Position numbers and translations under genes: made by a program. 64,000 bases of DNA, taken from the NCBI GenBank assembly GCA_040879645.1, contig JBBDJY010000016.1, forward strand, positions 11,064 to 75,063. Direction: 5' to 3'. The notes under the pieces are model-generated. The model was given only the letters and a program-made list of their open reading frames with translations. It was not told the DNA's origin and ran no database searches. Shown one piece after another: positions 1 to 64,000 of the stretch. The DNA comes from Minisyncoccota bacterium. Lineage in GTDB: Bacteria > Patescibacteriota > Minisyncoccia > Phycocordibacterales > XYD1-FULL-46-19. The stretch's first letter is position 1. Each line of letters begins with the position of its first letter.

Positions 1-106
1 GGATTTTTGTCGTATTTTTGTTTAATACAAAGGGTATTTTTAGGCTAAAGGACAAATGTCTTTTATAATTATTAGAATTGTCCTTTAGATTTTTGGGCCG
101 GTTGGA

Positions 107-130
107 TTGTCAAACTTCAGAAGTTTGACA
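107..130. repeat. 24-bp perfect palindrome TTGTCAAACTTCAGAAGTTTGACA upstream of the first CDS; variant of the TTGTCAA...TTGACAA palindrome family
   Basis: Perfect inverted repeat read directly; shares outer arms with the palindromes at 2505, 40529 and 54581. Confidence 0.6.
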
Positions 131-348
131 GCGGGGTTTGGCCGGCCGGCCGGATTTTTTGTGTTTTTGCCGACAAATCGGCCGGCTGAATCTACTCGGA
201 TTGCCCGGTCGGATAGGAGATATTTGGTTAGGGCTTGACTTTTCTTTCGATATCTACTAGAGATGTATCCAGCTTTGATCTTTAGACAATTTGCTCTTTC
301 TTGTTCTTTTTGCTGATGGCAAGTTTTAATACTTGCACCCAAAAAAAT

Positions 349-2484
349 ATGTTGGATTTAACTGCAAAAAGGAGTTCCTTACTAGTCCTGGCCATGGCCG
401 GGCTATTTTTAGTGACAGCCTTACCGGCTTTAGCCGAGGAGGTGATTGAAAAGGACAGTCCGACTCCGGTGGTGGAGAGTGTTTTGGTTTCTGCTGAGGC
501 AGGGCCGGCGGTGGAAGATTCTGCCGTCGCGACGACCATTGAGTCGATGGAAGTCAAAAATGAGACCGGTGATGAGGTGGTTGTCAGTAATGAGGTAGAG
601 GCCGGTTTGCCGGCCGGAGAGGAGACCTCAGGAGAACTGGCCACTTCGGCGGAAGTTTCTTTTAATCTTTTAATGACCACTGAGGCCGAGACCGCGGTTT
701 CGACCGAAGTTTCGGCAGTGATTGAGGCCACTGTTCCCGAGCCGACACCTTTGCCGGAAATCGCTATCAGTAATGAAGCGATTTTGGCGACAATTTCAAT
801 TACTCCCGATCCGGACCCAACACCGGAAATTGCCATCAGCAATGAATTTAATTTTATAACTCAAGCGGTCGTCCCCGATCCGGACCCAACACCGGCAGAA
901 ATAGCTGTCAGTGGGGAAATGTCCTTTACCACCGGTGATGGTGGTAATGGCGGTGGTGACGAGCCGGAGTCGGAGATTGCCATCAGTGCGGAAATGTCCT
1001 TTAGAACCGCCAGTGACGGTAACGGTGGCGGTGGCGATCCAACAACAGAGATAGCCATCAGTACCGAAATGTCCTTTAGAACCGCCAGTGGCGGTAATGG
1101 GGGCGGTGGCGGTGGTGATGACCCGACACCGGAAATTGCCATCAGCAATGAATTTAATTTTACGACTTCAACCACCGGCGGGCCGGAGTTGGAGCGAGCG
1201 ATTAGCGATGAAATGTCCTTTACCACCGCCAGTGGCGGTAATGGTGGTGGTGGCGGAGGTGGCCCAAGTGGCGGCGGCGGAGGTGGCCGAATTCCTTCGG
1301 TCATTCCGACGGAAAAATATTTCTGCGAACCGTATTTAAAAAAGTTCATCCGCTTCGGTTACGACAACGACCCGATGGAAGTTTTGAAACTGAAAATATT
1401 CCTCAATACTTTTGAGGGCTTTAATCTGCGTTTGACTCCGGTCTATGATCTGGAGGCCTTCCGGGCGGTGGAGATTTTCCAAATGCGCTATGCGAGTGAC
1501 ATTATCCAGCCTTGGCGAAACCTTTATGGACCGACCGGTTTTGTCTATATCACCACAACTTTGAAGATTAACTATATCTTCTGCGGTGTTACCGCTCCGA
1601 TTGATATGGACCTTTTTGCTCGAGAAGATTTGATTCGTTGGGTGCCGGCGGCGGCTGATGTTTTGCCCCTTGACGATGAAGATGATGAAGATATTTTGCC
1701 GATTATTTTACCCCCGCTTGACGGTGAAGTTGGCCGGCTTGAAGAGTCGGACAATGCCTTGGTGGCCATTTGGCAATTATTGGCCGGCTTACCTTTCTTG
1801 TCGCTCGACTTTCTGTGCGACTGGTGCTGGCTGGTTATTTTAATTCTGCTTTTAATTATCCTCTATCTCTTGGGCCGGAACCGTCGGTTAAAGAGGGAGG
1901 CGTCCGACTATCAGAGTGAATTAAATCATTTTTACTCGGCCTCGGCGGCCGGTTTGGCGGGCGGGGTGGCTGCCGGCGGAGATGATGGTCCGACGGATGG
2001 TAATGTTCCCGGGGGAGCAAGCACTGCTTCAATGTTAGCGACCGGTGCTGTTTTTGGTGCCGCCGGTCGAGAAGATACTCAAACGGAGACTGAAGAGGAC
2101 GATGAAAATGAAATGGCTGACAAAGAAAATTCTCATTCACCACTAGACACTTCTTTGCCGGGGATGCCGGCGATAGCGGGGGCGGAAACTGAAGATTTAC
2201 CGGCGGCGTCGGATGTTTCGACGACTCCCGCCTCGGAAAATGACTTTGATTTTCCGGTGAGTAAGGAAAATGATCTTGACCGGCAAGCCTTTGATCAAGT
2301 TGAAGACGAAGCAGTCGTCAATCCGGCCGAGGAGGTTGGTGACGAAGAAATGGATGAAGAGGTGATTGACGAATATTTTAATCGTAACGCCATCTCTTAT
2401 GTTAAAGATGGGCGAACGGGCGAAACCAGTTTGGCGGATGAAATTGAGAAGATTCGGTCTGAAGGAAGTCAAAAAAACAAATAA
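349..2484 (+). CDS. Large secreted/membrane surface protein with tandem PTPEIAISNEFNF and GGNGGGG repeats, one TM helix and an acidic C-terminal tail (hypothetical)
   Basis: ORF 301..2484; signal peptide LLVLAMAGLFLVTALPALA from ATG 349; repeated motifs in translation; TM WLVILILLLIILYLL; D/E-rich tail. Confidence 0.6.
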   Translation: MLDLTAKRSSLLVLAMAGLFLVTALPALAEEVIEKDSPTPVVESVLVSAEAGPAVEDSAVATTIESMEVKNETGDEVVVSNEVEAGLPAGEETSGELATSAEVSFNLLMTTEAETAVSTEVSAVIEATVPEPTPLPEIAISNEAILATISITPDPDPTPEIAISNEFNFITQAVVPDPDPTPAEIAVSGEMSFTTGDGGNGGGDEPESEIAISAEMSFRTASDGNGGGGDPTTEIAISTEMSFRTASGGNGGGGGGDDPTPEIAISNEFNFTTSTTGGPELERAISDEMSFTTASGGNGGGGGGGPSGGGGGGRIPSVIPTEKYFCEPYLKKFIRFGYDNDPMEVLKLKIFLNTFEGFNLRLTPVYDLEAFRAVEIFQMRYASDIIQPWRNLYGPTGFVYITTTLKINYIFCGVTAPIDMDLFAREDLIRWVPAAADVLPLDDEDDEDILPIILPPLDGEVGRLEESDNALVAIWQLLAGLPFLSLDFLCDWCWLVILILLLIILYLLGRNRRLKREASDYQSELNHFYSASAAGLAGGVAAGGDDGPTDGNVPGGASTASMLATGAVFGAAGREDTQTETEEDDENEMADKENSHSPLDTSLPGMPAIAGAETEDLPAASDVSTTPASENDFDFPVSKENDLDRQAFDQVEDEAVVNPAEEVGDEEMDEEVIDEYFNRNAISYVKDGRTGETSLADEIEKIRSEGSQKNK

Positions 2485-2504
2485 TTAACTTTGGGTTTTA
2501 AATT

Positions 2505-2527
2505 TTGTCAAGGTGTCACCTTGACAA
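2505..2527. promoter_or_regulatory. 23-bp palindrome TTGTCAAGGTGTCACCTTGACAA, with partial copies at 2555-2572 and 2620-2630; candidate operator/regulatory repeat
   Basis: Perfect inverted repeat; same motif recurs at 40529, 48949, 52544 and 54581, always between a terminator and the next gene. Confidence 0.5.
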
Positions 2528-2769
2528 AATTGATGATTCCAAAACCAAAACTGGCAAGGTGACACCTTGACAGTTTTGGTAGGGGGGATTTTTGTCCGGT
2601 TTCCACCGGCTTTTTTTGACCTTGACAAAACCATAAATATTTGCCAGTAATTGAATCAGACAACTTGGCCTTAGGCCCAGTTTTGACATAGGAATAAGCG
2701 AAACTTTTCGCGAAAATACACACACGGAACACGGACGAAAAAAGCCGATTTATCGGCAGGAGGTGAGTG

Positions 2770-4950
2770 ATGAAGAAGTTTATGGTGTTGTTTTTGGTGG
2801 TTGGACTGGCCGGTTTTCTGATCGGTTGTCCGCCCGCCGAGCGGACCGTCATCGTCGAGGGTTACCTTGACATCGACGGTTGCGATCAGGCGACTCTCGG
2901 GGCCGAAATCATTCGGCCGGAGTTTCCGGCCGAGGCAACCTTTGACCTCTACAAAGGTGACCGGTCCTCCATGCGTCCTTGGGCGCGGGTGGCTTACAAG
3001 GCCGGCGAAGACGTTGAAATCTACGAAGCGACGGCCGTTGACGGTCAGAAGCTTTTTCTTCAACGCCATGTGATGCTCTGGAACGGACAGTGGTATTACA
3101 CCACTCACCGGTCATTTCCTCATCAGCCGATCTATGTGATCGGTCGGCCGGTGATTGGCCGGGTGGATTATGATGTCAGTACTTTGGTCCGGGCCGTTCT
3201 CTTTGTCGGAATTTTGTCTCATTTAGGCAATATCGGCGATGGTGACGGTGCGGATGCGCCTTGGTTTGCCTTACCTGATCGCAGTAGTGATTGGGAATTG
3301 CCGGCCTTTGCTCTGTTTCGGATTACTGATCCGGCACCGGCCAGTTACCAAATTGTGGCCAGAGTGCCGGGCTGGGAGGCCGGAACGACCGAACGATTTA
3401 CCGGCATTGTCGGCAATCCTCATGGTTGTCCGCCACCGGGACCGGAAACGGTATTCGTGCCGGACACCAGTAACTTGCCGGAAGACGAAGCGGTGGACTT
3501 GGTCAACAGTTTCGACTTGATAGTCGGAACGATTACCCGGGTTTGCAGCGATACCGTCGCTACCGGTCGGGTGATTCGTTCCGTTCCGCCAGCCGGGGCT
3601 TCGGTACCGGTGGGGACGATCATTGACTTGGTTGTTTCCAGTGGGCCGTGTCCGCCAATAAATGTCACCGTTCCCGATTTTACCGGTGGAACGGAAGACG
3701 ATGCTCGTGATCGTCTTGACGACTTAGGTTTTGACGTCTCGGTGACCCGTGTTTGTAGCGACACCGTCGCTGTCGGCCGAGTCACCAGTCAAGATCCCTC
3801 AGCTGGGACTTCGGTACCGGTGGGGACGATCATTAACTTGGTGGTCTCGGATGGGCCGTGTACTTTGCCCAACTTGACGCTTGAGCTTGGTCTCAACCAG
3901 ACTGAATTTCAGGTTGGTGACACGGCGATTTTGACGGTCGAATGGTCCGGTAGTGGTACGCCGTTTGATTTTACGGCAACCTTCCCGGATGCGGTCGGCG
4001 TGGCTGGTCGGGTCTTTGAAAATGGCCTGATCGAGTTCTCGGTTTTGCCCGAGTCGGCTGATTCGTCGGTAGAACTTTTTACCGATGGCCTTGGTCACTT
4101 GGAGATTCACCGACGGTTGTCTTCGGATACCGGTGGCGAATCTTTGCCGATTTTGGTCCGGGTGATTGGGGTTGATGATCAGGAGGTGACGCGGGAAATT
4201 TTCCTGCGTGTCAATCGGCCTGATGTCACTGTTCCTGACTTTGGGGGCCGGACCGAGGACGAGGCTCGTGATGTGTTGGAAGGCTTGGGCCTTGGTGTAT
4301 CGGTGACCCGTGTGTGTAGCGACACTGTCGCTACCGGCCGGGTCATCAGTCAAGACCCTCCAGCCGGGACTTCGGTACCGGCGGGGACAATCATTAACTT
4401 GGTGGTCTCGAGCGGGCCGTGTGCGCCGGTAGAAATGCCGGTGCCGAATATTGTTGGCTTGCCCGAAGCCGAAGCGCGGTCGGCGATTGCTGATGCCGGC
4501 TTGAACCTCGGTGCGATTACTGAGGTCTATCATCCGACAATGACCGCCGGCCGGGTAACTTCTTCCAATCCGGTGGCCGGGACAATTGTACCACCCGGAT
4601 CAGCGGTTGATTTTTCGGTCTCACTCGGACCGGAACCTCCGCCGACCTTGAGTCTTTTGCTTGAGGTTTTGAATTCGACCAATCGTGTTTTTACGGTTGG
4701 TGACATTGTTGCTGTTCGGGCAACGATACTGGGTGGTCAGTCGGGATTCGAAGTCCGGATTGCTTGGCCGAACGCGACGCTCAATTCGTCGACCGGCCAG
4801 GCGCGAGTCTTTGACTTTGCCCAAGTGGCGACCAGTGCCACCTACTCGTCTGGAGCTGAGCCAATCTTTTTGCCCGTTCGCGGGCGAGTAATTGATTCGG
4901 CCGGAGCGGTGGCTGATGCGGAAGTGTTTATCCGCATTAACCCGAATTAG
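2770..4950 (+). CDS. Lipoprotein with at least four tandem PASTA-like domains (repeat unit VPDFTGGTEDDARDRLDDLGFDVSVTRVCSDTVAVGRV..SVPVGTIINLVVSxGPC)
   Basis: RBS GGAGG 7 nt upstream of ATG 2770; lipobox LIGC; repeated PASTA-like modules in translation. Confidence 0.7.
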   Translation: MKKFMVLFLVVGLAGFLIGCPPAERTVIVEGYLDIDGCDQATLGAEIIRPEFPAEATFDLYKGDRSSMRPWARVAYKAGEDVEIYEATAVDGQKLFLQRHVMLWNGQWYYTTHRSFPHQPIYVIGRPVIGRVDYDVSTLVRAVLFVGILSHLGNIGDGDGADAPWFALPDRSSDWELPAFALFRITDPAPASYQIVARVPGWEAGTTERFTGIVGNPHGCPPPGPETVFVPDTSNLPEDEAVDLVNSFDLIVGTITRVCSDTVATGRVIRSVPPAGASVPVGTIIDLVVSSGPCPPINVTVPDFTGGTEDDARDRLDDLGFDVSVTRVCSDTVAVGRVTSQDPSAGTSVPVGTIINLVVSDGPCTLPNLTLELGLNQTEFQVGDTAILTVEWSGSGTPFDFTATFPDAVGVAGRVFENGLIEFSVLPESADSSVELFTDGLGHLEIHRRLSSDTGGESLPILVRVIGVDDQEVTREIFLRVNRPDVTVPDFGGRTEDEARDVLEGLGLGVSVTRVCSDTVATGRVISQDPPAGTSVPAGTIINLVVSSGPCAPVEMPVPNIVGLPEAEARSAIADAGLNLGAITEVYHPTMTAGRVTSSNPVAGTIVPPGSAVDFSVSLGPEPPPTLSLLLEVLNSTNRVFTVGDIVAVRATILGGQSGFEVRIAWPNATLNSSTGQARVFDFAQVATSATYSSGAEPIFLPVRGRVIDSAGAVADAEVFIRINPN

Positions 4951-4955
4951 AATTA

Positions 4956-5134
4956 GTCGAGGTTGAACCTCGACCAATGTTTGTACCCCCGAAGCCAACG
5001 GCTTCGGGGGTTTTCTTTTTTCAAATCGAGATGGGCCGGTCTTTAAAGCTTTAGTCGAGGTTGAACCTCAATACCGAGGTTTAACCTCGTTATTGAACCT
5101 CGTTATTGAGTGTTGGTCGAGGTTGAACCTCGAC
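4956..5134. repeat. REP cluster: GTCGAGGTTGAACCTCGAC and ATACCGAGGTTTAACCTCGGTAT palindromes (at least four copies)
   Basis: Perfect and near-perfect 19-23-bp palindromes read directly; same family at 6969-7093, 13257-13322, 13711-13809, 34630-34648 and 35337-35398. Confidence 0.85.
4985..5020 (+). terminator. Rho-independent terminator (cccccgaagccaacggcttcggggg followed by T-run)
   Basis: GC-rich hairpin plus T-tract directly after the PASTA gene stop. Confidence 0.6.
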
Positions 5135-5262
5135 TAATGCTACGGCTGATTTAATTCCTTGCATATTTTTTATATTCGTGGTAGTAATGGTTAAATTATC
5201 CTTGGACCGTAAACGGCCGGGAAAAGGGCGAAATTAGAAATTTATCAATAAGGAGAATAATT

Positions 5263-5913
5263 ATGAAGAAAATAAACAAAATAGCAGTCATTTTGACCTT
5301 GGCGATCTTGGTTTTGGTACCGGTTTTGGCTTTGGCGCAAACGGCGCTTAATGTCGCCATTACGGCACCGGCGGACGGAACGGAAGTTGTTGTCGGGCAG
5401 AGTGTAAACTTTACCGGTACGGCAACCGGTGGCGATTCTTCAAGTTACCAATTTAATTGGACTTGGGGTGATGGCACCGAAACCAGTTCAGGTAATAACA
5501 ATGGGGCAACCCAGACGACTCATACCTTTAGCACCATTGGGGCTAAAACAGTAGAATTGCGGGCCATTGACTTGAATACCAATTCGGGCACCAAGACGAT
5601 TACCGTCAATGTTGTTACCGGTGAGCCGGCCCTGGTTATTTCCAATGTGCGAGTTGAGGCGGCTGATATAACAGCCAATAGCGCGATTGTTCGTTGGACG
5701 ACTAATAAGCCGGCCACCAGTCGGGTTATTTACGACACGGTTTCTCGGGCCGGAGCCTTGAATATGAATTTGGCTCCAAATTATGGTTACGCTCATTTCA
5801 CCGGGACGGTAAATACCAGCCCAATGGTTACCGAGCATGCCGTTACCGTTTCCGGTTTGTCAGCTTCCACTCAGTACTTTTTCCGAGCGATTTCGGAAGT
5901 CCCGGCCAATTAA
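5263..5913 (+). CDS. Secreted protein with PKD-like (WTWGDGT) and fibronectin-III/PAP-N-like modules (hypothetical)
   Basis: RBS AAGGAGA; signal peptide; PKD signature NWTWGDG; beta-sandwich-like C-terminal segment. Confidence 0.6.
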   Translation: MKKINKIAVILTLAILVLVPVLALAQTALNVAITAPADGTEVVVGQSVNFTGTATGGDSSSYQFNWTWGDGTETSSGNNNGATQTTHTFSTIGAKTVELRAIDLNTNSGTKTITVNVVTGEPALVISNVRVEAADITANSAIVRWTTNKPATSRVIYDTVSRAGALNMNLAPNYGYAHFTGTVNTSPMVTEHAVTVSGLSASTQYFFRAISEVPAN

Positions 5914-5967
5914 TCATTTTTGATTAAGCACCGCCGGATTGGCTTTTCGTGATATACTCACGGAGAA

Positions 5968-6927
5968 ATGAATCCGGAAACACGACAAAAAATCAAAGAA
6001 TTATTTCCGTTAGTTAAGGAAGATGTTCCGCTGGCTCCCCTGACCACTTTTGGTCTCGGAGGTAAAGCGACTTTCTATCTGCGGGTCAAAACCGCCGGCC
6101 GATTGGCCGGTGTTTTGGCGCTTGTCCGAGCTTATCATCTACCGGCCACCATTATGGCCGGTGGCAGTAATATTGTTTTTGCCGATGAGCGGGTGGATAA
6201 ATTAATTATTCATTACCAAAGTTTTAATCATGCCCGGCCGACGATTTTAGGTCGGAAGATGCGCGTTGAAGCCGGTTTGGTTTTGGATAAAGTGGTTAAA
6301 ATTTCCGCCCGAGCCGGCATGGCCGGTCTCGAGTATTTGACTGACATTCCCGGCACGGTTGGCGGAGCAATTGTCGGCAATGCCGGTGCCTATGGTCAAG
6401 CCATCGCCGATCATTTGGTGAAAATTGAATATTTTGACGGTTTGATGGTCAAGACTATGCCGGCGGCGGAAGCCGAGTTTGCCTATCGGCACAGTATTTT
6501 TAAGACTAAAGATTGGGCGGTTTTGGCCGGCGTTTTTCGTTTGCCGGCCGGTGATCCCGCCGAATTGATGCGAGTGGTCGCGCGGATCAGGCGGTTTCGG
6601 CGCAAAAAGTACGAGCCGGGACTCAAATGCCCGGGCAGTTTTTTTAAGAATGTTTTGGTTGAAACGGTGTCGTCGGAGGTGCTTGGCCGTTTGGACCAGA
6701 GTAAAATCATTGATGGCAAAATTCCGGCCGGCTATTTATTGGAAGCGGTTGGGGCGCTTGGTCGGCGACGGGGCGATATTGCCATCGCGTCTTTTCATGG
6801 TAATCTGCTTTTTAATCTGGGTGAGGGGACTTGTCGGGATGTTTCCGGTTTGGCGGCCGAATTAAAACAAGCGGTTTGGGATAAATTCGGCATTACTTTG
6901 GAAGAAGAGATTCGTTACATTTTTTAA
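5968..6927 (+). CDS. murB: UDP-N-acetylenolpyruvoylglucosamine reductase
   Basis: FAD-binding N-terminal motifs (FGLGGKA..AGGSNIV) and MurB C-terminal domain; length 319 aa. Confidence 0.85.
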   Translation: MNPETRQKIKELFPLVKEDVPLAPLTTFGLGGKATFYLRVKTAGRLAGVLALVRAYHLPATIMAGGSNIVFADERVDKLIIHYQSFNHARPTILGRKMRVEAGLVLDKVVKISARAGMAGLEYLTDIPGTVGGAIVGNAGAYGQAIADHLVKIEYFDGLMVKTMPAAEAEFAYRHSIFKTKDWAVLAGVFRLPAGDPAELMRVVARIRRFRRKKYEPGLKCPGSFFKNVLVETVSSEVLGRLDQSKIIDGKIPAGYLLEAVGALGRRRGDIAIASFHGNLLFNLGEGTCRDVSGLAAELKQAVWDKFGITLEEEIRYIF

Positions 6928-6968
6928 CTAATGCCAGGCGGATCTTGGTGGCTTGCCTCCTGGAGTCA

Positions 6969-7093
6969 ATACCGAGGTTTAACCTCGGTATTGACGTTAT
7001 ATTTAGCCACGATAACGAGGTTAAACCTCGGTATTGAGTATTAGTCGAGGTTGAACCTCGACCTAGTCATTAATCGAGGTTAAACCTCAATCA
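6969..7093. repeat. REP cluster (four palindromes of the GAGGTT-AACCTC family)
   Basis: Direct reading; intergenic between murB and gatB. Confidence 0.85.
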
Positions 7094-7146
7094 TCACCTC
7101 AATCATCAGTGTCGGCGTAGTGAGAAAAGGGTGGGAGCGTGATATA

Positions 7147-8625
7147 ATGCAAGCGATGGCAAAATCAGAGTACAAATTAACCGTCGGTTTGGAAATTCAC
7201 GCCGAATTAAAAACGCGAACCAAGATGTTTTGTCAGTCGGCCAATGATTCGGATGAGAAGCGGCCGAATGTCAATATTTGCCCGATTTGTTTGGGTCATC
7301 CCGGTACCTTGCCGGTGATTAATAAAGCGGCGGTGCGGTCAGTCCTTTTGGTCGGCCACGCGCTTGGTGGCCGTTTGGCCGACTTTACCGAATTTGACCG
7401 CAAAAACTATTTTTATCCCGATATTCCCAAGGGCTATCAAATCAGTCAGTACAAATACCCCTTGGTGGCCGGCGGCGAATTGGCCGGGGTGCAAATTACC
7501 CGCATTCACTTGGAAGAAGATACCGCCCGATCGCAACACGACCCTAAAACCGGCGAGAGTTTGGTTGATTTTAATCGGGCCGGTGTGCCGTTAATGGAAT
7601 TAGTCACCGAACCGGTGATTAAAAATGCCAAACAAGCTGGCGATTTTGCCCGCGAATTAAAATTACTGCTTGGGCCGGAATATTTAAATGTTTCGGCCGC
7701 CAATTTGGAAAAAGGCGAAATGCGGGTGGAAGCCAATATTTCGGTCAGTACCAATGACTATCTCGGGACCAAGGTGGAGGTTAAAAACCTTAATTCTTTT
7801 CGAGCGGTGGAAAAAGCGATTGACTATGAATTTGCCCGCCAGCGGGATTTACTGGCATCCGGCGGAACGGTCGTCCAAGAGACGCGAGGTTGGGACGAAA
7901 ACAACCAACAAACTTTCAGTCAACGGCAAAAAGAAATGTCTCATGATTATCGCTACTTTCCCGATCCCGATTTACCCAAATTAAAATTAAGCGCCGTGCC
8001 CGAATTAACCGCTTTGGCGGATTCTTTGCCGGAATTGCCGGCCGAAAAAAGCCGGCGTTTTCACGCCGATTACGGTCTTAAGGCCGAAGATATTAAAGTC
8101 ATCATCGCCAGTGCCAAATTAAGTGCTTGGTTTGAAGAGGTGGTTGGTCAAATGCCCGTCCGACCGGGTCATCCGGGCGGGCCCGCCGACGCGGAGAAAA
8201 ACCGTCTGGCGCAAACCGCCGCCAATTATATTGTTTCCGATTTGACCGGATTGTTGGCCGGTGATTTTAGTCGTTTGCCGTCGCCGGCCAACTTGGCCGA
8301 ATTGATGTTAATGATTAAGGACGGACAAGTGTCGTCTCGTGGAGCCAAAGATATTTTATCGTTAATGATTGCTGACAATCGATCGCCGCAAGCCATCGCC
8401 GAGGCCGAAAACTTATTCCAAAAAAGTGATCAGACCGAATTAACAGTGATTATTGAAAAGGTCATTGCCGACCAACCGGCGGTGGTCGCCGATTTTCGCG
8501 GTGGCAATGACAAGGTATTGCAATTTTTAATCGGCCAAGGAATGAAAGAGTCCAAAGGGACGGCTAATCCGGCGGTGCTGGCCAAAATGTTTATTGAGTC
8601 GATAAAAAAATCGACCGATAAATAA
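7147..8625 (+). CDS. gatB: Asp/Glu-tRNA(Asn/Gln) amidotransferase subunit B; carries an in-frame insertion of about 16 aa from a GC-rich palindromic element at 8154-8190
   Basis: LEIHAELKT..ICPICLGHPGTLPV GatB signature; ORF runs from 7120, likely start MQAMAKS at 7147. Confidence 0.9.
   Translation: MQAMAKSEYKLTVGLEIHAELKTRTKMFCQSANDSDEKRPNVNICPICLGHPGTLPVINKAAVRSVLLVGHALGGRLADFTEFDRKNYFYPDIPKGYQISQYKYPLVAGGELAGVQITRIHLEEDTARSQHDPKTGESLVDFNRAGVPLMELVTEPVIKNAKQAGDFARELKLLLGPEYLNVSAANLEKGEMRVEANISVSTNDYLGTKVEVKNLNSFRAVEKAIDYEFARQRDLLASGGTVVQETRGWDENNQQTFSQRQKEMSHDYRYFPDPDLPKLKLSAVPELTALADSLPELPAEKSRRFHADYGLKAEDIKVIIASAKLSAWFEEVVGQMPVRPGHPGGPADAEKNRLAQTAANYIVSDLTGLLAGDFSRLPSPANLAELMLMIKDGQVSSRGAKDILSLMIADNRSPQAIAEAENLFQKSDQTELTVIIEKVIADQPAVVADFRGGNDKVLQFLIGQGMKESKGTANPAVLAKMFIESIKKSTDK
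8154..8190. repeat. GC-rich palindromic element copy E1 (GCCCGTCCGACCGGGTCATCCGGGCGGGCCCGCCGAC) inside the gatB CDS, in frame
   Basis: Near-identical to the reverse complement of 26728-26770 and to 48185-48213. Confidence 0.8.
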
Positions 8626-8685
8626 TTTTTGTTTTTAGCCCCAATTATTTTTGGTTTTGTCGGCTGATTGCGGTATAATAAATTT

Positions 8686-9714
8686 ATGGCTGAAAGAAAA
8701 ATAAAAGTTGCCATCAATGGACTGGGCCGAATCGGCCGGGCTTTTCTTAAGATTGCCTCCGACCGACCGGAAATCGAAATTGTGGCGGTTAATGACTTGG
8801 CCGAGATTAAGAACATCGCTTACTTGATTAAATACGACACCGTTTATGGTGTGTGGCCGGGTGAAGTCGAAGCGGTAGAAGGTAATTTACTTATCAATAA
8901 CCGACCGGTGAAATTTTTAAGCATCGCTGATCCGAAAAATTTGCCGTGGAAGGATTTGGCTATTGATGTGGTGATTGAGGCGACCGGGGTTTTTGCCGGC
9001 TACGATAAATCTCGGGCTCATTTGGACGCCGGTGCTCGCAAGGTGGTGATTTCGGCGCCGGTCAAAGACGATCCGCCGGTCGGCATTGGCGGGGCCACCG
9101 TTTTAATGGGCATCAATCAAGATCAGTTGAATACTTGCCAGATATCGTCCAATGCTTCTTGTACCACCAATGCCGTCAGTCCGTTGATAAAAATATTAAA
9201 TGATGCGGTCGGGATTGAAAAAGCCGTTTTAAATACGGTTCATGGTTATACCGCCAGTCAAAAATTGGTGGATAGTCCCGATGCCAAGGATTTTCGTCGC
9301 GGTCGAGCCGGGGCGCAAAATATTATTCCCTCCACTACCGGGGCGGCGATTGCCGTTACCAAAGTCATGCCTGAATTGACCGATAAATTTGACGGTCTGG
9401 CCATGCGCGTGCCGGTACCGACCGGGTCTTTGGTTGATCTGACTTTTATCGCCAAGCGCGAGACAACGGTTGAAGAAGTTAACGGCAAGTTAAAAGCGGC
9501 GGCCGCCGATCCGGCTTGGCAGGCGGTATTTACCGTTACCGAGGACCCGATTGTTTCGGCGGATATTATCGGTTCGTCTTACGCTTCGATTGCCGATTTG
9601 GCTTTTACCAAGGTGATTGGCGGTAACTTGGTTAAAGTCTTGGCTTGGTATGATAATGAAATGGGCTATACCCATACTTTAATTCAGCATGTCCTGGAGA
9701 CGGGGAGTCGATAA
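8686..9714 (+). CDS. gap: Glyceraldehyde-3-phosphate dehydrogenase
   Basis: KVAINGLGRIGR Rossmann motif and active-site SNASCTTN; ORF from 8668, likely start 8686. Confidence 0.9.
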   Translation: MAERKIKVAINGLGRIGRAFLKIASDRPEIEIVAVNDLAEIKNIAYLIKYDTVYGVWPGEVEAVEGNLLINNRPVKFLSIADPKNLPWKDLAIDVVIEATGVFAGYDKSRAHLDAGARKVVISAPVKDDPPVGIGGATVLMGINQDQLNTCQISSNASCTTNAVSPLIKILNDAVGIEKAVLNTVHGYTASQKLVDSPDAKDFRRGRAGAQNIIPSTTGAAIAVTKVMPELTDKFDGLAMRVPVPTGSLVDLTFIAKRETTVEEVNGKLKAAAADPAWQAVFTVTEDPIVSADIIGSSYASIADLAFTKVIGGNLVKVLAWYDNEMGYTHTLIQHVLETGSR

Positions 9715-9775
9715 TCGGATTCAGTAGATTCTTGACTTTTGCGATTGTGACCTGTAGTATAGTAAATATACACGC

Positions 9776-9815
9776 CCCAGCTAGCCGCAAGGTCCGCTGG
9801 GGTTTTTCGTTTTTT
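9776..9815 (+). terminator. Rho-independent terminator (ccccagctagccgcaaggtccgctgggg + TTTTT)
   Basis: Hairpin followed by T-run after gap. Confidence 0.55.
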
Positions 9816-10149
9816 GTTGTTAGAATGTTCTAATGAAGACTTTTTTACTTATAGATGGAGAAAATTGTAGCCAGAAAAATAAAATAATTGTATGATGACA
9901 GTTAAGGCTAAAAGTTAAGCGAGGTAATATAATTTATTGCTGTTAATTAAATTTAACCGGTAGTATACTTAAGAGATGGTGGTATTACAATAAATTAATT
10001 AGAGACAAAATCTCGGAAATTCTTGATAAAAAAGTATCACTTATGAAAAACGAGTGGTCTCAAGCCGGGAGTATCAAACAGGATTGATAAAAAATTAGAG
10101 GAACGTGACGGCTTTAAGCAAAGATTTATTGTTAAAGACAAAAAGTAAT

Positions 10150-10644
10150 ATGAAAATCTATCTCGGCGCTGATCATGCCGGCTTTCAATTAAAAGAAGAA
10201 ATCAAAGCTTTTCTTTTGGAGCAGTCTTATAATGTTTCTGATGAAGGGGCTTATAAATACCAGTCGGGTGATGATTATCCCGATTTTATCGGCTTAGTGG
10301 CGGTACAGGTGGCGGCCGAACCGGAAAGTCGAGGGCTTATTTTTGGCGGTTCGGGCCAGGGCGAAGCGATGGCCGCTAATCGTTATAAAGGAGTTCGAGC
10401 GGTGGTTTATTACGGTTCGGTACCACTCAGGCCCGATACGCCGGCCGGTGAAGCCGATATTTTGCAATTATCCCGTCGGCATAACGATGCCAATGTTTTG
10501 TCTTTGGGGGCGCGGTTTGTTGATCCGGCCGAAGCTCGGGTCGCTGTCGTCAAGTGGCTGGAAACCGATTTTTCCGGCGATGAACGACACATTCGACGGA
10601 TCAAAAAAATTGAAGGTTTGGTTCACGATGAAAATGTTTTTTAA
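10150..10644 (+). CDS. rpiB: Ribose-5-phosphate isomerase B
   Basis: MKIYLGADHAGFQLKEEI RpiB/LacAB N-terminus. Confidence 0.85.
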   Translation: MKIYLGADHAGFQLKEEIKAFLLEQSYNVSDEGAYKYQSGDDYPDFIGLVAVQVAAEPESRGLIFGGSGQGEAMAANRYKGVRAVVYYGSVPLRPDTPAGEADILQLSRRHNDANVLSLGARFVDPAEARVAVVKWLETDFSGDERHIRRIKKIEGLVHDENVF

Positions 10645-10680
10645 TCTGATGACGGTTGTCGTCTAATTGTTTTTTGGAAA

Positions 10681-11310
10681 ATGGCTAATATTACCCCATC
10701 AATCATCAGTCAAGAGTTTACGGAGATTAAAGATAAAATCGGCCGGTTGGAAGGGCTTGCGCCGTGGGTTCATTTGGATGTGATGGATGGCAAATTTGTT
10801 CCGCCGATGACTTGGTCGGCGCCTGATGACTTAAAAGCTGTTGCCGGCCAAATTAAGGTGGAAGTGCATTTAATGACCGAAAAGCCGGAAGAGATTTTAG
10901 CTGATTGGTTGTTGGTCGCCGATCGGGCGGTTATTCATTTTGAAGCCACCGATTGTTTGGCTGATATTATTGACCGGTTTAAATCTTCGGCCACCGCTAT
11001 CGGTTTGGCATTTAAATTGGAAACGCCGGTGGAGGATATTTTTCCTTATGTTGAACAAGTGGCCCTTATCCAATTGATGAGCATCGCCGAAATTGGTTAT
11101 CATGGCCGGCCGTTTGATCGTCGGGTTTTAGACAAGGTTAAAACTTTGCGGCGTCAATTCCCCGATGTTATAATTCAACTTGACGGTGGAATCAATTTAC
11201 AGACAGCACCGGAGGCGGCGTCCGCCGGCGCCGACAACTTAATCGTTGGCAGTGCCGTTTGGCAAAGTGATAATTTGCCGGCAACTTTGACTTCATTGCA
11301 AAAAATATAA
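10681..11310 (+). CDS. rpe: Ribulose-phosphate 3-epimerase
   Basis: PSIISQEF..VHLDVMDGKFVP motif. Confidence 0.85.
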   Translation: MANITPSIISQEFTEIKDKIGRLEGLAPWVHLDVMDGKFVPPMTWSAPDDLKAVAGQIKVEVHLMTEKPEEILADWLLVADRAVIHFEATDCLADIIDRFKSSATAIGLAFKLETPVEDIFPYVEQVALIQLMSIAEIGYHGRPFDRRVLDKVKTLRRQFPDVIIQLDGGINLQTAPEAASAGADNLIVGSAVWQSDNLPATLTSLQKI

Positions 11311-11311
11311 T

Positions 11312-12205
11312 ATGGCTCATTTACATGATGAAAAAATAAAATTCTTGGAGGAGAAGGCCAATGAAATTAGGCAGGCGATTATTACCATGCTGGCCGCTAC
11401 CGGTTCGGGTCACACCGCCGGACCTTTGGGGATGGCCGATATTTTTACCATTTTATACTTTCACCTGTTACACCATGATCCCGAACGACCGGACTGGCCG
11501 GAGCGCGACCGCTTGGTGTTATCTAATGGCCATATTTGCCCGGTCTTGTATGTCACGATGGCCAAGGCCGGCTATTTTCCGGAATCGGAATTAAAGACTT
11601 TGCGTCAATTCGGTTCTCGCTTGCAAGGTCATCCTCATCGGGAGTGGTTGCCGATGCTTGAAACCAGCTCTGGTCCGCTCGGTTCCGGCCTATCCCAAGC
11701 GGTGGGAATGAGTTTGGCTTTCCGCCTGGACAAGGTAACCAATCGGTTTGTTTATTGTTTGATGTCTGACGGCGAATTAAATGAAGGTAATTCGTGGGAA
11801 GCGATAATGTTGGCCGGTAAAGAAAAATTGCATCAGTTGATTGCGATTGTTGACCGCAACAATATCCAGATTGACGGCTTGACCGAAGAGGTGATGCCGC
11901 TTGAGCCGTTGGCCGACAAGTGGCGAGCTTTTAATTGGCAGGTGATAGAGGTGGATGGGCATAATTTTGAAGACATTAATGATGCCGTCGGTCAGGCCAA
12001 AGCGGTCTTTGGCCGGCCGACGGTGATTATCGCTCACACCGTGCCGGGTAAAGGTGTGTCTTTTATGGAAAACGATTACAAGTGGCATGGCAGTCCGCCC
12101 GGCAAAGTTGATGACGATGATGGGCCGGCAAAAAACAAGCAAGCTAAAGAAGCCCTGCGGGAATTGCGTAGTCTAGGCGGGCGGATTAAGTCCGAGCATG
12201 ATTAA
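11312..12205 (+). CDS. Transketolase, N-terminal (TPP-binding) subunit of a split transketolase
   Basis: GSGHTAGPLGMADIF motif; 297 aa; followed directly by the C-terminal subunit gene. Confidence 0.85.
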   Translation: MAHLHDEKIKFLEEKANEIRQAIITMLAATGSGHTAGPLGMADIFTILYFHLLHHDPERPDWPERDRLVLSNGHICPVLYVTMAKAGYFPESELKTLRQFGSRLQGHPHREWLPMLETSSGPLGSGLSQAVGMSLAFRLDKVTNRFVYCLMSDGELNEGNSWEAIMLAGKEKLHQLIAIVDRNNIQIDGLTEEVMPLEPLADKWRAFNWQVIEVDGHNFEDINDAVGQAKAVFGRPTVIIAHTVPGKGVSFMENDYKWHGSPPGKVDDDDGPAKNKQAKEALRELRSLGGRIKSEHD

Positions 12206-12238
12206 ATAATAACGGCTAATCGCCTAAGGATAGTTCAA

Positions 12239-13228
12239 ATGTTAAAGCCAGAACAAAAATTAAATAGTAAATTGTTTGACTTGTCGGTGGACCAAGCGCC
12301 GATTCGTGATGGTTACGGCCGGGGTTTGGTGGCGGCCGGCGAAGCTGATTCGCGAGTGGTGGCTTTATGCGCCGATTTAACCGAATCAACTCGGACGGAA
12401 GCTTTTGCCGAGAAATTTCCCGACCGCTTTATCCAAGTTGGTGTTGCCGAGCAAAATCTGGCGGCGGTGGCCTCCGGCCTCTCGGCCGGTGGCAAGATTC
12501 CGTTTATTACCTCTTATGCGATGTTTAGCCCCGGTCGGAATTGGGAACAGATTCGGACGACTATTTGTTATAACAATCAACCGGTTAATATTGCCGGTTC
12601 GCATGCCGGTATTTCGGTCGGCCCCGACGGTGGGACTCATCAAGCGATTGAGGATATTGCCATTACCCGAGTCATTCCGCGTTTGCAGGTGATTGCCCCT
12701 TGTGATGTTAATGAGGCGAAAAAAGCGACACTGGCCGCCGCCAAATCGGGTAGCCCGACTTATCTTCGCTTGGCCCGTAATCCAACACCGGTCGTGACGA
12801 CCGAAGGCTCACCTTTTATTATCGGTCAAGCTAATGTCTTGTGGGCGGACGAAAAACCGGCGGTGGCGATTATCGCTTGCGGTTCGTTGGTCTATCAAGC
12901 GCTTTTGGCGGCCAAAAAATTGTCCGCCGAGGGCTTACCGGTGTCGGTTACTAATTTGCATACGATTAAACCGCTTGACGAAAAAACTTTGACCCGAGTC
13001 TGCGGTGAGGCCTCGGCGGTGGTTACGGTGGAAGAACATCAAAAAGCCGGCGGTTTGGGGAGTGCGGTGGCTGAATTTTTGGCCGGGACCGTACCAAAAC
13101 CAATGGAATTTGTGGCGGTTAATGATGAATTCGGTCAATCGGGTGAACCCAATCAATTACTCGAACATTATCACTTGGATTCGGCGGGAATTATTGAAGC
13201 GGTCAAAAAAGCCAAAGGCCGAACCTAA
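12239..13228 (+). CDS. Transketolase, C-terminal (pyrimidine-binding/C-terminal domain) subunit
   Basis: Similarity pattern to transketolase central and C-terminal domains; 329 aa. Confidence 0.85.
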   Translation: MLKPEQKLNSKLFDLSVDQAPIRDGYGRGLVAAGEADSRVVALCADLTESTRTEAFAEKFPDRFIQVGVAEQNLAAVASGLSAGGKIPFITSYAMFSPGRNWEQIRTTICYNNQPVNIAGSHAGISVGPDGGTHQAIEDIAITRVIPRLQVIAPCDVNEAKKATLAAAKSGSPTYLRLARNPTPVVTTEGSPFIIGQANVLWADEKPAVAIIACGSLVYQALLAAKKLSAEGLPVSVTNLHTIKPLDEKTLTRVCGEASAVVTVEEHQKAGGLGSAVAEFLAGTVPKPMEFVAVNDEFGQSGEPNQLLEHYHLDSAGIIEAVKKAKGRT

Positions 13229-13256
13229 ACTCGTAAAACCCGATCGATGAATCTCC

Positions 13257-13322
13257 ATACCGAGGTTAAACCTCGGTATTATGGCTTAAAATAACGCTTA
13301 TAACGAGGTTAAACCTCGGTAT
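13257..13322. repeat. REP doublet (two ATACCGAGGTTAAACCTCGGTAT palindromes separated by tatggcttaaaataacgcttata)
   Basis: Nearly identical about 66-bp block repeated at 13711-13777. Confidence 0.85.
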
Positions 13323-13443
13323 TTAGATTGTTAATTGGTGGTTAATCCCCACCTAGTATTGTTGCCACTTGATTTTTTAGATAATCGTTTTATGCTAAAA
13401 ACAGAAGAACTTTATTCTATTGTTGGGCAATGGAGGACGAGTG

Positions 13444-13665
13444 ATGTTTGAAGAAGAGAGGCAAGTCAACGGAGAGCGAGATTTGGCCGCTTGGAATCAG
13501 GAACAAATTGCCGAGATGCTGGGGGATGACAATCGTTATTTCGCCGGCCAGCGTTTCGGTCATAGTCCGACCAAGCAAGAAGCCGTCAGACATTATGTCG
13601 AATGTGGCGGACCGACAGATTTCGCCAGGCGAAATGCGAAGAATCCGCGTTTCTATCGGTCGTAA
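13444..13665 (+). CDS. Small hypothetical protein (73 aa)
   Basis: RBS GGAGGA 6 nt upstream of ATG 13444; strong terminator immediately downstream; bracketed by REP doublets. Confidence 0.5.
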   Translation: MFEEERQVNGERDLAAWNQEQIAEMLGDDNRYFAGQRFGHSPTKQEAVRHYVECGGPTDFARRNAKNPRFYRS

Positions 13666-13668
13666 CTC

Positions 13669-13700
13669 AAAAGGCAGGGGAGACTCCCCTGCCTTATTTT
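13669..13700 (+). terminator. Rho-independent terminator (aggcaggggagactcccctgcct + TTATTTTT)
   Basis: Perfect 9-bp stem plus T-run. Confidence 0.7.
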
Positions 13701-13710
13701 TGGTATTCTA

Positions 13711-13809
13711 ATACCGAGGTTAAACCTCGGTATTATGGCTTAAAACAACGCTTATACCGAGGTTAAACCTCGGTATTATCTTTTTTTTGGCCCGAGGTTT
13801 AACCTCGGG
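13711..13809. repeat. REP doublet plus a third variant palindrome (cccgaggtttaacctcggg)
   Basis: Direct reading. Confidence 0.85.
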
Positions 13810-13826
13810 CCAAGTCAAAAAAGGTT

Positions 13827-14825
13827 TTAGTTTATTTTATCCGGTCGGTAATTTTCCGGTGCTTCAGCCAGGTACTCTTCTAATTTTTCTCGAGACAAGA
13901 GGCCGGCTTGAGCGCCAACATTTTGGACAACAGACATAGAATTAATCGGCCCCCAAGTCAGGGCTTCGGGAATGGTCTTGCCGAGGATAATCGCCGAGGT
14001 AAAAGTACTGGCGAAAGAGTCACCGGCTCCGGTCCGGTCAACCGGCGGTTTCGGGTCGGGATAAATCGGCATATGCCAAATACCCTGATCATCGCCGGCA
14101 TAGGCACCGGCCGGACCGTCGGTGATAACGGCCATCTTGGGGCCGAGAGCGCGAATGCCTTCAACTAATTCAGTGATGTCGGCCTCTTCTTTGCCGAGAA
14201 TTGATTTGGCTTCTTGAACATTGCAGAAAAAGAGCGCCGATACTTTATAAATATCGCCTAATTCTTCCGGCCCGAGTTTGATTTGGAAAGTGCCGGGCTG
14301 GAAAGCCAGTTTGATTTCCGGATTATCTTTCAGGTAACTGGCAATTTGGTGATGGAAAGGAACGGAATTTTCACCCAAGGAACTTAAATAAATCCATTTT
14401 GGTTTGCCGATATTCGCCGGCAAATCATAATTAAATTCGGTGTGTTTGATGAGGATGGTTCGTTCGTCGTTGAACCACAAAACATAGTGGTAATTGGTCT
14501 TTTCGCCGGGGTGAGTTTTGATAAATGAAGTATCAATCCCTTCGCGGTTAAAGACTTCCAAAGCGTTTCGGCCGGTGTCGTCGTCGCCCATATCGGTCAT
14601 AATCGCCGATTTAAGCCCCAGGCGGGCGGCGGAAACGGCGGCATTCGGACTATTTCCGACGGCCGGGATTTCGGTCACCGATTCGTAGGGGACTTTGTCG
14701 CCGAAACGCAAACTAATCTTGCAATTTTCCTGATTGATATCGCAAGTGACCTCAGCGTCTTTTAAGCGAATAAAGGCATCGGTGGTAACATCGCCAATGC
14801 CGAGAAAGTCGATTTCTTTGTCCAT
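13827..14825 (-). CDS. PfkB-family carbohydrate/nucleoside kinase (ribokinase-like)
   Basis: PfkB C-terminal signature TGAGDSFASTF; N-terminal GIGD..D motif. Confidence 0.8.
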   Translation of the reverse strand: MDKEIDFLGIGDVTTDAFIRLKDAEVTCDINQENCKISLRFGDKVPYESVTEIPAVGNSPNAAVSAARLGLKSAIMTDMGDDDTGRNALEVFNREGIDTSFIKTHPGEKTNYHYVLWFNDERTILIKHTEFNYDLPANIGKPKWIYLSSLGENSVPFHHQIASYLKDNPEIKLAFQPGTFQIKLGPEELGDIYKVSALFFCNVQEAKSILGKEEADITELVEGIRALGPKMAVITDGPAGAYAGDDQGIWHMPIYPDPKPPVDRTGAGDSFASTFTSAIILGKTIPEALTWGPINSMSVVQNVGAQAGLLSREKLEEYLAEAPENYRPDKIN

Positions 14826-15012
14826 AAAAATAAATGGTTAAATAAGAATGAATAAAATATCTGGCCAAACGACAGCCGTATCTTTATTATACAGAAAAAT
14901 GCCAATTGACCAATCAAGGCAAATGGACTAGAGAGTGTCACGAAGTTTAACCTCGGGCCGGGCTCGGATTGAATTTGGTCATTTGGGTGATTATCGGTTA
15001 TAATTCTTTTAT

Positions 15013-15879
15013 ATGACATATTTGGAAACAATTAAGCAAGCGGAAGCGGAGAAAAAAGCCATCGGACATTTTAATATTTCCAATATTGAAGGTTTCCACG
15101 CGGTGATTGAGTCAGCGCGAGGGCTTGATTTGCCGGTGATCATCGGCGTGTCCGAAGGAGAGAGAAAATTTATCGGCGTTAAACAAGTGAAGGCCTTGGT
15201 TGATAGCGCCAAAGCCGAAGGCCGGCCGGTGTGGCTTAATGCCGATCACACTTATTCTTTTGACGGCGTCAAAGAAGTGGTGGATGCCGGTTTTGATTCG
15301 GTTATCTTTGATGGCAGTAATTTGGAATTGGAAGAAAATATTAAAATTACCAAACAGTGCGTTGATTATGCCAAAGATAAAAATCCCGATATTTTGATTG
15401 AAGGCGAGATTGGCTATATCGGTACTTCGTCCAAGGTGCTGGAAGAAATTCCGGCCGAAGTGGTCGCCGCCGGCAAGGCGGCGGTCACGCCGGAGATTGC
15501 CAAACAGTATGTCGAGGCGACCGGTGTTGATTTATTGTCGCCGGCCGTCGGTAATATTCACGGGATGTTAAAGCATGAACATAATCCGAAATTAAAAATA
15601 GAGTTGATTAAAGAAATCAGAGCGGCGGCCGGTGTGCCCCTTGTTTTGCATGGTGGGTCGGGGATTACCGATGATGATTTTCGGGCGGCCATCGTCGCCG
15701 GTATTAGTCTGGTGCATATCAATACCGAGATTCGCGTCGCTTTCCAAAATGCTCTCAAGCAGACCTTGCAGGAAAATCCCGACGAAATTGCTCCCTATCG
15801 TTTGTTGGCGCCGGCGGTGTCGGCGATGGAAGCGGTTATTACCAAAAGACTTAAACTGTTTGCCGGTAAAAATGTTTGA
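15013..15879 (+). CDS. fba: Class II fructose/tagatose-bisphosphate aldolase
   Basis: GHFNISNIEG..LHGGSG class-II aldolase motifs. Confidence 0.85.
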   Translation: MTYLETIKQAEAEKKAIGHFNISNIEGFHAVIESARGLDLPVIIGVSEGERKFIGVKQVKALVDSAKAEGRPVWLNADHTYSFDGVKEVVDAGFDSVIFDGSNLELEENIKITKQCVDYAKDKNPDILIEGEIGYIGTSSKVLEEIPAEVVAAGKAAVTPEIAKQYVEATGVDLLSPAVGNIHGMLKHEHNPKLKIELIKEIRAAAGVPLVLHGGSGITDDDFRAAIVAGISLVHINTEIRVAFQNALKQTLQENPDEIAPYRLLAPAVSAMEAVITKRLKLFAGKNV

Positions 15880-17518
15880 CCTAACGGCAAAATTAAAAAC
15901 GACGATTAAGGGGGAAGTGGCTTCGGATGCCGAAACTCTTAAGCGTTACAGTCGGGATACCAGTTTGTTTGAAGTTAAGCCTCAAGCGGTAGTTTTTCCG
16001 GCCGACCGGGCCGACATTGAAAGCTTGGTCCGATTTGTTAATGAGCATAAGCCAGCCGAACCGTCTTTGTCGTTGACCGCCCGGTCGGCCGGCACCGACA
16101 TGACCGGTGGCCCGCTAAATGATTCGATTATTTTAAGTTTGACCGAACACTTAAATCGCGTCGATCGGGTTGATGAAGAAAATTTGGAAGCGGTGGTGGA
16201 GCCGGGCGTTTTTTACCGTGATTTTGAAGAGAAAACTTTGCCCAAGCATATTTCTCTGCCAACTTATCCGGCTTCCAAATCGATTGCCGCTTTGGGTGGA
16301 ATGATTGCCAATAATTCCGGTGGCGAAAAGACTTTGCGTTACGGCAAGACGGCCGATTATGTGAAGGAAATGGAAGTGGTATTGGCCGATGGCGAGTCTT
16401 ACACCCTGAAGAGCTTGTCACCTGATGAGTTGGAGGAGAAAAAGAAACAAACCGATTTTGAAGGTGAATTGTATCGCCGAACTCATGATTTGTTAGAAAA
16501 TAATTTTGATATTATCCAAAAAGCTCGGCCGGATGTATCCAAAAATTCGGCCGGTTATGCCTTGTGGCGGGTTTGGGATCGCCAACATTTTGATTTAACC
16601 CAGCTTTTTTGCGGGGCTCAAGGCACTCTCGGTATTATCACCAAAGCTAAATTGCGCTTGATTAAAGACAAACCCAAACGCCGATTGATTGCCTTATTCT
16701 TTAATAATTGGGACGAATTGCCGGCGGTGGTTAATGCTCTCCTGCCTCACGATCCGGAAGGGCTGGAAGCCTTTGATGATGAGACGCTTAAATTGGGTTT
16801 GCGTTTTATGCCGGAAATCGCCAAACGGGCCGGCCGGAATTTCTTCGCTTTTGCCTGGCAATTTTGGCCGGAAGTCCTAATCGGTATCAAAATGCTCGGA
16901 TTACCAAAGTTGATTGTTCTTGTCCAGTTGGCCGAGGATAGCGAACAGGCGATCGATATTAAAACGGCGGAGATAAAAAGAGCTTTGGCTGGTTTCCGGG
17001 TTCACTATCGGGTGTTGCTGACGGAAACCGAAGCCAATAAATATTGGGTCATGCGCCGACAAAGTTTCGCCCTATTGCGTGAGCATGTTAAAGGCAAAAA
17101 GACCGCCCCGTTTATTGAAGACTTTTGCGTCAAACCGGAAGTCATTCCCGAATTTTTACCTCAAGCCATTGCCATTTTGCGGGAACATGGCATCAAGGTA
17201 AATATTGCCGGTCACGCCGGCAATGGTAATTTTCACATTATTCCCTTAATGGATTTGCGCCGGCAAAGCGAGCGGGACAAAATTACGGTGGTGGCTGATA
17301 AGTTTTATGATTTAGTCGTTAAGTACAAGGGCTCAATTACCGCCGAGCATAACGACGGCATTATTCGCACCCCGTATCTGGAAAAGATGTACGGGACGGA
17401 GATTTATGATATTTTCCGTCAAGTCAAACAAATTTTTGATCCGCAAAACATTTTTAATCCCGGCAAAAAAATCGGCGGGGACATTGCCTATTTAAAAAGC
17501 CATATTGCTAAAGATTAA
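15872..17518 (+). CDS. FAD-linked oxidase (GlcD/D-lactate dehydrogenase-like FAD-binding PCMH family)
   Basis: ORF begins 15632 but overlaps fba; ATG 15872 overlaps the fba stop by 8 nt; FAD-binding motifs in translation. Confidence 0.75.
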   Translation: MFDLTAKLKTTIKGEVASDAETLKRYSRDTSLFEVKPQAVVFPADRADIESLVRFVNEHKPAEPSLSLTARSAGTDMTGGPLNDSIILSLTEHLNRVDRVDEENLEAVVEPGVFYRDFEEKTLPKHISLPTYPASKSIAALGGMIANNSGGEKTLRYGKTADYVKEMEVVLADGESYTLKSLSPDELEEKKKQTDFEGELYRRTHDLLENNFDIIQKARPDVSKNSAGYALWRVWDRQHFDLTQLFCGAQGTLGIITKAKLRLIKDKPKRRLIALFFNNWDELPAVVNALLPHDPEGLEAFDDETLKLGLRFMPEIAKRAGRNFFAFAWQFWPEVLIGIKMLGLPKLIVLVQLAEDSEQAIDIKTAEIKRALAGFRVHYRVLLTETEANKYWVMRRQSFALLREHVKGKKTAPFIEDFCVKPEVIPEFLPQAIAILREHGIKVNIAGHAGNGNFHIIPLMDLRRQSERDKITVVADKFYDLVVKYKGSITAEHNDGIIRTPYLEKMYGTEIYDIFRQVKQIFDPQNIFNPGKKIGGDIAYLKSHIAKD

Positions 17519-17520
17519 GA

Positions 17521-17546
17521 CAGCCCCGAAGGGCTGTCTTTGCAGT
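17521..17546 (+). terminator. Rho-independent terminator (gacagccccgaagggctgtc + TTT)
   Basis: Hairpin after the oxidase gene. Confidence 0.55.
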
Positions 17547-17921
17547 CGGTTGGACAGAATATGGAAACTGTCCTGCTCTAGTTATTACCCACCAATATCC
17601 AAGAGTCTTGTTCTTGATTGATATTGGTTTTGTGCGTGGGGTTCCTGTAAAGGAAGTCGTCTTTCGCTCAAGCACAATAAGAGCGATTGACCAAGCCGTT
17701 GCCGACAACAAGACTACGACAACGGCCATTGATTTAATTATATCTCACTCGCTGTCAATTTCAAGGGCTTTTATTAGACTTCTGGTTTTTTCATTTCCGG
17801 CCCCGAACCTCCGTCTTTGACCGGCACAAATACCACAAGCGATTTTAGAATGTTTTCTTTTTCGTTTGTAGTTCATTTAATAATTGTAAAAGAAAATGCC
17901 TACCGTTGCCAATAGTAAATG

Positions 17922-17946
17922 TTATCAAACACCGGGTGTTTGATAA
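17922..17946. repeat. Left flanking palindrome TTATCAAACACCGGGTGTTTGATAA of the RAYT at 17925-18596
   Basis: Perfect palindrome; near-identical copy at 18626-18650. Confidence 0.8.
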
Positions 17947-18596
17947 TCTTCTTTAGCGCCACTGGTTTCAACCCATTTTTTATAACTTTGGCCGGGGTTT
18001 GGCCCGTCCATTTGGTCCATGATTATTTTGGGTTTAAGTAATTCGCCCCAACGATTTTCATTGGTGTAGTCGCTAAAACTTGACCAACGATATTCTGTTT
18101 CTCGATTATTATAGTCAATCTCCCTTGCGTTTAAGTGGACGTAGGCCGAAGCATAAAGTAATTGCTCATTGTCTTTAATGTGAACAGCGCGAAAAGGTCC
18201 TTGAAAAAGGTGTCCAGATTGTTGATATCTGGTATTGAAATACTTGGTATAACCGTTAAGAATCTTTTGCATGTAGGTGGAAACTCCGTTATCCACATTT
18301 GATTGGACAATCAAATGAAAATGGTTCGGCATCAAACAAAAGGCGATCAATGTCACTAGACGATTTTCGATGAGGGTTTCAATGTCTTGATGGTTAAAGC
18401 CGAAATTGTTTTCTTTTATAAATTTTTTTGCATGCGATCCGATATTATTGATACTGCGGGCTGATTGTAAATGAAGAATATACAATAAAAATCTGGCACG
18501 ATCTAAGTCATCTTTAAAGATATCGCATTTAAGGTTTCCTCGGTTAACTAAGTGAAAATATTCACCGGCGACAAAAGGAGTTTTTCGATAAGTCAT
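17925..18596 (-). CDS. REP-associated tyrosine transposase (RAYT; IS200/IS605 TnpA-like HUH Y1 transposase)
   Basis: HUH motif NHFHLIVQ, C-terminal RWSSFSDY tyrosine region, N-terminal YHLVNRG motif. Confidence 0.8.
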   Translation of the reverse strand: MTYRKTPFVAGEYFHLVNRGNLKCDIFKDDLDRARFLLYILHLQSARSINNIGSHAKKFIKENNFGFNHQDIETLIENRLVTLIAFCLMPNHFHLIVQSNVDNGVSTYMQKILNGYTKYFNTRYQQSGHLFQGPFRAVHIKDNEQLLYASAYVHLNAREIDYNNRETEYRWSSFSDYTNENRWGELLKPKIIMDQMDGPNPGQSYKKWVETSGAKEDYQTPGV

Positions 18597-18625
18597 GATA
18601 TTTCAATCATACCATACAATCCCGA

Positions 18626-18650
18626 TTATCAAACACCCGGTGTTTGATAA
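18626..18650. repeat. Right flanking palindrome TTATCAAACACCCGGTGTTTGATAA of the RAYT
   Basis: Direct reading. Confidence 0.8.
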
Positions 18651-18742
18651 CAAGTTTATAAACATATGAGACTCTGTAATTAAGAATTCATATGTGTCAA
18701 AATCATTGACTTTTGGTTGTTTTTGGCTATACTGCATTTGTT

Positions 18743-19393
18743 ATGAATTTAAATCTAAAAACGGAAAAAAGAGAAGTTTTCGGCAAGAATCTGCGTCAAG
18801 ACCGTGAGGCGGGTAAAATGCCGGTTGTCCTTTATGGCACAAAGGACAAAGTCGTGTCGTTGTTTGTGGATAGCCGAGAATTTGCCAAAGCTTTGAAAGA
18901 GGCCGGCGAATCAAGTGTGATTACTTTAAAAACCGACGGCGGAGACAAAGATGTCTTGATTCATGATGTCCAATTTGATCCGGTGGCCGGCCAGCCGATT
19001 CACGCTGATTTTTACGCCGTGGATAAAGATAAAAAGGTGGAAGTGGATATTCCGCTGGTCTTTACTGGCGAATCGCCGGCCATTCGCGAATTGGGAGCAA
19101 TTTTGATCAAAGTGATGCACGAATTGCCGGTTGAAGCTCTGCCTCGTGATTTACCTCATGAAATAACGGTGGATATTTCAAATCTGAAGACTTTGGACGA
19201 TCAAATTAAAATTGAAGATATTTCTTTGCCGGCTGGGGTTGTTGCTTTAGGCGAAGCCGACGAAGTCGTTGTTTTACTTGAAGAAGCTCGGGAAGAAGTG
19301 GAAGAAGAAACTCCGGCCCCCGACCTATCAACTATTGAAGTGGAAAAGAAGGGTAAGGCCGAAGAGACCGACGAAACGGAAACTAAAGCCTAA
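18743..19393 (+). CDS. rplY: 50S ribosomal protein L25/general stress protein Ctc, with acidic C-terminal tail
   Basis: MNLNLKTEKREVFGKN..PVVLYG L25 N-terminus; ORF from 18713. Confidence 0.85.
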   Translation: MNLNLKTEKREVFGKNLRQDREAGKMPVVLYGTKDKVVSLFVDSREFAKALKEAGESSVITLKTDGGDKDVLIHDVQFDPVAGQPIHADFYAVDKDKKVEVDIPLVFTGESPAIRELGAILIKVMHELPVEALPRDLPHEITVDISNLKTLDDQIKIEDISLPAGVVALGEADEVVVLLEEAREEVEEETPAPDLSTIEVEKKGKAEETDETETKA

Positions 19394-19435
19394 TTTCCCG
19401 GGGCGTATCGGCAAAGAGAGCCGGTATGTTATAAT

Positions 19436-19463
19436 AAACGGACCGGCCTCGGCCGGTCCGTTT
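19436..19463 (+). terminator. Terminator-like hairpin (aaacggaccggcctcggccggtccgttt)
   Basis: Perfect stem after rplY; argues that the next gene starts at 19506 rather than 19464. Confidence 0.5.
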
Positions 19464-19505
19464 ATGTCTTTAACTAATCATTTGATTTTACCGCCGACTA
19501 AGGCG

Positions 19506-20846
19506 ATGAAAATTTTGACGATAGCGGTAATTTTGACCGTTGGTTTTTTCGGCTTTGGTTTTGGCCGGGCTTTGCCGATCGTGGCTCAAACTGCCGAACA
19601 CGAAAAATTACTCGAAGCGGAATTAGCCCGAGTGGAAGCGGAAATCGCCAAAAATCAAAAATTACTCGGCGCCAAACAACAAGAAACCGCTTCCATTGCC
19701 CGAGACGTTGATATTTTAACTTTCCAAATCAATCAAGCCAAGCTTAAAATTCAAGCGGCGGAATTGGCTATTAGGCGTCTGGGTACCGATATTGAAGACC
19801 GCAATCAATATATTTCTGTTTTAGACGAGAAAATCAGTGAAGACAAACAGTCGTTGGCCGAATTACTGCGTAAAGCGAGGCAAATTGACGATGTCAGTCT
19901 GATGGAAGTCATTTTGCGTAATGACAATATTTCCGATGTTTTTGCCGATCTGGATTCTTTCAGTTCGATTCAAGAAGCCCTGCATCAATCTTTCTCCGAA
20001 GTCCGGAATAATCAAGATGTCGCCGAAGAAGAAAAAACCAACTTAAGCCGAAAACGGGATGCCGAATTACAAGCAAAGATAGTGATTGAACAAGAAAAAC
20101 GGACGATTGAACAAAAGGAAGCCGAAAAACAGCGTTTATTGCGATTGTCCAAATCGGAAGAAAACAGTTACCGTCAAGTTATCGCCCAACGCGAAGCTGA
20201 TCGCCAAGCCATTCGGAGCGCTCTTTTCCGTCTGCGTAACGTGACGGCCATCTCCTTTGGTGAGGCCTATGACTTGGCGGTTAAGGTCAGTGCCAATACC
20301 GGTGTCCGAGCGGCTTTGATTTTAGCCATCATCACCCAAGAATCCAATTTGGGCGAGAATGTCGGTACTTGCAATCGGGCCGGCGATCCGGAGTCCAAGA
20401 GTTGGCGGAATATTATGCCCGGACCGAATGACGGCTATCGTTCCTATCGCGATGACCAGACGCTTTTCTTGAAAATTGCCGAAGAATTGGGCTTGGATCC
20501 GAATACGACGCCCTTATCTTGCCCAATGGGCGGCGGTTGGGGTGGGGCAATGGGTCCGTCGCAATTTATCCCGACCACTTGGATGTCTTACCGTGATCGG
20601 ATTGCCGCGACAACGGGCAATAATCCTCCCAATCCTTGGTTGCCGGAAGATGCCTTTACCGCCACCAGTCTTTTGTTGCGCGATTTGGGCGCCGCCGCCG
20701 GTACCTTTAGTGCCGAACGGGAAGCCGCTTTGCGTTATTATGCCGGCGGTAATTGGCATAAACCGCAAAATGCCTTTTATGGCAATTCGGTGATGAATAT
20801 TGCCGAAGGCTATGAACGGCAAATCAGCATATTGCAAGGGACATAA
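19506..20846 (+). CDS. Membrane-anchored coiled-coil protein with C-terminal lytic transglycosylase (MltB/SLT_2-like) domain
   Basis: N-terminal TM anchor; long coiled coil; C-terminal motifs TQESN and MGPSQFIPTTW. Confidence 0.7.
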   Translation: MKILTIAVILTVGFFGFGFGRALPIVAQTAEHEKLLEAELARVEAEIAKNQKLLGAKQQETASIARDVDILTFQINQAKLKIQAAELAIRRLGTDIEDRNQYISVLDEKISEDKQSLAELLRKARQIDDVSLMEVILRNDNISDVFADLDSFSSIQEALHQSFSEVRNNQDVAEEEKTNLSRKRDAELQAKIVIEQEKRTIEQKEAEKQRLLRLSKSEENSYRQVIAQREADRQAIRSALFRLRNVTAISFGEAYDLAVKVSANTGVRAALILAIITQESNLGENVGTCNRAGDPESKSWRNIMPGPNDGYRSYRDDQTLFLKIAEELGLDPNTTPLSCPMGGGWGGAMGPSQFIPTTWMSYRDRIAATTGNNPPNPWLPEDAFTATSLLLRDLGAAAGTFSAEREAALRYYAGGNWHKPQNAFYGNSVMNIAEGYERQISILQGT

Positions 20847-20888
20847 TTGTATGGTAAGCTGAATCCGTTTTAGGAAATTTTAGACACT

Positions 20889-21170
20889 ATGAAAAAAGAT
20901 ATTCACCCAAAATATTACGATCAAGCGGTCATTACTTGCGCTTGCGGCCATGTTTTTCCGGTTGGTTCAACCAAAGAAAAAATGACGGTGGAAGTTTGCA
21001 GTCAATGCCATCCGTTTTTCACCGGTAAAGAAAAAATCATGGACACGGCCGGTCGAGTGGAAAAATTCCGCGCTCGGCAAAAAAAAGCCGTTGCCCACAA
21101 AAAGCCCGCCAAGTCTTCGGCCAACCCCAAGGCCAAAGTGGAGGCCGACAAGGTCGAAACTAAAAAATAA
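20889..21170 (+). CDS. rpmE: 50S ribosomal protein L31 with Lys-rich C-terminal extension
   Basis: [10 protein letters not shown]..Cxx[10 protein letters not shown]31 pattern. Confidence 0.9.
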
Positions 21171-21208
21171 CCCAGACTGTCGGTGATGATTCGTCCGACA
21201 GCTTACTT

Positions 21209-22171
21209 ATGGATTTAACTGAATTTCGCGACAATCCCAAAACCGCTTACTTCGTGGCGGAAATTGAGCGTCTTGATAAAAAAATAGAGGAGACTAAAAA
21301 TTTGGCGGCCGCCGATCCGGCGGTCGCCGATTTGGCGGAACAAGAAATCAGTGACTTGACTGAGGCCAAAAAAGAATTAACAGACCGAATTAGCGAAATC
21401 AGCGCCAAAGAAGCCGAAGCCGAAGCCAAGCCGGAGGGTTGTATTTTAGAAATTAGAGCCGGGGCCGGCGGGGAAGAGTCGGCTTTATTTGTCGCTGATT
21501 TGGCTTTGATGTATTCTCGTTTTGCTGAAATAAAGGGTTGGACGATTAAAAAGATTGATGAATCGGCCAGTGGCTTGGGTGGTTATAAAGAAATTTTCTT
21601 TGAAATCAAAGAACCGGTAGCTTACGATGCCTTGCGATTTGAAACCGGTGTTCACCGGGTTCAGCGGATACCGGCGACCGAAAAACAAGGTCGGGTCCAT
21701 ACTTCGACCGCTTCGGTGGCGGTAATGCCGATTTTTCGTAAAGAGAAAATGGTGATTGACCCGTCGGATTTGGAATTTGAAACTTCGCGTTCCGGCGGGG
21801 CCGGCGGTCAGAATGTGAATAAGGTGGAAACGGCGGTTCGGATTATTCATAAACCAACCGGTTTGGCGGTCCGTTGTACCAGCGAGCGAACCCAGCAACG
21901 CAATCGGGAAAAAGCGTTGGAATTATTGACCAGTCGGTTGGTGGCTCGCCGAATAGAAGAAGAGCGGGCCAAAGAAACGGCCACTCGGCGGAGCCAAATC
22001 GGCACCGGTGATCGATCGGAAAAAATCCGCACTTACAATATTTTACAAGACCGGATTACTGATCACCGCCTTAAAGAATCTTGGCATAATATTGAAAACA
22101 TTATGTCCGGCCAACTTGAGCCGATTATTGAAAAATTAGCTGCCGTCGATTTGACTGATACCGAAGATTAA
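21209..22171 (+). CDS. prfA: Peptide chain release factor 1 (class I RF; PAT tripeptide and GGQ motif present)
   Basis: RIPATE and [18 protein letters not shown] motifs. Confidence 0.85.
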
Positions 22172-22311
22172 ACTTTAGATGATGGCTGGACGATGGATTT
22201 TTGATACCCCTAAGGCCAAATTTCTCGAGGCCGGGACGAGGACTTTCTCCGCTTGCCGATTTTGTCTCGACTATTGCTCAAATAAGGTTATTTTGTTAGA
22301 CTGTTTTTCGT

Positions 22312-23106
22312 ATGACTGAAGCGGTAAAAATAGACAAACAAGAAGAATTGATTCGTCGCCTGTTTACTATGGGGGCGCATTTGGGCTTTTCTCGTCGCCG
22401 ACGCCATCCGTCAGTGGATAAATTTATTTATGGCTACAAAAATAATACGGCGGTGATTGATTTGGAAAAGACGGTCAGTTCTTTAGACAGGGCTTGCGAA
22501 TTTATGGCTCGTCTGGGTCGCGAGCGGTCAACCATTATTTTTGTCGGTAATAAGCCGGAGGCGCGATTAGCCATTAAAAAGGCGGCCGCTTCAATTAATA
22601 TGCCCTATGTCGCCTATCGCTGGATTGGTGGCACTTTGACCAATTTTAAACAAATTAAAAGCCGAATTGATCGCTTACATTGGCTGAAAGAAGCCGAAAG
22701 TACCGGCGAGTTAGCTAAATACAAAAAGAAAGAAAGGCTGGTTCTGGCTAAAGAGCGCGATGATTTGGAGCGGTATTTTGAAGGTATTTATGATTTGACC
22801 GCTTTGCCGAAAGCCCTCTTTGTCGTTGATGCTAAAGCGGAAGATATTGCCGTCGCCGAGGCCCGCTTGCTTAACATTCCGGTTGTGACTTTATCCAGTT
22901 CCGATTGCGATATTCGGGGGATTGACTATCCGATTATCGGTAATGATACCGCTCGTGATGCCGTGGCCTTTATGGCCGATACTTTAGCCACCGCCTATCG
23001 CGAAGGCTTAAAGACTGCCTCACCGGTCGAAGAAAATACCACTGACAAAAAACCAGAGGACCGCCCGGCGGCGGAAACCACCCGACCGGCGGTGGCGAAA
23101 TTATAA
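22312..23106 (+). CDS. rpsB: 30S ribosomal protein S2
   Basis: MGAHLGFSRRRRHPSVDKFIYG S2 N-terminus. Confidence 0.9.
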   Translation: MTEAVKIDKQEELIRRLFTMGAHLGFSRRRRHPSVDKFIYGYKNNTAVIDLEKTVSSLDRACEFMARLGRERSTIIFVGNKPEARLAIKKAAASINMPYVAYRWIGGTLTNFKQIKSRIDRLHWLKEAESTGELAKYKKKERLVLAKERDDLERYFEGIYDLTALPKALFVVDAKAEDIAVAEARLLNIPVVTLSSSDCDIRGIDYPIIGNDTARDAVAFMADTLATAYREGLKTASPVEENTTDKKPEDRPAAETTRPAVAKL

Positions 23107-23123
23107 AATTTTAATTTTAATGT

Positions 23124-23588
23124 TTGTTAAATATGATTTCCACCGATCAGATTAAGGAATTACGAGCCAAGACCGGTATTTCTATCGCTCAATGCAAACA
23201 AGCCTTGACCGAGACGGCCGGCGATATTGATAAGGCTTTGGCTGCTTTAAAAAAACAAGGAGCGGCGATTGCCGAGAAAAAGGCCGATCGCCGTCTGGGG
23301 GCGACGATTGTCCGTGCTTATATCCATGCCACCGATAATCTCGGTTCCTTGGTGGAAATTCAAACCGAAACCGATTTTGTCGCTAAAAATGAAGCTTTAA
23401 AGGATTTTGCGGCCGAGATGGCCATGCATATTGCCGCCGCCGATCCGAGTGATATTGATGAATTATTGGATCAGGATTTTATTAAAGATCCAAGCAAAAA
23501 AATAAGCGATTTGCTCAAAGAAAATATTCAAAAGTTCGGCGAGCGAATTGAAATCAAGCGCTTTGTTCGCTTTGACGGTTCAGCTTAG
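23124..23588 (+). CDS. tsf: Elongation factor Ts (short form, 154 aa)
   Basis: IKELRAKTGISIAQCKQAL UBA-like N-terminus; position immediately after rpsB. Confidence 0.85.
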   Translation: MLNMISTDQIKELRAKTGISIAQCKQALTETAGDIDKALAALKKQGAAIAEKKADRRLGATIVRAYIHATDNLGSLVEIQTETDFVAKNEALKDFAAEMAMHIAAADPSDIDELLDQDFIKDPSKKISDLLKENIQKFGERIEIKRFVRFDGSA

Positions 23589-23592
23589 ACTT

Positions 23593-23985
23593 ATGCAATC
23601 AACACTGCTCATTGCAGGAATAATATCGTTTATCATCGCCGGAGCGATTGTCGGCTGGCGATTGATTGAAATTCGCCGGGGAGCGGTTTTTCCCCGTCAA
23701 CCGGCCCTCTGGCCGATGATTGACCACTGGCTTGATGTTTTGGCTTTCTTTATCGTGACTGGCAGTAAAAGTTTATTGAAACAATCTTATCTTATTCTCC
23801 TTATTGCCGGTGAAAAATTGATTAAATTATTCAAGTATTTGATTTTGCGGGTGGAGCGGCGCTTTACCCGGGTCGTTAATCAAGTCAAAGGCCGGCATGA
23901 TATTTCCAAACGGGGTTCGGCCTCACTTTTCTTGCGCGAAATTAAAAGACATCAAGAAAATTGGCAAAATGGCAACGGTGCTTAA
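23593..23985 (+). CDS. Small membrane protein (hypothetical)
   Basis: ORF from 23548 overlapping tsf; likely ATG 23593; two predicted TM helices. Confidence 0.45.
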   Translation: MQSTLLIAGIISFIIAGAIVGWRLIEIRRGAVFPRQPALWPMIDHWLDVLAFFIVTGSKSLLKQSYLILLIAGEKLIKLFKYLILRVERRFTRVVNQVKGRHDISKRGSASLFLREIKRHQENWQNGNGA

Positions 23986-24003
23986 GATTTGTTTAGACAC
24001 TAA

Positions 24004-24076
24004 GCCAGCATAGCTCAGTTGGTAGAGCAACGGTTTTGTAAACCGTAGGTCGTGGGTTCGAATCCCTCTGCTGGCT
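24004..24076 (+). tRNA. tRNA-Thr (anticodon TGT)
   Basis: Cloverleaf read by eye: acceptor GCCAGCA/TGCTGGC, D-arm GCTC..GAGC, anticodon stem ACGGT/ACCGT with loop TTTGTAA, T-arm GTGGGTTCGAATCCC; no encoded CCA. Confidence 0.8.
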
Positions 24077-24530
24077 CACAAACAAAGAGCCGAAAGCGGA
24101 TGCTTTCGGCGATTATTGTTTGTGCCAGTAGAGGGATGAGAACGGCGGAGCGCGCGAAGCCGACCGAGTGGTAACGAGGTCGAGCGCGAGCCGTGTCCCG
24201 CGGCACTTCATATTTTGTGAGTGGAATGAAACAAAATATGTTAGTGACCGTCAGGACGAATCCCCAGCTTCCTCACAAACAAAGAGCCGAAAGCGGATGC
24301 TTTCGGCGATTATTGTTTGTGCCAGTAGAGGGATGAGAACGGCGGAGCGCGCGAAGCCGACCGAGTGGTAACGAGGTCGAGCGCGAGCCGTGTCCCGCGG
24401 CACTTCATATTTTGTGAGTGGAATGAAACAAAATATGTTAGTGACCGTCAGGACGAATCCCCAGCTTCCTCACAAACAAAGAGCCCTCGGCGGATGCTTT
24501 CGGCGATTATTGTTTGCCCACGGACTGGAA
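24077..24530 (+). repeat. Tandem direct repeat: two complete 197-bp units plus a partial third immediately 3' of tRNA-Thr; each unit ends in a degenerate copy of the tRNA 3' end (pseudo-att)
   Basis: Units start at 24077, 24274 and 24471 (period 197); the ORFs at 24168..24371 and 24365..24568 are artefacts of this repeat. Confidence 0.85.
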
Positions 24531-25607
24531 AAAGTCAGAATCTGTTACTGGTCTCGATTCTATCATAAAATCATTCCATTTCATGCTAAAATGAGTAGAT
24601 GAAGAAAAATAATATTATCATCTATCAAGCTAAATCAGGTGCTCTTGAGTTCAAGAGTGATTTGAAAGAAGATACTATTTGGGCATCACAAATCCAAATA
24701 GCCGAGGCTTTTAAGGTAAATGTTCGTACAGTAAACGAACATATAATAAACATTTACAAAACAAAAGAACTATTTAAGAAAGGAACTATCCGGAAATTCC
24801 GGATAGTTCAAAAAGAAGGAAACAGAGAAATTTCTCGTGATATCCAGCACTATAACTTAGACATTATTTTGTCAGTTGGATATAGAGTTAACTCAAAAAA
24901 AGCAACTAAGTTTAGGCAATGGGCCACCAAAACCCTTAAAGACCATTTAGTTAAAGGATATACGATAAATCGAAAAAGAATCGATAAAAACTATCTTGAG
25001 TTTTTAAGATCAGTCGAAGAAGTTAAAAAACTTCTTCCCCAAGGGAATACCCTGTCAACAAAAGATACCTTGGAGCTAATCAAATTCTTTGCCGGCACTT
25101 GGCTTTCTCTGGAGGCCTACGATAAATCAACATTTTCTAAACAGGGCCTAACTAAAAAACAAGTCAAAATCACAGCCGATGAATTGGAGAACGCTATTGT
25201 CGATTTACGGCATAATCTAATCTCACAAAAAGAAACGACGGACATCTTTGCTCAAGAAAAATCAACCGGTTCCATTGCTGGCATTGTGGGGAATGTATTC
25301 CAAGGTTTTAATGGTAAAAACCTCTATCCAACCGTAGAAGAAAAGGCCGCCCATCTTTTATATTTTATAGTCAAAAACCACCCCTTTATTGATGGAAACA
25401 AGCGAAGTGGAGCTTTTGCTTTTGTTTGGTTTTTGAACAAAGCCGGTATTTTAAATAGAGATAGTTTTACTCCCGAAGCATTAACGGCTTTAACAATTTT
25501 AGTGGCTGAGAGTAATCCGAGTGATAAAGAAAAAGTTGTTGGTTTGATTTTGAATTTATTAAGGTGATTTAACTTTTTATTCAATCCCAAATGATTGCCC
25601 CATTCTG
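24521..25607 (+). mobile_element. tRNA-Thr-associated islet bounded by about 45-bp direct repeats (24471-24520 and 25608-25650, both with the ccctcggcggatgctttcggc variant), carrying only a RhuM-Fic/Doc gene
   Basis: Direct repeats read directly; AT-rich cargo; no integrase present. Confidence 0.55.
24599..25567 (+). CDS. RhuM-family virulence-like protein fused to a C-terminal Fic/Doc domain (HPFIDGNKRSG motif)
   Basis: N-terminal RhuM-like pattern (IIYQ..NLDIILSVGYRVNSKKATKFRQWAT); C-terminal Fic/Doc motif HxFx(D)GNKR. Confidence 0.7.
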   Translation: MKKNNIIIYQAKSGALEFKSDLKEDTIWASQIQIAEAFKVNVRTVNEHIINIYKTKELFKKGTIRKFRIVQKEGNREISRDIQHYNLDIILSVGYRVNSKKATKFRQWATKTLKDHLVKGYTINRKRIDKNYLEFLRSVEEVKKLLPQGNTLSTKDTLELIKFFAGTWLSLEAYDKSTFSKQGLTKKQVKITADELENAIVDLRHNLISQKETTDIFAQEKSTGSIAGIVGNVFQGFNGKNLYPTVEEKAAHLLYFIVKNHPFIDGNKRSGAFAFVWFLNKAGILNRDSFTPEALTALTILVAESNPSDKEKVVGLILNLLR

Positions 25608-25654
25608 AATCTTCAGCTTCCTCACAAACAAAAGCCCTCGGCGGATGCTTTCGG

Positions 25655-26035
25655 CTACTTTTTATTTAAGTCAATCAGTTTTTTCAAATCCAGATCAATG
25701 TCCCCGGTTGAATCCAAATGCCGAGGGAAAAGGCTGTCATTAACAATATCATCACTACCCTGTGGTAAAACAAATACATTGCCACTTTCTGGATATTTAC
25801 CAAAAACAATTTTTAATCCCTCTGCTTGAAACCGAGTAATGAGTTCGTCTATCGGGGTTCCGTATCCGGGCAGTTCTTCTTGTTCCGCCTTTATTATTTC
25901 ATATGAATTTGGGTCGATACCGGGAAAAGGAAAATTTTCCTGATTTTCCGCCATTAGTTTTTCGACAAGTAAAATATATTCTTGTTTTCGTCGCTCTTTT
26001 TCCTGTTCAGGTGATGGGTTGGGAAATGATTCCAT
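25655..26035 (-). CDS. Hypothetical protein (126 aa)
   Basis: ORF only; adjacent to the islet boundary repeat. Confidence 0.4.
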   Translation of the reverse strand: MESFPNPSPEQEKERRKQEYILLVEKLMAENQENFPFPGIDPNSYEIIKAEQEELPGYGTPIDELITRFQAEGLKIVFGKYPESGNVFVLPQGSDDIVNDSLFPRHLDSTGDIDLDLKKLIDLNKK

Positions 26036-26154
26036 TGCAGAGAAGTATAACAGAAAAGTTGTAAAAAGTTAATCTAATCTAAGGATAGCCGGATCCGTCA
26101 AAGAGGCCGGATTTTAAAATTTGAATTCAGGGCTAATTTCGCTATAATGGCTCT

Positions 26155-26982
26155 ATGATAGACAAAGCCGAACAACCGTCAAAATTGGGTCATCTTCATC
26201 CGAATAGTCAGATTATTTACGAGGTCTATGACTTAATGCGTCAGCTTGGCTTTAGTGTCGCTCTGGGGCCGGAAGTGGAAACCGAATTCTATAATTTTGA
26301 CGCTTTAAATATTCCACCGGATCATCCGGCTCGGGATATGCAGGATACTTTTTGGCTTAAGGCTCCGCCCGGTCTGCCCGGTCGGGCAGGCCCGTCCGAC
26401 CAAGCAGACCGGCCTGATGACCGTCTCTTGCGGACCCATACCAGTCCGGTCCAGATTCGCTATATGCAAGAGCATCAGCCGCCGTTTCGGATTATTGCGC
26501 CGGGGAGGGTTTTTCGTAATGAAGCGACCGATGCCACCCACGAAGCCCAGTTCCACCAGGTGGAAGGCTTAATGGTTGATCGGGATGTTTCTTTAAGTCA
26601 CTTGAAGGGGACATTAGAGTTTTTACTCAAAGGGTTGTTTGGTGATGATGTCCGTTTGCGCTTGCGTCCGAGTTTCTTTTCTTTTGTTGAGCCGGGTTTG
26701 GAAGTGGATATTTCTTGTTTTCGTTGCGGCGGACGGGCCCGCCCGGATGACTCGGTCGGACGGGCCCGTCATTGTATCTTATGCAAACAAACCGGCTGGA
26801 TAGAGGTTTTGGGTGCCGGCTTGGTCCATCCCAATGTTCTCTCGGCTGGGGGGTTAGACCCGAATGAGTGGCGCGGTTTTGCCTTTGGGGTCGGTGTTGA
26901 CCGCTTATCAATGCTTCGTTACGGCGTGGATGATGTCCGCTTGTTTTATGCCGGCGATATTCGTTTTATCAATCAATTTTAA
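26155..26982 (+). CDS. pheS: Phenylalanine--tRNA ligase alpha subunit, N-terminally truncated form, with two in-frame GC-rich palindromic insertions
   Basis: FNFDALNIPPDHPARDMQDTFW..LLRTHTSPVQ motifs; starts at the position equivalent to about residue 100 of canonical PheS; -10 box TATAAT upstream. Confidence 0.85.
   Translation: MIDKAEQPSKLGHLHPNSQIIYEVYDLMRQLGFSVALGPEVETEFYNFDALNIPPDHPARDMQDTFWLKAPPGLPGRAGPSDQADRPDDRLLRTHTSPVQIRYMQEHQPPFRIIAPGRVFRNEATDATHEAQFHQVEGLMVDRDVSLSHLKGTLEFLLKGLFGDDVRLRLRPSFFSFVEPGLEVDISCFRCGGRARPDDSVGRARHCILCKQTGWIEVLGAGLVHPNVLSAGGLDPNEWRGFAFGVGVDRLSMLRYGVDDVRLFYAGDIRFINQF
26371..26410. repeat. GC-rich palindromic element copy E3 (nested palindrome ggtctgcccggtcgggcaggcccgtccgaccaagcagacc) in frame in pheS
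   Basis: Inserts about 15 aa (PPGLPGRAGPSDQADRPDDR) between the conserved DTFW and LLRTHTS motifs. Confidence 0.7.
26728..26770. repeat. GC-rich palindromic element copy E4 (reverse-orientation match to the gatB copy) in frame in pheS
   Basis: Reverse complement GGCCCGTCCGACCGAGTCATCCGGGCGGGCCCGTCCGCC is about 95% identical to 8154-8190; inserts RARPDDSVGRAR into the CFxCGG..CxxCK zinc-knuckle region. Confidence 0.8.
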
Positions 26983-26985
26983 TCA

Positions 26986-28905
26986 ATGATTGTTTCCTAT
27001 AACTGGCTAAAAGAATATTTTGTTGATGATTTGCCGGCGCCGACAGAAGTGGCGGCCGCTTTAACCAAGTATGCCTTTGAAGTGGAATCATTGACCGAAA
27101 AAGACGGTGATACAATCCTTGATATTGATGTCTTACCCAATCGGGCTCATGACTGTTTGAGTCATGACGGTATTGCTCGTGAATTGTCGGCCAGTTTAAA
27201 CCTTCCGCTTAAAAAGATCGAGTTAACCGAGTCGGTCGAAGACGATACCCTTCCGACTTTGACGGTTAAAACCACTGACGAAGCTTGCCGACTATATTTG
27301 GGTCGGCGGACTAATCAGGTGACGGTCAAGTCGTCGCCGGCTTGGCTTAAAAATCGCTTGGCGGTGCTTGGTCAGCGTTCTATTAATACGGTGATTGATG
27401 CCGCCAATTTGACGATGCTGGCCACCGGCCAGCCCCTGCATGTATTTGACGCCGACAAAGTATCCGGGGCGATAACGGTTAGGCGGGCCAAGCGGGGCGA
27501 AGTAGTGGTGACTTTAGACGGTGACGAAATTGAATTACCCAATGAGACCTTGGTCATTGCCGATGATGACGACATTCTCGCCATTGCCGGCATTAAGGGT
27601 GGCCGAAAAGCGGCGGTATCGCTTGAAACCAAAAATCTCATTTTGGAATCGGCCAATTTTGCACCGGTGGTTATTCGGCGGACCAGTCAGAAGATAAATT
27701 TGCGGACGGATGCTTCCAAGCGTTTTGAAAACGATTTGCCGTTAAGCAGTGCTCGCCTCGGCTTAGACAGGCTAACCGCTTTGATTATTTCTTTAACCGA
27801 AGACAAGGGCGACGCCGACCGGCCGATGGCCGGTCCGGTGGTGGAGTTTTCTCGAGAATCAGAAACAATCAATAAGATAGATATTTCGGCCAACTTGGTT
27901 TCCGACTATCTCGGCCTGCCACTTAATGAAGATGATATTTCTGATATTTTGCATCGTTTGGATTTCGCTTTTTCTTTAACCGACGGCATTTTTACCGTTT
28001 GGCCGCCGGCCGAACGCTTAGACCTCTTATTGCCGGCTGACTTGGTCGAAGAGATTGGCCGTTTGCATGGTTATGAAAATATTCCGAGTGTCTTGCCGAC
28101 CAGAACCGAGCCGGCCGATGATGATTTGATGTTTTTGGCGGCGATGAAAGTCCGCGCCGTTTTGTTGGCCGAAAATTTTAGCGAGCATTACGGTTATGCT
28201 TTTACGAAGAAAGGTGAATTAAAAGTAAAAAATCCTTTAGCTAAAAATCGGCCGGCTTTGCGACTTAATTTGACCGATGAATTGACGGAAAAAACCAAAC
28301 GCAATACCGAGCATTTACTGTTTGACAGCGAAGCCGTTTTCTTGTTTGAAATCGGTACTATTTGGCCGGCCGGTCGGGAAGAAATGTCAGTCGGTTTAAG
28401 TGTTGCCTATCGTCGGCCGAAACAAAACAACAGCCGAGAAATAATTGAAAAGGCCTTGCGAGTACTGGAAAAAGCTTTTAACCTTAAGGACAAATTGTCG
28501 GTCTCCGAATTGGCCGACGACCTGTCAACCACGGTGGCCTTTCCTTTAACCGCTCTTGTTACCTCCGGAGATGATTCACCGGCTGATTTGGGGCCGTATC
28601 TCAAACCAAACGCTCGGTTTACGCCGATTATTAATTATCCGCGTATTATTCGTGATGTCGCCATTTTTGTGCCGGCGGAAATAGTGCCGGACAAAGTGGC
28701 CGCGGCCATCCTCGAACCGGCCGGTCCGCTTTTGGTCCACGGCCCGGTGTTATTTGATGATTTTACTAAAGACGGTCGGCGGTCGCTGGCTTGGCGTTTG
28801 GTCTTTCAATCGACCGAGCGGACTTTGGCGGATGAGGAAGTCAATGATATTATGACTAAAGTGACAAATCATTTGGAAAAAAATAACGGCTGGCAGGTAA
28901 GATAG
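26986..28905 (+). CDS. pheT: Phenylalanine--tRNA ligase beta subunit (short form, 639 aa)
   Basis: MIVSYNWLKEY B1-domain start; B3/B4 and C-terminal motifs; immediately follows pheS. Confidence 0.85.
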   Translation: MIVSYNWLKEYFVDDLPAPTEVAAALTKYAFEVESLTEKDGDTILDIDVLPNRAHDCLSHDGIARELSASLNLPLKKIELTESVEDDTLPTLTVKTTDEACRLYLGRRTNQVTVKSSPAWLKNRLAVLGQRSINTVIDAANLTMLATGQPLHVFDADKVSGAITVRRAKRGEVVVTLDGDEIELPNETLVIADDDDILAIAGIKGGRKAAVSLETKNLILESANFAPVVIRRTSQKINLRTDASKRFENDLPLSSARLGLDRLTALIISLTEDKGDADRPMAGPVVEFSRESETINKIDISANLVSDYLGLPLNEDDISDILHRLDFAFSLTDGIFTVWPPAERLDLLLPADLVEEIGRLHGYENIPSVLPTRTEPADDDLMFLAAMKVRAVLLAENFSEHYGYAFTKKGELKVKNPLAKNRPALRLNLTDELTEKTKRNTEHLLFDSEAVFLFEIGTIWPAGREEMSVGLSVAYRRPKQNNSREIIEKALRVLEKAFNLKDKLSVSELADDLSTTVAFPLTALVTSGDDSPADLGPYLKPNARFTPIINYPRIIRDVAIFVPAEIVPDKVAAAILEPAGPLLVHGPVLFDDFTKDGRRSLAWRLVFQSTERTLADEEVNDIMTKVTNHLEKNNGWQVR

Positions 28906-29097
28906 TTATGATCAAGTTTATTTCTCAAGTTTTTTCTTTTGCCTACAATCTGATTCTTTTTTCGTTTTGGCTATCCTATTTGGCCTATCAAAAAGTTAAA
29001 GCACGGGGAGAGGAAGAAGAGTAGGTAAAATAAGATTGTTTGTTGTATTTTAAATTTTAGTTTACACAAACGGCCGTTTCGGCCATACTGTGATTAT

Positions 29098-29475
29098 ATG
29101 CCACTATTAAATGATTTCAGATGTGATAAGTGTGATTTTGAACTACCTTCAGGTTGGGGAGGATATACATATGTTATAAATCAAAAAGGCGATAGGATAC
29201 ACTGTCCTCATCCCGGAGAAAGAGACAAGATCAAGGAAATATTGGGTTACCGCAGATTTTTTGAGTATTTTATAAATAGGCGGATTGGCTTTCATTCAGA
29301 TTGTGTTTGTTTGGATTGTCTCAGCCAATTTAATTTAGATATAAAAAAAGATAAAATCGAATGTTCATTTTGTCGTTCTAATAACATAAAAACAGAATCA
29401 GATATGGTTGGACAAATTTGTCCTAAGTGCAAGGTAGGTACTGTTAGAGAAATCTATACTGGTTCTATGTGTTAG
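29098..29475 (+). CDS. Cys-rich hypothetical protein with several CxxC zinc-ribbon-like pairs, in an AT-rich islet
   Basis: CDKC, CLDC, CSFC and CPKC pairs in translation; local AT-rich composition from 28906 to 29700. Confidence 0.45.
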   Translation: MPLLNDFRCDKCDFELPSGWGGYTYVINQKGDRIHCPHPGERDKIKEILGYRRFFEYFINRRIGFHSDCVCLDCLSQFNLDIKKDKIECSFCRSNNIKTESDMVGQICPKCKVGTVREIYTGSMC

Positions 29476-29746
29476 ATGTTCTTTATTTTTTATTTCACTT
29501 AAATTTTGAAAAAATTTAATAAAATTAACAAAACTAAATAGTTGTTCCAACTATGCCTAATAGGAATATAATCGGAGTCTCGGGCTTGAAAGTAATAGCC
29601 GGTCAATGCCGGCAATTCTTTGATGATCTGTTTTAATCGGGAGTTTCAATCAATGGATAGCCAAATCAGGCCTAAAATCAGGCGTTTTTGACCGGGAAAA
29701 TCACTTCTCTTTTTTGGGTAAATATGCTAGAATAGAGGGTATAAAT

Positions 29747-32299
29747 ATGGCCAAGAAAGATAATTCAGAGGCAAAAAAAAGCCGTAAATATACGGCTGAT
29801 AATATTGTTGTTTTGGAAGGATTGGAACCGGTCCGCAAACGCCCGGGGATGTATATCGGCTCCACCGGTCCGGACGGACTGCATCACCTGTTGGTAGAGA
29901 TTTTTGATAATGCCCGAGACGAGGCGATGAACGGCTATGCCGACGAGATTGAGGTCGCCCTTCTGCCTGACGGGGCGGTGCGGGTAGTGGACAACGGTAA
30001 TGGGATTCCGGTAGAAATCCACAAAAAGACTAAAGTTTCCACCTTGGAAACGGTGATGACGGTATTGCATGCCGGCGGTAAATTTGGCGGTGACGGTTAC
30101 AAAATTTCCGGCGGTTTACACGGTGTCGGCGCCTCAGTCGTCAATGCTTTGTCGGAATACTTGGTGGCCGAAGTCCATCGCGACGGCGGTAAATTCAGTC
30201 AGGAGTACAAACAGGGAATTAAAAAAGCCAAAGTAAAAAAAGTCGCTTCGTCCAAACTTTCCGGCACGGTGATTACTTTCAAGCCCGACAAAACAATTTT
30301 TTCCGAAACCGAATATGATTGGCAACGGGTCGTCAGTCATTTGCGTGGTCAGGCTTATTTGGTCAAAGGTTTGCGGATCAGAGTAATCGATGCTCGGCTG
30401 GTGACCGAAAAAATCAATACCGACGATGTCTTTTTCTTGAGTGAATTGGGTTTGGAAGCACCGTCCCGGACTTTCTATTTTGAAGGCGGACTTTTGTCTT
30501 TTGTTAAATTTCAAAACCAAGACGAAAAACCGGTCCACAAAAATATTTTCTACGTGGAAAAAGAAGCGAGTGAGGTGACGGTCGAGATTGCCCTGCAGTA
30601 TATTGATGATATTTCTCCGCGAGAAATCAGCTATACCAATAATACGATCACCCCGGAAGGAGGGATGCACTTGACCGGTTTTCGTACCGCTTTGACCCGA
30701 ACCTTAAATGATTATGCGCGGAAGAATAATTTAATTAAAGACAAGGAAGAGAATTTTACCGGTGATGATGTCCGTGAGGGGATTGTCGTTGTTGTTTCGG
30801 TCAAGTTGCGCGATCCGCAATTTGAAGGCCAGACCAAAGCCAAATTGGGCAGTGTGGAAGCCCGCAGTGCCACCGATTCGGTTTTTGGTGAAGCCTTCTC
30901 GATGTTTTTAGAGGAACATCCGGAAGACGCCAAGCAAATTATCGGCAAAGTCACTTTGGCGCTTAAGGCCCGCAAGGCGGCCAAGGCGGCCAAGGATTCG
31001 GTTTTGCGCAAGGGGGCGTTGGAAGGCCTGACTTTGCCGGGAAAACTCGCTGACTGCCAAACCCGTGATGCCTCCGAATCGGAATTGTTTATCGTCGAAG
31101 GCGATTCGGCCGGTGGATGTTTTTTAGGTGATACGAAAGTAGCATTAACCGATGGCCGAGAAGTGTCTTTTAAGGAATTGGTAGAGGAAGATAAAGCCGG
31201 TAAACAAAATTATTGTTATACCATTTCTAATGATGGCCGAGTAGCGGTTGGTCAGATTAAGCATCCCCGTATTACCAAGAGAAATACCGAAGTTATTAAG
31301 GTTATTTTAGATAATGAAGCGGAAATTGAATGTACTCCTGATCATCGTTTTATGCTTCGTGACGGTAGTTTCCGTCAAGCCCGTGAGTTAAAACCCGATG
31401 ATTCTTTGATGCCTCTCTATCGAAAAGTTTCTGAAAAAGGCGGACGAATCACTATTGCCGGATATGAAATGGTTATGAGTCCCGGTCTTAACCACCGAGT
31501 CAAGGCCGTGATAGCTGAGAATAAATTTGCTGATGTTTACGATATCGAAGTGCCGGGGACTCATAATTTTGCTTTAGCCGGCGGAGTTTTTGTTCATAAT
31601 TCAAGTAAACAAGGTCGGGATCGGCGGACGCAGGCGATTTTGCCGTTGCGGGGGAAGATTTTAAATGTTGAACGGGCGCGCTTGGACAAGATGCTTGCCT
31701 CGAAAGAAATCAAATCGCTGGTTATCGCCATTGGGGCGGCGATTGGCGATACTTTTAATATTGCCAAATTACGCTATCACAAGATTATCATCGCCACTGA
31801 CGCTGATGTGGACGGCGCGCACATTCGAACATTACTCTTGACCCTCTTTTACCGCTATTATAAGCCCTTGATTGAAGGTGGTTTTATCTATGTTGCTCAA
31901 CCACCGCTTTATAAAATCAAGAAAGGCAAAACGGTGGAATACGCCTATACCGAAGAAGGTAAAAGTCAAATTATTAAAAAACTTGGTGCCAATCCGGCGA
32001 TTGAAATGGAGGTGGCCGATGAGAGTGATGGCGAAATTGAAATAACCGAAGATGAAGCGGAAGAAAAAGCCGCCAAATCATCGAAAATCGGTCTCCAGCG
32101 CTACAAGGGTCTGGGTGAAATGAATCCGGAAGAACTATGGGAGACAACGATGAATCCCGACAGTCGAGTCTTAAAACAAGTAACCATCAATGAAGCCGAA
32201 GAGGCCGACAAAACTTTTGATGTTTTAATGGGTAATGAGGTTGAACCGCGCCGGTTGTTTATTCAAACCCATGCCAAGTTGGCCAAGGTGGATGTTTAA
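29747..32299 (+). CDS. gyrB: DNA gyrase subunit B containing a 161-aa mini-intein
   Basis: GyrB ATPase and Toprim motifs; extein junction EGDSAGG|[intein]|SSKQGRDR; ORF from 29714, likely ATG 29747. Confidence 0.9.
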   Translation: MAKKDNSEAKKSRKYTADNIVVLEGLEPVRKRPGMYIGSTGPDGLHHLLVEIFDNARDEAMNGYADEIEVALLPDGAVRVVDNGNGIPVEIHKKTKVSTLETVMTVLHAGGKFGGDGYKISGGLHGVGASVVNALSEYLVAEVHRDGGKFSQEYKQGIKKAKVKKVASSKLSGTVITFKPDKTIFSETEYDWQRVVSHLRGQAYLVKGLRIRVIDARLVTEKINTDDVFFLSELGLEAPSRTFYFEGGLLSFVKFQNQDEKPVHKNIFYVEKEASEVTVEIALQYIDDISPREISYTNNTITPEGGMHLTGFRTALTRTLNDYARKNNLIKDKEENFTGDDVREGIVVVVSVKLRDPQFEGQTKAKLGSVEARSATDSVFGEAFSMFLEEHPEDAKQIIGKVTLALKARKAAKAAKDSVLRKGALEGLTLPGKLADCQTRDASESELFIVEGDSAGGCFLGDTKVALTDGREVSFKELVEEDKAGKQNYCYTISNDGRVAVGQIKHPRITKRNTEVIKVILDNEAEIECTPDHRFMLRDGSFRQARELKPDDSLMPLYRKVSEKGGRITIAGYEMVMSPGLNHRVKAVIAENKFADVYDIEVPGTHNFALAGGVFVHNSSKQGRDRRTQAILPLRGKILNVERARLDKMLASKEIKSLVIAIGAAIGDTFNIAKLRYHKIIIATDADVDGAHIRTLLLTLFYRYYKPLIEGGFIYVAQPPLYKIKKGKTVEYAYTEEGKSQIIKKLGANPAIEMEVADESDGEIEITEDEAEEKAAKSSKIGLQRYKGLGEMNPEELWETTMNPDSRVLKQVTINEAEEADKTFDVLMGNEVEPRRLFIQTHAKLAKVDV
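31118..31600 (+). other. Mini-intein inside gyrB (Cys1 ... His-Asn, with +1 Ser); no homing endonuclease domain
   Basis: Block A CFLGDTKVAL, block B TPDHRF, blocks F/G VYDIEVPGTHNFALAGGVFVHN|S; 483 nt in frame. Confidence 0.8.
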
Positions 32300-32343
32300 C
32301 TCCCTTGATTAAGGATAAAAATTAATGTTACCATCGGAACAAT

Positions 32344-32544
32344 ATGACTACACAAGAATTAGAAAAATTAAACAGATTAGAAAAAGAAGTAAAAGTCCTA
32401 AAAACTTTAGTGGCTAATATCGTGCCTTTTGATAATGAGGGAGAGTATAAAAAATCTTTTGAAAATGAGATGAAGAAACTTTCAAAAGAAAAGACCATTT
32501 TCGAATATTCCGAAAAAGGAAGCTTAATTAAAAATCTTGCTTAA
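32344..32544 (+). CDS. Putative antitoxin (66 aa) of a RelE/ParE toxin-antitoxin pair
   Basis: Small ORF whose stop overlaps the toxin start (TAAATG); AT-rich islet. Confidence 0.5.
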   Translation: MTTQELEKLNRLEKEVKVLKTLVANIVPFDNEGEYKKSFENEMKKLSKEKTIFEYSEKGSLIKNLA

Positions 32545-32814
32545 ATGTATCGGATTTTATTTACAGCTAAATCAATCAAGTCGCTAAAAAAACTTCCTAA
32601 ATCCATTCAAGCGAAAACCGATTTATTAGTTGATATTCTGATTATTGATTATCGAGATAATCGGCTAAAGGCCAAAAAATTAAATACTAATCAATCATTA
32701 TTTTCTTTTAGAGTAACAAAAGACTATAGAGTGGTTTTTATGTTTGCAAATAGCTCAACTATTAAAGTTTTAGATATTAAACATCGGAAAGATATCTATA
32801 AAAAATTAAAATAA
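32545..32814 (+). CDS. RelE/ParE-family type II toxin
   Basis: Pattern YRILFTAKSIKSLKKL...FRVTKDYRVVF..IKVLDIKHRKDIYK typical of the RelE/ParE fold. Confidence 0.65.
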   Translation: MYRILFTAKSIKSLKKLPKSIQAKTDLLVDILIIDYRDNRLKAKKLNTNQSLFSFRVTKDYRVVFMFANSSTIKVLDIKHRKDIYKKLK

Positions 32815-32828
32815 ATAGAAGGCAAGAG

Positions 32829-34583
32829 TTAGTCCTCAGTTTCTATTTTATCTAAAAATTCAGCCAAAGTCATTTGGGTGCTTTGGCCCGAATCACGGTC
32901 TTCGACGGTGATTTTTTTGTCAGTCATTTCTTTGTCGCCCAAGACGAATAAGTAGGGGACTTTTTGCATTTTGGCGGTGCGGATTTTTTTGCCTAAAGTG
33001 TCATTATTTTCGTCCAATTCAATTCGGACATTTTTTTCGCGCAATTGAGCGGCAATTTCTTTGGCGTAATCCGAATGTTTGTCGCCAATAGGGATGATTT
33101 TTACCTGAATCGGTGATAGCCAAAAAGGGAAAGCCCCGGCAAAATGTTCAATCATAATGGCCATAAAGCGTTCGAGCGAACCGGCAATGGCCCGGTGGAT
33201 CATTACTGGCCGTTCCTCTTTACCGTCCGGTCCGACATAGGTCAGATCGAATCGTTCGGGCATGACAAAGTCCAATTGGGCGGTAGCCAATTGCCGTTCG
33301 CGACCCAAAGAATCTTTAAACATAAAATCAAGTTTCGGGCCGTAAAAAGCGGCTTCACCTTCCACTCGTTTAAAATCCAATTTGGCGTGGCGGGCGGCAT
33401 TTTCAAGTATTTTTTCGGCTTGGTCCCAAATTTTTTCTTCGCCCAGATAATCGGTTAATTTTTTACTGTCGCGGACCGACAATGAGACCCAGTAATTACC
33501 TTCTCGGAACATACCGAGAGTGGAATAAAATTCTTTAATGACGGTGATAATATTACCGATTTCGTTTTCAATTTGGTCAAAAGTACAGAAAACATGGCCG
33601 TCGTCTTGAGTAATACTTCTGACTCGGGCCAAGCCTAAAAGTTCCCCGGCTTGTTCGTCGCGATAGACCATTGTCGTTTCGGCAAAGCGAATCGGCAATT
33701 CTTTGTAACTGCGCATTTTGCCGGCATAGATTTGAGTGTGATGCGGGCAGTTCATCGGCTTCATCACAAATTCCGTTTCCGACATTCCGGTAACTCGGAA
33801 TAAATCGTCTTTGAATTTTTCCCAGTGGCCGGAAGTTTCGTAGAGATCTTTTTTGGTGATATGAGGAATGGTGACTTGTTCATAGCCAAAGCGGGATTGC
33901 AGTGTGTTGATCTTGTCCATAATCAGATTACGCATCAAGGTGCCTTTGGGTGTGAATAAAGGCAAGCCGGAGCCGACCAAATCGGAAAAGGTGAATAAGT
34001 CCAATTCTTTACCCAATTTGCGATGGTCGCGTTTTTCGGCTTCGGCCCGGTGGCTAATGAATTGTTCCAATTCTTGTTTATCGGCAAAAGCCAAACCATA
34101 GATGCGGATCAGCATTTTATTTTTTTCATCTCCGCGCCAGTAAGCGCCGGCGACGCGCTCCAATTTGAAACTGTCGGGCGGTATGGTTGCCAGATCATCA
34201 ATGTGGCCACCGGCACAAAGATCGATAAAAGCATGTTCCATTGGTCCGGATTCATAGGTCGTTAAAACTTGGCCGGTGGCGGTTAATTCTTCAATCAATT
34301 CCAGTTTATAGGGATTATCGCGATAGATATTTCGGGCTTGTTCGGGGGTCAGTTCTTGTCGGCGGAAATCATGCCAAGTCGGCAGAAGTTTTTTCATTTC
34401 TTGTTCAATCCGTGGCAGGTCTTTGTCGGAAATGGTTTTGGGTAGATCAAAGTCGTAATAAAAACCGGTGTCAATGGCCGGACCGATGGCCAACTTGGCC
34501 TCCGGATAGAGGTTTAGGACGGCGGCCGCCAGTAGATGAGCGAGGGAATGGCGACGGGCTTCCAAGTCATTTTGTTTATTCAT
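32829..34583 (-). CDS. thrS: Threonine--tRNA ligase (584 aa, lacking the N-terminal TGS domain)
   Basis: HSLAHLLAAAV editing-domain motif and class II core motifs. Confidence 0.85.
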   Translation of the reverse strand: MNKQNDLEARRHSLAHLLAAAVLNLYPEAKLAIGPAIDTGFYYDFDLPKTISDKDLPRIEQEMKKLLPTWHDFRRQELTPEQARNIYRDNPYKLELIEELTATGQVLTTYESGPMEHAFIDLCAGGHIDDLATIPPDSFKLERVAGAYWRGDEKNKMLIRIYGLAFADKQELEQFISHRAEAEKRDHRKLGKELDLFTFSDLVGSGLPLFTPKGTLMRNLIMDKINTLQSRFGYEQVTIPHITKKDLYETSGHWEKFKDDLFRVTGMSETEFVMKPMNCPHHTQIYAGKMRSYKELPIRFAETTMVYRDEQAGELLGLARVRSITQDDGHVFCTFDQIENEIGNIITVIKEFYSTLGMFREGNYWVSLSVRDSKKLTDYLGEEKIWDQAEKILENAARHAKLDFKRVEGEAAFYGPKLDFMFKDSLGRERQLATAQLDFVMPERFDLTYVGPDGKEERPVMIHRAIAGSLERFMAIMIEHFAGAFPFWLSPIQVKIIPIGDKHSDYAKEIAAQLREKNVRIELDENNDTLGKKIRTAKMQKVPYLFVLGDKEMTDKKITVEDRDSGQSTQMTLAEFLDKIETED

Positions 34584-34629
34584 AGGCCAATAATAGCAAG
34601 ATTTTTTGCTTTAGCCAAAGGGTGTTCTT

Positions 34630-34648
34630 AGTCGAGGTTGAACCTCGA
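34630..34648. repeat. REP palindrome GTCGAGGTTGAACCTCGAC upstream of the RAYT
   Basis: Direct reading. Confidence 0.85.
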
Positions 34649-34676
34649 CTAAGAAGTTATTATAATTTAACATAAC

Positions 34677-35423
34677 ATGAGCCGAAATTTTTCTTTCTCT
34701 ATTGATGAGTTCTATCACCTGTATAATCGTGGTAACGATAAGAGGGATATTTTTCTTGATTATCTAGATAGGGAGAGATTTTTAAAATTACTCTATCTTT
34801 GTAATGGTAAAAATGAATTTCATATTCAAAAAATTCTTGACGAGGAACTTTTTTATTTTAATCGAGGTGAGTCTATCGTTGATATTGGAGCTTATTGTTT
34901 GATGGATAATCATTATCATTTATTGGTTAAAGAAAAGATGGAAAATGGCATCAGTCTTTTTATGCAACGATTATCAACGGCATATTCTATGTATTTTAAT
35001 AAAAAACACGATAGAACAGGCGCTTTGTTTGCCGGTCGTTTTAAGGCCAAACATCTTGATGACGATGACTATTTAAAGTATATTTTTGCTTATATTCATT
35101 TAAATCCGATTAAAATAGTTGATGATTTTAGTTGGAAATCCGGAATAGTAAATGATCTGGAAAAGATTAAAAAACATTTGAGCGATTATCGTTATTCGAG
35201 TTACCAAGATTATCTGGAGATCAATCGAGCAGAAACAAGAATCCTGAATAAAGAATCCTTTCCGGAATATTTTGATGATGTTGAAGATTTTAAAAATTAT
35301 CTAGATGATTGGATCAATTACCGAAGAGAAGAATTAGTCGAGGTTGAACCTCGACCAACAAAGGGTCATTCAATCAACAGTCGAGGTTCAACCTCGACTA
35401 GAGTTCTTTCGCTGATTCGATAA
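34677..35423 (+). CDS. REP-associated tyrosine transposase (RAYT), second copy; its 3' end runs into a REP doublet
   Basis: HUH motif NHYHLLVKE; YRYSSYQDY tyrosine region; N-terminal YHLYNRG. Confidence 0.8.
35337..35398. repeat. REP doublet (GTCGAGGTTGAACCTCGAC ... GTCGAGGTTCAACCTCGAC) overlapping the RAYT 3' end and containing the dnaE stop codon
   Basis: Direct reading. Confidence 0.85.
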
Positions 35424-38400
35424 TTAAACTGGGTTCATTATTACGATAAGAGATGCGGCCGCGGAGGGCGACGCATTTTTCCGGCAGTAAAATGTCTTTA
35501 AGTTTGGTGTAGGAACGAGCAAAACAAACGGTTTCTATTTGTCCGGAATAGTCGGCCAGGCGGATAAAGGCCATTAAATCGCCCTTTTTGGAATAAATGG
35601 TTTTGACTTCTTCAATAATACCGCCGATAGTGGCAGTGGCGCCGTCCGGTAAAGTTCGATTGTAATTGATGGTGTTTTCGTTTTTGGTAAATTTATCTTT
35701 AACTCGGTCCAAGGGATGGCCGGAGACATAAAGACCAAGCAATTCTTTTTCCCAAGCAAGAATTTCCGTCAAATCAACTGCCGGGCCGGTTTTTAACTTA
35801 AAAGCCGGCATGCCCGCTTCTTCGGCAATATCGCCAAATAGTGAGTCTTGAGCCGAATCGGCGTTTATTTTTTCCCGATGATAGGCCAAGGCCTCTTCAA
35901 TGTTGTGCAAGAGATCGCCGCGAGTTTGACCGAGATTGTCCAAAGCACCGGCTTTAATTAACGCTTCCAGTGATTTTCGGTTTAAGTTTTTGTGAGTGAT
36001 GCGACCCAGGAAATCGGGATAAGAGCGGTAAGGCCCGCCGGCTTTTCTTTCGGCGACAATCGCTTCGGCAATATCACCGCCTAAGTTTTTGATTGTTTGC
36101 AGGCCAAAGCGGATTTCGTCTCGGTCGGCTCCTTTAGTGACGGTGAAATCACCAAAGCTTTGATTGACATCCGGTGGCAAAACCGGAATATCCATTCGTC
36201 GACATTCGGTGATAATTTCGGCAATTTTTTCAGTGTCGCCCGATTCAGCCGACAGGACGGCGGTCATAAATTCGGCCGGATAATTGGCTTTCATATAGGC
36301 GGTTTGATAGGCGACTCGGCCATAACTGGCGGCATGGGCTTTATTAAAAGCGTAAGCGGCGAAGGGTTTGATGCGATTCCAGAGATCTTCGGCGGTTTTT
36401 TTGTCGATATGGTTTTTGACACAGCCGGATTTGAATTTTTCTTCTTGTTCGGCCATCAGTTTCGGGATTTTTTTACCCATCGCTTTGCGGAATTTATCGG
36501 CATCCAGCCAAGAATAGCCGGCCAATTTGATGGCGGTAATCATCACATCCTCTTGGTAGATAAGTAGGCCGAAACTGCGGCGGAGATCTTCCTTAAGGGC
36601 CGGATGAGGATAATCGACGGTATGAGGATTATGTTTGCGTTTGATGTATTCGGGGATAAATTCCATTGGTCCGGGGCGATAGAGAGCGACCATAGCGTTA
36701 ATATCGTCAATGTTGGTCGGTTTCAATTCTTTTAACCAGCGAGTCATGCCGGCGCCGTTTAATTGGAACAGTCCTTCGGTTTCGCCCCGAGCCAAAAGCC
36801 GAAAAGCTTTTTTGTCGTCTAGAGGAATATCGTCGATGTCAACTTTTTTCTGTCTGATTTTTTCCGCCAAACTGACGGCATCGTTTAAGATGGCAAGATT
36901 TTTCAAGCCGAGAAAGTCAAACTTGGTTAGACCGATGCCGTCTTCGCCGACCGAATACATATCATATTGGGTAATGATGCTCTGACCTTTTGGGTCATAT
37001 TGAACCGGCACATAGTGATCCAAGGTTTGCGGAGCGATAACGACACCGGCGGCGTGAACGGAAATATGCCGAGCCGAACCCTCGATTTTTTTAGCCAAGT
37101 CAATGATTTGCTTGACTTCCGCTTCTTCGGCATACATTTTTTTTAATTCCGGTTCCATTTTTAAGGCGCGGTCAATGGTCATGGCAAAACCCTGTGAACC
37201 AAGTGGGATCAATTTGGCAATTCGGTCACCGGTGGCATAAGGGAAACCCAAAGCCCGGGCGACATCACGGACCGAACCGCGAGCCATCATTGTGCCGAAA
37301 GTTCCAATTTGGGCGACCTTATCTTCGCCGTATTTGACTTTGGCGTATTTGATGATTTCATCTCGTCGATTATCGGCAAAGTCCATATCAATATCCGGCG
37401 CCGATGGGCGGTCGGGATTTAGAAAGCGTTCAAAGGGGATTTGATATTCGAGCGGATCAAGTTTAGTAATATCTAAAGAGTAAGTGGTGATTGAACCGGC
37501 GACCGAACCGCGAATATTGTAAAAAATGTTATTCTCCCTGGCAAAGCGAATCAAATCCTCTACCACCAGAAAATAAGATGAATAACCCTTTAATTTGATG
37601 ATATTTAATTCATAATCCAGGCGTTCGTGGGCCGCTTGGTTGTCACCCAGTCCTTTTTTGATCAAACCGGCCAGACTTAAATCGCGTAACAGCGTGTCGG
37701 CATCGGAGCCGGCCGGCAATTCAAAATTGGGGAAAATAAATTCGCCCAAAGTAATATCCACTTGGCAACGATCGGCAATCCGCCCGGTATTTTTAACCGC
37801 CTCGGGAAAATCACGGTAAATGGTTTCGGCCCGGTCGGGACTGATAAAAGAATAATCGCCGTTTTTCATCGACATTTCGCTTTGACCGACTTCATGGCCG
37901 GTATTGATGGCCACTAAAGTATCGTGAGCCTCGGCATCAGCCGGATCAATATAATGGGAATCCCAAGTGGCGACTAACGGTAAGTTAAATTCGCCGGCCA
38001 GAGTTTTTAAGTGCCGGCCGATGCGGTCAATGTCGGGGACTTCTTCATGGCGCATTACTTCCAAAAAATAATTATTCGGACCGAAAATAGCCAAAAATTC
38101 TTTAACGATGGCCCGTCCGCGGTCTAAATCATCGGCGGCCAAAGCCCGAGACAATTCGCCACCCGGACAACCGGACAGGCAAATCAAGCCCTCGGCATGT
38201 TCGGCGAGGATGTCTTTGTCAATCCGCGGTTTGTAATAAAAGCCCTCGAGGTTGGCTTTGGTTGTCAAGCGGATAAGGTTGCGATAACCTTCATTATTTT
38301 CGGCCAACAGCGTCAGGTGATAACGGCGAGCATCAATGCCGGATTCTTTATCTTGCCGACCACGGACGGCGACATAGGCCTCAACGCCGAGAATTGGTTT

Positions 38401-38577
38401 AATGTCGGCTTGGTGGCATTTTTGATAGAATTCAATCAGGCCGTACATATTACCGTGATCGGTCAGGGCAATGGCCGGCATATTAAATTCCTTGGCTTTA
38501 GCCACTAATTCGCTGATTTTAGACAGACCGTCAAGTAGACTGTAATGGCTATGAGTATGGAGGTGAACAAATGACAT
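35398..38577 (-). CDS. dnaE: DNA polymerase III alpha subunit
   Basis: PHP-domain N-terminus [17 protein letters not shown]; polymerase core motifs; ORF extends to 38601. Confidence 0.9.
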
Positions 38578-38797
38578 GGGGGTATTATAGCAAAAAACCA
38601 CTTTGCCTGCAGATCAAGTGTTATTAGGTTAAAACATTATTATAATCACTCTTTATTTGCAATCCCTTTTTCTAAAGATATTGCCTACCTAAGGTAGTCA
38701 ATGGAGTTAAAATTTGTTTCATTGAGATTACTATTGATTACTTGATAATTTTGTTGTAGGATTAAAGTAGAAAACACTCTGAAAGGAGGTGATAATT

Positions 38798-39817
38798 GTG
38801 TCTTTGAAAAAAGAAACTGTGTTGAAGATGTTGAATCTTTTTGGTAATCAGCCGGAGATTTTATCTCTTCTTCCCGAACCCGACCGAACTTATGAATTGG
38901 TGGCTTGGATAAAGTCTATCCAAGTAGACGGGGATTGTCAGACTTGGACGATCGAAGAATACAGGCAAGCGGCTCTTTTGTTATTCGAGCCTAAGCGATC
39001 GGAAATGTTGATGATGATCCTTGCCAAATCTGTTGAAGAGGAGAAACTGAGAACAGTCATCTTGCTGGCGGAACCTGAGCGGTCCAATCAACTGGATGTC
39101 ATTTTAGAAAAGCAAATTGACTGGAGTGACTTTGTAAACACGACTTCGGAGACTTTAACTTTAATGGTCAAACCTAGTCGTTGCGTGGGTTTGGTCAAGT
39201 TGTTTAGGAGATGTTTGGACGAAGGGCAATTTAACTTGGCCGAACAAGCGGCCAAGTTGATTCCTGAAGCCGAGCGTCTCAAAATCTCCGAGATGATCTT
39301 GGAGGCTTGGATGATCTTGGATAGGCCGAAAAGCGGTTTCGAGATTACCGCTTCGATGGTCTCTGTCCTTTTTGCTCACACTTGTCGGTCTGGGTTCGAG
39401 GCCGAGGCTTTGGAAGAAAAGATTTTAGCCAAGCAGATCTCCGAGGGACAATTTAATCATGCCCTTAAGACGGTTGAGCTCATCAACCAACTTGATTCGA
39501 CCGAAGGCCCTGGGCGTGTCTTGGCTGAAGAGGAGTGGATTGTCATTCTCAAAGCAAGATTAGAGAAAGGTGAAGATGTCGACAAGGTTATTGTGATGAT
39601 TTCTGAACCTACCTTACCCACGGCTTTGATGGAGGTTTTGGCCACGCAGATAGAGAATGGTAATCTGGCTAAAGCCCAGACGGTGGTCAGTCTACTCGGT
39701 CGAGCTTTGACCGAAAAAGAAATGGAACGGATCTTTGAGGTTCAGTTCAATAACGGCTTAGAGGGCGTCAGAAAAACAGCCCAAATTCTTCTCGATCTTC
39801 AAAAGCCTGTGGCTTGA
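38798..39817 (+). CDS. Hypothetical all-alpha protein (about 340 aa)
   Basis: RBS AGGAGG 8 nt upstream of GTG 38798; no recognisable motifs; moderately AT-rich. Confidence 0.5.
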   Translation: MSLKKETVLKMLNLFGNQPEILSLLPEPDRTYELVAWIKSIQVDGDCQTWTIEEYRQAALLLFEPKRSEMLMMILAKSVEEEKLRTVILLAEPERSNQLDVILEKQIDWSDFVNTTSETLTLMVKPSRCVGLVKLFRRCLDEGQFNLAEQAAKLIPEAERLKISEMILEAWMILDRPKSGFEITASMVSVLFAHTCRSGFEAEALEEKILAKQISEGQFNHALKTVELINQLDSTEGPGRVLAEEEWIVILKARLEKGEDVDKVIVMISEPTLPTALMEVLATQIENGNLAKAQTVVSLLGRALTEKEMERIFEVQFNNGLEGVRKTAQILLDLQKPVA

Positions 39818-39849
39818 TAAGAAGGTTGGATTGTTCTTTACTCTACCGC

Positions 39850-39885
39850 TTACGATTTTAGAATCGTAAGCGGTTTTTAATTGCC
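39850..39885 (+). terminator. Rho-independent terminator (ccgcttacgattttagaatcgtaagcgg + TTTTT)
   Basis: Perfect 10-bp stem plus T-run. Confidence 0.65.
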
Positions 39886-39926
39886 TAGTTTTATTATAAA
39901 ACCATCTGCGCGTATAATAGGCGGAT

Positions 39927-40526
39927 ATGGTAGTTGTAAAACAAAGAGAGCAATTTTTGATTGGTATTGACGAAGCCGGCCGCGGACCGCTGGCTGGACC
40001 GGTAGTGGTTGGTGGTGTAAAAATCCGGTCGGCGGTCTTGGCCGGTTTGCCGCCGATTCGCGATTCTAAAAAATTGACGGCCAAAGAAAGAGAAAACTGG
40101 TTTATTTGGCTTAAAAAAGAGAATAAAAACGGTAATTTATTTTTTGCTTTTAGTTTGGCGGGCCACCGCTTGATTGACCGGCGGGGAATTGTTTATTGTC
40201 TTGATTTGGCGGTTAGTCGAATTTTGCAAAAAATACCCGTCAAGCAAGCGGATAAGATATTACTTGACGGTAATTTGCGCGCGCCGGCCGGTTATAAAAA
40301 TCAGCAAACAATTATTCGGGGCGATGAGACCGAAGGGGCGATTGCCTTGGCTTCCATTGTGGCCAAGGTCACCCGCGACCGTTTAATGACCCGATTAGAC
40401 AAAAAATATCCACCATACGGTTTTGCCACTCACAAGGGTTATGCCACCGAAAACCATTATTTGGCTTTGTTGCAATACGGCCGTTCGGCCATCCATCGTC
40501 GGAGTTTTACCCGCTTTCTGGATTGA
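39927..40526 (+). CDS. rnhB: Ribonuclease HII
   Basis: GIDEAGRGPLAGPVV motif. Confidence 0.9.
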   Translation: MVVVKQREQFLIGIDEAGRGPLAGPVVVGGVKIRSAVLAGLPPIRDSKKLTAKERENWFIWLKKENKNGNLFFAFSLAGHRLIDRRGIVYCLDLAVSRILQKIPVKQADKILLDGNLRAPAGYKNQQTIIRGDETEGAIALASIVAKVTRDRLMTRLDKKYPPYGFATHKGYATENHYLALLQYGRSAIHRRSFTRFLD

Positions 40527-40528
40527 TT

Positions 40529-40551
40529 TTGTCAAGGTGACACCTTGACAA
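40529..40551. promoter_or_regulatory. 23-bp palindrome TTGTCAAGGTGACACCTTGACAA
   Basis: Perfect copy of the motif family, between rnhB and rpmF. Confidence 0.5.
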
Positions 40552-40654
40552 AAGATTGGTTATTTTTAACGGTCGAGATGTCAATCCAATGCTTTCCTTG
40601 AAGTGTCCCTAAAAAGTATTGCCAATTATTCGTTTTTCGGCTATAGTACTCTTT

Positions 40655-40894
40655 ATGTCCGTACGCATGCGACACACTAAAGCTCATACCGGCAATCGCC
40701 GCAGTCATCACGGCCTCAAGGGCCCGCGGCTTTCGGCGTGTGCCAAGTGTAGCGAAATGCATTTGCGGCACCGTTTGTGTGGCAATTGCGGTAATTATCG
40801 GGGCAAAGAAGTAGTGGATGTGATGACCCGCTTGTCCAAAAAAGATAAAAAGAACAAGGAGAAAGATCTGCGGAAACAAAATTCCGGCGCTTAA
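40655..40894 (+). CDS. rpmF: 50S ribosomal protein L32 with Lys-rich C-terminal extension
   Basis: MSVRMRHTKAHTGNRRSHH and CxxC..CxxC zinc ribbon. Confidence 0.8.
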   Translation: MSVRMRHTKAHTGNRRSHHGLKGPRLSACAKCSEMHLRHRLCGNCGNYRGKEVVDVMTRLSKKDKKNKEKDLRKQNSGA

Positions 40895-40976
40895 TTCCGA
40901 TTTTTTCGCTTCGTTCTTTTTAGTCGGCGGTTTGATCGTCGAGATGGATTTTTGAAAATCACCCAGTATAAGATCA

Positions 40977-41888
40977 ATGGCAAATAGGCACTTATCACGA
41001 AGCCTCGCGATGCAAATCCTCTTTGAATGGGATTTCCGGGATATGCCGGATGTTTTGCCGACCGACCATATTTCGGAAGTCAGCAAAGAATTCGCTCCCG
41101 GTTTGGATGATTTGTCTTTCGTCCAGAACTTAGTGGCCGGAGTTAAACAAAAACGGGATAAATTGGATTTGATTATCGGTAAGGCGGCTCCCGACTGGCC
41201 GATTGAACAGATTGCCATTGTTGACCGCAATATTTTGCGGCTCGGTCTCTACGAGCTTTTATTTGGCGATAAGCGTCAAGTGCCGGCTCGAGTGGCTATC
41301 AATGAGTCGATTGAACTGGCCAAAACTTTCGGCGGTGAAAATTCCGGCCGGTTTGTTAACGGTGTTTTGGGGGCGGTCTACAAGGAATTGGGCGAACCGG
41401 ATAAACGGGACATCCCGCGCAAAAAAAAGATTAAAGATATTCCCTATGAAGAAATGCCGATTGAAAAACTCGGCGGGGCGATTGTTTACCGTTTGGATAA
41501 GCCGGAAATCGAACTGGCGTTAGTCCATGATATTTTCGGCTATTGGACATTATCCAAAGGTCACATTGAAGCTGGCGAAAGTGTCGAGGACGGCATCAAA
41601 CGGGAAATTAAAGAAGAATTGTCGCTGGATATCGCCCTTAAGGATAAACTTGGCCAGAATGAATATATCGCCGCTGATCCGGAAAAAGGCAAAATCAGAA
41701 AGCAAGTTGAATATTTTCTGGCCGAAGCCGGACAGCCGAATAAATTGGCTTTGGGTGACAAGGCCGGTTTGACCGAAGCGGCCTGGTATCCGGTTTCGGC
41801 GGTGCCCGACTTGGATATGTATGACGATATTGTGCCGATTATTACCACAGCGCTTAAATTATTAGCTGAACGCCGGCGTCAGAACTGA
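40977..41888 (+). CDS. nusB: NusB (transcription antitermination factor) fused to a C-terminal Nudix hydrolase domain
   Basis: N-terminal NusB motifs (RSLAMQILFEWDF, AINESIELAKTFGG..FVNGVL); C-terminal Nudix box GHIEAGESVEDGIKREIKEELSL. Confidence 0.8.
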   Translation: MANRHLSRSLAMQILFEWDFRDMPDVLPTDHISEVSKEFAPGLDDLSFVQNLVAGVKQKRDKLDLIIGKAAPDWPIEQIAIVDRNILRLGLYELLFGDKRQVPARVAINESIELAKTFGGENSGRFVNGVLGAVYKELGEPDKRDIPRKKKIKDIPYEEMPIEKLGGAIVYRLDKPEIELALVHDIFGYWTLSKGHIEAGESVEDGIKREIKEELSLDIALKDKLGQNEYIAADPEKGKIRKQVEYFLAEAGQPNKLALGDKAGLTEAAWYPVSAVPDLDMYDDIVPIITTALKLLAERRRQN

Positions 41889-41890
41889 AT

Positions 41891-42592
41891 ATGATAAAAA
41901 ATATTGAAACTTTTATTACCGACATCATCGGCTTAACGCCCAAACAACCGGCTCTTTACGAGCAGGCTTTTACCCATCGCTCTTATTTGAACGAACACCG
42001 TCAGTCGGCGCTTGAGCACAATGAACGCTTGGAATTTTTAGGTGATGCCGTTCTTGAATTGGTGGTGACCGATTATTTATATCGCGAATATCCGGAAAAA
42101 AATGAAGGCGAGATGACGGCTTATCGGGCGGCCTTGGTTAATACCGGCACTTTATCCGAAACCGCCAAGACTCTCGGTCTGAACGACTATTTGCGCTTAT
42201 CCAAGGGCGAAGCCAAGGATACCGGCCGGGCCCGGAGTATTATCTTGGCCGATACCTTTGAAGCTTTAATTGGCGCGATTTATCTGGATCAGGGTTATCT
42301 CATTGCCGCTGATTTTATCGCTCAAGCGCTTTTCCCGAAAACGGCGGAAATTATCGCCAAGAATTTGTGGCAAGACGCCAAAAGTTATTTTCAGGAACAA
42401 GCTCAAGAGGTAACCGGCCAAACGCCGACCTATCGGATTACCGACGAGCAGGGTCCGGATCATAATAAGCGTTTTACCGTTGGCCTCTATATCGGCGAAG
42501 AATTGATCGCCACCGGTCAAGGTCATTCCAAGCAGGAAGCCGAACAACAAGCCGCCGCCGCCGGTTTGATTAAAAAGGCTTGGGATAAATAA
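41891..42592 (+). CDS. rnc: Ribonuclease III
   Basis: ERLEFLGDAVL signature plus C-terminal dsRBD. Confidence 0.9.
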   Translation: MIKNIETFITDIIGLTPKQPALYEQAFTHRSYLNEHRQSALEHNERLEFLGDAVLELVVTDYLYREYPEKNEGEMTAYRAALVNTGTLSETAKTLGLNDYLRLSKGEAKDTGRARSIILADTFEALIGAIYLDQGYLIAADFIAQALFPKTAEIIAKNLWQDAKSYFQEQAQEVTGQTPTYRITDEQGPDHNKRFTVGLYIGEELIATGQGHSKQEAEQQAAAAGLIKKAWDK

Positions 42593-42625
42593 AAATTTAC
42601 TCGTCAGCGCCGGATACGATATAAT

Positions 42626-44851
42626 TTGATTATGAAACTTCTTTATTTGGAATTGGCCGGCTTTAAATCATTTGCCAAAAAAACCAGATTTTCTTTTGAA
42701 TCGCAAGTGACGGCGGTCGTTGGGCCGAATGGTTCCGGTAAGTCCAATGTCGCCGAAGCTTTTCGCTGGGTTTTGGGCGAACAATCGCTTAAGTCACTTA
42801 GAGGTAAGCGAGGCGAAGACCTCATTTTTAACGGTGGAGCAACATCAGGTCGGATGAATCGGGCCGAAGTGTCCATTTGTTTTGATAATGCCGGTCGGGA
42901 ATTTGATTTGGATTACGATCAAGTCGTGATTACCCGCCGAGTCTATCGCGACGGCACCGGTGAATATGAATTAAATGGCAGTACGGTTCGCCTTAAGGAT
43001 ATTATTGAACTCTTGTCTCAGGTGTCGCTCGGCTCAACCGGCCATCATATCATCAGCCAAGGCGAAGCTGATCGGATTTTAAATGCTGATTTGCGGGGCC
43101 GGCGAGAAGAGATTGAAGAGGCTTTGGGTCTAAAAATCTACCACTGGAAAATTACCGAGAGCAACCGGAAATTGGAGCGGACAGTGGAAAATAAGAAACA
43201 AGTGGAATCACTGCGACGGGAAATCGCGCCACATTTGAAATTTTTGAAAAAACAAGTGGAACGAATTGCCAAAGCCGACGCCATGCGCCGGGAGCTTAAA
43301 CAACTCTATCTCCATTATTTTCATTTGGAAGAAAAGCGCTTAAAGCAAGTTCGGAGTGAATTGGAAGAGAGTCGTCTTGGACCGGCCGCCGAATTGACCG
43401 ATTTAACCGGTCGCTTGGAAAGTTTGTCCGCCGGGCGAGAGTCCAATGAACAGTTAGCCGAATTGTCGCGACAAGCGGTCGAATGGGAAAAAGAAAAACA
43501 AACACAGCAAACAATCGCTAATGATCTTCTTCACCAAATCGGCCGGTTGGAAGGAATTATTGAAGTCCGGGCCGGTTTGATTGAAACCAAAACAACTCCG
43601 GAAACGGCGGTTGATTTGGCGGAAGTCCGAGATTTAAATCGTGAATTAACCACTGAGCTGTCGACGATTGAGACGGAAAATAATCCGGATAATTTGAAAC
43701 AAATTATTCGTCGTTTGGCCGAGCGTTTAAGTGAATTGATCAGCCGCCACAGCCGGAACAATGAAGGCGATTCGCCGGCTGACAATGAATTGGCGGTGGC
43801 CCGTGAAAATCGTGAGCGCTTAGCCGACCAACTACAAACCGTCCAAGAAGCCGAACGGCAAGCGACTGACGCTTTGTTAAAAATTAAACAGGACATTAAC
43901 CGCGAAAAAGAAAAAACCATCGGGGCCGAACGAGAATTGTATGAATTGAAAACTCGCCACAATGAATTGACCGGTACTTTGAATTTAATCACCGCCAAAT
44001 TGGAACAACTCAAACATGAAGAAGAAGATTTTCAGCGTGAGTTGGCCGAAGCGGCTGTCTTGATTGACCGGGAAGTGCTTGATTACGCTCGTCTGGTGCC
44101 GGCCGAGGAGACTAAGGCCGATGTGACAACGCTTACTGAAGAGCGTCGGCAAATTGAGCGCTTAAAGATTCGGCTTGAGGATATGGGTGGTGAAGGCGGT
44201 GATGTTTTGAAAGAATATGAAGAAACCGCCAAGCGTGACGAGGTCTTGGCGTCTGAATTGATTGATTTGGAACAAGCGGCCGTCGGTCTGAAACAAGTGA
44301 CGGCGGAATTGGAAGAGCGGTTATCGGCAGAATTTACCAGCGGTCTTGCTCGGATCAATGTTGAATTTGAAAAATTCTTTTCTTTAATGTTTAACGGCGG
44401 ACAGGCTCGTTTGCAAATAGTGACGGCGTCGCGCCGACGCCGACGCAATCAGTTGCTTGATGGTTTAGCTGATGAAATACCCGAGGCCGAGGAAGAAGAA
44501 GGCATTGATATTTCGGTTAACTTGCCTCGGAAAAAAATCAAGGGTTTAACTATGCTTTCCGGCGGAGAGCGGGCTTTAACTTCTATCGCTCTTCTTTTTG
44601 CGATGTCACAAGTTAATCCGCCACCGTTTTTGATTTTAGATGAGACTGATGCGGCGTTAGACGAGGCTAATTCGCGTAAATATGGCGAGATGATTACCAA
44701 TTTGTCCGAACAATCGCAATTGATTTTAATTACTCACAATCGCGAAACGATGTCACGAGCCGGCATTTTATACGGGGTGACGATGGGGGCCGACAGTGCC
44801 TCGCGCTTGTTGTCGATTAAGTTTGATGAGGCGGAGAATTATGCCAAGTAG
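42626..44851 (+). CDS. smc: SMC-family chromosome segregation ATPase, unusually short (741 aa)
   Basis: Walker A GPNGSGKSN; signature LSGGERAL; Walker B ILDETDAALD; long coiled-coil middle region. Confidence 0.8.
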   Translation: MIMKLLYLELAGFKSFAKKTRFSFESQVTAVVGPNGSGKSNVAEAFRWVLGEQSLKSLRGKRGEDLIFNGGATSGRMNRAEVSICFDNAGREFDLDYDQVVITRRVYRDGTGEYELNGSTVRLKDIIELLSQVSLGSTGHHIISQGEADRILNADLRGRREEIEEALGLKIYHWKITESNRKLERTVENKKQVESLRREIAPHLKFLKKQVERIAKADAMRRELKQLYLHYFHLEEKRLKQVRSELEESRLGPAAELTDLTGRLESLSAGRESNEQLAELSRQAVEWEKEKQTQQTIANDLLHQIGRLEGIIEVRAGLIETKTTPETAVDLAEVRDLNRELTTELSTIETENNPDNLKQIIRRLAERLSELISRHSRNNEGDSPADNELAVARENRERLADQLQTVQEAERQATDALLKIKQDINREKEKTIGAERELYELKTRHNELTGTLNLITAKLEQLKHEEEDFQRELAEAAVLIDREVLDYARLVPAEETKADVTTLTEERRQIERLKIRLEDMGGEGGDVLKEYEETAKRDEVLASELIDLEQAAVGLKQVTAELEERLSAEFTSGLARINVEFEKFFSLMFNGGQARLQIVTASRRRRRNQLLDGLADEIPEAEEEEGIDISVNLPRKKIKGLTMLSGGERALTSIALLFAMSQVNPPPFLILDETDAALDEANSRKYGEMITNLSEQSQLILITHNRETMSRAGILYGVTMGADSASRLLSIKFDEAENYAK

Positions 44852-44855
44852 AGTC

Positions 44856-44923
44856 GGCCTAAACATGCCATTTATCAAACCCAGACCTAAACTCGGGCCG
44901 TTTGATAAATGGCATGTTAGGCC
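44856..44923. repeat. Perfect 25-bp-stem hairpin (ggcctaaacatgccatttatcaaac ... gtttgataaatggcatgttaggcc) immediately after the smc stop
   Basis: Direct reading; 19-nt loop. Confidence 0.8.
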
Positions 44924-44940
44924 TTAAGCGACAAGAAGGA

Positions 44941-45102
44941 GACCCAGACCCAAGCCCAACCATCCGCTAATTAGTATTACTTGGCTTGAATAGTAAAGTA
45001 AAAAGAACCCAACCGTTCGTCAAACACTACACTTTGGCTTAAGGCGTGAAAGGAAAACCCAGACCCAAGCCCAACCATCCGCTAATTAGTATTACTTGGC
45101 TT
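44941..45102. repeat. 46-bp direct repeats (44941-44987 and 45057-45102); the second contains the 3' end and stop codon of rnr
   Basis: acccagacccaagcccaaccatccgctaattagtattacttggctt appears twice, 115 bp apart. Confidence 0.8.
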
Positions 45103-47038
45103 TTTGTTTCTTTTTTCCGGTTGTTTTGTTGATGATTTTGTAGTCCAATTGCCGGCGGACCGGATCGGCTTCCGTTAATTTGAAAGTAACCTTATCACCC
45201 AAGCGGAAAGTTTGACCGGTCCGTTTGCCGACAATTTGATAATTTTTTTCGTCCAGTTCAAAATAGTCATCGCCGAGATTGCTCATTCGGGCCATACCGT
45301 CGGCTTTGGTTTCTGTTTCTTCAATAAATAAACCCCACTTGGTGACGCCGGAGATTATGCCGGTAAAGGTTTGACCGATTTTGCCGGCCATAAATTCTAC
45401 TTGCTTCAATTTGACCGATTCGCGTTCGGCTTCGGCGGCTTTAATTTCGCGGTCGGTCGATTGGATGATATCGCGGGCAACTTTGGCCATCTCGGCTTGT
45501 TTTGGCGTTTGGCCTTTCAGATAAGTATCAAGCAGACGGTGGACCAGGAGGTCGGGATAACGGCGAATCGGCGAAGTAAAGTGAGTGTAATAATCAAAAC
45601 CCAGGCCCCAGTGGCCGATATTGGTGGTGGAATAGATAGCTTTGGCCATGGCGCGAATGGCGGCGCGATGAATAATCGGGCCTTGGCTGGTTTCTTCCAC
45701 TTGGGCCAGAAGGCGATTAAGTTCTTTTTGGGAAATGTGTTCGTCGGTGATTTTAAGGTCAAAACCAAATGGTCGGAGAAAAGTTTTTAATTCGGCCAAT
45801 TTTTCCATATCCGGCAAATCGTGGATGCGGTAGATAAAAGTGTGGGGTGTTTGTTTGGTTTTTTGACTGACAAAGCGGGCGACTTGGCGATTGGCTAAGA
45901 GCATAAAATCTTCAATCAGTTTATGGGCATCGGTTCGCTCTCTAAGAGTGACGCCAATCGGTCGGCCGGTCTCGTCCAAGTCAAATTTAACCTCGGCATC
46001 TTCGAAAGTGATAGCTCCGGCTTCAATCTTTTTTTCGCGCAGACGATAGGCGAGTTTGTTTAAGGTGTTTAAGGCTTCGCTGTATTCACTTTGGTCGCCG
46101 TCCAATATCGCTTGAACATCTTCATAGGCAAAACGCTGGCTGGAGCGGATAATTGATCGGCCGAACCACTCTTGTTTAATTTCACCATCGGCGGTCATTT
46201 CAAAAACAGCCGAAAAAGCCAAACGGTCTTCGTCCGGCCGGAGACTGCAAATATCATTGGATAAAATTTCCGGTAGCATCGGTACTGTCCGGTCAACCAG
46301 ATAGACCGAAGTGCCGCGTAAGGCCGCTTCTTTGTCCAATTCACTGCCTGGCCGGACATAGTAAGAAACATCAGCAATATGAACACCGACTTCAAAGCGG
46401 TCGTCGCTTAATTTTTTGAAAGACAGGGCGTCGTCAAAATCTTTAGCGTCGTCTGGGTCAATGGTCATTGTCGGCAGGCCGCGAAAGTCTCGCCGACTTT
46501 TTGCTTCATTGGTCAAGGATTCGGCAAAACGGTCTTTGGCGGCTTCCGCTTCCGCCAGAACCGCCGGCAAAAAATCAGTTTCAAATCCGCGGTCCAAAAG
46601 GATTGATTGCATCTCGGTTTCATTGCCGCCACGTTTGCCGAGGTGCTTGATAATTTGGCCATTGGGTTTGCCGTCAGCCGGCCAGTCCTTAATTTCGACC
46701 ATCACTTTGTCGCCGCTCGTCAGGTCGGTGGCCTCGGCTGAAGGGATGGTGATGGTGGTGTACATTTTGCGGTCATCGGGATTAACAATGGTTGTTTGAC
46801 CGGTTTTTTCGATAATACCGGCAAAACGAGTTTTTGCTCGTTTAATGATCTTGGTAATTTTTCCCCGTTCACCGTCGGGTAAAGCCTTAACCAAGACCGT
46901 ATCACCGTGCAGGGCGGTATTTAAATCTTCGGGAAAGATATTCAAGGCTTGGCCGTTTTCGCAATTAACGGTGCCGTATTTGCCGTTAATCCGGACCAAA
47001 CCGGTGAGCTCGTTATCTTGATGTTGGGTTTTTTCCAT
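45092..47038 (-). CDS. rnr: Ribonuclease R (RNB-family exoribonuclease with S1 domain)
   Basis: RNB catalytic motifs (HIADVSYYV..DR) and C-terminal S1-like domain with a Lys-rich tail. Confidence 0.85.
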   Translation of the reverse strand: MEKTQHQDNELTGLVRINGKYGTVNCENGQALNIFPEDLNTALHGDTVLVKALPDGERGKITKIIKRAKTRFAGIIEKTGQTTIVNPDDRKMYTTITIPSAEATDLTSGDKVMVEIKDWPADGKPNGQIIKHLGKRGGNETEMQSILLDRGFETDFLPAVLAEAEAAKDRFAESLTNEAKSRRDFRGLPTMTIDPDDAKDFDDALSFKKLSDDRFEVGVHIADVSYYVRPGSELDKEAALRGTSVYLVDRTVPMLPEILSNDICSLRPDEDRLAFSAVFEMTADGEIKQEWFGRSIIRSSQRFAYEDVQAILDGDQSEYSEALNTLNKLAYRLREKKIEAGAITFEDAEVKFDLDETGRPIGVTLRERTDAHKLIEDFMLLANRQVARFVSQKTKQTPHTFIYRIHDLPDMEKLAELKTFLRPFGFDLKITDEHISQKELNRLLAQVEETSQGPIIHRAAIRAMAKAIYSTTNIGHWGLGFDYYTHFTSPIRRYPDLLVHRLLDTYLKGQTPKQAEMAKVARDIIQSTDREIKAAEAERESVKLKQVEFMAGKIGQTFTGIISGVTKWGLFIEETETKADGMARMSNLGDDYFELDEKNYQIVGKRTGQTFRLGDKVTFKLTEADPVRRQLDYKIINKTTGKKKQKAK

Positions 47039-47150
47039 GTTGGCCAGTATAGCATTACTTTGCTTTCTGCCAAATTAAACAGGCCTTTATCTAGCCTTGG
47101 TTCGGCTTCGGCGGTTGACGCTTGCCTTTTCGTTTGTTAGTATTCTTCGT

Positions 47151-47678
47151 ATGTTAAAAGTTAGATTACAGCGAGTCGGCCGGAAGAATGATCCTTCATT
47201 CCGGGTGGTGGTAACAGATTCTAAGAACGGCCCGAAAAGTGGTCGATTTATCGAAGTCCTTGGCGCTTACGATGCTCGTCGGAGCGAACCGCAATTGAAG
47301 TCTGACCGGATTAAATATTGGTTGTCGGTCGGTGCCCAGACTTCGGGTACGGTCCATAATCTTTTAATCAGTCAAGGGGTGATTAAGGGTGACAAAGTTA
47401 ATGTCTTGCCCAAGCGCCGACCGATTAAGAAAGCCGAGGATGAGGCCTCGGCAAACACGGCGGTTTCTACCGAAACTTCTGCCGATTCGGCGCCGGCCAA
47501 AGTGATAGCTGAAGATTCGGTCGCCAAAGAGCCGGCGGTGGCTCTCGCCGAAGAAGAGTCGGCGGAAAAAGAGGTTGTTCCTACTCCGGCCGAAAAGGCG
47601 GAAAAAACCGAAGATAAAAAAGAAGAGACTAAGCTGGAAGCTGATAAATTGATTGACAAAAAAGATGCCGGCCAATAG
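47151..47678 (+). CDS. rpsP: 30S ribosomal protein S16 with an approximately 90-aa Ala/Glu/Lys-rich C-terminal extension
   Basis: MLKVRLQRVGRKNDPSFRVVV S16 N-terminus; ORF from 47097. Confidence 0.85.
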   Translation: MLKVRLQRVGRKNDPSFRVVVTDSKNGPKSGRFIEVLGAYDARRSEPQLKSDRIKYWLSVGAQTSGTVHNLLISQGVIKGDKVNVLPKRRPIKKAEDEASANTAVSTETSADSAPAKVIAEDSVAKEPAVALAEEESAEKEVVPTPAEKAEKTEDKKEETKLEADKLIDKKDAGQ

Positions 47679-47749
47679 AATTTAAGGACAGTATATAGTG
47701 GTCGACACAATACTGTCTGATTGATTACAAAATTATCTTTTAAGTTAAA

Positions 47750-48088
47750 ATGGCAGAGAAACACCAAGACCAGGAATTTTTAGAGACAATTGTCAAAATG
47801 TTGGTTGATCATCCCCAAGACGTTGTTGTTGACCGCAAGGTTGATGAAATGGGCGTCTTGATGACTTTGGATGTCAATCCGGAAGATATGGGCAAGATTA
47901 TCGGCCGCCAAGGTAATACCGCCAAGGCGATCCGAACTTTATTACGAGTTGTCGGAATGAAGAATAATGCTCGAGTCAATTTGAAGATTAACGAACCGCC
48001 GGGAGGCTCACCGGTCAAGCGCGAAGAAAAAGAGACGATTTCAACTTCTCAATCGGTTGATCAGGCGATGAACGATTTGAAACTTTAA
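47750..48088 (+). CDS. KH-domain RNA-binding protein (UPF0109/YlqC-like)
   Basis: KH GxxG motif IIGRQGNTAKAIRTL; conserved position after rpsP. Confidence 0.8.
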   Translation: MAEKHQDQEFLETIVKMLVDHPQDVVVDRKVDEMGVLMTLDVNPEDMGKIIGRQGNTAKAIRTLLRVVGMKNNARVNLKINEPPGGSPVKREEKETISTSQSVDQAMNDLKL

Positions 48089-48097
48089 ACCAAAAAT

Positions 48098-48128
48098 AAA
48101 CAAAAAAGCCCCAGCCGGGGCTTTTTTG
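48098..48128 (+). terminator. Rho-independent terminator (aaaaaagccccagccggggcttttttg)
   Basis: Hairpin flanked by A- and T-runs. Confidence 0.65.
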
Positions 48129-48184
48129 TTTATCGGCCGTGTTTTTAATTAAAATTGGCAGGTCTATCTGTCCTACCTATCGGT

Positions 48185-48213
48185 GGGCCCATCCGACCGG
48201 GTCATCCGGGCGG
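48185..48213. repeat. GC-rich palindromic element copy E2 (gggcccatccgaccgggtcatccgggcgg), intergenic
   Basis: Shares the core CCGACCGGGTCATCCGGGCGG exactly with the gatB copy. Confidence 0.8.
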
Positions 48214-48264
48214 ATAGGGATTGGCGAATATTTGTTTTATTGCTATCTTAAAATTATTAAAGAT

Positions 48265-48909
48265 ATGACCACTTTTCACCTCATCAGTATTTTCCCCAAG
48301 AGCTTCACTTCCTACATTGAATGCTCGATCATCGCTCGGGCGATTAAGGCAAAAAAGATTGCCGTCAAATTTTATGATCCGCGAGATTATACCGCCGACA
48401 AGCATCGTTCGGTTGACGACCGACCTTATGGCGGGGGGCCGGGAATGGTGATGTCGGCCGAGCCGATTATTTTGGCGGCTCGGGCGGCTCGTTGGCGCCG
48501 ACCAAAAGCCAAAGTTTATTTACTGGCAACGACCGGCAAACAATTTACCAATCAATTAGCCGGTCGCTTGGCTAAGAAAAATGAAGATATCATCATTATT
48601 TGCGGCCGGTATGAAGGCATTGATGCTCGAGTGAAGAAAATTTTGCGGGCCGAATATTTAACTATCGGTCCCTATGTGTTGACCGGCGGCGAATTGCCGG
48701 CTTTGGTGGTGATTGATGCTATCGCTCGACAAATTCCCGGTGTCTTGGGTAAAACCGAATCGCTTGAAGAGAGTCGGCCGGCCGGGCGAGAAGTTTATAC
48801 TCGACCGGAAGTGATGGTGATTGACGGTAAAAATTATCGCGTACCGAAAGTGTTATTATCCGGCGATCACAAAAAAATCACCGACTGGCGACAAAAGCGC
48901 CATCGGTAA
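48265..48909 (+). CDS. trmD: tRNA (guanine37-N1)-methyltransferase
   Basis: MTTFHLISIFPKSF..YGGGPGMVM motifs; ORF from 48139. Confidence 0.9.
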   Translation: MTTFHLISIFPKSFTSYIECSIIARAIKAKKIAVKFYDPRDYTADKHRSVDDRPYGGGPGMVMSAEPIILAARAARWRRPKAKVYLLATTGKQFTNQLAGRLAKKNEDIIIICGRYEGIDARVKKILRAEYLTIGPYVLTGGELPALVVIDAIARQIPGVLGKTESLEESRPAGREVYTRPEVMVIDGKNYRVPKVLLSGDHKKITDWRQKRHR

Positions 48910-48916
48910 AACCACA

Positions 48917-48964
48917 GGCTTTTTGTTTGTTCGATTAAGGCCGGAATTTTGTCAAGGTGTCACC
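48917..48964. promoter_or_regulatory. Conserved intergenic module copy 1 (GGCTTTTTGTTTGT..GGAATTTTGTCAAGGTGTCACC; half palindrome)
   Basis: About 80% identical to the modules at 52513-52560 and 54550-54603. Confidence 0.6.
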
Positions 48965-49107
48965 GCTGATAGCCAACGCGCCGATGCGTTTTGGCGCGCG
49001 GACGGAAGTCTTCGGCCTAATTCATGCCAGCAGGGATATTCACCGGCGCGATTTTCTAGATAATTATCTCTTGGCGCGAAATTTAAGTAATGGTATTATA
49101 AATAATA

Positions 49108-51726
49108 ATGAAAAAAATAAATCAGTCTTATCTCGTAGGGTTTGGTAAATCTAATTTTGCCTTCACCCTAATTGAGACGCTCTTGGTCATCTCCATCATT
49201 ACTCTCTTATCCAGTTTGATCTTGCCTAACCTGAACCTTGTCCGAAACAAAGCTCTGGTGACGGTGGCGAAAGAAAATCTCCGTCAATTGGAAAATTCTC
49301 TGGCGTTGTTTGAGTTTGATCACGGTTATTATCCCGGTCAGCCCGGCCGAACCGAGAGTAATCAAGATGTTGGTGGTTGGAGTCCTGCCCCAGGGGGACT
49401 CCAAGCCAGTCTGGTGCCCAAGTATATTTCTAAATTACCCGATAATCCGCAGATCACCTATTCTTATAAGCTCGAATCTTGCCCAGGTAATCAAAATCAA
49501 AATCAGGGTTGTAGCTTTAGTTTATCTGCTTATTTAGGTAGTGGAAACAATCATAGAAATAATGAAGAAATCGATGATAAGATAGGCGGGGTTGTTGTTT
49601 CCAACGAAGATCGACGGCCAGATCTCGGTAAATTTGATATCCCTTCAATCGAAGAAGAAGTTAAAGACGAAGTAATCAAGATCGCCAAGGAAAACGAAGA
49701 ATGTTTTGATGGATTAGATAACAATGAGGATGGCAAAATCGACTTTGATGATTTTGGTTGTTTTGGTCCCAATGGTCAAGAGACTGATGCGGATTATGGC
49801 TGGACAACCTTTATCCCTCATCCGACAACCAGAATTGTTTATGTTAGCTCAAGCGAGGGAAATGACTCTAATAACGGTTTAAGTCCGTCAAAGCCGGTGA
49901 AAACGATTTCGAAGGGTCTTTCGTTGATACGGAATAATCACCCCGACTGGTTGCTTTTACGACGGGGCGATACTTGGGGGAATGCCGATTTTATAGACAG
50001 AAATGGTCTGTCTGAAGAGCATATGATAGTCGTTAGTTCTTATGGTGAGAATACGGAACGACCTAAACTTGTTTTTAGTACTAATAAGGGGTTACGTCTT
50101 TGGGGAGTAAAAAATTTTGCTCTGGTTGGATTGGAGATCTATCCTCAAAAACGTGATCCGAATTCTCCCAAGTTCCTCTCGTCGACTAGTGTTAGCGGGG
50201 GGATATCTATTCTCTTTAAAAATGAGAACGTTTTACTGGAAGATAATCATCTCCGTTATGGTGGCTTAAACATTCAAGATTACGGGGGAGGTTGGGAGAA
50301 TGTCAAAGTCAGACGCAATGTAATCGCTTATTCTTATAGTACTGATAGCCATGCGCAAGGCATTTTTACCAAAGGTAAAGGGAAGTTGTTGATCGAAGAG
50401 AATGTCCTGCATCATAATGGTTGGAACGATGATTTTCGGTTTGAAGTTATTCCCGGCAACAGTGACCCGGCGGCTTGGGCGTCTATCACTGATGGTCATT
50501 TCCAGATTAATCTGGCGACATCCCGTATCACTACTAGCCCTTTTAAAATTTCGGGCGTCAATTTCACTGGCGATACCACGATGTTTGATGTTGCCCAAAC
50601 TATAGAAGACGCAATTAATGTTGCGGTGGGTAAACCTGGGGCAGTAACTTTTGATTGGACTGGCGCGGTCTTTGTTTTGAAAAGCGACACTTTTGTTTCT
50701 AGCGACAAATACTCTCTAGCGACTTTATCTGGCGGTGAAGGGACAAATATCTCTCTTGATACGTGGCTTAATCGGTCGTCTTTACGTAAGCCGGAATCTA
50801 CTATTTTCAATCGTAATATGTATTTAAGTTACGGCTATGGCAACACTACACTGCGGGGAAATATTGATTCCAAAGGCGCTTCTGGGGGCGTTCAATTGCG
50901 AATGGGTGGTCTGATCGAAGACAATTTGTTTTTACGTAATCCCATCTCTATTACTGTTGGTCACAAGCAAAATCCGGCTAAGTCAACCATCGGTGGAATG
51001 ATTAGAAGGAATGTTATTTTGGGGGCTAGAGATATTGATACTCAAGCTCAAGGCGGAGGTATTTCGGCTGAATCAACGAACACTAAATCTTATGGTCACA
51101 ATTATTTTGACGGTATTTATATTTACGATAATATTATTGCTCACAACGAATTAGGTACTGGTAATAGTAAGGCCATTAGTTTAGGAGCTGCTTCTGGTTC
51201 TAAAAACGCTCATATTTATAATAATGTTGTCTATAATTGGCGCAATAACACCGGTAGTGCCACTGACCATCGTGGTTCTGGTCTAGATTTATATGTGCCG
51301 AGTGATTTTACTGGAGGGTCTGTCTACAGTAATTGGATTATTCAGCCAAACAAAGGCTTTGTGATTTCTACTAGTGAGAGTAGTGCCCGTAAGTTTAACT
51401 TTTACGATAATGCCTATTTTAGTACCAGTGGGCATCCTGGAACCTGGAGCAGTACTTGGTTTCGGTTTGGTGGGTCGACAATTGTCCCTTTTACCGACTG
51501 GGTTAATATCACTGGCGACACTAGCACCAAACTTACAGCTGTTCCTAATTTCCGTGACCCCAAGCGAGATATTGATACTTATGCCGGCTCTTTGGGATTT
51601 GCGCCAACCTACGAGGCCTTTATGGAGGAGGCAATGAAACAGTCTCGCTTCAATTGGCGACCAGAATTGACCGCTTATGCGGTTAATGAATATATCAGGG
51701 AAGGTTTTGAAATTGTTAATCAATGA
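49108..51726 (+). CDS. Giant secreted protein: N-terminal prepilin-like hydrophobic segment (FTLIETLLVISIITLL) fused to an approximately 800-aa predicted right-handed beta-helix domain
   Basis: Type IV pilin-like N-terminal motif; repeated N/D/G-rich beta-helix-like segments (NNVVYNWRNN, DNIIAHNELG). Confidence 0.6.
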   Translation: MKKINQSYLVGFGKSNFAFTLIETLLVISIITLLSSLILPNLNLVRNKALVTVAKENLRQLENSLALFEFDHGYYPGQPGRTESNQDVGGWSPAPGGLQASLVPKYISKLPDNPQITYSYKLESCPGNQNQNQGCSFSLSAYLGSGNNHRNNEEIDDKIGGVVVSNEDRRPDLGKFDIPSIEEEVKDEVIKIAKENEECFDGLDNNEDGKIDFDDFGCFGPNGQETDADYGWTTFIPHPTTRIVYVSSSEGNDSNNGLSPSKPVKTISKGLSLIRNNHPDWLLLRRGDTWGNADFIDRNGLSEEHMIVVSSYGENTERPKLVFSTNKGLRLWGVKNFALVGLEIYPQKRDPNSPKFLSSTSVSGGISILFKNENVLLEDNHLRYGGLNIQDYGGGWENVKVRRNVIAYSYSTDSHAQGIFTKGKGKLLIEENVLHHNGWNDDFRFEVIPGNSDPAAWASITDGHFQINLATSRITTSPFKISGVNFTGDTTMFDVAQTIEDAINVAVGKPGAVTFDWTGAVFVLKSDTFVSSDKYSLATLSGGEGTNISLDTWLNRSSLRKPESTIFNRNMYLSYGYGNTTLRGNIDSKGASGGVQLRMGGLIEDNLFLRNPISITVGHKQNPAKSTIGGMIRRNVILGARDIDTQAQGGGISAESTNTKSYGHNYFDGIYIYDNIIAHNELGTGNSKAISLGAASGSKNAHIYNNVVYNWRNNTGSATDHRGSGLDLYVPSDFTGGSVYSNWIIQPNKGFVISTSESSARKFNFYDNAYFSTSGHPGTWSSTWFRFGGSTIVPFTDWVNITGDTSTKLTAVPNFRDPKRDIDTYAGSLGFAPTYEAFMEEAMKQSRFNWRPELTAYAVNEYIREGFEIVNQ

Positions 51727-51830
51727 CCACTAAATTAATTATCGGGAACTGGAAGATGAATCCGGCGACCCTGAAGGAGGCCAAGGCGATTCTGGCCAAC
51801 ATCAAGAAGGAGAAGAGAAATGAAAATGTT
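51723..51830 (+). pseudogene. tpiA: 5' remnant of a triose-phosphate isomerase gene (MTTKLIIGNWKMNPATLKEAKAILANIKKEK...), truncated after about 30 codons
   Basis: Highly characteristic TIM N-terminus IIGNWKMN; reading frame diverges into non-TIM sequence and stops; ATG overlaps the upstream stop (ATGA). Confidence 0.5.
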
Positions 51831-52455
51831 AGTGACCCTGGTCTTGGTGTCGATGTTCGTGTTCGGTGGTGCTTTTGCCGACTTCTTGGTCAATAGTCAG
51901 GGGGAAGTGAAGGAGAATGAAGGATGGCGTCCGTTGACCGAGTTCGAGCAGGAGGCGGTCAACAACCCCGGTACGGAAGTGCCGATCATCGACAGTCAGG
52001 TCAAACTCGACTATCGTCGCGATGGTTTCTGGCATCTGTTTCCCATCCGCGCTTACGAGCAGGTCGTGGTTTACGGTGGTGGCTAATTACAAACCAAAGA
52101 TCAAGCCGGAGAGGTGGTGGGGGAACGGCAGATTGCTTGTCATATCATCTTGGGCTTGATTGCTATCGGTCTGATGATGGTGGGTAATCTTTTGTATTTT
52201 AAGTATGGGGGAGACGAGAAAGCCTACGTCTTTACCGTGCCCGCCTTCCTTTTCGCCATCTTTGCTGCCGCCTTTGCCACTATCTTTATCGTTTTCAAGG
52301 CTGGAGATCTTGCTAATTTCCTTGCTATGGTTTTTGCCTTTGCTCTCGCCCTCGCCCTCTGCAATCTGACGGTCAATTTTAAAAACCGAATACTCTATTA
52401 TGGTCTTTCGGTGACCTTCTACGTCCTGATGGGAGTTGCCTTGTTTACTTGGTAG
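51820..52455 (+). pseudogene. Secreted-domain plus 4-TM membrane protein interrupted by a single in-frame TAA (52084-52086); paralog of the intact gene at 53869-54501
   Basis: ORFs 51820..52086 and 52114..52455 are in the same frame; alignment with the paralog continues across the stop (GGG*LQTKDQ vs AGRLQIRYQ). Confidence 0.7.
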
Positions 52456-52486
52456 TTTGGCTCTGATGACATCGAAAGCTTTTTGG

Positions 52487-52560
52487 CCCGTGATTTCCGC
52501 AAGGAAATCACGGGCTTTTTGTTTGTCCGGTTAAGGTTGGAATTTGTCAAGGTGTCACCA
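52487..52560. promoter_or_regulatory. Conserved intergenic module copy 2: terminator hairpin (cccgtgatttcc..ggaaatcacggg) + GGCTTTTTGTTTGT.. + half palindrome TTGTCAAGGTGTCACC
   Basis: Direct reading. Confidence 0.6.
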
Positions 52561-52642
52561 CTGACGGCCAAAGTCGTTTAAATAGAGTAAATTTTACAAA
52601 ATAATTTGCTAAATCTTACAAATCAGCTATAATGGTCATATT

Positions 52643-53359
52643 ATGGCTACTTCCAAGTCGTTGCGGGAAAAAAGAAAAAAGATGGGCTTGTCACAAACAG
52701 AGTTGGCCGGTCTTTTAGGGGTGTCTCGACCAACGCTCGCCAAAATAGAAAAAAACGAAAGACCGTTAAATAAAGTTGAGACAGAAAAACTCAAAGACAT
52801 TTTTGAGTCGTTTGAGCTTGATCATCAGACACAAGGCGACATAAGAATCAATATCCCGGCCGGAAATATCAATAAGTTTAAACAAGTTTTATTATATATT
52901 TTGGAAAAAGTCGGTGCCAAACCGAATGTGGGCATGACGGTAGTGTACAAACTTCTGTATTTTATTGACTTTAACTACTACGAGAAATATGAGACCCAGT
53001 TAATGGGGCTTACTTATTTTAAAAATACTCATGGACCGACACCGCGCGAATTCAAAAAAGTGGTTGACGAAATGAAAAAATCAGGTGAATTGGTGGAGGT
53101 GGGGTCAAAATCCTTTGCTTATGATCAGAAAAAATTTTTACCTCGGCTTAAGTCCGATTTATCAGTTATTTCCGGTCAAGAGCTTGAAGTTATTGATAAT
53201 GTCTTAGACAAATATGCCGATCGGACAGCTAAACAGTTATCTCTTATGACTCATCGTGATATGCCTTGGAAGGCCACCAAACATGGCGAGAACCTTGATT
53301 ATGAACTGGCTTTTTATCGGCCGGATGAATTCTCTGTTCGGGAATATGAAGAATTGTAA
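52643..53359 (+). CDS. HTH (XRE-family) plus Panacea/DUF4065-like antitoxin (PanA/SocA-like)
   Basis: N-terminal HTH LSQTELAGLLGVSRPTLAKIEKN; C-terminal KLLYFIDFNYY..G.TYFKNTHGP Panacea-like pattern. Confidence 0.65.
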   Translation: MATSKSLREKRKKMGLSQTELAGLLGVSRPTLAKIEKNERPLNKVETEKLKDIFESFELDHQTQGDIRINIPAGNINKFKQVLLYILEKVGAKPNVGMTVVYKLLYFIDFNYYEKYETQLMGLTYFKNTHGPTPREFKKVVDEMKKSGELVEVGSKSFAYDQKKFLPRLKSDLSVISGQELEVIDNVLDKYADRTAKQLSLMTHRDMPWKATKHGENLDYELAFYRPDEFSVREYEEL

Positions 53360-53362
53360 TTA

Positions 53363-53713
53363 ATGGCCGATATGATTATTACTGAAAGTGAGGAGTTTTG
53401 CCGAGATTTCAAAAAACTCCTTAAAAAATACCGAACTCTCAAGGGTGATTTTGAGGTGGCTAAGAAAGCTATTAGTGCCGAGCCGACCGGTGATGGTAGT
53501 AAACATTGGCATATCATCAAACAGAAAGACGAGGCCTATATTTTGAAAATTCGAATGATGTGTCGAGCGGTTAAGGGGGCGTCTTTCCGCCTGGTGTACT
53601 TTTATGATGGCAAGACGGTCGAAGTTATATTTATTGAAATATTTTTTAAGGGCCGGAAAAGTCTACCTAATCAAAAGAGGATTAAGCGGATGGTTAAAAA
53701 ACTAATGGGTTGA
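53363..53713 (+). CDS. Putative toxin partner (116 aa; RelE/ParE-like fold suspected)
   Basis: 4-nt gap after the antitoxin; C-terminal pattern FRLVYFYDGKTVEVIFIEIFFKGRK resembles the RelE/ParE core. Confidence 0.5.
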   Translation: MADMIITESEEFCRDFKKLLKKYRTLKGDFEVAKKAISAEPTGDGSKHWHIIKQKDEAYILKIRMMCRAVKGASFRLVYFYDGKTVEVIFIEIFFKGRKSLPNQKRIKRMVKKLMG

Positions 53714-53868
53714 ATTTTAGATAGGAAAGTGTCAGATAAGGTGGACGAGTCCGAACCATTGACATAATCATATTATATAGATATAGTCCAAAAAGGTATT
53801 TTAAATTGCACTTTGTCACAAAGTCACAGATAAACCCTTTTCAAAGGGACAACTGAAGGAGAAGAAAG

Positions 53869-54501
53869 ATGAAAAAGTTAGTGATTTTTGCCCTGACTTT
53901 GATGTTCGCCTGTGGCGAAGCCCAGGCCACCGAATTCTCGATCAATGATCAAGGAGAAGTGAGGCAAGAGGAAGAAGGGTGGCGTCCGTTGACCGAGCTG
54001 GAGCAGGAAGCGGTCAACAACCCCGGTACGGAAGTGCCAATGACTGCTGTGGGGATGATTGAGTATCGTCGAGACAGTCTCTGGTATTTTTCTTCGATTG
54101 TAAACTACCAACAAGTCTTGATCTATGAGGCCGGCCGGTTGCAGATTAGGTATCAGACCGGAACGGTCGAGACCAGGCATTTCGGGAGGCATTTGGTGTT
54201 GGCTTTGGTCGCCATCTTTATGGTGATGGCAGGAAACGTGTGGAGAATAAAAAAGGAAGAAGATTTTCACATCTTCCCCATCCTCGGCGCTATCTTCGTC
54301 ACCTTCTCTACCTTTCTTCTCGCCTCAATTGACGCTGGCACACCGAGCGGTCTTCTCTGCCTTTTCGCCTTCGCCGCAATCGTCGTTTCTTTTTTTAGCG
54401 TCGTTCTCGCTGGAGATGAGAAAACGAACAGAGCCTTTTACTGGTCGGCTTCGGGGGTTTTCTACTTCATGCTGGTAATGGTCATTTTTGCCGTCTGGTA
54501 A
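53869..54501 (+). CDS. Secreted-domain plus 4-TM membrane protein (intact paralog of 51820-52455)
   Basis: Signal peptide; shared 23-aa stretch EGWRPLTExEQEAVNNPGTEVP with an about 70-nt near-identical patch; C-terminal TM bundle ending in W. Confidence 0.65.
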   Translation: MKKLVIFALTLMFACGEAQATEFSINDQGEVRQEEEGWRPLTELEQEAVNNPGTEVPMTAVGMIEYRRDSLWYFSSIVNYQQVLIYEAGRLQIRYQTGTVETRHFGRHLVLALVAIFMVMAGNVWRIKKEEDFHIFPILGAIFVTFSTFLLASIDAGTPSGLLCLFAFAAIVVSFFSVVLAGDEKTNRAFYWSASGVFYFMLVMVIFAVW

Positions 54502-54523
54502 TGGCCGTGTTGAGAATTTTTTG

Positions 54524-54603
54524 CCCCGTGATTTCCTTTTGGAAACCACGGGCTTTTTGTTTGTCTGTTTGAGCCGGAATTTGTCAAGGTGACACCTTGA
54601 CAA
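54524..54603. promoter_or_regulatory. Conserved intergenic module copy 3: terminator hairpin + GGCTTTTTGTTTGT.. + full palindrome TTGTCAAGGTGACACCTTGACAA (54581-54603)
   Basis: Direct reading. Confidence 0.6.
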
Positions 54604-54807
54604 ATTGGATGGGGTGGACGAGTGCAAAAATTTGACAAATATTCGTCCTTACGCTACACTGGTTCCACAACGGCAAGATTGAGTTATGGTTGGGCCGGTT
54701 TAAGTATCTTGCTAAATCTCTCCATTTGATTTGCGACACGCCTTCAATCTCAATTGAAGGGGACAATTTTTGTTTTTATTATCGGCGATTTTAATAATTC
54801 AATTATT

Positions 54808-57800
54808 ATGCAACAAAAATATTTTTCTCGAGCCAAACCGGCCTTGGCCGAAATTCCTAACTTGGTTGAGGTCCAGCTCAAATCTTATCAGTGGCTGGTG
54901 ACCGAAGGCCTGAAGGATGTCTTTGAGGAGTTTTCGCCGATTAAAGATTACTCGGAGAAAAAATTTGAATTAAGTTTTACTCATTTTGAATTAGACAAGC
55001 CGAAATTTAGCGAATACCACGCCAAAGCCAATAAATTGTCTTATGATGCCCCGTTGCGTATTCGGGTTAAATTAAAGAATAAGACTTTGGGTCAGGAAAA
55101 AGAGCAAGAAATCTTCTTGGCTGATTTTCCGGTGATGACTGCCCATGGTACTTTTATCGTCAATGGTATTGAGCGAGTGGTGGTGCCGCAATTATCTCGC
55201 AGTTCCGGCGTTATTTTTTCGGCTAATACTTTGCGGGGCCGGAAACGTTTTGGCGCCAAGATTATTCCCGGTCGGGGTGCTTGGGTGGAAATTGAAACCG
55301 AAGCTGATGGAGCGATTTATGTTCGCATTGACCGCAAGCGTAAGTTTCCAGTAACTTCCCTGTTGCGGATTTTTGCCGATATTGAGGGCCGGGCGACTGG
55401 CGACAAGGAGCTTTTGGCCGTTTTTGACAAGAAAAAGATTGATCTCGGTTATGTTGAACGGTCGTTGGAAAAAGATCACGCCAAAACGGCGGAGGAATCT
55501 TATGTCGAAATCTACAAACGCCTGCGAGATGCCGATTTGGCGACGGCCGCCAATTCCCGGGAGTTTTTAACCACTTTATTCAGCCGGGAAAAATATGATT
55601 TCTCGGTGGTTGGCCGGTTGCGTTTCAATGAGCGTTTTGGCAAGCCGGTTGGCGAGAAAATCCGCGAAGACCGGGTAATTACTTTTGATGACTTGGTGAC
55701 GATTGTGACTCATATTATTATACTAAACGACACTAAGGATGCCAAAGAAGATGATATTGACCACTTGGGTTTCAGGCGAGTGCGAGTGGTTGGCGAAATG
55801 TTGCAACAAAAATTGAAAGTCGGCATGACGCAAATGAAGCGAAACATCCAAGACCGGATGTCGACGGTTGATTCGACGACGATGTTACCGATTCAAATTA
55901 TTTCTCCCCGTCCGCTTCAAGCTCGACTGAAAGAATTTTTCACTACCAATCAACTGTCGCAATTTATGAACCAGGATAACTTTCTCCATGAAGTTGAACA
56001 CTTGCGGACGCTTTCGGCTCTCGGTCCCGGTGGTTTGACTCGCGAGCGAGCCGGTCTGGATGTCCGTGATGTCCACACTTCCCACTATGGCCGGGTTTGT
56101 CCGATTCATACACCTGAAGGACCAAATATCGGTTTGATTTTGCGTTTGGCCACTTACGCTCGCTTAAATGAATTTGGCATTATTGAGGCGCCGTATCGGA
56201 AGGTCAAGAACGGCAAAATTACCGAAGAACTGGTTTATTTAAACGCGCTGGAAGAAGAAAAATACAATATTGCTCATGCCGGTGTCGCTTATGACGAGGC
56301 CGGCCGATTATTGGATGAGATGGTGGAGGTACGCAAAGCCGGCCGACCGACTTTGGCTGAAGTGGCCAAGGTTGATTTTATCGATGTCGCGACCAATCAA
56401 GCCTATTCGATTGCCACCTCAATGATTCCGTTTTTGGAACACAATGATGCCAACCGCGCTTTAATGGGTTCCAATATGCAGAAGCAATCGGTACCTTGTG
56501 TTAAACCGGAAGCGCCCTTGGTGGCGACCGGGATTGAAGAAAAAGCTGCCCGTGATTCTGGCCGGTTGGTTTACGCTTTACGAGCCGGCACGGTGGCTTA
56601 TGCCGACGGCAAAAAGATTTTAATTGACGCCGGCGAAAAGAAATTTGACGAATACCTATTGATTAATTATTCCAAAACCAATGACAGCACGATTTTTCAT
56701 CAGCGGCCGGTCGTTCGGCCGGGGGATAAGGTTAAAAAAAGTCAACTTTTGGCCGACGCTTCTTCCAGTGTTGACGGACAAATGTCGGTTGGTCAAAACG
56801 CCCTGGTTTGCTTTATGTCTTGGTATGGCAGTAATTACGAAGACGCGATTATTATTTCCGAACGGTTGGTTAAGGAGAATAAATTCTCGAGTATTTACAT
56901 TGAAGAATTTACCGTTAATGTCCGGGATACCAAGTTGGGGCCGGAAGTGACCACTCATGACATCCCCAATGTCGGCGAGGTTAAATTAAAAAACTTGGAC
57001 GAAGAAGGGATTATCCGGGTCGGAGCCGAAGTTAGTCCCGGTGATATTTTAGTCGGGAAAATCACACCGAAAGGCGAAACCGAATTAACGCCGGAAGAAC
57101 GCTTATTGCGCTCAATTTTCGGCGAAAAGGCTCGGGATGTTAAGGATTCTTCCTTACGAGTGCCTCATGGCAAACGGGGACGAGTCATTGGTGTTAAAGT
57201 CTTTTCCCGCGAACAAGGTGACAAATTGGAATCAGGGATTATTAAGCGTATTTATGTTCAAGTGGCGCAAATGCGTAATGTTTCGGTTGGTGACAAGTTG
57301 GCCGGCCGGCACGGTAATAAGGGGGTTATTTCCCGGGTCTTACCGGAAGAGGATATGCCTTATTTGGCCGATGGTACGCCGGTGGATGTTATCCTAACGC
57401 CTCTAGGTGTGCCATCCCGGATGAATTTGGGCCAGATTTTTGAAATGCACTTGGGCCTGGCCGCCCACACTCTCGGTTATCAGGCAATTAGTCCGGTCTT
57501 TATGGGAGTAACCGCTGATGAGGTCAAGGGTGAATTGGTCAAAGCCGGTTACGATCAATCCGGCAAGGTCAAATTATATGACGGTTATACCGGTGAAGCC
57601 TTTAATCAGGATATTGCTATCGGTTATATGTATATTCTGAAATTGGCCCACATGGTTGAAGACAAAATCCATATGCGTTCGATTGGGCCGTATTCGCTTA
57701 TTACCCAGCAACCGCTCGGCGGTCGCAGTCAAGGTGGCGGTCAGCGTTTTGGCGAAATGGAAGTTTGGGCTTTGGAAGGTTACGGTGCCGCTTATGCTTT

Positions 57801-57978
57801 GCGCGAAATGTTGACGATTAAATCCGATGACATTGTCGGCCGGTCGCAAACCTTTGATTCGATTGTTAAGGGCGAGTCGATTAAACCGCCAAATATTCCG
57901 GCGTCTTTCAATGTCATGCTAAACGAATTGCGAGGCTTGGCTTTGGATGTCGAATTGAAACTTATTGAAGATAAATAA
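54808..57978 (+). CDS. rpoB: DNA-directed RNA polymerase subunit beta
   Basis: Conserved RpoB motifs throughout; ORF from 54754, likely ATG 54808. Confidence 0.95.
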   Translation: MQQKYFSRAKPALAEIPNLVEVQLKSYQWLVTEGLKDVFEEFSPIKDYSEKKFELSFTHFELDKPKFSEYHAKANKLSYDAPLRIRVKLKNKTLGQEKEQEIFLADFPVMTAHGTFIVNGIERVVVPQLSRSSGVIFSANTLRGRKRFGAKIIPGRGAWVEIETEADGAIYVRIDRKRKFPVTSLLRIFADIEGRATGDKELLAVFDKKKIDLGYVERSLEKDHAKTAEESYVEIYKRLRDADLATAANSREFLTTLFSREKYDFSVVGRLRFNERFGKPVGEKIREDRVITFDDLVTIVTHIIILNDTKDAKEDDIDHLGFRRVRVVGEMLQQKLKVGMTQMKRNIQDRMSTVDSTTMLPIQIISPRPLQARLKEFFTTNQLSQFMNQDNFLHEVEHLRTLSALGPGGLTRERAGLDVRDVHTSHYGRVCPIHTPEGPNIGLILRLATYARLNEFGIIEAPYRKVKNGKITEELVYLNALEEEKYNIAHAGVAYDEAGRLLDEMVEVRKAGRPTLAEVAKVDFIDVATNQAYSIATSMIPFLEHNDANRALMGSNMQKQSVPCVKPEAPLVATGIEEKAARDSGRLVYALRAGTVAYADGKKILIDAGEKKFDEYLLINYSKTNDSTIFHQRPVVRPGDKVKKSQLLADASSSVDGQMSVGQNALVCFMSWYGSNYEDAIIISERLVKENKFSSIYIEEFTVNVRDTKLGPEVTTHDIPNVGEVKLKNLDEEGIIRVGAEVSPGDILVGKITPKGETELTPEERLLRSIFGEKARDVKDSSLRVPHGKRGRVIGVKVFSREQGDKLESGIIKRIYVQVAQMRNVSVGDKLAGRHGNKGVISRVLPEEDMPYLADGTPVDVILTPLGVPSRMNLGQIFEMHLGLAAHTLGYQAISPVFMGVTADEVKGELVKAGYDQSGKVKLYDGYTGEAFNQDIAIGYMYILKLAHMVEDKIHMRSIGPYSLITQQPLGGRSQGGGQRFGEMEVWALEGYGAAYALREMLTIKSDDIVGRSQTFDSIVKGESIKPPNIPASFNVMLNELRGLALDVELKLIEDK

Positions 57979-57984
57979 AATATT

Positions 57985-60900
57985 ATGATAGAAAATAAGA
58001 AACAACCAATCGACAACTTCAATGCCATCTCGCTACGCTTGGCTTCGCCGGAAGCGATTCTCGCCTGGTCTTATGGCGAAGTAACCAAACCGGAAACCAT
58101 TAATTACCGTTCCGGTCGGAGCGAACGGGGCGGTTTATTTGATGAAAGGATTTTTGGTCCGGAAAAAGACTATGAATGTTATTGCGGTAAGTATAAGCGA
58201 ATCCGTTACCGCGATATTGTCTGTGAAAAATGCGGGGTGGAAGTTACCCGTTCGATTGTTCGGCGTGAACGGATGGGCCATATTCAGTTGGCTACGCCGG
58301 TCGCCCATATCTGGTTTATGCGCAGTATTCCCAGTCGAATCAGCTTGGCGCTTAATCTTTCGGCCAGCGATTTAGAAAAAGTCATTTATTTTGCCGGCTA
58401 TATTATTACCAAAGTCAATGAAGACGAGCGCCAATCGATGCTCAAACAATTGGATGGTGAGTATAAATCCAAAGTCAAAGAATTAAAGACGGCGGCCGAA
58501 AAAGACCGGCTTAAAGAATCTCTCTTGGAGGCCAAGCGTAGTTTAACCGCTCTTAAACCATGGAAAGTGTTGGACGAGATTACCTATCATCGCTTGTCGC
58601 TTAAGTACGGGACGGTATTTGAGGCCGGTATCGGGGCGGAAGCCATTTATGAAATTTTTAAGGGCATTGATTTTGATCGGCTGATTGGCGAATTAACGGC
58701 CGAATTGGGTTCGGCCGGCGCCGCCGAGCGAGCCAAGATTCAACGGCGTTACAACCTTTTCAAAACGATGAAAAAATCAGGCATCCGACCGGAGTGGATG
58801 TTTTTGTCGGTCATTCCGGTCATTCCGCCGGCCCTGCGGCCGATGGTGGCTTTGGATGGTGGTCGGCATGCCACTTCTGATGTTAATGATCTCTATCGGC
58901 GGGTGATTAATCGCAATAACCGTTTGCGCAAATTACTTGATCTGAACGCTCCCGATGTTATTTTGCGAAATGAAAAACGCATTCTCCAAGAAGCGGTTGA
59001 CGCTTTGATTGATAATTCCATCAGACAAAATTCCGGCGAAGGAGTGATGAATCAATCACAACGACGACCGCTTAAATCCTTGGCCGATAATTTGCGTGGT
59101 AAGCAGGGTCGTTTCCGTCAGAATTTACTCGGTAAGCGTGTTGATTATTCCGGTCGGAGCGTCATTGTTATCGGTCCGGAATTAAAATTGGATCAATGTG
59201 GTCTGCCCAAGCATATGGCTTTGGAACTTTTTAAGCCGTTTGTTATTGCTAAAATTTTGGAAGAAGAATTGGCTTTCAATATTCGCGGAGCTGGTCGGCT
59301 GATTGATGAAGGAATTTCCGAAGTTTGGGCCATTCTGGAAGAGGTTATTCATAATAAATATGTCTTTCTTAATCGGGCGCCGACTTTGCACCGTTTGGGC
59401 ATTCAAGCTTTCAAGCCGGTGTTGATTGAAGGTCATGCCATTCAGATTCATCCACTGATCTGTGGCGCTTTTAACGCCGACTTTGATGGCGACCAAATGG
59501 CCGTCCATGTGCCATTGTCGGAGGCCGCCCAAAAAGAAGCTCGAGAAATTATTGCCGCTAATCACAATATTTTAGCACCGGGGTCCGGTGATCCGGTGAT
59601 CAATCTGAAATTGGATATGGTTCTCGGTTGTTATTGGGTAACCAAAATGCTTGATGGGGCCAAAGGCGAAGGTAATGTTTTCGGCCGGCGCAATCATGCC
59701 ATTATGTCTCGGGATTTTGATCAAACCGATTTGCGGGCTAAGATTAAACTACTGGGTGGTAGTCAGGAAAAGTACGGCGAATTATCCGGGCAGTTGTTTG
59801 AGACAACTGTTGGTCGGATTCTCTTTAACAACACTTTGCCCAAGGATTTTCCTTTTTTGAATAAGGAAATTACCGGTAAAGAAATGAATCGTCTGGTTGA
59901 GCAACTAATCACTGTTTATGGGGCTGAAGCCTTGCCACCGATTTTGGACAAGATTAAATCTTTCGGTTTCAAATATGCCACTTATTCCGGCATCACTTGG
60001 GGTTTGGATGATGTTGTCGTTCCCGCCGGCAAGCAAGCGATTATTCAAGTTGGTTTTGACGAGGTAAAAAATATCAATGACAAATTTGCCGAAGGGTTAT
60101 TATCGGAAGAGGAGCGTTATCGCTTGACGATTGAGACTTGGACCAAGGTCAAGACGAAAATTGAAGAAACCATTCCCGGAACTTTGATTCCCAATGGCTC
60201 GGTGGCTGATATGCTTAACTCCAATGCCCGAGGTTCAACTCAGCAGGTGGCGCAAATGTCCGGGATGAAGGGCTTAATCGTCAATCCGGCCGGACGACAG
60301 ATTGATTTTCCGATTATTCCGTCTTATAAGGAAGGTTTATCACCGCTTGAATATTTCGTTACCACCCACGGTTCGCGTAAAGGTTTGGCTGACACCGCTT
60401 TGAATACCGCTAAAGCCGGTTACTTGACGCGAAAATTGGTTGATGTCTCGCAAGATGTGGTGATTACCGAAGCTGATTGTGGCGATCAAGACGGTAAAAT
60501 TATCAATGAAAGTCATATTCTCGGTTTTGATGAAGGTTTGGCTAATAATATCAAAGGCCGAATTATTTTATCCGATATTACCGACGATACCGGTCGAGTT
60601 ATTTTCCCCAAGGGTCATCTCTTGTCTAAGGCCGATGCCTTGGAAGTTGATCGTCTGGGGATTAAGGAAGTCCATTTGCGGACACCAATGACTTGCCGGT
60701 CATTGCGGGGTTTGTGTCAAGAATGCTATGGTGCCGATCCCGGTCGTGGTCGTTTGGTTAAAATCGGCGAACCGGTGGGGATTGTTGCCGCTCAGGCGAT
60801 CGGCGAACCGGGGACGCAGTTGACGATGAGGACTAAGCATGCCGGCGGTGTCGGTTCAAGTGGCGGCGATATTGTCGGCGGTTTACCGCGAGTGGAAGAA

Positions 60901-61632
60901 ATTTTTGAACGGCGCAGTCCAAAATCCAGCGCCATTATTTGCGAATATGACGGCCAAGTAACCGAAATTAAAATCGAAGGTAGCGAATATTTTCTGACGG
61001 TGTTGATTGACCCGGCGGCGCGCAAAAAGGGGTCAAAAAAAGAAACGGTCGAATACAAAGCGCCGACTTTCCGAACGCTTAAAGTTAAAAACGGTGAAGT
61101 GGTTAAGAAAGGTCAAGTTTTGACTGACGGTTCAATTGACTTGGTTAATTACTTTAAATTGGCCGGCCGACGGCTGGTGGAAGATTACATTATCAAAGAG
61201 GTTAATGCCATTTACGAATTACAAGGGGTTTCCATTTCTCGCAAACATATTGAAATCATTATCCGTCAGATGTTTTCCCGTCGCCGGATTAAAGACCCGG
61301 GCGAGACTAAATTCAACGTTAATGCCATTGTTGACCTGTCCGAATTAACTGAAGAAAACAAACGAGTTAAACAAGCCGGCGGTAAGGAAGCCGAAGTCAC
61401 CGTTGCTCTCTTTGGTATTTCGGAAGTGGCTTTAACCACCAGTAGTTTCTTGTCGGCGGTTTCTTTCCAACATTCCACTCGAGTGTTGATTGAGACGGCG
61501 ATTAAGGGTGGGGTGGATAAATTACGGGGCTTGAAAGAAAATGTCATCATTGGCCGCTTGATTCCGGCCGGTACCGGTTTGGCCGCTAAAAACGAAACCG
61601 TTATTACCGAGTCTCAAACCGAGACGGAATAA
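57985..61632 (+). CDS. rpoC: DNA-directed RNA polymerase subunit beta'
   Basis: Zinc-binding CxxC..CxxC, NADFDGD catalytic motif, conserved C-terminal regions. Confidence 0.95.
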
Positions 61633-61699
61633 TTCGCTTGGCGCCGGTGGTTATCGGGAGGGATTCCTCGTTGTTTGTTAACAATAAAGCGAATCGCTT

Positions 61700-63424
61700 A
61701 TGTCCACGCCCGTCGAACAAATCAAAGACCGCTTGAATATCGTCGATTTTATCGCCGGTTATCTTAAGTTGGAAAAAACGGGGATTAATTACAAAGGACG
61801 CTGTCCTTTTCATAATGAAAAAACCCCGTCCTTTTTTGTGTCGCCGTCCCGTCAAACTTATCATTGTTTTGGTTGTCATCGAGGCGGTGATATTTTTTCT
61901 TTTTTGCAGGAGATTGAGGGTTTGGACTTCCCTGAGGCCCTAAATCGTTTGGCTGAACAAGCCGGTGTGACTGTCAAAAAAATCAATCCGCGCGAAGTAA
62001 ATGAAAAAGAAAAAATCTTCAAAATTTTGGCGGTCGCCACCGAATACTTTATTACCGCTTTAGATCGCCATCAACCGGCCCGGGATTATCTACTTGGTCG
62101 GGGTTTGTCAACTGAGACGATTAAAATTTGGCGTCTCGGTTTTGCTCCCGCCGGTTGGCAAAACCTGACCGAGCATCTGAAAGCCAAAGGTTTTTCGGCG
62201 GCCGAATTGGTTCAGGCCGGTCTGGCTTTAACTTCCCAGCCGAATGCCAATAACCCTCACGGCCGGCTCTATGATCGTTTTCGTCACCGCTTGATTTTCC
62301 CCTTGGCTGATGGCCAAGGGCGCATAGTCGGTTTTTCCGGTCGGATTTTTGATTCGCCGGCCACTCAGCCGGTGGAAGAAGCCAAATACATTAACTCGCC
62401 GGCGACTTTGGTTTATGACAAATCTCGGATTTTATACGGTTTTGATCGCGCCAAGGATGCTTTGCGTCGGAGCGGGACCGCCATTTTGGTTGAAGGTCAA
62501 ATGGATTTATTGTTATCGCATCAAGTCGGATTGACTAATACCGTCGCCACTTCCGGCACCGCTTTATCCCAAGGTCATTTGGAAATTATTAGTCGGTTGG
62601 CTCATAAATTGATTATGGCTTTTGATGCCGATCCGGCCGGTGAAGCGGCGGCGCGCAAGGCGGTGGATCTGGCTTTGGGGCAAGGTCTGGAGGTTAATAT
62701 CGCCCGATTACCGGCGGGGGCCGATCCGGCCGATTTAATTCTCAAAGACCCGGCTAAGTGGCAACAGGAGATTCAAGCGTCAAAACATGTTGTTGATTTT
62801 TACCTTGCTTCCTTAATGGCTCGGGAGAAAGATCGGCGCCTGCTCGGCCGGGCGATTCGGCAAGAAGTTTATCCCTATATCAAGCAATTAGCTTATCACA
62901 TTGACCGAGCTCACTTTATCGCCAAAATCGCCGATATGCTTAATTTGCCGGAAACGGAAATTTGGAGCGATTATCATGAAGCGTCATCACCGACCCCGTC
63001 ATCACCACCCCCGGCCGAACCGGCCCCGACGCGTGACCGGTCAAGTAAAATTATTGAACGATTATTTGGCTTGATTTGGCTTTGGTCCGAACAAGCCAAA
63101 AAATCACCGGCAGTCTATTTGGAAAAATTTAAAAAAATGTTTACCGCCGAGAATTGGGAACAAGAAAAAACCGCCCATGAAAGTCGTCGGGAACAAATCA
63201 TCATGCCGCTGGAAATGGAATACACCGACAGTTCGGCCGGTCGGCTGGCTGACGAGATAGATATTTTACTGACTGAATTGGCGATTGAATCATTAAAGGC
63301 CGACTTGGTCCAAACCAGGCAAGCCTTGGCTCAAGCGGAAAAAGCCGGCCGGGACGATGACCTGGACAAGCTTGTTAAAAAATGCCAAACTATCACCCAA
63401 AACATTAATAAATTAAAATCTTAA
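61700..63424 (+). CDS. dnaG: DNA primase
   Basis: Zinc-ribbon CPFHNEKTPSF; Toprim domain (EGQMD..D.D); conserved dnaG-rpoD arrangement. Confidence 0.9.
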   Translation: MSTPVEQIKDRLNIVDFIAGYLKLEKTGINYKGRCPFHNEKTPSFFVSPSRQTYHCFGCHRGGDIFSFLQEIEGLDFPEALNRLAEQAGVTVKKINPREVNEKEKIFKILAVATEYFITALDRHQPARDYLLGRGLSTETIKIWRLGFAPAGWQNLTEHLKAKGFSAAELVQAGLALTSQPNANNPHGRLYDRFRHRLIFPLADGQGRIVGFSGRIFDSPATQPVEEAKYINSPATLVYDKSRILYGFDRAKDALRRSGTAILVEGQMDLLLSHQVGLTNTVATSGTALSQGHLEIISRLAHKLIMAFDADPAGEAAARKAVDLALGQGLEVNIARLPAGADPADLILKDPAKWQQEIQASKHVVDFYLASLMAREKDRRLLGRAIRQEVYPYIKQLAYHIDRAHFIAKIADMLNLPETEIWSDYHEASSPTPSSPPPAEPAPTRDRSSKIIERLFGLIWLWSEQAKKSPAVYLEKFKKMFTAENWEQEKTAHESRREQIIMPLEMEYTDSSAGRLADEIDILLTELAIESLKADLVQTRQALAQAEKAGRDDDLDKLVKKCQTITQNINKLKS

Positions 63425-63428
63425 TTTT

Positions 63429-64000
63429 ATGCCCAATCCCAAAGCCAAAGTCAAGAAAAAAAGCTCTGCCAAAGTCAAAAAGGCCAAAGTCGCCGGCAAG
63501 CGTCCGGCGGCCAAAAAAGTTTCAACCAAGAGGCGAGCCGGTAAAAAACCGGCTAAAAAGCCGACCAAGCGAGCCGTTCGCCCGACGGTTAAAAAGGTAG
63601 TGGTTAAAAAACCGAAAAAAAGTGTGGCGAAAAAAACTCGTCCGGTTAAAAAGAAGGTGGCGACTAATCCCAAAGCCAAAGTCAAGGAAAGGCCGGTCGG
63701 TCGGCGAAGTAAATCCGTCACCGGGGTAAAATTGAATAAACAGGAAGTTGAGCACCGAGTCCAACTTTTGATTCAAAAAGGACGCCAGCGCGGGTTTATC
63801 ACTTTTAGTGAATTATTGAAAGAATTTCCGGCGATTGAAAACGACATCATCTTTTTGGAAGACCTCTATGCTCAATTTGAAGAAGCCGGTATTGATGTTT
63901 TGGAAGAAGGTGGTTTATTGGATGACGACAGCGAAAATGATATTTTCAGTAAGTTAAAGGCCAGTAAACACAGCGACCAGCGTCTGGATTCGGTTCAAAT
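63429..64000 (+). CDS. rpoD: RNA polymerase sigma-70 factor RpoD, 5' partial, with Lys/Ala/Pro-rich N-terminal extension
   Basis: Region 1.2-like segment VQLLIQKGRQRGFITFSELLKEF; position after dnaG; runs off the window end. Confidence 0.8.
   Translation, partial: MPNPKAKVKKKSSAKVKKAKVAGKRPAAKKVSTKRRAGKKPAKKPTKRAVRPTVKKVVVKKPKKSVAKKTRPVKKKVATNPKAKVKERPVGRRSKSVTGVKLNKQEVEHRVQLLIQKGRQRGFITFSELLKEFPAIENDIIFLEDLYAQFEEAGIDVLEEGGLLDDDSENDIFSKLKASKHSDQRLDSVQ

Follow-up and report, generated by a model that had tools for sequence, protein, structure and literature searches.

The 23-bp palindrome that recurs in the window (the whole stretch of 64,000 nt analysed here, part of a Candidatus Paceibacterota MAG) is most likely a REP-type element, with a probability that we put at about 0.8: a miniature mobile hairpin spread and maintained by a RAYT, i.e. 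a domesticated IS200-like HUH tyrosine transposase. We base this reading on the presence of several co-varying hairpin families, two sister families of which bracket the RAYT genes of the window, on the identical 21-mer that brackets homologous RAYT genes in other Patescibacteria, and on the insertion of this sequence in genes that lack it elsewhere. The REP/RAYT system found here lacks a GTAG tag and shows full symmetry, and its conservation across candidate phyla is unusual.

The palindrome, TTGTCAAGGTGWCACCTTGACAA, has three exact copies in the window (family A cores in Table 1), just where the sequence-only reading had placed them, against 0.00 matches expected from shuffles. Perfect symmetry extends beyond each core to the tabulated limits, with 15-bp arms at the first copy. 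The same 23-mer was found with three mismatches at 2551-2573 and in truncated copies at 48949 and 52544. Allowing at most one mismatch, the 11-mer CACCTTGACAA has 10 matches in the window compared with 0.79 expected, the extra ones being at 2618-2628, 48949-48959 and 52544-52554 (the last two on the minus strand). Half-sites had been proposed at 48949-48964 and 52544-52559, where the truncated copies do lie; at 2555-2572, where the site is real but is the full-length copy with three mismatches; and at 2620-2630, where there is indeed a one-mismatch match (2618-2628), which on its own could be due to chance or be a remnant.

Table 1. Features of the window; positions are counted from its first letter.
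Feature	Position	Strand	Remarks
Palindrome D, single, TGTCAAACTTC-A-GAAGTTTGACA	108-130	.	Perfect; outer arm common to families A and E
Family A, perfect copy	2501-2531	.	Core 2505-2527, centre T; 21 bp past stop of ORF 301-2484; -12.7 kcal/mol, z -6.8
Family A, degenerate copy	2548-2576	.	Core 2551-2573, 3 mismatches, centre A; 23 bp from copy 2505-2527
Isolated right half-site GACCTTGACAA	2618-2628	+	1 mismatch; weak
Family B and C cluster	4953-5137	.	Palindromes at 4953, 5051, 5070, 5113; after PASTA gene
Family C and B cluster	6965-7094	.	Palindromes at 6968, 7011, 7041, 7070; between murB and gatB
Family C doublet	13256-13323	.	67 nt
Family C doublet and variant TGGCCCGAGGTTTAACCTCGGGCCA	13710-13812	.	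Doublet 13711-13777, 97% identical to 13257-13323
Family E copy, TTATCAAACACC-G-GGTGTTTGATAA	17922-17946	.	Overlaps winE 3' end and provides its stop codon
winE, RAYT-like Y1/HUH transposase gene, 223 aa	17925-18596	-	Pfam Y1_Tnp, E 2.3e-9; bracketed by family E
Family E copy, centre C	18626-18650	.	30 bp upstream of winE start; same palindrome beside orthologues in L058, L061
Family B copy, TTCTTAGTCGAGGTTGAACCTCGACTAAGAA	34625-34655	.	Immediately upstream of winB
winB, second RAYT-like gene	34677-35423	+	Pfam Y1_Tnp; bracketed by family B
Two family B copies	35334-35401	.	winB 3' end
Family A, perfect copy	40527-40553	.	Core 40529-40551; 3 bp past RNase HII stop; ~70 bp before rpmF promoter-like site
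Module after trmD	48909-48976	+	Terminator-stem 3' half, T-run, spacer, truncated family A copy TTGTCAAGGTGTCACC, then GCTGATAGCCAA
Terminator hairpin (52485-52516) and module	52485-52572	+	Truncated family A copy 52544-52559; same 12-nt continuation ACTGACGGCCAA as module 48909-48976
Third module copy	54543-54603	+	Ends in full palindrome
Family A, perfect copy	54578-54606	.	Core 54581-54603; after terminator-like hairpin; 26 bp before TTGACA-17-TACACT site of rpoB

The palindromes of the window are perfect, odd-centred and 23-31 bp long, with predicted DNA hairpin energies between -10.6 and -13.8 kcal/mol (z -5 to -7). Doublets are formed by the family A copies at 2505 and 2551 and by family C copies at 13257-13323 and 13711-13777; in them the symmetry of the units leaves orientation undefined, and the predicted fold consists of two separate hairpins. 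A search of the window against Rfam at gathering thresholds gave no match to the palindrome and found only a tRNA-Thr; as for the literature searched, no paper matched the 15-mer core literally.

Family A is represented in the window by seven copies or remnants and, as had been claimed, all of them (7/7) are intergenic, 3-89 bp past the upstream stop codon. The names given to the neighbouring genes were confirmed for PASTA, L32, HTH+SocA_Panacea and TrmD. One proposal of the sequence-only reading was an operator at which a dimeric transcription factor would bind the 23-bp palindrome and co-regulate the PASTA, rpmF, pilin-like, Panacea antitoxin and rpoB genes. Perfect dyad symmetry with 11-bp half-sites would suit such a factor, every window copy is upstream of a gene start, and ahead of winB there is a good -35/-10 pair (TTGAAC-17-TATAAT) that overlaps with a family B copy. 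We nevertheless consider an operator hardly credible, since the copies stay close to the upstream stop and their distance from the nearest promoter-like site varies between about 26 and 110 bp (the best sigma70-like sites, located 40-90 bp downstream, being at 40619-40647, 49071-49099, 52606-52633 and 54632-54660), and the genes downstream are unrelated in function. Moreover, the 21-mer is found elsewhere in frame inside 12 housekeeping genes and bracketing transposase genes, and the palindrome families clustered in these 64 kb, at least five and co-varying, would require as many paralogous regulators.

It had been correctly noted that TTGACA in the half-sites is not followed by a -10 box at the proper spacing. 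We rejected a promoter for this reason and because better promoter-like sites lie downstream; the hexamers are a coincidence of stem sequence. A terminator was rejected too, because the hairpin has no T-run after it and in some cases itself lies downstream of a full terminator. The longer module of about 70 bp, which had been described in three copies, was recovered: 48909-48976, 52505-52572 and 54543-54603 align with one another, in the order 3' half of a terminator stem, GGCTTTTTGTTTG and palindrome. Two of the three adjoin the 3' side of the paralogous genes 51820-52455 and 53869-54501.

The other palindrome families of the window are mixed in clusters, and the related palindrome that had been seen at 107-130 is a perfect one (D in Table 1). 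To quantify stem covariation we considered families A, B and C only, leaving out D and E, for which the MAFFT alignment shifted register: 7 of the 12 stem pairs change on both sides, 90% of the cells pair and none of 500 shuffles reaches this. The lower stem drifts via compensatory change, and the conserved top of the hairpin, AGG-N5-CCT, is probably the recognition determinant. Mobility is indicated by a segment of ~600 bp flanked by family C (REP-C), which is missing from the syntenic site of the relative L062, and by gaps that in-gene copies produce against homologues.

The two genes bracketed by sister families encode proteins that score 37.8 and 40.8 bits against Pfam PF01797 (Y1_Tnp; cut-off 23), both with the HUH (NHFH) and Y..NP (YIHLNP) motifs; N-H-h-H and Y-x-x-x-N are invariant across 9 sequences. 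The winB protein is 34-38% identical to winE and 47-49% identical to the family-A-associated RAYTs of loci L048 and L045. The sole NCBIfam match is REP_Tyr_transpos NF047646 (46.5 bits for winE, 40-47 for the RAYTs); these scores fall short of the equivalog cut-off of 80 bits, which marks the proteins as a distant subfamily. A PDB search with one RAYT sequence alone gave nothing useful, while the profile search had 4ER8 (E. coli TnpA-REP) as its best match. Likewise, the AF2 model of winE (pLDDT 92.8) has 4ER8_A as its top Foldseek match (E 5.4e-6, TM 0.71, rmsd 2.7), followed by ISDra2 and IS608 with E 1e-3 or worse, so that the predicted fold is closest to TnpA-REP and farther from the IS200/IS605 transposases.

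Orthologues of winE that are 64-73% identical to it and also carry the family E palindrome are found in different genomes in the same neighbourhood, ClpB-protease-Sod-RAYT-aminotransferase-IF2. Precisely, L058, L059 and L061 are syntenic at the RAYT locus and in L062 the RAYT is elsewhere. REP copies also occur in frame inside the RAYT gene itself (L061, L062, L073, L078, L091 and L141), ~55 aa from the N-terminus and before HUH. Among 68 metagenomic loci picked by RAYT similarity alone, 57 have 12 nt or more in common, letter for letter, between the upstream and the downstream flank, and nearly all of these shared stretches are hairpins of the type stem-AGG-N5-CCT-stem.

The same genes could be taken for active insertion sequences of the IS200/IS605 type, in which gene and flanking palindromes form an autonomous element, any palindrome that stands alone being a solo end or a footprint. 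We judge this very unlikely. The protein superfamily is in fact the same (Pfam Y1_Tnp, fold matches to IS608 and ISDra2), the unit of ~740-800 bp is IS200-sized and the position of the RAYT differs between the window and the syntenic relative L062. On the other hand, the two genes of the window are diverged paralogues with different palindromes and not IS copies, both flanks carry the same symmetric hairpin without distinct left and right ends, and solitary hairpins outnumber the genes. The conserved neighbourhood of the winE orthologues fits vertical inheritance, and both the closest fold and the only NCBIfam match are TnpA-REP and not TnpA-IS200. The sequence-only reading had named membership in a known IS terminal repeat as the finding that would speak against it, and the outcome comes close to this: a REP anatomy with an IS200-like transposase. 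We also discarded a MITE made of two abutted IS terminal inverted repeats, because half-sites apart from each other are seldom seen in the 475 kb of loci and because the flanks are inverted and not direct repeats, hence without target-site duplication.

Conservation in relatives was found as well. The exact 21-mer core is present in 24 MAGs among 185,579 species, all of them Patescibacteria and spanning Saccharibacteria, the Parcubacteria group and the Microgenomates group, with 21/21 bases invariant. Its copy number is low (1-6 loci and up to 7 sites per MAG), and no exact copy was found in viral contigs, which gives no sign of a phage vector. Many copies adjoin contig ends or N-runs. Groundwater series of the Hainich and Rifle type are the source of many of the loci. 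A library or assembly artefact was dismissed, because the 21-mer is restricted to Patescibacteria, comes from MAGs of many independent studies and occupies the same position in orthologous genes.

In six loci (L048, L017, L036, L045, L057 and L006) a homologous transposase, identified by tblastn with the window RAYT, lies between two family A copies spaced by 700-800 bp; in L006 one copy is a one-mismatch variant. Within the 64-kb window no RAYT is bracketed by family A, the two RAYTs carrying B and E. The link of family A to a RAYT is drawn from other genomes, and in the window family A may be orphan or cross-mobilised. The RAYTs of family A are 36-62% identical and form two clades, each mixing Saccharibacteria and Parcubacteria. 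The identity of the 21-mer across candidate phyla, unlike the usual species-specific REPs, suggests an extra constraint or horizontal transfer. The flank profile of 64 copies has a symmetric A at -1 (73%) as its only feature, and neither GT[AG]G nor CGTC stands unpaired as a tag at the foot of the hairpin. Classical REPs, by contrast, are numerous and imperfect and carry a tag.

In 57 loci, 12 of the 63 copies of the 21-mer are intragenic. They lie in Dus, TsaD, TopA, RNase R, TrmD, MnmA, GlcD-like and PurL-like genes, always in the frame CQG(D/V)TLT, and in the five genes that we compared with homologues they are insertions of 6-19 aa: the gap is 7 aa in TsaD, 9-12 aa in Dus, 19 aa in TrmD and ~6 aa relative to the window's own FAD oxidase. 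The Dus genes of three genomes have the copy at one and the same position, with identical codons (7/7) though the flanking codons differ. Shared positions, as in three Dus genes and again in two GlcD-like genes, could go back to old, conserved insertions and not to repeated events.

Such conservation might instead reflect a structural or RNA element selected by the host, which would stabilise mRNA 3' ends, assist a terminator, organise the chromosome or serve DNA uptake, with the transposase link being secondary. Besides the 21 invariant bases in 24 MAGs of three lineage groups and no other phylum, and the unchanged Dus codons, the position just after genes and terminators would agree with it, and REPs have been co-opted in other bacteria (PMC6006769). 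We hold this explanation to be very improbable, given that the hairpin has no U-tract after it and several copies follow a complete terminator, that known uptake sequences are far denser, that Rfam gave no match, and that in every gene compared (TsaD, Dus, TrmD, GlcD-like) the copy has the look of an insertion and not of point-mutation convergence. It is in any case compatible with a REP origin and does not exclude one. A parS-like or DNA-uptake sequence, considered on account of cross-phylum conservation and intragenic copies, was rejected in view of the RAYT link and of the in-gene copies, which represent insertions where compared.

If the palindrome is a REP-type element, its spread can be outlined by analogy with the biochemistry of E. 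coli TnpA-REP and IS608. The RAYT would bind the hairpin in single-stranded DNA, e.g. on the lagging-strand template, cut it at its foot via a 5'-phosphotyrosine intermediate and rejoin it at another place; copies would survive at harmless places, namely directly behind a terminator or, when in frame, in a surface loop. Considerably less likely, in our opinion, is that the pair of RAYT and hairpin has been recruited to a host function in these streamlined, host-dependent bacteria (a role in ssDNA processing or linked to replication, or a peptide or RNA-structure insert deliberately kept in essential tRNA-modification and topology genes), which would make family A more than selfish DNA, or that horizontal traffic of the hairpin between candidate phyla is faster than described for REPs. 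The starting point for this reading is that 21 bases are invariant, including the synonymous positions of in-gene copies, while the RAYTs have diverged to the extent given above.

What has been charted of REP/RAYT systems comes mainly from Proteobacteria, Cyanobacteria and Bacteroidetes, and in the literature searched we found no link between such systems and Patescibacteria. The present data mean that genomes of roughly 1 Mb in this group are not free of persistent mobile DNA, and they provide a rule for annotation, in that 'transposase' genes bracketed by stem-AGG-N5-CCT-stem hairpins are RAYTs. They also explain the odd inserts of 7 residues, CQG(D/V)TLT, that are seen in TsaD, TrmD, Dus, topoisomerase I and other essential enzymes. 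MAG assemblies break at the repeats. The cross-phylum identity of one hairpin gives a handle on gene flow within Patescibacteria and on the question whether RAYTs are of use to their host.

Among known systems, integron attC sites are alike in being imperfect-to-perfect palindromes at gene boundaries that form single-stranded hairpins. The sequence-only reading had drawn this analogy in suggesting a mobile or recombination module, and was right in spirit about mobility. The analogy itself is not supported: attC sites have variable sequence, occur in cassette arrays and are used by the tyrosine recombinase IntI, whereas the enzyme here is an IS200-like HUH tyrosine transposase, and no integrase domain was found among the 40 window ORFs scanned. 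CGTC-type REPs differ in having no known transposase, while our hairpin has a known associated RAYT family. As for Rickettsia palindromic elements (RPE), RPE-1 elements measure ~100-150 bp and are far longer than the insert found here, a bare 21-bp hairpin (7 codons). The likeness to them and to intragenic REPs (PMC3733652) lies in the in-frame palindromic inserts in conserved genes, tolerated as extra peptide; in-frame REP insertions are documented, also inside tnpAREP genes (PMC6006769, PMC3733652).

TnpA-Y1 subclass 2.4 (Bertels group 4), with the 'double-foot' REPs of Cyanobacteria, Bacteroidetes and others (PMC6006769), shares the NH[IFV]H motif, symmetric REPs and REP copies in frame inside the tnpAREP gene. 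However, double-foot REPs have retained their feet (GT[AG]G and C[TC]AC), those found here being tagless, the Y motif is YIxNNP there and YIHLNP here, and the in-gene insertions lie between HUH and Y there and before HUH here. The Pseudomonas REPIN-RAYT systems (Bertels and Rainey; PMC3116915, PMC5581495) likewise have several REP families per genome, each with its own RAYT, and doublets (here 2505/2551 and 13257-13323, with undefined orientation), and in our case the RAYT neighbourhood is kept in three relatives. For REPINs, mostly vertical inheritance and specificity to a lineage have been described (PMC3116915, PMC5581495), in contrast to the identical 21-mer common to candidate phyla.

In comparison with E. 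coli REP/BIME and its TnpA-REP (RAYT, YafM; 4ER8; the 'REPtron'), the winE protein is longer by ~60 aa and does not reach the NCBIfam equivalog cut-off, and E. coli REPs are imperfect, have an unpaired 5' GTAG guide and number hundreds, whereas the window hairpins are perfect, odd-centred and tagless, with few exact copies per genome. The two systems are alike in their dispersed intergenic hairpin repeat near 3' gene ends (REPs between co-directional genes sit near the 3' end of the upstream ORF; PMC3733652) and in a HUH-Y1 gene, probably a single one for each REP family, that lies between REPs of this family and whose HUH and Y..NP motifs align and whose predicted fold, for winE, has 4ER8 as the closest structure.

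The recurring 23-bp palindrome (family A) is a REP-type element, a short mobile hairpin repeat of the family associated with RAYTs (REP-associated tyrosine transposases, TnpA-REP), and hence of a known kind. This assignment follows from the repeat anatomy, the covariation of the stem, the insertion of copies relative to homologues, the reciprocal association of REPs and RAYTs and the TnpA-REP-like fold of the protein, each of which was observed here.

For the full palindrome, TTGTCAAGGTGWCACCTTGACAA, we obtained three exact matches and one with three mismatches in the window, with 0 expected from shuffles, so the recurrence noted in the sequence-only reading is real and non-random. The 11-mer half, CACCTTGACAA, gave in total 10 matches against 0.79 expected. 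In a census of palindromes the three full copies reached 27-31 bp as perfect palindromes, and a related palindrome was also perfect. Every family A copy in the window is intergenic, with an upstream stop codon 3-89 bp away. The "half-site" proposed at 2555-2572 is a nearly full, degenerate copy, which forms a doublet (two adjacent REPs) with the one at 2505-2527. The proposed longer module held up, since three stretches align, each consisting of the 3' half of a terminator stem, then GGCTTTTTGTTTG, then the palindrome. Paralogous genes precede two of them, and in this pair the 3' module is 84% identical and kept better than the coding body. In the two truncated copies (48949 and 52544) the break falls on the same base and the next 12 nt agree, which argues that a module of ~68 nt with a broken hairpin was itself copied. 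The first paralogue has one in-frame stop (52084-52086) where the other has Arg, and represents a pseudogene or else a case of read-through.

With a minimum arm length of 9 bp, the window contained 32 perfect palindromes, against 0-3 in shuffles; most are odd-centred and group into families. When families A, B and C were compared, both sides had changed in 7 of 12 stem pairs and 90% of cells were still paired (equalled in 0 of 500 shuffles); such changes with pairing kept indicate that a hairpin or dyad is preserved, rather than one sequence. The fold energy as single-stranded DNA was -10.6 to -13.8 kcal/mol per copy. A window scan for stem-AGG-N5-CCT-stem gave 14 matches, all of family A, B or C, against 0-1 in shuffles.

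Palindrome families and other features of the window, and genes of other Patescibacteria (L-numbered loci) that contain family A copies
Feature	Position or locus	Description
Family A		TTGTCAAGGTG-W-CACCTTGACAA; 3 exact, 1 degenerate, 3 partial copies
Exact copies	2505-2527, 40529-40551, 54581-54603	
Degenerate copy	2551-2573	3 mismatches
Partial copies	2618-2628, 48949-48959, 52544-52554	11-mer half; first with 1 mismatch
Related palindrome	108-130	
Long modules	48909-48976, 52505-52572, 54543-54603	
Paralogous genes	51820-52455, 53869-54501	second, membrane-protein gene
Family B		TAGTCGAGGTT-G-AACCTCGACTA; with C 16 copies, common core CGAGGTT-N-AACCTCG
Family C		ATACCGAGGTT-W-AACCTCGGTAT; counted with B
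B and C clusters	4953-5137, 6965-7094, 13256-13812	B and C intermixed
Family D		TTGTCAAACTTC-A-GAAGTTTGACA; 1 copy
Family E	17922-17946, 18626-18650	TTATCAAACACC-S-GGTGTTTGATAA; 2 copies
winE	17925-18596(-)	Y1_Tnp, IS200-like (Pfam)
winB	34677-35423(+)	second homologue
Promoter-like sites	40619-40647, 49071-49099, 52606-52633, 54632-54660	
Intergenic segment, ~600 bp	13229-13826	between convergent transketolase and pfkB genes
Its small ORF	13448-13665	
Its terminator hairpin	13671-13695	
tRNA-Thr(TGT) and repeats	24004-24516	2.3 tandem copies of 197-bp unit beginning with tRNA 3' end
RhuM/Fic gene	24599-25567	
27-bp perfect palindrome	24783-24809	GAACTATCCGGAA-A-TTCCGGATAGTTC, in RhuM/Fic ORF; not AGG-N5-CCT type
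Partial 197-bp unit	25607-25662	past RhuM/Fic gene
Dus	L025, L028, L037	one common position
GlcD-like FAD oxidase	L013, L032	one common position
TsaD	L026, L051	positions differ
Topoisomerase I	L041	
RNase R	L052	
TrmD	L035	
MnmA	L027	
PurL-like	L056	

Two 67-nt REP-C doublets, 97% identical to each other, bracket the small ORF of the ~600-bp segment, which is missing at L062, a syntenic relative in which transketolase and pfkB overlap; the segment resembles a gene cassette that REP doublets carry or frame. The tRNA-Thr region looks like an integrated element with a duplicated attachment sequence.

The hairpins are tied to a transposase gene. The family E palindromes bracket winE, and tblastn with its protein found winB between family B palindromes. 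In the same search, pairs of family A palindromes 700-800 bp apart exactly enclosed homologues at L048, L017, L036, L045 and L057, and likewise at L006, where one member of the pair is a 1-mismatch variant; all six loci had originally been picked by the palindrome alone. The layout is constant, with one hairpin 20-85 bp before the start codon and the other at or over the stop codon, which the 3' hairpin itself provides at L045 (1030-1050) and L057 (103-123; ...VKVTP*) and in winE (17922-17946; ...YQTPGV*). Orthologues of winE (64-73% identical) are likewise bracketed by the family E palindrome and keep the neighbourhood ClpB-protease-Sod-RAYT-aminotransferase-DUF4446-IF2, and a 51% homologue has a variant, TGTTAAACACC-W-GGTGTTTAACA. 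For the reverse test we considered 68 evaluable metagenomic loci picked by protein similarity only: in 57, the upstream and downstream flanks had an identical run of 12 nt or more in common, and nearly all of these runs were stem-AGG-N5-CCT-stem hairpins in which the lower stem varies freely.

The HUH motif (N-H-h-H) and Y-x-x-x-N (YIHLNP) are kept in all nine aligned proteins. The proteins match a single NCBIfam entry, NF047646 ("REP-associated tyrosine transposase"), scoring 40-47 bits (equivalog cut-off 80). The best PDB match of the family profile is 4ER8 (E. coli TnpA-REP), with HUH and Tyr aligned, and the AlphaFold model of the winE protein (pLDDT 92.8) had 4ER8_A as top Foldseek match (E 5.4e-6, TM 0.71, rmsd 2.7), with ISDra2 and IS608 behind. 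The family numbers at least 1,296 proteins, all from Patescibacteria wherever the source names an organism, annotated merely as "transposase" or without a name.

Cognate hairpin copies also occur within RAYT ORFs, ~160 nt from the start at L073, L078, L091 and L141, and at L061 (10498-10526), L062 (10177-10199) and L060 (3171-3193); these internal hairpins keep the frame, recurrently near residue 55. Directly before winB (34628-34676), the centre of a family B hairpin (TTGAAC) is followed 17 nt on by TATAAT, so that hairpin binding could autoregulate winB. The FAD oxidase gene and winE (15632-18700) lie between fba and rplY and are missing at the syntenic place of L062 (3235-3614), which has its RAYT after tsf instead; close relatives thus differ in where the RAYT lies. 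No family-A-bracketed RAYT was found within the 64-kb window. The nearest relative is winB, which shares 47-49% identity with the A-associated RAYTs of L048 and L045 but has family B palindromes. The RAYT for family A may lie in another part of the genome, or the family may be cross-mobilised or an orphan.

We scanned one genome from each of 185,579 species for the 21-mer core, as TGTCAAGGTGNCACCTTGACA, and found it at 63 sites, distributed over 57 loci and 24 MAGs, all Patescibacteria: Saccharibacteria, Kaiser-, Vogel- and Nomurabacteria and "Paceibacterota" (Parcubacteria group), and Gottesmanbacteria (Microgenomates group). No 21-mer was found in phage contigs. The palindrome centre is G or C in all Gottesmanbacteria copies (L004, L012, L015, L016, L034, L039, L050) and A or T in all other lineages; this is a lineage-specific variant, consistent with amplification inside Gottesmanbacteria. 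Several copies (L014, L023, L033, L036, L037) lie at contig ends or adjoin N runs, which suggests that MAG assemblies break or are confused at this repeat.

Of the 63 copies, 12 lie within long ORFs of unrelated housekeeping genes. We left out two further ORF matches: L029, where a spurious frame runs antisense across an intergenic copy, and L046, whose copy is upstream of the likely start. All 12 are read as TGT CAA GGT GWC ACC TTG ACA, i.e. CQG(D/V)TLT; the second frame includes TGA, as does the third if the centre base is A, so stops account for part, not all, of this frame bias. The five copies compared with homologues (in four genes) were all insertions: exactly 7 residues relative to E. 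coli TsaD, 9-12 in Dus, 19 relative to the window's own TrmD, and ~6 in the GlcD-like protein relative to the window orthologue (15632-17518), which thus represents an empty site.

In the flank profile of 64 copies a symmetric A at position -1 was the sole feature; neither GT[AG]G nor CGTC was present as a tag. In 15 of these the palindrome runs at least 4 bp into unrelated flank sequence, the extension being 4-12 bp and the flanks differing in sequence between copies (L017 4080-4120, L018, L021, L024, L030, L054 and others); at L017 it reads cccccagcca-21-mer-tggctggggg. Such flanks would be explained if the element had inserted into the middle of hairpins already present, or if template switching had perfected the palindrome outwards.

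The sequence-only reading had offered either an operator for a dimeric regulator or a small mobile module resembling attC. The operator is not supported. The mobile module is supported, without its attC analogy. The -35-like TTGACA follows incidentally from the stem sequence, and better promoter-like sites lie further downstream. By analogy with E. coli TnpA-REP and IS608 (PMC6006769), the RAYT would bind the hairpin on single-stranded DNA, cut its foot via a phosphotyrosine link and rejoin it at another site. The invariant AGG-N5-CCT top is likely the recognition element.

We found no published description of REPs or RAYTs for the Patescibacteria superphylum, nor the 21-mer in print in the literature searched. 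Di Nocera et al. reported that REPs between co-directional ORFs are nearer the upstream stop than the next start (PMC3733652), and placement is alike here, just past genes. In-frame intragenic REPs, and REPs within tnpAREP genes, are also documented (PMC3733652, PMC6006769). Pseudomonas REPs are lineage-specific, whereas the 21-mer is common to several candidate phyla. It is identical across them, while the partner RAYTs are only 36-62% identical and form two clades, each mixing Saccharibacteria and Parcubacteria; this suggests that strong constraint, horizontal transfer or the two together are at work. The system found here is marked by its occurrence in this superphylum, a tag-less and fully symmetric hairpin with unusual conservation across lineages, and insertion as seven codons in essential genes.

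Follow-up and report, generated by a model that had tools for sequence, protein, structure and literature searches.

What is the GC-rich palindrome that lies in frame within gatB, and how did it come to be there? In the 64-kb window, by which we mean the whole stretch of DNA that was analyzed, the preliminary description had noted small GC-rich palindromes in frame in gatB and pheS as well as between genes, and had likened their behavior to that of RPEs. The two host genes are the following.

7147-8625, + strand: gatB (Asp/Glu-tRNA amidotransferase subunit B), with homologues that carry PF02934 and PF02637 and are named GatB at source
26155-26982, + strand: pheS (short, CPR-type phenylalanine-tRNA ligase alpha subunit), with insertions at two sites

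The PheS protein is 100% identical to P0001, named as PheS of Candidatus Paceibacterota, and the best homologues of both CPR-type host genes are from Paceibacterota. The window belongs to a genome of Candidatus Paceibacterota, that is, to a CPR bacterium with a tiny genome.

A 22-nt core, TCCGACCGRGTCATCCGGGCGG, occurs exactly three times in the window, at 8159-8180 (+), 26739-26760 (-) and 48192-48213 (+), and matched in none of 100 dinucleotide shuffles of the window. The gatB and pheS copies are identical at 31 of 32 positions, and the copy upstream of trmD matches across 27-29 nt. The same 27 nt in unrelated contexts bears out the original picture of a small, RPE-like palindrome, but the unit measures exactly 27 nt (CCCGTCCGACCGNGTCATCCGGGCGGG), not about 40 bp. 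It is 81% G+C (22/27) and consists of an 8-bp stem, CCCGTCCG/CGGGCGGG, with all pairs G·C and G·T, and an 11-nt loop. One of its six frames contains a stop (TGA). Because 27 nt amounts to nine codons and only this one frame is closed, insertions into genes stay in frame and add a Pro/Gly/Asp/Arg-rich nonapeptide. The units in the window are listed below.

8155-8181, + strand: canonical 27-nt unit CCCGTCCGACCGGGTCATCCGGGCGGG in gatB; no mismatches to the consensus, exact core
26738-26764, - strand: canonical 27-nt unit in pheS, with A at variable position 13; no mismatches to the consensus
48188-48214, + strand: variant 27-nt unit CCCATCCGACCGGGTCATCCGGGCGGA (G4A, G27A); two mismatches, DNA fold z -2.75
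26364-26390, - strand: degenerate unit CCTGCCCGACCGGGCAGACCGGGCGGA, probable family member, left half of the pheS site-1 palindrome; 7 mismatches, 0.1 expected per window
26391-26417, + strand: degenerate unit CCCGTCCGACCAAGCAGACCGGCCTGA, probable family member, right half of the pheS site-1 palindrome; 8 mismatches, 0.6 expected per window

Both canonical copies are indeed in frame where this had been proposed: the gatB copy encodes PVRPGHPGG, residues 337-345 (numbering from the Met at 7147), and the pheS copy at 26738-26764 encodes ARPDDSVGR at the tip of a CxxC...CxxC zinc knuckle. The knuckle copy, which folds as DNA at -17.9 kcal/mol (z -3.23), sits at the center of CGGG^CCCG. It seems longer than 27 nt because the stem continues into the flanks for a total of 14 bp, the adjacent CCCGTC at 26765-26770 repeating the start of the forward unit. 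The 48188 copy lies downstream of a KhpA-like KH-domain gene (47750-48088) and 50 nt upstream of the trmD start at 48265, and is therefore intergenic; a Chitinophagales locus, L056, has the identical two substitutions.

Four copies had been thought to share a common core. Three of them have it exactly, whereas the fourth, the pheS site-1 variant at 26371-26410, shares merely 12-13 contiguous bases with it (E 0.06-0.24). Site 1 probably represents two adjacent, inverted and decayed 27-mers of the family, together spanning 54 nt (18 codons, 71% GC); the first 11 bases of the unit at 26391-26417 equal the consensus, and the 54 nt fold at -18.4 kcal/mol as DNA (z -3.04) and -35.9 kcal/mol as RNA (z -3.30). 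The 'GCAGACCGG' variant at this site had no further members in metagenomes; all eight matches were chance hits to high-GC coding sequence on contigs of 57-73% GC. A stretch at 200-232 that had been suggested as related was rejected: its best alignment, 191-217 (-), has 8 mismatches, which is the chance level (0.6 per window), and no stable fold (z +0.32).

As anticipated, the extra segments are missing in relatives: the nearest GatB and PheS homologues (65-73% identical) have none of these residues. The gatB insert is missing in 15 GatB homologues at 62-70% identity, and the closest PheS, P0002 (73% identical), reads CFKCRGAGCALCK at the knuckle, lacks the 54-nt sequence of site 1 and is hairpin-free in its DNA at both PheS sites. 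The predicted empty gatB site, GGTCAAATG joined directly to CCCGCCGACGCGG, had no match in JGI metagenomes. Since a strain-level empty site was not recovered, mobility is argued from comparisons at 60-83% protein identity.

Placement in surface loops had also been expected. In AF2 models, the GatB insert is a low-confidence coil (pLDDT <50 at 339-343) between helices 323-334 and 346-370, pheS site 1 is likewise a low-confidence coil (pLDDT <50 for residues 75-84), and the zinc-knuckle insert is a loop or beta-hairpin predicted with moderate confidence (pLDDT ~79). As modeled, the surviving copies occupy turns and loops, namely the GatB inter-helix linker, the PheS zinc-knuckle tip and the PheS motif-1/motif-2 linker.

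Further copies, which had been predicted, exist well beyond the window, and the implicit assumption that the family is specific to this genome does not hold. Among the species-representative genomes of GTDB, at least 118 loci contain a 21-nt core; about 93 of these loci are from Bacteroidota, and further ones from anammox Planctomycetota, Saccharibacteria and Peribacteria. Fourteen of the 118 listed loci were rejected as ordinary coding matches without CCCGT/G ends; these come from Actinomycetota, Vicinamibacterales, Nitrospira and Chloroflexota, and most are visibly high-GC. The full 27-mer with unrelated, AT-rich flanks is present in 103 of 125 matches (122 in the loci listed and 3 in the window). 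Five cultured isolates are among the matches listed: Niastella soli, Niabella hibiscisoli, Terrimonas sp. R1, Arthrospiribacter ruber and Algoriphagus aquimarinus. IMG/VR viral contigs, INPHARED phages and PLSDB plasmids contained no real match to the 27-mer, and no vector for the cross-phylum spread was found among them. In a profile of 101 copies among the matches listed, the loop is conserved as well as the stem, position 13 is the sole freely varying site, and the six positions left unfixed by the scan are 93-100% conserved, although conservation of the 27-mer is inflated by the scan's demand for 20 exact bases.

The junctions of these copies bear a consistent signature. Deleting the 27-mer restores perfect tandem repeats at L043 (CCACAAA), L047 (CCAGCAA), L028 (CTCAAC) and L013 (CTCAATG). 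The flanking direct repeat is 1 nt or less in 91 of the 101 copies among the matches listed, and in the same set the base before the unit is C in 70 and the base after it C in 77; the left flank of the profile reads H-H-H-C. Judging from the junction sequences, the 27-mer is inserted whole, without target-site duplication and mostly at C^C. Apparent target duplications of 4-7 bp were discarded, as these flanking repeats are host tandem repeats split by the insertion. In a histidine-kinase family, the nonapeptide is missing in 112 of 120 close homologues, nearly all of which read ...KVETKEGEGTTF or a close variant, and at the same position seven homologues read KVETKE[ARPDDPVGR]GEGTTF or differ from it by one residue. 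The alignment between the histidine-kinase tail and the PDB stops short of the insert. Other copies lie inside the loops of GTAG-tagged REPs at the anammox loci L021, L045, L084 and L116, or of terminator-like stems at L002, L057 and L117; placement within hairpin loops hints at a single-stranded, hairpin-based mechanism.

About half of the copies among the matches listed lie in long ORFs. None of the 51 non-redundant long-ORF copies in this set uses the TGA frame (P ~9e-5), and 38 (75%) use the frame that reads ARPDDPVGR followed by Gly (P ~8e-17). The missing stop-frame copies indicate, at the level of sequence statistics, that intragenic copies are translated and that harmful ones are removed by selection. 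The extreme frame bias is not explained by the tolerance of any open frame. Decayed intragenic copies (P0257, P0322 and the 54 nt of pheS site 1) are still in frame. The best explanation overall, to which we assign a probability of about 0.6, is that the 27-mer is a non-autonomous, REP-like family of mobile hairpins that are inserted in frame, translated and probably moved in trans.

It is rather unlikely that the 27-mer is instead a selected functional signal in DNA or RNA, such as a protein-binding site, an uptake or recombination signal or an mRNA structure, whose identity is kept by purifying selection or gene conversion and whose spread is a by-product. Near-invariance across phyla with only position 13 free, conservation of the loop and not of the stem alone, and the strong orientation and frame bias would suit such a signal, as would the orthologous pairs L038/L106, L046/L095 and L007/L109, which keep 26-27 of the 27 bases despite 150-nt flanks of 66-88% identity, in a comparison biased by the requirement for 20 exact bases. 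That same requirement inflates the estimate of conservation, however, and a signal does not account for an all-or-none 27-nt block at scattered, non-homologous sites, even within tandem repeats and other hairpins. Nor does it fit the lack of any consistent placement with respect to genes, with about half the copies among the matches listed intragenic, or the secondary copies in carrier loci, which are mostly decayed (11 inexact versus 4 exact with the exact-match filter off). Rfam 15, searched at gathering and permissive thresholds with the window and six carrier loci, has no family for the 27-mer and matched only tRNAs; near the 48188 copy, its matches were terminator-like and all below threshold. 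Another proposal, which we regard as very improbable, is that the hairpin is removed or bypassed in RNA, as a mini-intron or in the manner of mitochondrial 'byp', and never appears in protein. At -24 to -36 kcal/mol across folded 51-66-nt stretches, the hairpins are very stable as RNA, and unusual introns are a known feature of CPR rRNA and tRNA genes. Removal would nevertheless free both length and frame, yet the unit is nine codons long, the stop frame is found in none of the 51 long ORFs, and decayed intragenic copies stay in frame.

The view that GatB and PheS have native loop extensions specific to their lineage, whose nucleotide similarity would be coincidental or convergent, is effectively refuted. 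The same loops do vary in length elsewhere in Paceibacterota (PheS P0007, P0008, P0010, P0020, P0025, P0029 and P0032; GatB P0154), and without the 27-mer GatB is still 4 and PheS 2 residues longer than the closest relatives. Against this, the gatB and pheS copies equal the consensus, differing only at position 13, in opposite orientations and with different peptides; the consensus is matched likewise by over 80 copies that lie in unrelated genes of other phyla, none of the 100 shuffles contained a match, and the variable loops of the relatives contain other palindromes, which points to repeated insertion, not native drift. There is a negligible chance that the copies are artefactual, introduced during sequencing, assembly or binning by, for example, a hairpin from an adaptor or linker, a chimeric contig or a Bacteroidota contig placed in the wrong bin. 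Most of the carrier genomes were assembled from metagenomes, and a hairpin so rich in GC could be an oligonucleotide, but the five cultured isolates come from different sequencing groups, the 27-mer is shorter than a read and lies in frame within CPR-type genes, decayed copies occur, and the copies bear biological signatures in avoiding the stop frame and sitting at Gly codons. The organism's NCBI and Logan assemblies also agree in carrying identical inserts, the gatB insert being found in the independent Logan assembly P0121; the recovered Logan contigs are short and all inside the window save ~0.4 kb beyond its 3' end.

We then compared the mobile hairpin family with known systems. Bacterial MITEs (Correia, Nezha) are 100-400 bp long, with terminal inverted repeats and target-site duplications. 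They resemble the 27-mer in being non-autonomous, high-copy and sometimes intragenic, whereas the 27-mer is a single 27-nt hairpin without duplication (91 of the 101 listed copies), the removal of which restores tandem repeats. Like the 27-mer, yeast mitochondrial GC clusters and 'byp' are short palindromes rich in GC that have invaded a genome richer in AT, where they can lie within protein-coding genes; they are organellar, however, and byp is skipped by the ribosome, whereas the frame statistics of the 27-mer indicate normal translation. GTAG REPs and REPINs are, like the 27-mer, small imperfect palindromes with many dispersed copies and no target duplication, and for both, the proposed mover is an HUH/Y1 enzyme that works on hairpins in single-stranded DNA; GTAG REPs and REPINs are mobilized by RAYTs (REP-associated tyrosine transposases). 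A REP family is usually inherited vertically and limited to one species or genus. Unlike GTAG REPs, the 27-mer flanks no RAYT gene in the window or the loci listed, its family crosses phyla, and GTAG is absent from the profile of 101 copies among the matches listed.

RPE-1 is about 100-150 bp long, AT-rich like its host and confined to Rickettsia. From such a classical RPE the 27-mer is set apart by description, being 27 nt long, 81% GC and near-unchanged in several phyla; it occurs in Paceibacterota, Bacteroidota, Planctomycetota and further CPR lineages, and the restriction to Rickettsia does not apply. Common to both are the addition of a peptide without destruction of the protein and the lack of a transposase of their own. 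The window holds in-frame genic copies (gatB, pheS) together with an intergenic one (upstream of trmD), and RPEs too are palindromic and found both between genes and in frame within essential genes, including those of tRNA-related enzymes, as described in part in PMC3733652. 'RPE-like' is accordingly used here by analogy, for likeness of behavior and not for membership.

Small intragenic REPs, including RPE-4 and RPE-6, which are described there as CGTC repeats, have already been reported in other phyla, also in tRNA synthetase genes (PMC3733652). CGTC-tagged REPs are single hairpins of 20-40 nt with 8-9-bp stems; they include intragenic copies and lack a dedicated transposase (Di Nocera et al. 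2013, PMC3733652); they are reported from five phyla, Bacteroidetes included, and mostly form extragenic head-to-head dimers, with an unpaired CGTC tag (TGTC/CCTC), A·T-first stems, 4-5-nt loops and a CCA tail. The 27-mer is similar in being a short single hairpin with an 8-bp stem, intragenic copies and CGTC at positions 3-6. It differs in that the stem consists of G·C and G·T pairs, the minimum-energy loop is 11 nt, the flanks are C...C without CCA, and the copies among the matches listed are mostly singletons and about half intragenic. CGTC lies paired inside the stem in the minimum-energy RNA fold, and is partly unpaired in an alternative DNA fold whose inner stem is CCGG/CCGG and whose loop is GTCAT. 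The sequence string of the 27-mer did not occur in the text of 8 million papers, and keyword searches returned general REP, RPE and MITE literature only. The 27-mer is a very small relative of REP/RPE-type palindromic repeats that apparently has not been described before.

If the mobile-hairpin reading is true, selfish hairpins can invade essential genes even in the smallest bacterial genomes, those of CPR/Patescibacteria, and a single 27-nt sequence is able to cross phylum boundaries. The family would also offer a simple source for some unexplained loop insertions that set CPR and Bacteroidota proteins apart from their homologues, and would show, as a natural experiment, where in proteins a fixed nonapeptide is tolerated. 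Annotators should in that case read ARPDDPVGR as the footprint of an element, not as a protein motif. CGTC repeats were found to lack a transposase (PMC3733652); the near-invariant 27-mer would be a marker for finding the enzyme that moves such 'orphan' REP-like repeats.

As for the mechanism, HUH/Y1 enzymes recognize hairpins, leave no duplication and prefer single-stranded targets such as hairpin loops. The unit probably travels as single-stranded DNA, and its mover would probably be a trans-acting HUH/Y1 (IS200/RAYT-type) 'peel-and-paste' enzyme. The Paceibacterota lineage probably gained the element horizontally from, or along with, Bacteroidota. The substrates usually considered able to transpose, REPIN dimers and IS200/IS605 ends, are longer than one 27-nt hairpin. 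Conservation of the 27-mer in orthologous pairs could mean nucleotide-level constraint or gene conversion, not simple selfish spread. More tentatively, and with some doubt, the family may be an active, horizontally spreading 'codon-neutral' hairpin transposon that uses a widely shared ssDNA enzyme, prefers the Gly codons of surface turns and remodels loops; if so, it would rank with the smallest known units of mobile DNA and would repeatedly reshape loops of essential translation enzymes in minimal CPR genomes, and also in Bacteroidota and anammox bacteria.

Two genes in the window encode candidates for the trans-acting enzyme.

34677-35423, + strand: Y1/HUH (IS200-like, RAYT-like) transposase gene, candidate trans-acting enzyme; Pfam Y1_Tnp 40.8 bits, cutoff 23
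17925-18596, - strand: second Y1/HUH transposase-like gene, candidate trans-acting enzyme; Pfam Y1_Tnp 37.9 bits

The 27-mer flanks neither of them. A regular-expression search for HUH and Y motifs in all loci listed and the window picked up Y1-like genes in three places only, the window, L045 and L116, and in none of them next to the 27-mer; those in L045 and L116 are 3-6 kb away from it. All-against-all clustering of 906 ORFs from the carrier loci kept revealed no recurrent neighbor gene besides host histidine kinases and common families. The protein encoded at 34677-35423 has DNHYHLL as its HUH motif and YIHLNP as its Y motif, and scored 42 bits against the NCBIfam REP-associated tyrosine transposase, under the cutoff of 80. 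Its gene is flanked by another hairpin, GTCGAGGTTSAACCTCGAC, at 34631, 35337 and 35380. The second Y1 gene, 38% identical to the first, has perfect 29-nt inverted repeats at 17920-17948 and 18624-18652, each with the palindrome ATCAAACACCSGGTGTTTGAT. Both Y1 genes of the window are thus flanked by AT-richer palindromes of their own, an arrangement that resembles a REPtron.

Three exact matches to the 22-nt core TCCGACCGRGTCATCCGGGCGG are present in the window (40-52% GC), and none occurred in 100 dinucleotide-preserving shuffles of it.

8159-8180, plus strand: exact core copy in gatB
26739-26760, minus strand: exact core copy in pheS
48192-48213, plus strand: exact core copy upstream of trmD

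By BLAST, the gatB copy is identical to the pheS copy at 31/32 positions and to the trmD-upstream copy at 26/27. The gatB and pheS copies are translated in frame as ...GQMPVRPGHPGGPADAE... and ...CFRCGGRARPDDSVGRARHCILCK..., respectively, and the third copy, downstream of a KhpA-like KH-domain gene, is intergenic because TrmD starts at 48265 (MTTFHL...; Pfam tRNA_m1G_MT). The preliminary description had placed the copies in the same way, and translation and the TrmD start agree with it. It had counted four copies, of which these three stand on their exact cores and BLAST matches; the fourth, 26371-26410 in pheS, shares only 12-13 contiguous bases (E 0.06-0.24). A degenerate stretch that it suspected at 200-232 is an 8-mismatch match without a fold, at chance level.

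Further copies had been anticipated in the source genome; a query of GTDB with the 21-nt core, taking a single genome for each species, listed at least 118 loci. The aligned matches listed give a sharply bounded 27-mer, CCCGTCCGACCGNGTCATCCGGGCGGG, instead of the unit of about 40 bp originally proposed, and the flanks are AT-rich and completely unrelated. Among these matches, the six positions outside the search pattern show 93-100% conservation, and at position 13 there are 78 copies with G, 15 with A, 6 with T and 2 with C. The neighboring base is C in 70/101 copies on the 5' side and in 77/101 on the 3' side, and a flanking direct repeat longer than 1 nt is missing in 91/101. In four genomic loci the 27-mer splits a host tandem repeat (CCACAAA in L043, CCAGCAA in L047, CTCAAC in L028 and CTCAATG in L013), and deletion of exactly 27 nt restores each repeat perfectly. 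In a large family of Chitinophagaceae histidine kinases, the nonapeptide encoded by an in-frame 27-mer is missing from 112 of 120 homologues (72-83% identity to the query), almost all of which end ...KVETKEGEGTTFIIQLP or closely similarly; in seven homologues, the site reads ...KVETKE[ARPDDPVGR]GEGTTF... or differs from this by one residue. The nonapeptide pattern matches elsewhere in the proteins P0309 and P0311, and is decayed in a few other homologues (e.g. P0257 and P0322). Restoration of the tandem repeats and the empty sites of the histidine kinases independently fix the unit at 27 nt and show the flanking C's to be part of the target. As RNA, the unit folds into an 8-bp stem with an 11-nt loop; an alternative DNA fold has an inner CCGG/CCGG stem and a GTCAT loop. 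A GC-rich palindrome of about 21 nt, CCTGCCTGACCGGCAGGCAGG (loci L009/L112; proteins P0272, P0273, P0277, P0322 and P0356), encodes GLPAGQAG-like peptides and has been inserted into this histidine-kinase loop as well, at times beside the 27-mer; there seem to be several in-frame hairpin families in Bacteroidota.

Under the 27-mer model, the window contains two perfect copies and a third with two substitutions (G4A and G27A), a pair also found in the Chitinophagales locus L056; both position-13 alleles, G and A, are represented. Two degenerate units occupy a further pheS position, site 1.

26364-26390, minus strand: degenerate unit, 7 mismatches (about 0.1 such expected per window)
26391-26417, plus strand: degenerate unit, 8 mismatches (about 0.6 such expected per window)

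Exactly adjacent and inverted, they form a 54-nt palindrome (18 codons, 71% GC) that is probably a decayed head-to-head dimer of 27-mers. We go no further than probable because of these chance expectations and because no other members of the 'GCAGACCGG' variant of the site-1 units were found in JGI metagenomes.

The window PheS is 100% identical to an NCBI protein of Candidatus Paceibacterota (78.6-kb contig), and a partial GatB identical to that of the window, from a separate Logan assembly, also has the insert. The nearest non-identical homologues are 60-73% (PheS) and 62-70% (GatB) identical. On alignment, the nonapeptide was missing in 15/15 non-identical GatB homologues, and the closest PheS homologues had no extra residues at either site, as the preliminary description had predicted; the PheS homologue P0002 reads DTFWLNPLTAGKLLRTHTS and CFKCRGAGCALCK, and its DNA has no hairpin at the two sites. 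AlphaFold2 models built on the homologue alignments bear on the expectation that the inserts lie in surface loops. The GatB insert (residues 337-345) is modeled as coil between helices 323-334 and 346-370, with pLDDT <50 at residues 339-343, and PheS site 1 as coil of similarly low confidence (pLDDT 46-59); the insert in the PheS zinc knuckle is modeled as a loop or beta-hairpin (pLDDT ~79). Other Paceibacterota have different but related palindromes in the same two PheS loops, indicating that these are recurrent landing sites. P0008 (locus L119) has a 42-nt zinc-knuckle hairpin with the same CCCGYCCG/CGGGCGGG stem in the opposite orientation, and both P0008 and P0029 (L120) have GCCCGAC[hairpin]GGGC at site 1. 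The palindromic PheS-loop inserts of L119, L120 and L121 (P0025) are unrelated or distantly related, some sharing the CCCGYCCG/CGGGCGGG stem or the arm GCCCGAC.

Five of the six reading frames of the unit are open, and the sixth has a TGA. Among the matches listed, 51 of 95 non-redundant copies fall within ORFs of 600 nt or more. The TGA frame is used by none of these 51 (P about 9e-5), and 38 (75%) share one orientation and frame, which reads ARPDDPVGR and then G (P about 8e-17 versus equal use of the five open frames). This dominant frame splits a Gly codon (G^GN). K, D, E or N usually precedes the insert, so the sites look like turn motifs. The unused stop frame and the decayed copies that are still in frame argue, at the level of sequence, that the segment is translated and not removed. 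The strength of the single-frame bias could stem from how the target is chosen (at C^C, where the left flank is A/T-rich and poor in G), from strand coupling or from peptide tolerance.

Carriers were distributed as follows, all counts being lower bounds and the group proportions possibly skewed.

Bacteroidota: at least about 93 loci (Chitinophagaceae and relatives, Sphingobacteriales, Saprospirales, Cyclobacteriaceae and some Bacteroidales)
Anammox or other Planctomycetota: at least 6 loci
CPR: at least 3 loci (two in one Saccharibacteria MAG, one in Peribacteraceae)
Unclassified: at least 2 loci

At least five Bacteroidota carriers are cultured isolates. The 27-mer was not found on viral contigs (IMG/VR), phages (INPHARED) or plasmids (PLSDB). 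Fourteen of the loci listed were rejected as ordinary coding matches without CCCGT/G ends; they come from Actinomycetota, one Vicinamibacterales repeat gene, Nitrospira and Chloroflexota, and most are visibly high-GC. L035, L088, L091, L101 and L115 are five identical copies of that repeated gene on one Vicinamibacterales chromosome, with the 21-nt core by chance and lacking the CCCGT/G ends; the pattern thus gives false positives in high-GC genomes. Locus L079, from an unclassified bacterium, has four 27-mer copies (228-407 and 2669-2689), one of them differing at a single position; three are packed into 180 bp of intergenic sequence beside an rsmA/ksgA-like ORF, with no transposase visible.

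The 27-mer may be moved as a single strand by an HUH/Y1 enzyme, in a 'peel-and-paste' manner. It resembles IS200/IS605 and REP/RAYT systems in its lack of target duplication, its hairpin with a conserved loop and its insertion into hairpin loops, being found in GTAG-tagged REPs (anammox), in terminator-like stems and at the CGGG^CCCG center in pheS. The window has two paralogous Y1/HUH (IS200/RAYT-like) transposase genes, whose products are 38% identical.

17925-18596, minus strand: Y1/HUH transposase gene (Pfam Y1_Tnp, 37.9 bits)
34677-35423, plus strand: Y1/HUH transposase gene (Pfam Y1_Tnp, 40.8 bits; best NCBIfam match REP-associated tyrosine transposase, below cutoff)

The palindromes on either side of each gene are AT-richer and form a family particular to it, and neither gene is flanked by the 27-mer; no recurrent gene family was found beside 27-mer copies elsewhere. 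Any role of an HUH/Y1 protein as the mobilizing enzyme is thus putative. In three orthologous pairs the unit is identical at 26-27 of 27 positions and the flanks are 66-88% identical, so that constraint at the nucleotide level, gene conversion or re-insertion may be at work; the exact-match scan biases this comparison. The palindrome of the first Y1 gene, ATCAAACACCSGGTGTTTGAT, occurs at 17924 and 18628 within perfect 29-nt inverted repeats, and that of the second, GTCGAGGTTSAACCTCGAC, at 34631, 35337 and 35380; a Y1 gene bracketed by perfect palindromes resembles a REPtron. In the anammox loci L021, L045 and L084, the 27-mer lies in the loop of a GTAG-tagged REP (GTAGGGTGGATTA[27-mer]...GAATCCACC), and L116 has the same GTGGATTA...AATCCAC stem without the GTAG tag; these four loci belong to Scalindua, Brocadiaceae or Planctomycetota. 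Y1-like genes lie 3-6 kb from the 27-mer in L045 and L116. The 27-mer could be hitch-hiking on a RAYT-mobilized repeat.

Small palindromic repeats inside genes are known from Rickettsia (RPEs) and, as GTAG- and CGTC-tagged REPs, from several phyla; tRNA synthetase genes are among those that contain them, and the CGTC repeats lack a transposase dedicated to them (PMC3733652). RAYT subclasses particular to Bacteroidetes come with 'atypical' hairpins (PMC6006769). The 27-mer works like the RPE, GTAG and CGTC repeats, yet departs from what defines them: a GTAG tag is missing, CGTC is within the stem of the RNA fold (and partly unpaired in the alternative DNA fold), the stem is all G/C with an 11-nt loop, there is no CCA tail, and the unit is mostly a singleton, with about half of the copies intragenic. 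No Rfam family matched it, and a literature search for its sequence found no paper, which is not proof that it is undescribed. The observation in the preliminary description is real and its RPE-like reading was right in substance, as the unit is in frame in essential genes, is also intergenic, and is missing from the closest GatB and PheS homologues. We conclude that the 27-mer is a very small and new variant among REP/RPE-type repeats and not a new category; a near-unchanged 27-mer common to several phyla is unusual. What most extends the earlier reading is a unit of exactly nine codons with no target duplication and an extreme frame bias, together with a cross-phylum distribution that reaches the essential genes of a CPR genome.

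Other repeats also occur in the window. Allowing up to 3 mismatches, there are 8 copies of the hairpin (T)TAGTCGAGGTTGAACCTCGACYA (0.06 expected), at 4956, 5054, 5116, 7044 and 7073, plus the three at the Y1 gene 34677-35423; this family clusters in intergenic sequence around 5 kb and immediately upstream of gatB. The AT-rich palindrome ATACCGAGGTTWAACCTCGGTAT (5071, 6969, 7012, 13257, 13300, 13711 and 13754) is often paired, 20 nt apart, like REPIN dimers. Logan short-read contigs of the same organism appear broken at the palindrome cluster 6966-7091 (locus L132 ends at about 6994, and the contig of P0121 starts inside gatB), which suggests that the cluster fragments assemblies of the source genome. 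Palindromes of the TTTTGTCAAGGTGWCACCTTGACAAAA family lie at gene ends (2503, 2548, 40526 and 54578; partial at 48946) and may be terminators or operator-like sites. A 197-nt tandem repeat at 24065-24516 (~2.3 copies, 93-98% identity) starts at the 3' end of tRNA-Thr (24004-24077), with a related piece at 25607-25662. Finally, the ORF at 301-2484 contains tandem coding repeats at 745-1255 (period ~75 nt; Gly-rich, ...GGNGGGG...) and probably encodes a repetitive surface protein.

Follow-up and report, generated by a model that had tools for sequence, protein, structure and literature searches.

Directly 3' of the tRNA-Thr(TGT) gene in the window, by which we mean the whole 64,000-nucleotide stretch of Minisyncoccota DNA analysed here, an array of 197-bp repeats precedes a gene for a RhuM–Fic/Doc protein, and this arrangement raises the question of what the repeats are. 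The original prediction took them for scars of repeated site-specific integration and excision at the tRNA gene and named a structured non-coding RNA as the fallback, and it was the fallback that came close to the data. The 197-bp unit belongs to a widespread family of structured, protein-less elements of ~150–200 nt, located 3' of tRNA and tmRNA genes in Patescibacteria and characterized by conserved, covarying helices.

Repeat array downstream of tRNA-Thr

The tRNA-Thr(TGT) gene, intact and on the plus strand at 24004–24077 as predicted, was called by both ARAGORN and Rfam (RF00005, 74.7 bits). A sigma-70-like promoter sequence (TTGGCA-16-TAAGAT; 23961–23988, plus strand), a match to the consensus only, lies immediately 5' of the gene and could drive a joint transcript of the tRNA and the element. 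The 3' portion of the tRNA, from G53 of the T-loop to the discriminator plus CA (T0; 24056–24078, plus strand), is mirrored by the arms of the element.

The two full units and the partial third that had been described were recovered with TRF (period 197, 2.3 copies, 24059–24516, score 858), and units 1 (24078–24274) and 2 (24275–24471) did not differ at any of their 197 positions, a sign of recent duplication in tandem. In unit 1, all parts of which are on the plus strand, the first spacer copy (CAAACAAAGA-GCCGAAAGC-GGAT-GCTTTCGGC-GATTATTGTTTG; 24079–24122) contains a stem–loop at 24089–24110 that is terminator-like on both strands and lengthens the palindrome formed by T0 and the 5' arm. This arm, T' (TGCCAGTAGAGGGATGAGAAC; 24123–24143), was overlooked in the original prediction; it is an inverted copy of T0 (17 of 20 positions), begins 46 nt 3' of the tRNA gene and ends in the family variant GAGAAC. 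The core (24133–24264, delimited by a cmsearch with the R1 model described below) consists of GAAC-GGCGGAGC, the P3 hairpin, GAGCCGTGTCCCGCGGCAC, an AU-rich hairpin and TAGTGACCGTCAGGACGA, with blocks identical to those of the unrelated contig L141. The unit is closed by T1 (GAATCCCCAGCTTCCTCA; 24258–24275), a putative, degenerate copy of the tRNA 3' end in direct orientation that agrees with T0 at 14 of 19 positions when one gap is allowed. Unit 2, also on the plus strand, has its T' at 24320–24340, its model match at 24330–24461 and its T1 at 24455–24472. The claim that each unit ends in a copy of the tRNA 3' end held for the tRNA-like segment from CGAATCC onward, but not for the GGAC of GGACGAATCC..., which belongs to GTGACCGTCAGGACGA, a conserved core block that is identical at 18 of 18 positions in L141.

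The third spacer copy (24473–24516, plus strand) carries the variant GCCCTCGGC, and the array breaks at 24517, where the next T' would be expected to start. A fourth partial copy, composed of a T1-like segment (GAATCTTCAGCTTCCTCA) and the variant spacer, lies on the plus strand from 25607 to 25655 (25662 in the repeat families) between the convergent Fic and ORF126 genes and is followed by a T-run; as had been noticed, it has the private variant GCCCTCGGCGGATGCTTTCGGC in common with the third copy. The 19-mer CAGCTTCCTCACAAACAAA occurs four times in the window, against 0.02 occurrences expected. The sole exact match to the tRNA end is a 12-mer at 25815 inside ORF126, near chance expectation. 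The unit, to which internal hairpins had been attributed, has a stable predicted fold on either strand (z = −5.4 and −6.7). The number of copies is uncertain, as the genome is a short-read MAG and the 197-bp repeat is exact. In an independent Logan assembly from this sample, the sequence is interrupted at 24040 and picked up again at 24456; when strain variants of the locus were sought by exact protein matching, the only sequences recovered were fragments from this sample that ended at the repeat. Elements of this kind break short-read assemblies at tRNA loci.

A widespread family of elements behind tRNA and tmRNA genes

Matches to the family motif CAAGCMAACTGCTTKGCTT-N10-22-RGCGGA came from at least 120 metagenome contigs. 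With the window left out, 26 copies were used to build a covariance model, R1, which detected 130 copies in 100 contigs. When the 64-kb window was searched with this model, each unit was matched at model positions 38–141 on the plus strand only (E = 6.5e-5), with a score of 22.8 bits, which is weak beside the 50–144 bits of canonical members; the sole further match in the rest of the window had E = 0.78. In a pheS-anchored sample of 88 loci, significant matches were obtained only in loci of the CPR type (L044, L072, L073, L084, and L085), all on the gene strand, and the sole other match, in a Bacillaceae locus, was non-significant (E = 0.18).

The window unit contains the core motifs GAACGGCGGAGC ... 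GAGCC, its P3 and P4 helices fold, and the blocks GCGAGCYGTGTCCCGCGGCACTT and TAGTGACCGTCAGGACGA are common to the window, L141 and L206. It is without the P2 hairpin, and its 5' arm is contiguous. As P2-less forms are known at other loci, behind tRNA-Lys (L104), tRNA-Ser (L108) and tRNA-Pro (L150), the window copy was classified as a P2-less variant.

A same-strand tRNA or tmRNA gene was present no more than 150 nt upstream, mostly 15–45 nt away, in 78 of the 130 copies; a further 12 follow another copy and 14 are at contig edges. Approximately 80% of the copies with enough upstream sequence are located behind a tRNA gene, a tmRNA gene or another copy, always on the same strand, and the hosts comprise 17 tRNA kinds and tmRNA. 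On the sampled contigs, 75 of 131 tRNA/tmRNA genes, or over half, carried the element and 11 more carried related types, figures that are inflated because the contigs were picked by motif, the true share being lower. Tandem arrays were also found at L084, L089, L107, and L158. Truncated copies and a co-resident second family also occur beside the element.

Searches of Rfam 15, at gathering scores on 16 related loci and at E-values up to 10 on the window and a canonical copy, yielded only tRNA; non-tRNA matches had E > 0.01 and were far below gathering, except for an antisense echo of the tRNA to Plastid-ycf2 (E = 3.5e-6, 36 of 65.7 bits). The family was absent from the open-access literature searched, in which the nearest topic was group I introns in the tRNA genes of Patescibacteria. 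As far as Rfam 15 and this literature reach, the family is apparently uncatalogued, and if it is truly undescribed there, it is among the most abundant non-coding features of Patescibacteria.

Secondary structure and covariation

In order, T0 at the tRNA 3' end is followed by a short spacer, often a terminator-like hairpin, and then by the T' arm, the core and the T1 arm. T' is the Watson–Crick complement of the acceptor 3' strand and the T-stem 3' strand of the local tRNA, and in most members it is split exactly at the junction of these two stems by the very conserved P2 hairpin (GCAAGCMAACUGCUUKGCUUGC), a perfect 9-4-9 palindrome in which the sequence, and not the pairing alone, is conserved. 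After the 5' arm come the motif UCGAAC or GAGAAC and then RGCGGAR ... GAGCY. The core is a three-way structure in which RGC:GCY closes P3 and P4 is long. T1, usually present, is a second copy of the tRNA sequence that starts in the T-loop and ends a few nucleotides beyond the discriminator.

The covariance analysis, which had been proposed as a check on the unit, supported this structure. In the conserved core, 89.9% of the cells were paired, compared with 65.1% after shuffling, a control that overstates the significance because the alignment was fitted to the model and the sequences are related, and with 32–47% when the partners were slid. The covariation score was 0.506 versus 0.155, with changes on both sides in 41 of 42 pairs, on a model-based alignment; an alignment of 104 diverse copies with MAFFT and RNAalifold was too gappy to fold.

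Covariation of this kind would be equally expected from folded single-stranded DNA. G–U pairs outnumbered A–C pairs (185 vs 99) on the model-fitted alignment only; the corresponding counts were 8 and 6 with an unbiased stem finder and 24 and 19 among the T0:T' mismatches. These tests of the strand are weak. The sole strand test to favour the tRNA strand was the ratio of purine–purine to pyrimidine–pyrimidine mismatches (40 vs 13). The element may also be looked at as a single-stranded DNA hairpin, moved in trans by a host recombinase or an IS200/RAYT-type Y1 HUH transposase, a reading that we consider rather unlikely. In one version, the folded strand would rebuild a duplex of the tRNA gene 3' end, in the manner of CTX-phage attP and integron attC. 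In the other, a Y1 HUH enzyme would bind P2, use the arms as guides and cut after T0 and T1 ('peel and paste'); with the target sequence as the right end, new copies would insert after any T copy and give rise to arrays. Such movement would fit two inverted target copies separated by ~100 nt, an insert bordered by direct repeats of the target, the strict strand specificity, the arrangement in tandem and the lack of a protein in cis, and likewise the perfect palindrome of P2, conserved in sequence as well as pairing, and arm mismatches without a G–U preference. The window also encodes two Y1_Tnp (PF01797) proteins, each adjoining its own palindromes, and a homologue is found in L102. However, these palindromes are unlike any element sequence, the window copies are without P2, and Y1 genes were not enriched near elements. 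The branched covarying helices, the conserved single-stranded motifs and the G–A mismatches are more RNA-like, and the change of the arms with the target is left unexplained by single-stranded DNA too.

The systems on which these two versions are modelled differ from the element in further respects. CTX attP(+) and attC likewise have two inverted target-like arms ~100 nt apart that can fold into a duplex mimic, an arm structure conserved above its sequence, occurrence in arrays and a possible host enzyme in trans, but they mimic one fixed site (dif or attI) for XerCD or IntI, whereas the arms of the element copy the adjacent tRNA and its loop is a conserved branched structure. Like IS200/IS605 and REP/BIME–RAYT systems, the element is small, hairpin-rich, protein-less and strand-specific, with any enzyme encoded elsewhere, and it is inserted 3' of a specific sequence with an internal complementary guide beside a hairpin. 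Nevertheless, known IS200/IS605 guides measure 4–5 nt and REPs ~35 nt, whereas the arms of the element are ~20 nt and tRNA-specific, and its hairpins differ from the palindromes of the two Y1_Tnp genes in the window.

Arms and the neighbouring tRNA

The arms were compared with the cognate tRNA and with non-cognate controls. The 5' arm fitted the cognate tRNA end at eight or more of nine positions in 36 of 78 copies but in none of 390 controls, the T-stem complement fitted at six or more of seven positions in 64 of 78 copies versus 45 of 390 controls, and the 3' copy fitted at 12 or more of 14 positions in 43 of 74 copies versus none of 370 controls. Complementarity to the upstream tRNA was retained more often than the downstream copy; in the window, the 5' arm tracks the real tRNA and the 3' copy has drifted.

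Several templates for the arms were considered and rejected. The 5' arm does not derive from the 5' strand of the tRNA itself, because it reads GAGGG in the window where the 5' T-stem strand of the tRNA reads GTGGG, and because arms reach over the discriminator and, in L072, over CCA. Templating of the 5' arm from the mature tRNA is contradicted by the absence of TGG where the gene encodes no CCA (L091 and L115), and templating of the 3' copy from the 5' arm is contradicted by L160, in which the 3' copy equals the tRNA exactly and the 5' arm has 3–4 mismatches.

The T0:T' hairpin of the window spans ~30 bp with a predicted energy of −57.7 kcal/mol, and in the predicted fold of the tRNA, spacer and T' together, the acceptor and T arms of the tRNA are given up. 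The 3' arm of the window copy no longer fits its 5' arm, and the tRNA-like closing stem consists of ~10 interrupted pairs.

Cargo genes and the variable tRNA-Thr/pheS gap

The RhuM-N/Fic-Doc protein (322 aa; 24599–25567, plus strand, low GC) was confirmed as predicted: the RhuM N-terminus matched PF13310 and the Fic domain PF02661 (E = 2e-12), and the HxFx(D/E)GNGR-type motif of Fic proteins reads HPFIDGNKRSG. The prediction had placed this gene alone in an AT-rich segment bracketed by the third and fourth repeat copies. A ~52-bp direct repeat does flank the Fic segment, consisting of the degenerate T1 end of the element and its spacer and not of the real tRNA end, but the AT-rich segment runs past the fourth copy to ~26150 and takes in a second gene, ORF126 (25655–26035, minus strand), which encodes a conserved hypothetical Paceibacteria protein with 33 homologues at 41–65% identity and no Pfam match. 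RhuM/Fic homologues number in the thousands in Patescibacteria, where they stand alone in unrelated gene contexts; their loci in other genomes had no link to tRNA-Thr or the element, and a search of two such loci with R1 gave no match. The homologues of ORF126 similarly lie elsewhere in other genomes and are linked to neither. Fic and ORF126 are common Patescibacteria accessory genes that landed in a variable gap and are not parts of the element, and the view of Fic as the cargo of an islet that had lost its integrase was not upheld, given how common the gene is on its own.

The right border of this gap is pheS (26155–26982, plus strand), which in relatives with an empty site starts no more than ~100 nt from tRNA-Thr. 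The gap is empty in L007, L008, L040, L066, L083, and L086 and holds different cargo in L009, L024, L072, L084, and L085, and it is an insertion hot spot. To this extent, the comparison of relatives agreed with the proposed insertion at a tRNA gene, but L084 and L085 have no copy of the tRNA end beyond their cargo.

These data bear on the original reading, in which the array would be the scars of tyrosine or serine integrase cycles at tRNA-Thr and Fic would be cargo left without its integrase. Genes for tRNA and tmRNA are the classic targets of islands, some of which are directed by tyrosine integrases to the T-loop sublocation; the identity block typical of such integrases extends from the T-loop to the tRNA end. 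The direct repeats of the element span this block, the tRNA is left intact and copies accrete in tandem, as in such islands, and the gap is a hot spot in which Fic is flanked by 52-bp repeats. We nonetheless regard this reading as very unlikely. The units are identical rather than decayed, and their structure is conserved and covaries across >100 unrelated loci and 17 tRNA kinds. Within the window and at the related loci, the search for a cognate integrase was negative: a tyrosine or serine recombinase domain was found in none of the 23 window ORFs tested, the gap holds only Fic and ORF126, and in a clustering of neighbouring ORFs across ~120 loci, only SmpB recurred, which belongs with tmRNA, with no integrase, reverse transcriptase or transposase. 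Family and unit motifs had no matches in 2.9 million viral contigs, and the cargo of L084 and L085 is not bounded by a tRNA-end copy. The element, at ~170 nt, also differs from these islands in its inverted target copy and covarying multi-helix core and in the occurrence of one core family on at least 17 tRNA kinds. Since the elements imitate attachment-site repeats, tRNA-linked 'islands' in such genomes may be misread.

The position of the array also resembles a type III-like system, in which structured RNA antitoxin repeats and a terminator precede a toxin gene, because a Fic/Doc gene without a neighbouring antitoxin gene is immediately preceded by the tandem repeats and then a terminator-like hairpin. 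We give this reading hardly any credence: the element occurs >130 times with no Fic gene nearby, Fic homologues are found where there is no element, Fic does not belong to the endoribonucleases, and the units are 197 nt rather than ~36 nt.

Movement of the element or its core and a proposed mechanism

Cores that are 92–95% identical are found with unrelated arms behind Val, Tyr, Asp, and Arg tRNAs, which means that either the element or its core moves. One subtype occurs on many tRNAs, and different subtypes occur on the same tRNA across lineages. Concerted evolution within a genome was rejected as the cause of the identical cores, because copies on the same contig share a median column identity of only 24%. 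The element is also variably present at tRNA-Thr/pheS among relatives: it is found in the window, L084, and L085, with the spacer motif AACAAAG in common, and is missing from the close relatives L083 (PheS 73% identical) and L086.

In another reading, the element would be a non-mobile, vertically inherited 3' trailer RNA of the tRNA locus that serves the host. Such an RNA would control tRNA 3' processing, termination or level by pairing with the 3' half of the tRNA, or serve as a decoy that draws off tRNA-end-binding factors, and similar cores behind different tRNAs would reflect core exchange between long-resident copies. The very high occupancy, the persistence at tRNA-Thr/pheS with a common spacer motif, the window 5' arm that follows the tRNA while the 3' copy drifts, and the more frequent retention of complementarity to the upstream tRNA all speak for a trailer function. 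However, the occupancy is inflated by the motif-based choice of contigs, L083 and L086 are without the element at this very site, the subtypes change on the same tRNA between lineages while one subtype serves many tRNAs, and the arrays, the truncated copies and the second family at the same loci have the look of selfish accumulation. We judge a purely resident trailer RNA to be fairly improbable.

The explanation that we favour, and hold to be probable as a whole, combines the element family, a non-autonomous mode of life at tRNA loci and a duplication within the window. The element would live at tRNA loci as a passenger, selfish or semi-domesticated. With the tRNA strand as the folded strand, the two arms would pair to imitate the acceptor and T stems of the neighbouring tRNA in their stacked form, or the 5' arm would alternatively pair with the real tRNA end across the spacer. 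Transcription would most likely proceed by read-through from the tRNA promoter, and the tRNA-like closing stem could provide defined ends and stability through tRNA-processing enzymes. Spread or replacement would take place at the DNA level by recombination, with homology supplied by the tRNA-end repeat and the conserved core boundaries, which would account for the near-identical cores behind different tRNAs. In the window, unequal crossing-over between the segments comprising the tRNA-end copy and spacer may have doubled the unit, the Fic segment may have entered or been duplicated through the same 52-bp repeat, and Fic and ORF126 would be unrelated accessory genes accumulating in the gap.

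Several features sit uneasily with this explanation. The spacer, to judge from its terminator-like sequence on both strands, might halt transcription before the element, and the loss of the acceptor and T arms of the tRNA in the predicted fold would be costly in a joint transcript. The closing stem predicted for the window copy is reduced to ~10 interrupted pairs. Moreover, the 5–7-nt T-stem complement lies between two conserved modules and yet appears to fit each new tRNA.

A stronger version, which we put forward only tentatively as a possibility, would make the family a class of protein-less mobile elements that homes to the 3' flank of any tRNA or tmRNA gene, has its guide and target-copy arms rewritten by templating, folds as a mimic of the host tRNA, is driven by host enzymes and resides on at least one third of the tRNA genes in some Patescibacteria. 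If this were true, the elements would constitute a natural re-targetable insertion system or tRNA mimic. The element also raises the question of effects on tRNA supply in organisms with minimal genomes.

Comparison with tRNA-associated RNAs

The design of the element, a folded core between an antisense and a sense copy of the adjacent tRNA, is matched by no system that we can name. The published group I introns of Patescibacteria tRNA genes are located in the anticodon loop, at position 35/36. Like the element, they are abundant in Patescibacteria tRNA loci and have a conserved structured core and, close to the 5' end, a guide that base-pairs with the immediately preceding sequence and covaries with the insertion site. 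In contrast, the element follows an intact tRNA and its upstream segment is duplicated downstream. Its identity as a group I intron was rejected, as the upstream tRNA is complete and no Rfam intron model matched.

A tmRNA, including the two-piece form, was considered on account of GGAUUCG-like and T-arm-like segments and was rejected, because ARAGORN called none there and the acceptor strands do not pair. The hairpin as a tmRNA tag frame (SKQTALLA*) was likewise rejected, as the frame is not conserved and L072 is without a stop codon. The predicted fold is nevertheless similar to those of tRNA-like modules (viral 3' TLS, mascRNA, YrlA, and the tmRNA TLD): its closing stem is an acceptor stem stacked on a T stem, a geometry recognized by RNase P, RNase Z and the CCA-adding enzyme, and a hairpin projects from the very point at which a tRNA has its D and anticodon arms. 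Unlike in those modules, the stem of the element is not fixed but copied from the neighbouring tRNA, and a core of ~100 nt takes the place of the T-loop.

Repeat array downstream of the tRNA-Thr gene

The tRNA-Thr(TGT) gene, identified with both ARAGORN and Rfam, is located at positions 24004–24077, and Tandem Repeats Finder reported a repeat with a period of 197 bp across 24059–24516 (2.3 copies), although a short-read MAG leaves the copy number of such an exact repeat uncertain, and an independent assembly from the same sample is broken at this point. The two full units (24078–24274 and 24275–24471) were identical at 197 of 197 positions, whereas the third copy is partial, consisting of the tRNA-like end and the spacer and ending at 24516; a fourth partial copy occupies 25607–25655. 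The variant GCCCTCGGC is common to copies 3 and 4, in place of the GCCGAAAGC of units 1 and 2. The original prediction described the tRNA-Thr gene, the repeats, the fourth copy, and the RhuM-N/Fic ORF of this locus accurately, with four corrections. It correctly recognized the tRNA-like end of the repeat but overlooked the real tRNA 3′ end in inverted form, TGCCAGTAGAGGGATGAGAAC, at 24123–24143 (17/20 complementary), and the "GGAC" that it assigned to the tRNA-like part is instead in a conserved block of the core. In the predicted fold, the 5′ arm of the unit, which is antisense to the tRNA 3′ portion, would pair with the 3′ half of the tRNA at −57.7 kcal/mol, exceeding the tRNA's own fold.

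The spacer hairpin has two versions, distinguished by a 4-nt block, one at 24089–24110 and 24286–24307 and the other at 24483–24504 and 25634–25655. With GAAA, the hairpin is a perfect 9-bp stem, whereas with CTCG it contains a 4×4 internal loop, a change that looks like the templated correction of an imperfect palindrome. Unequal crossing-over between the repeated segments of tRNA-end copy plus spacer would best account for the two identical units. The 52-bp repeat of these segments also brackets the Fic segment, which is consistent with the insertion or duplication of that segment via the homology of the repeat. A 12-nt stretch of the real tRNA-Thr 3′ end, AATCCCTCTGCT, also recurs exactly and in direct orientation at 25815–25826, inside ORF126, the second accessory gene between tRNA-Thr and pheS; by chance, approximately 0.5 matches of this kind would be expected in 64 kb.

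A family of structured elements at tRNA loci

The 197-bp unit belongs to a family of structured elements that is very probably real and that had no match in Rfam 15 or in the literature searched. Three related loci (L072, L084, and L085) contain an element with the layout of the unit immediately 3′ of their tRNA-Thr genes: a spacer, the inverted 3′ end of their own tRNA split by the hairpin CAAGCMAACTGCTTKGCTTG (P2), the sequence GAAM-RGCGGA, variable hairpins, and then GAGCY. The elements of L084 and L085 further include a direct repeat of the adjoining tRNA end, matched exactly. The P2-plus-RGCGGA motif matched at least 120 metagenome contigs and none of the viral contigs searched. A covariance model of the element (R1), built from 26 copies with the window left out, matched both window units (22.8 bits, E = 6.5e-5, model positions 38–141) and nothing else significantly across the 64-kb window, where the sole further match had E = 0.78. 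Overall, R1 detected 130 copies on 100 contigs. Among 88 pheS-anchored loci, its significant matches were confined to candidate-phyla (CPR-type) loci, all on the gene strand, with one further match (E = 0.18) in a Bacillaceae locus. P2 is absent from the window copy, and other tRNAs also have similar forms without P2; the closest relatives of the window copy, at loci L141 and L206, share with it GCGAGCYGTGTCCCGCGGCACTT and also TAGTGACCGTCAGGACGA, the latter at 18/18 positions.

For 78 of the 130 copies, a tRNA or tmRNA gene lay on the same strand no more than 150 nt upstream, usually at a distance of 15–45 nt, and 17 kinds of tRNA, plus tmRNA, were represented. Another 12 copies were preceded by an element copy, and 14 were at contig ends. 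The element arms show specificity for the adjacent tRNA: the 5′ arm was at least 8/9 complementary to the cognate tRNA in 36/78 cases versus 0/390 non-cognate controls, the T-stem complement reached at least 6/7 in 64/78 versus 45/390, and the 3′ direct copy at least 12/14 in 43/74 versus 0/370. The 5′ arm is truly complementary to the tRNA 3′ strand, including the discriminator and trailer nucleotides, and P2 is located exactly between the complements of the acceptor strand and the T-stem strand. At six loci (L092, L106, L110, L172, L175, and L195), an extra small hairpin module, GCGTACTCGCGG or ATGTACTCATGG, was found just 5′ of the 3′ arm, on the core side.

Structure and strand

The consensus consists of a closing stem (P1a, P2, and P1b) enclosing a junction with the hairpin P3 and a long P4. 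In the 130-copy alignment, 89.9% of the cells were paired, versus 65.1% when shuffled and 32–47% when the partners were slid, the covariation score was 0.506 versus 0.155, and 41 of 42 pairs showed changes on both sides, but fitting the alignment to the model biases these figures in its favour. RNAalifold, applied to a MAFFT alignment, recovered the RGC:GCY helix (G-C 11, A-U 9) and an A-U/C-G switch in P2. In the strand counts, G-U exceeded A-C by 185 to 99 in the model-fitted alignment, by 8 to 6 with an unbiased stem finder, and by 24 to 19 in the pairing of the arms with the tRNA; the mismatches from the unbiased stem finder were purine–purine in 40 cases versus pyrimidine–pyrimidine in 13.

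Mobility and comparison with known systems

The genes for tRNA-Val, -Tyr, -Asp, and -Arg were followed by cores that were 92–95% identical but had unrelated arms and spacers. Copies located on one contig were dissimilar. Relatives differed in whether a site was filled or empty, the family commonly showed tandem arrays and truncated copies, and no recurrent integrase, reverse transcriptase, or transposase was found near the copies. The similar cores with dissimilar arms, the filled and empty sites, and the lack of a recurrent mobility gene nearby imply that either the element or its core is mobile and is moved in trans. The interpretation of the array as scars of an integrase is largely refuted, and no integrase domain was found in the 23 window ORFs tested.

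The element resembles T-loop-targeting integrative elements in repeating the tRNA end directly, CTX-phage attP and integron attC sites in its folded mimicry of the target, the IS200/IS605 and REP/RAYT systems in having a hairpin with a guide and an enzyme acting in trans, tRNA-like RNAs in the geometry of its closing stem, and introns in the guide pairing with an upstream exon; however, it falls short of each in a defining feature. It may well be a selfish passenger of tRNA loci that mimics tRNA and spreads through recombination.

The tRNA-Thr/pheS gap

The window contig was assigned to a Candidatus Paceibacterota MAG. The gene order L31, RF1, S2, EF-Ts, small membrane protein, tRNA-Thr, pheS, and pheT was conserved, and no PheS more than 57% identical to that of the window was found among the GTDB species representatives. 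Comparison of the locus among relatives, as proposed with the original prediction, revealed both empty sites (L007, L008, L040, L066, L083, and L086, with pheS within approximately 100 nt of the tRNA) and gaps filled by 1.2–4.8 kb of unrelated cargo, including a glycosyltransferase with a thioredoxin-like gene, a 155-aa ORF, and, in L085, a diversity-generating retroelement cassette (bAvd and reverse transcriptase; 2594–5819) directly 3′ of one full and one partial element. Because the site is empty in some genomes and carries unrelated cargo in others, the gap is an insertion hot spot. In the window, the AT-rich segment had been described as 1.1 kb long with a single gene; the RhuM-N/Fic ORF was confirmed (24599–25567), but the low-GC stretch reaches approximately 26150 and also contains ORF126. 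The Fic protein falls into a very common Patescibacteria family and ORF126 into a small conserved one, and homologues of both are located elsewhere in other genomes. At locus L024, a direct copy of its own tRNA-Thr 3′ end, split by a 49-nt hairpin-rich insert, was observed approximately 65 nt past the tRNA (4662–4735), where R1 had no match.

A second element family and other palindromes

A second family shares the arm layout but has a different hairpin and core, and it is often located in the arrays of the first. Its layout is an antisense arm, the hairpin AAAGYGCUGGGAGCRCUUU, an antisense arm, a core containing GGTACTGAnnnCTGTAAGnnnCGA, and a tRNA-end copy. Members were located at L084 5013–5137 and 3′ of the tRNA-Leu genes of L097 (4019–4103, minus strand) and L126 (5170–5252, minus strand) and the tRNA-Ser genes of L108 (3456–3543), L175 (7098–7185, minus strand), and L179 (10629–10714).

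The window also encodes two IS200-like Y1 transposases (PF01797; 17925–18596, minus strand, and 34677–35423, plus strand), which are 38% identical to each other. The palindromes adjoining these genes (17921–17948, 18626–18652, and 34625–34655) are unrelated to the 197-bp unit; one gene has ATCAAACACCSGGTGTTTGAT on both flanks and the other has TTCTTAGTCGAGGTT-G-AACCTCGACTAAGAA ahead of it, an arrangement of a Y1 gene with its own palindromic repeats that resembles a REPtron. Two families of dispersed perfect palindromes, one containing CCGAGGTT-N-AACCTCGG and resembling a tRNA T-arm whose loop is shortened, and the other containing TTTTGTCAAGGTG-N-CACCTTGACAAAA, are REP-like intergenic repeats (6965–6995, 13709–13735, 13742–13788, 13787–13813, and 34625–34655; also 2501–2531, 40527–40553, and 54578–54606). 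A gene at 52643–53359 encodes a helix-turn-helix and a SocA/Panacea antitoxin-like domain.
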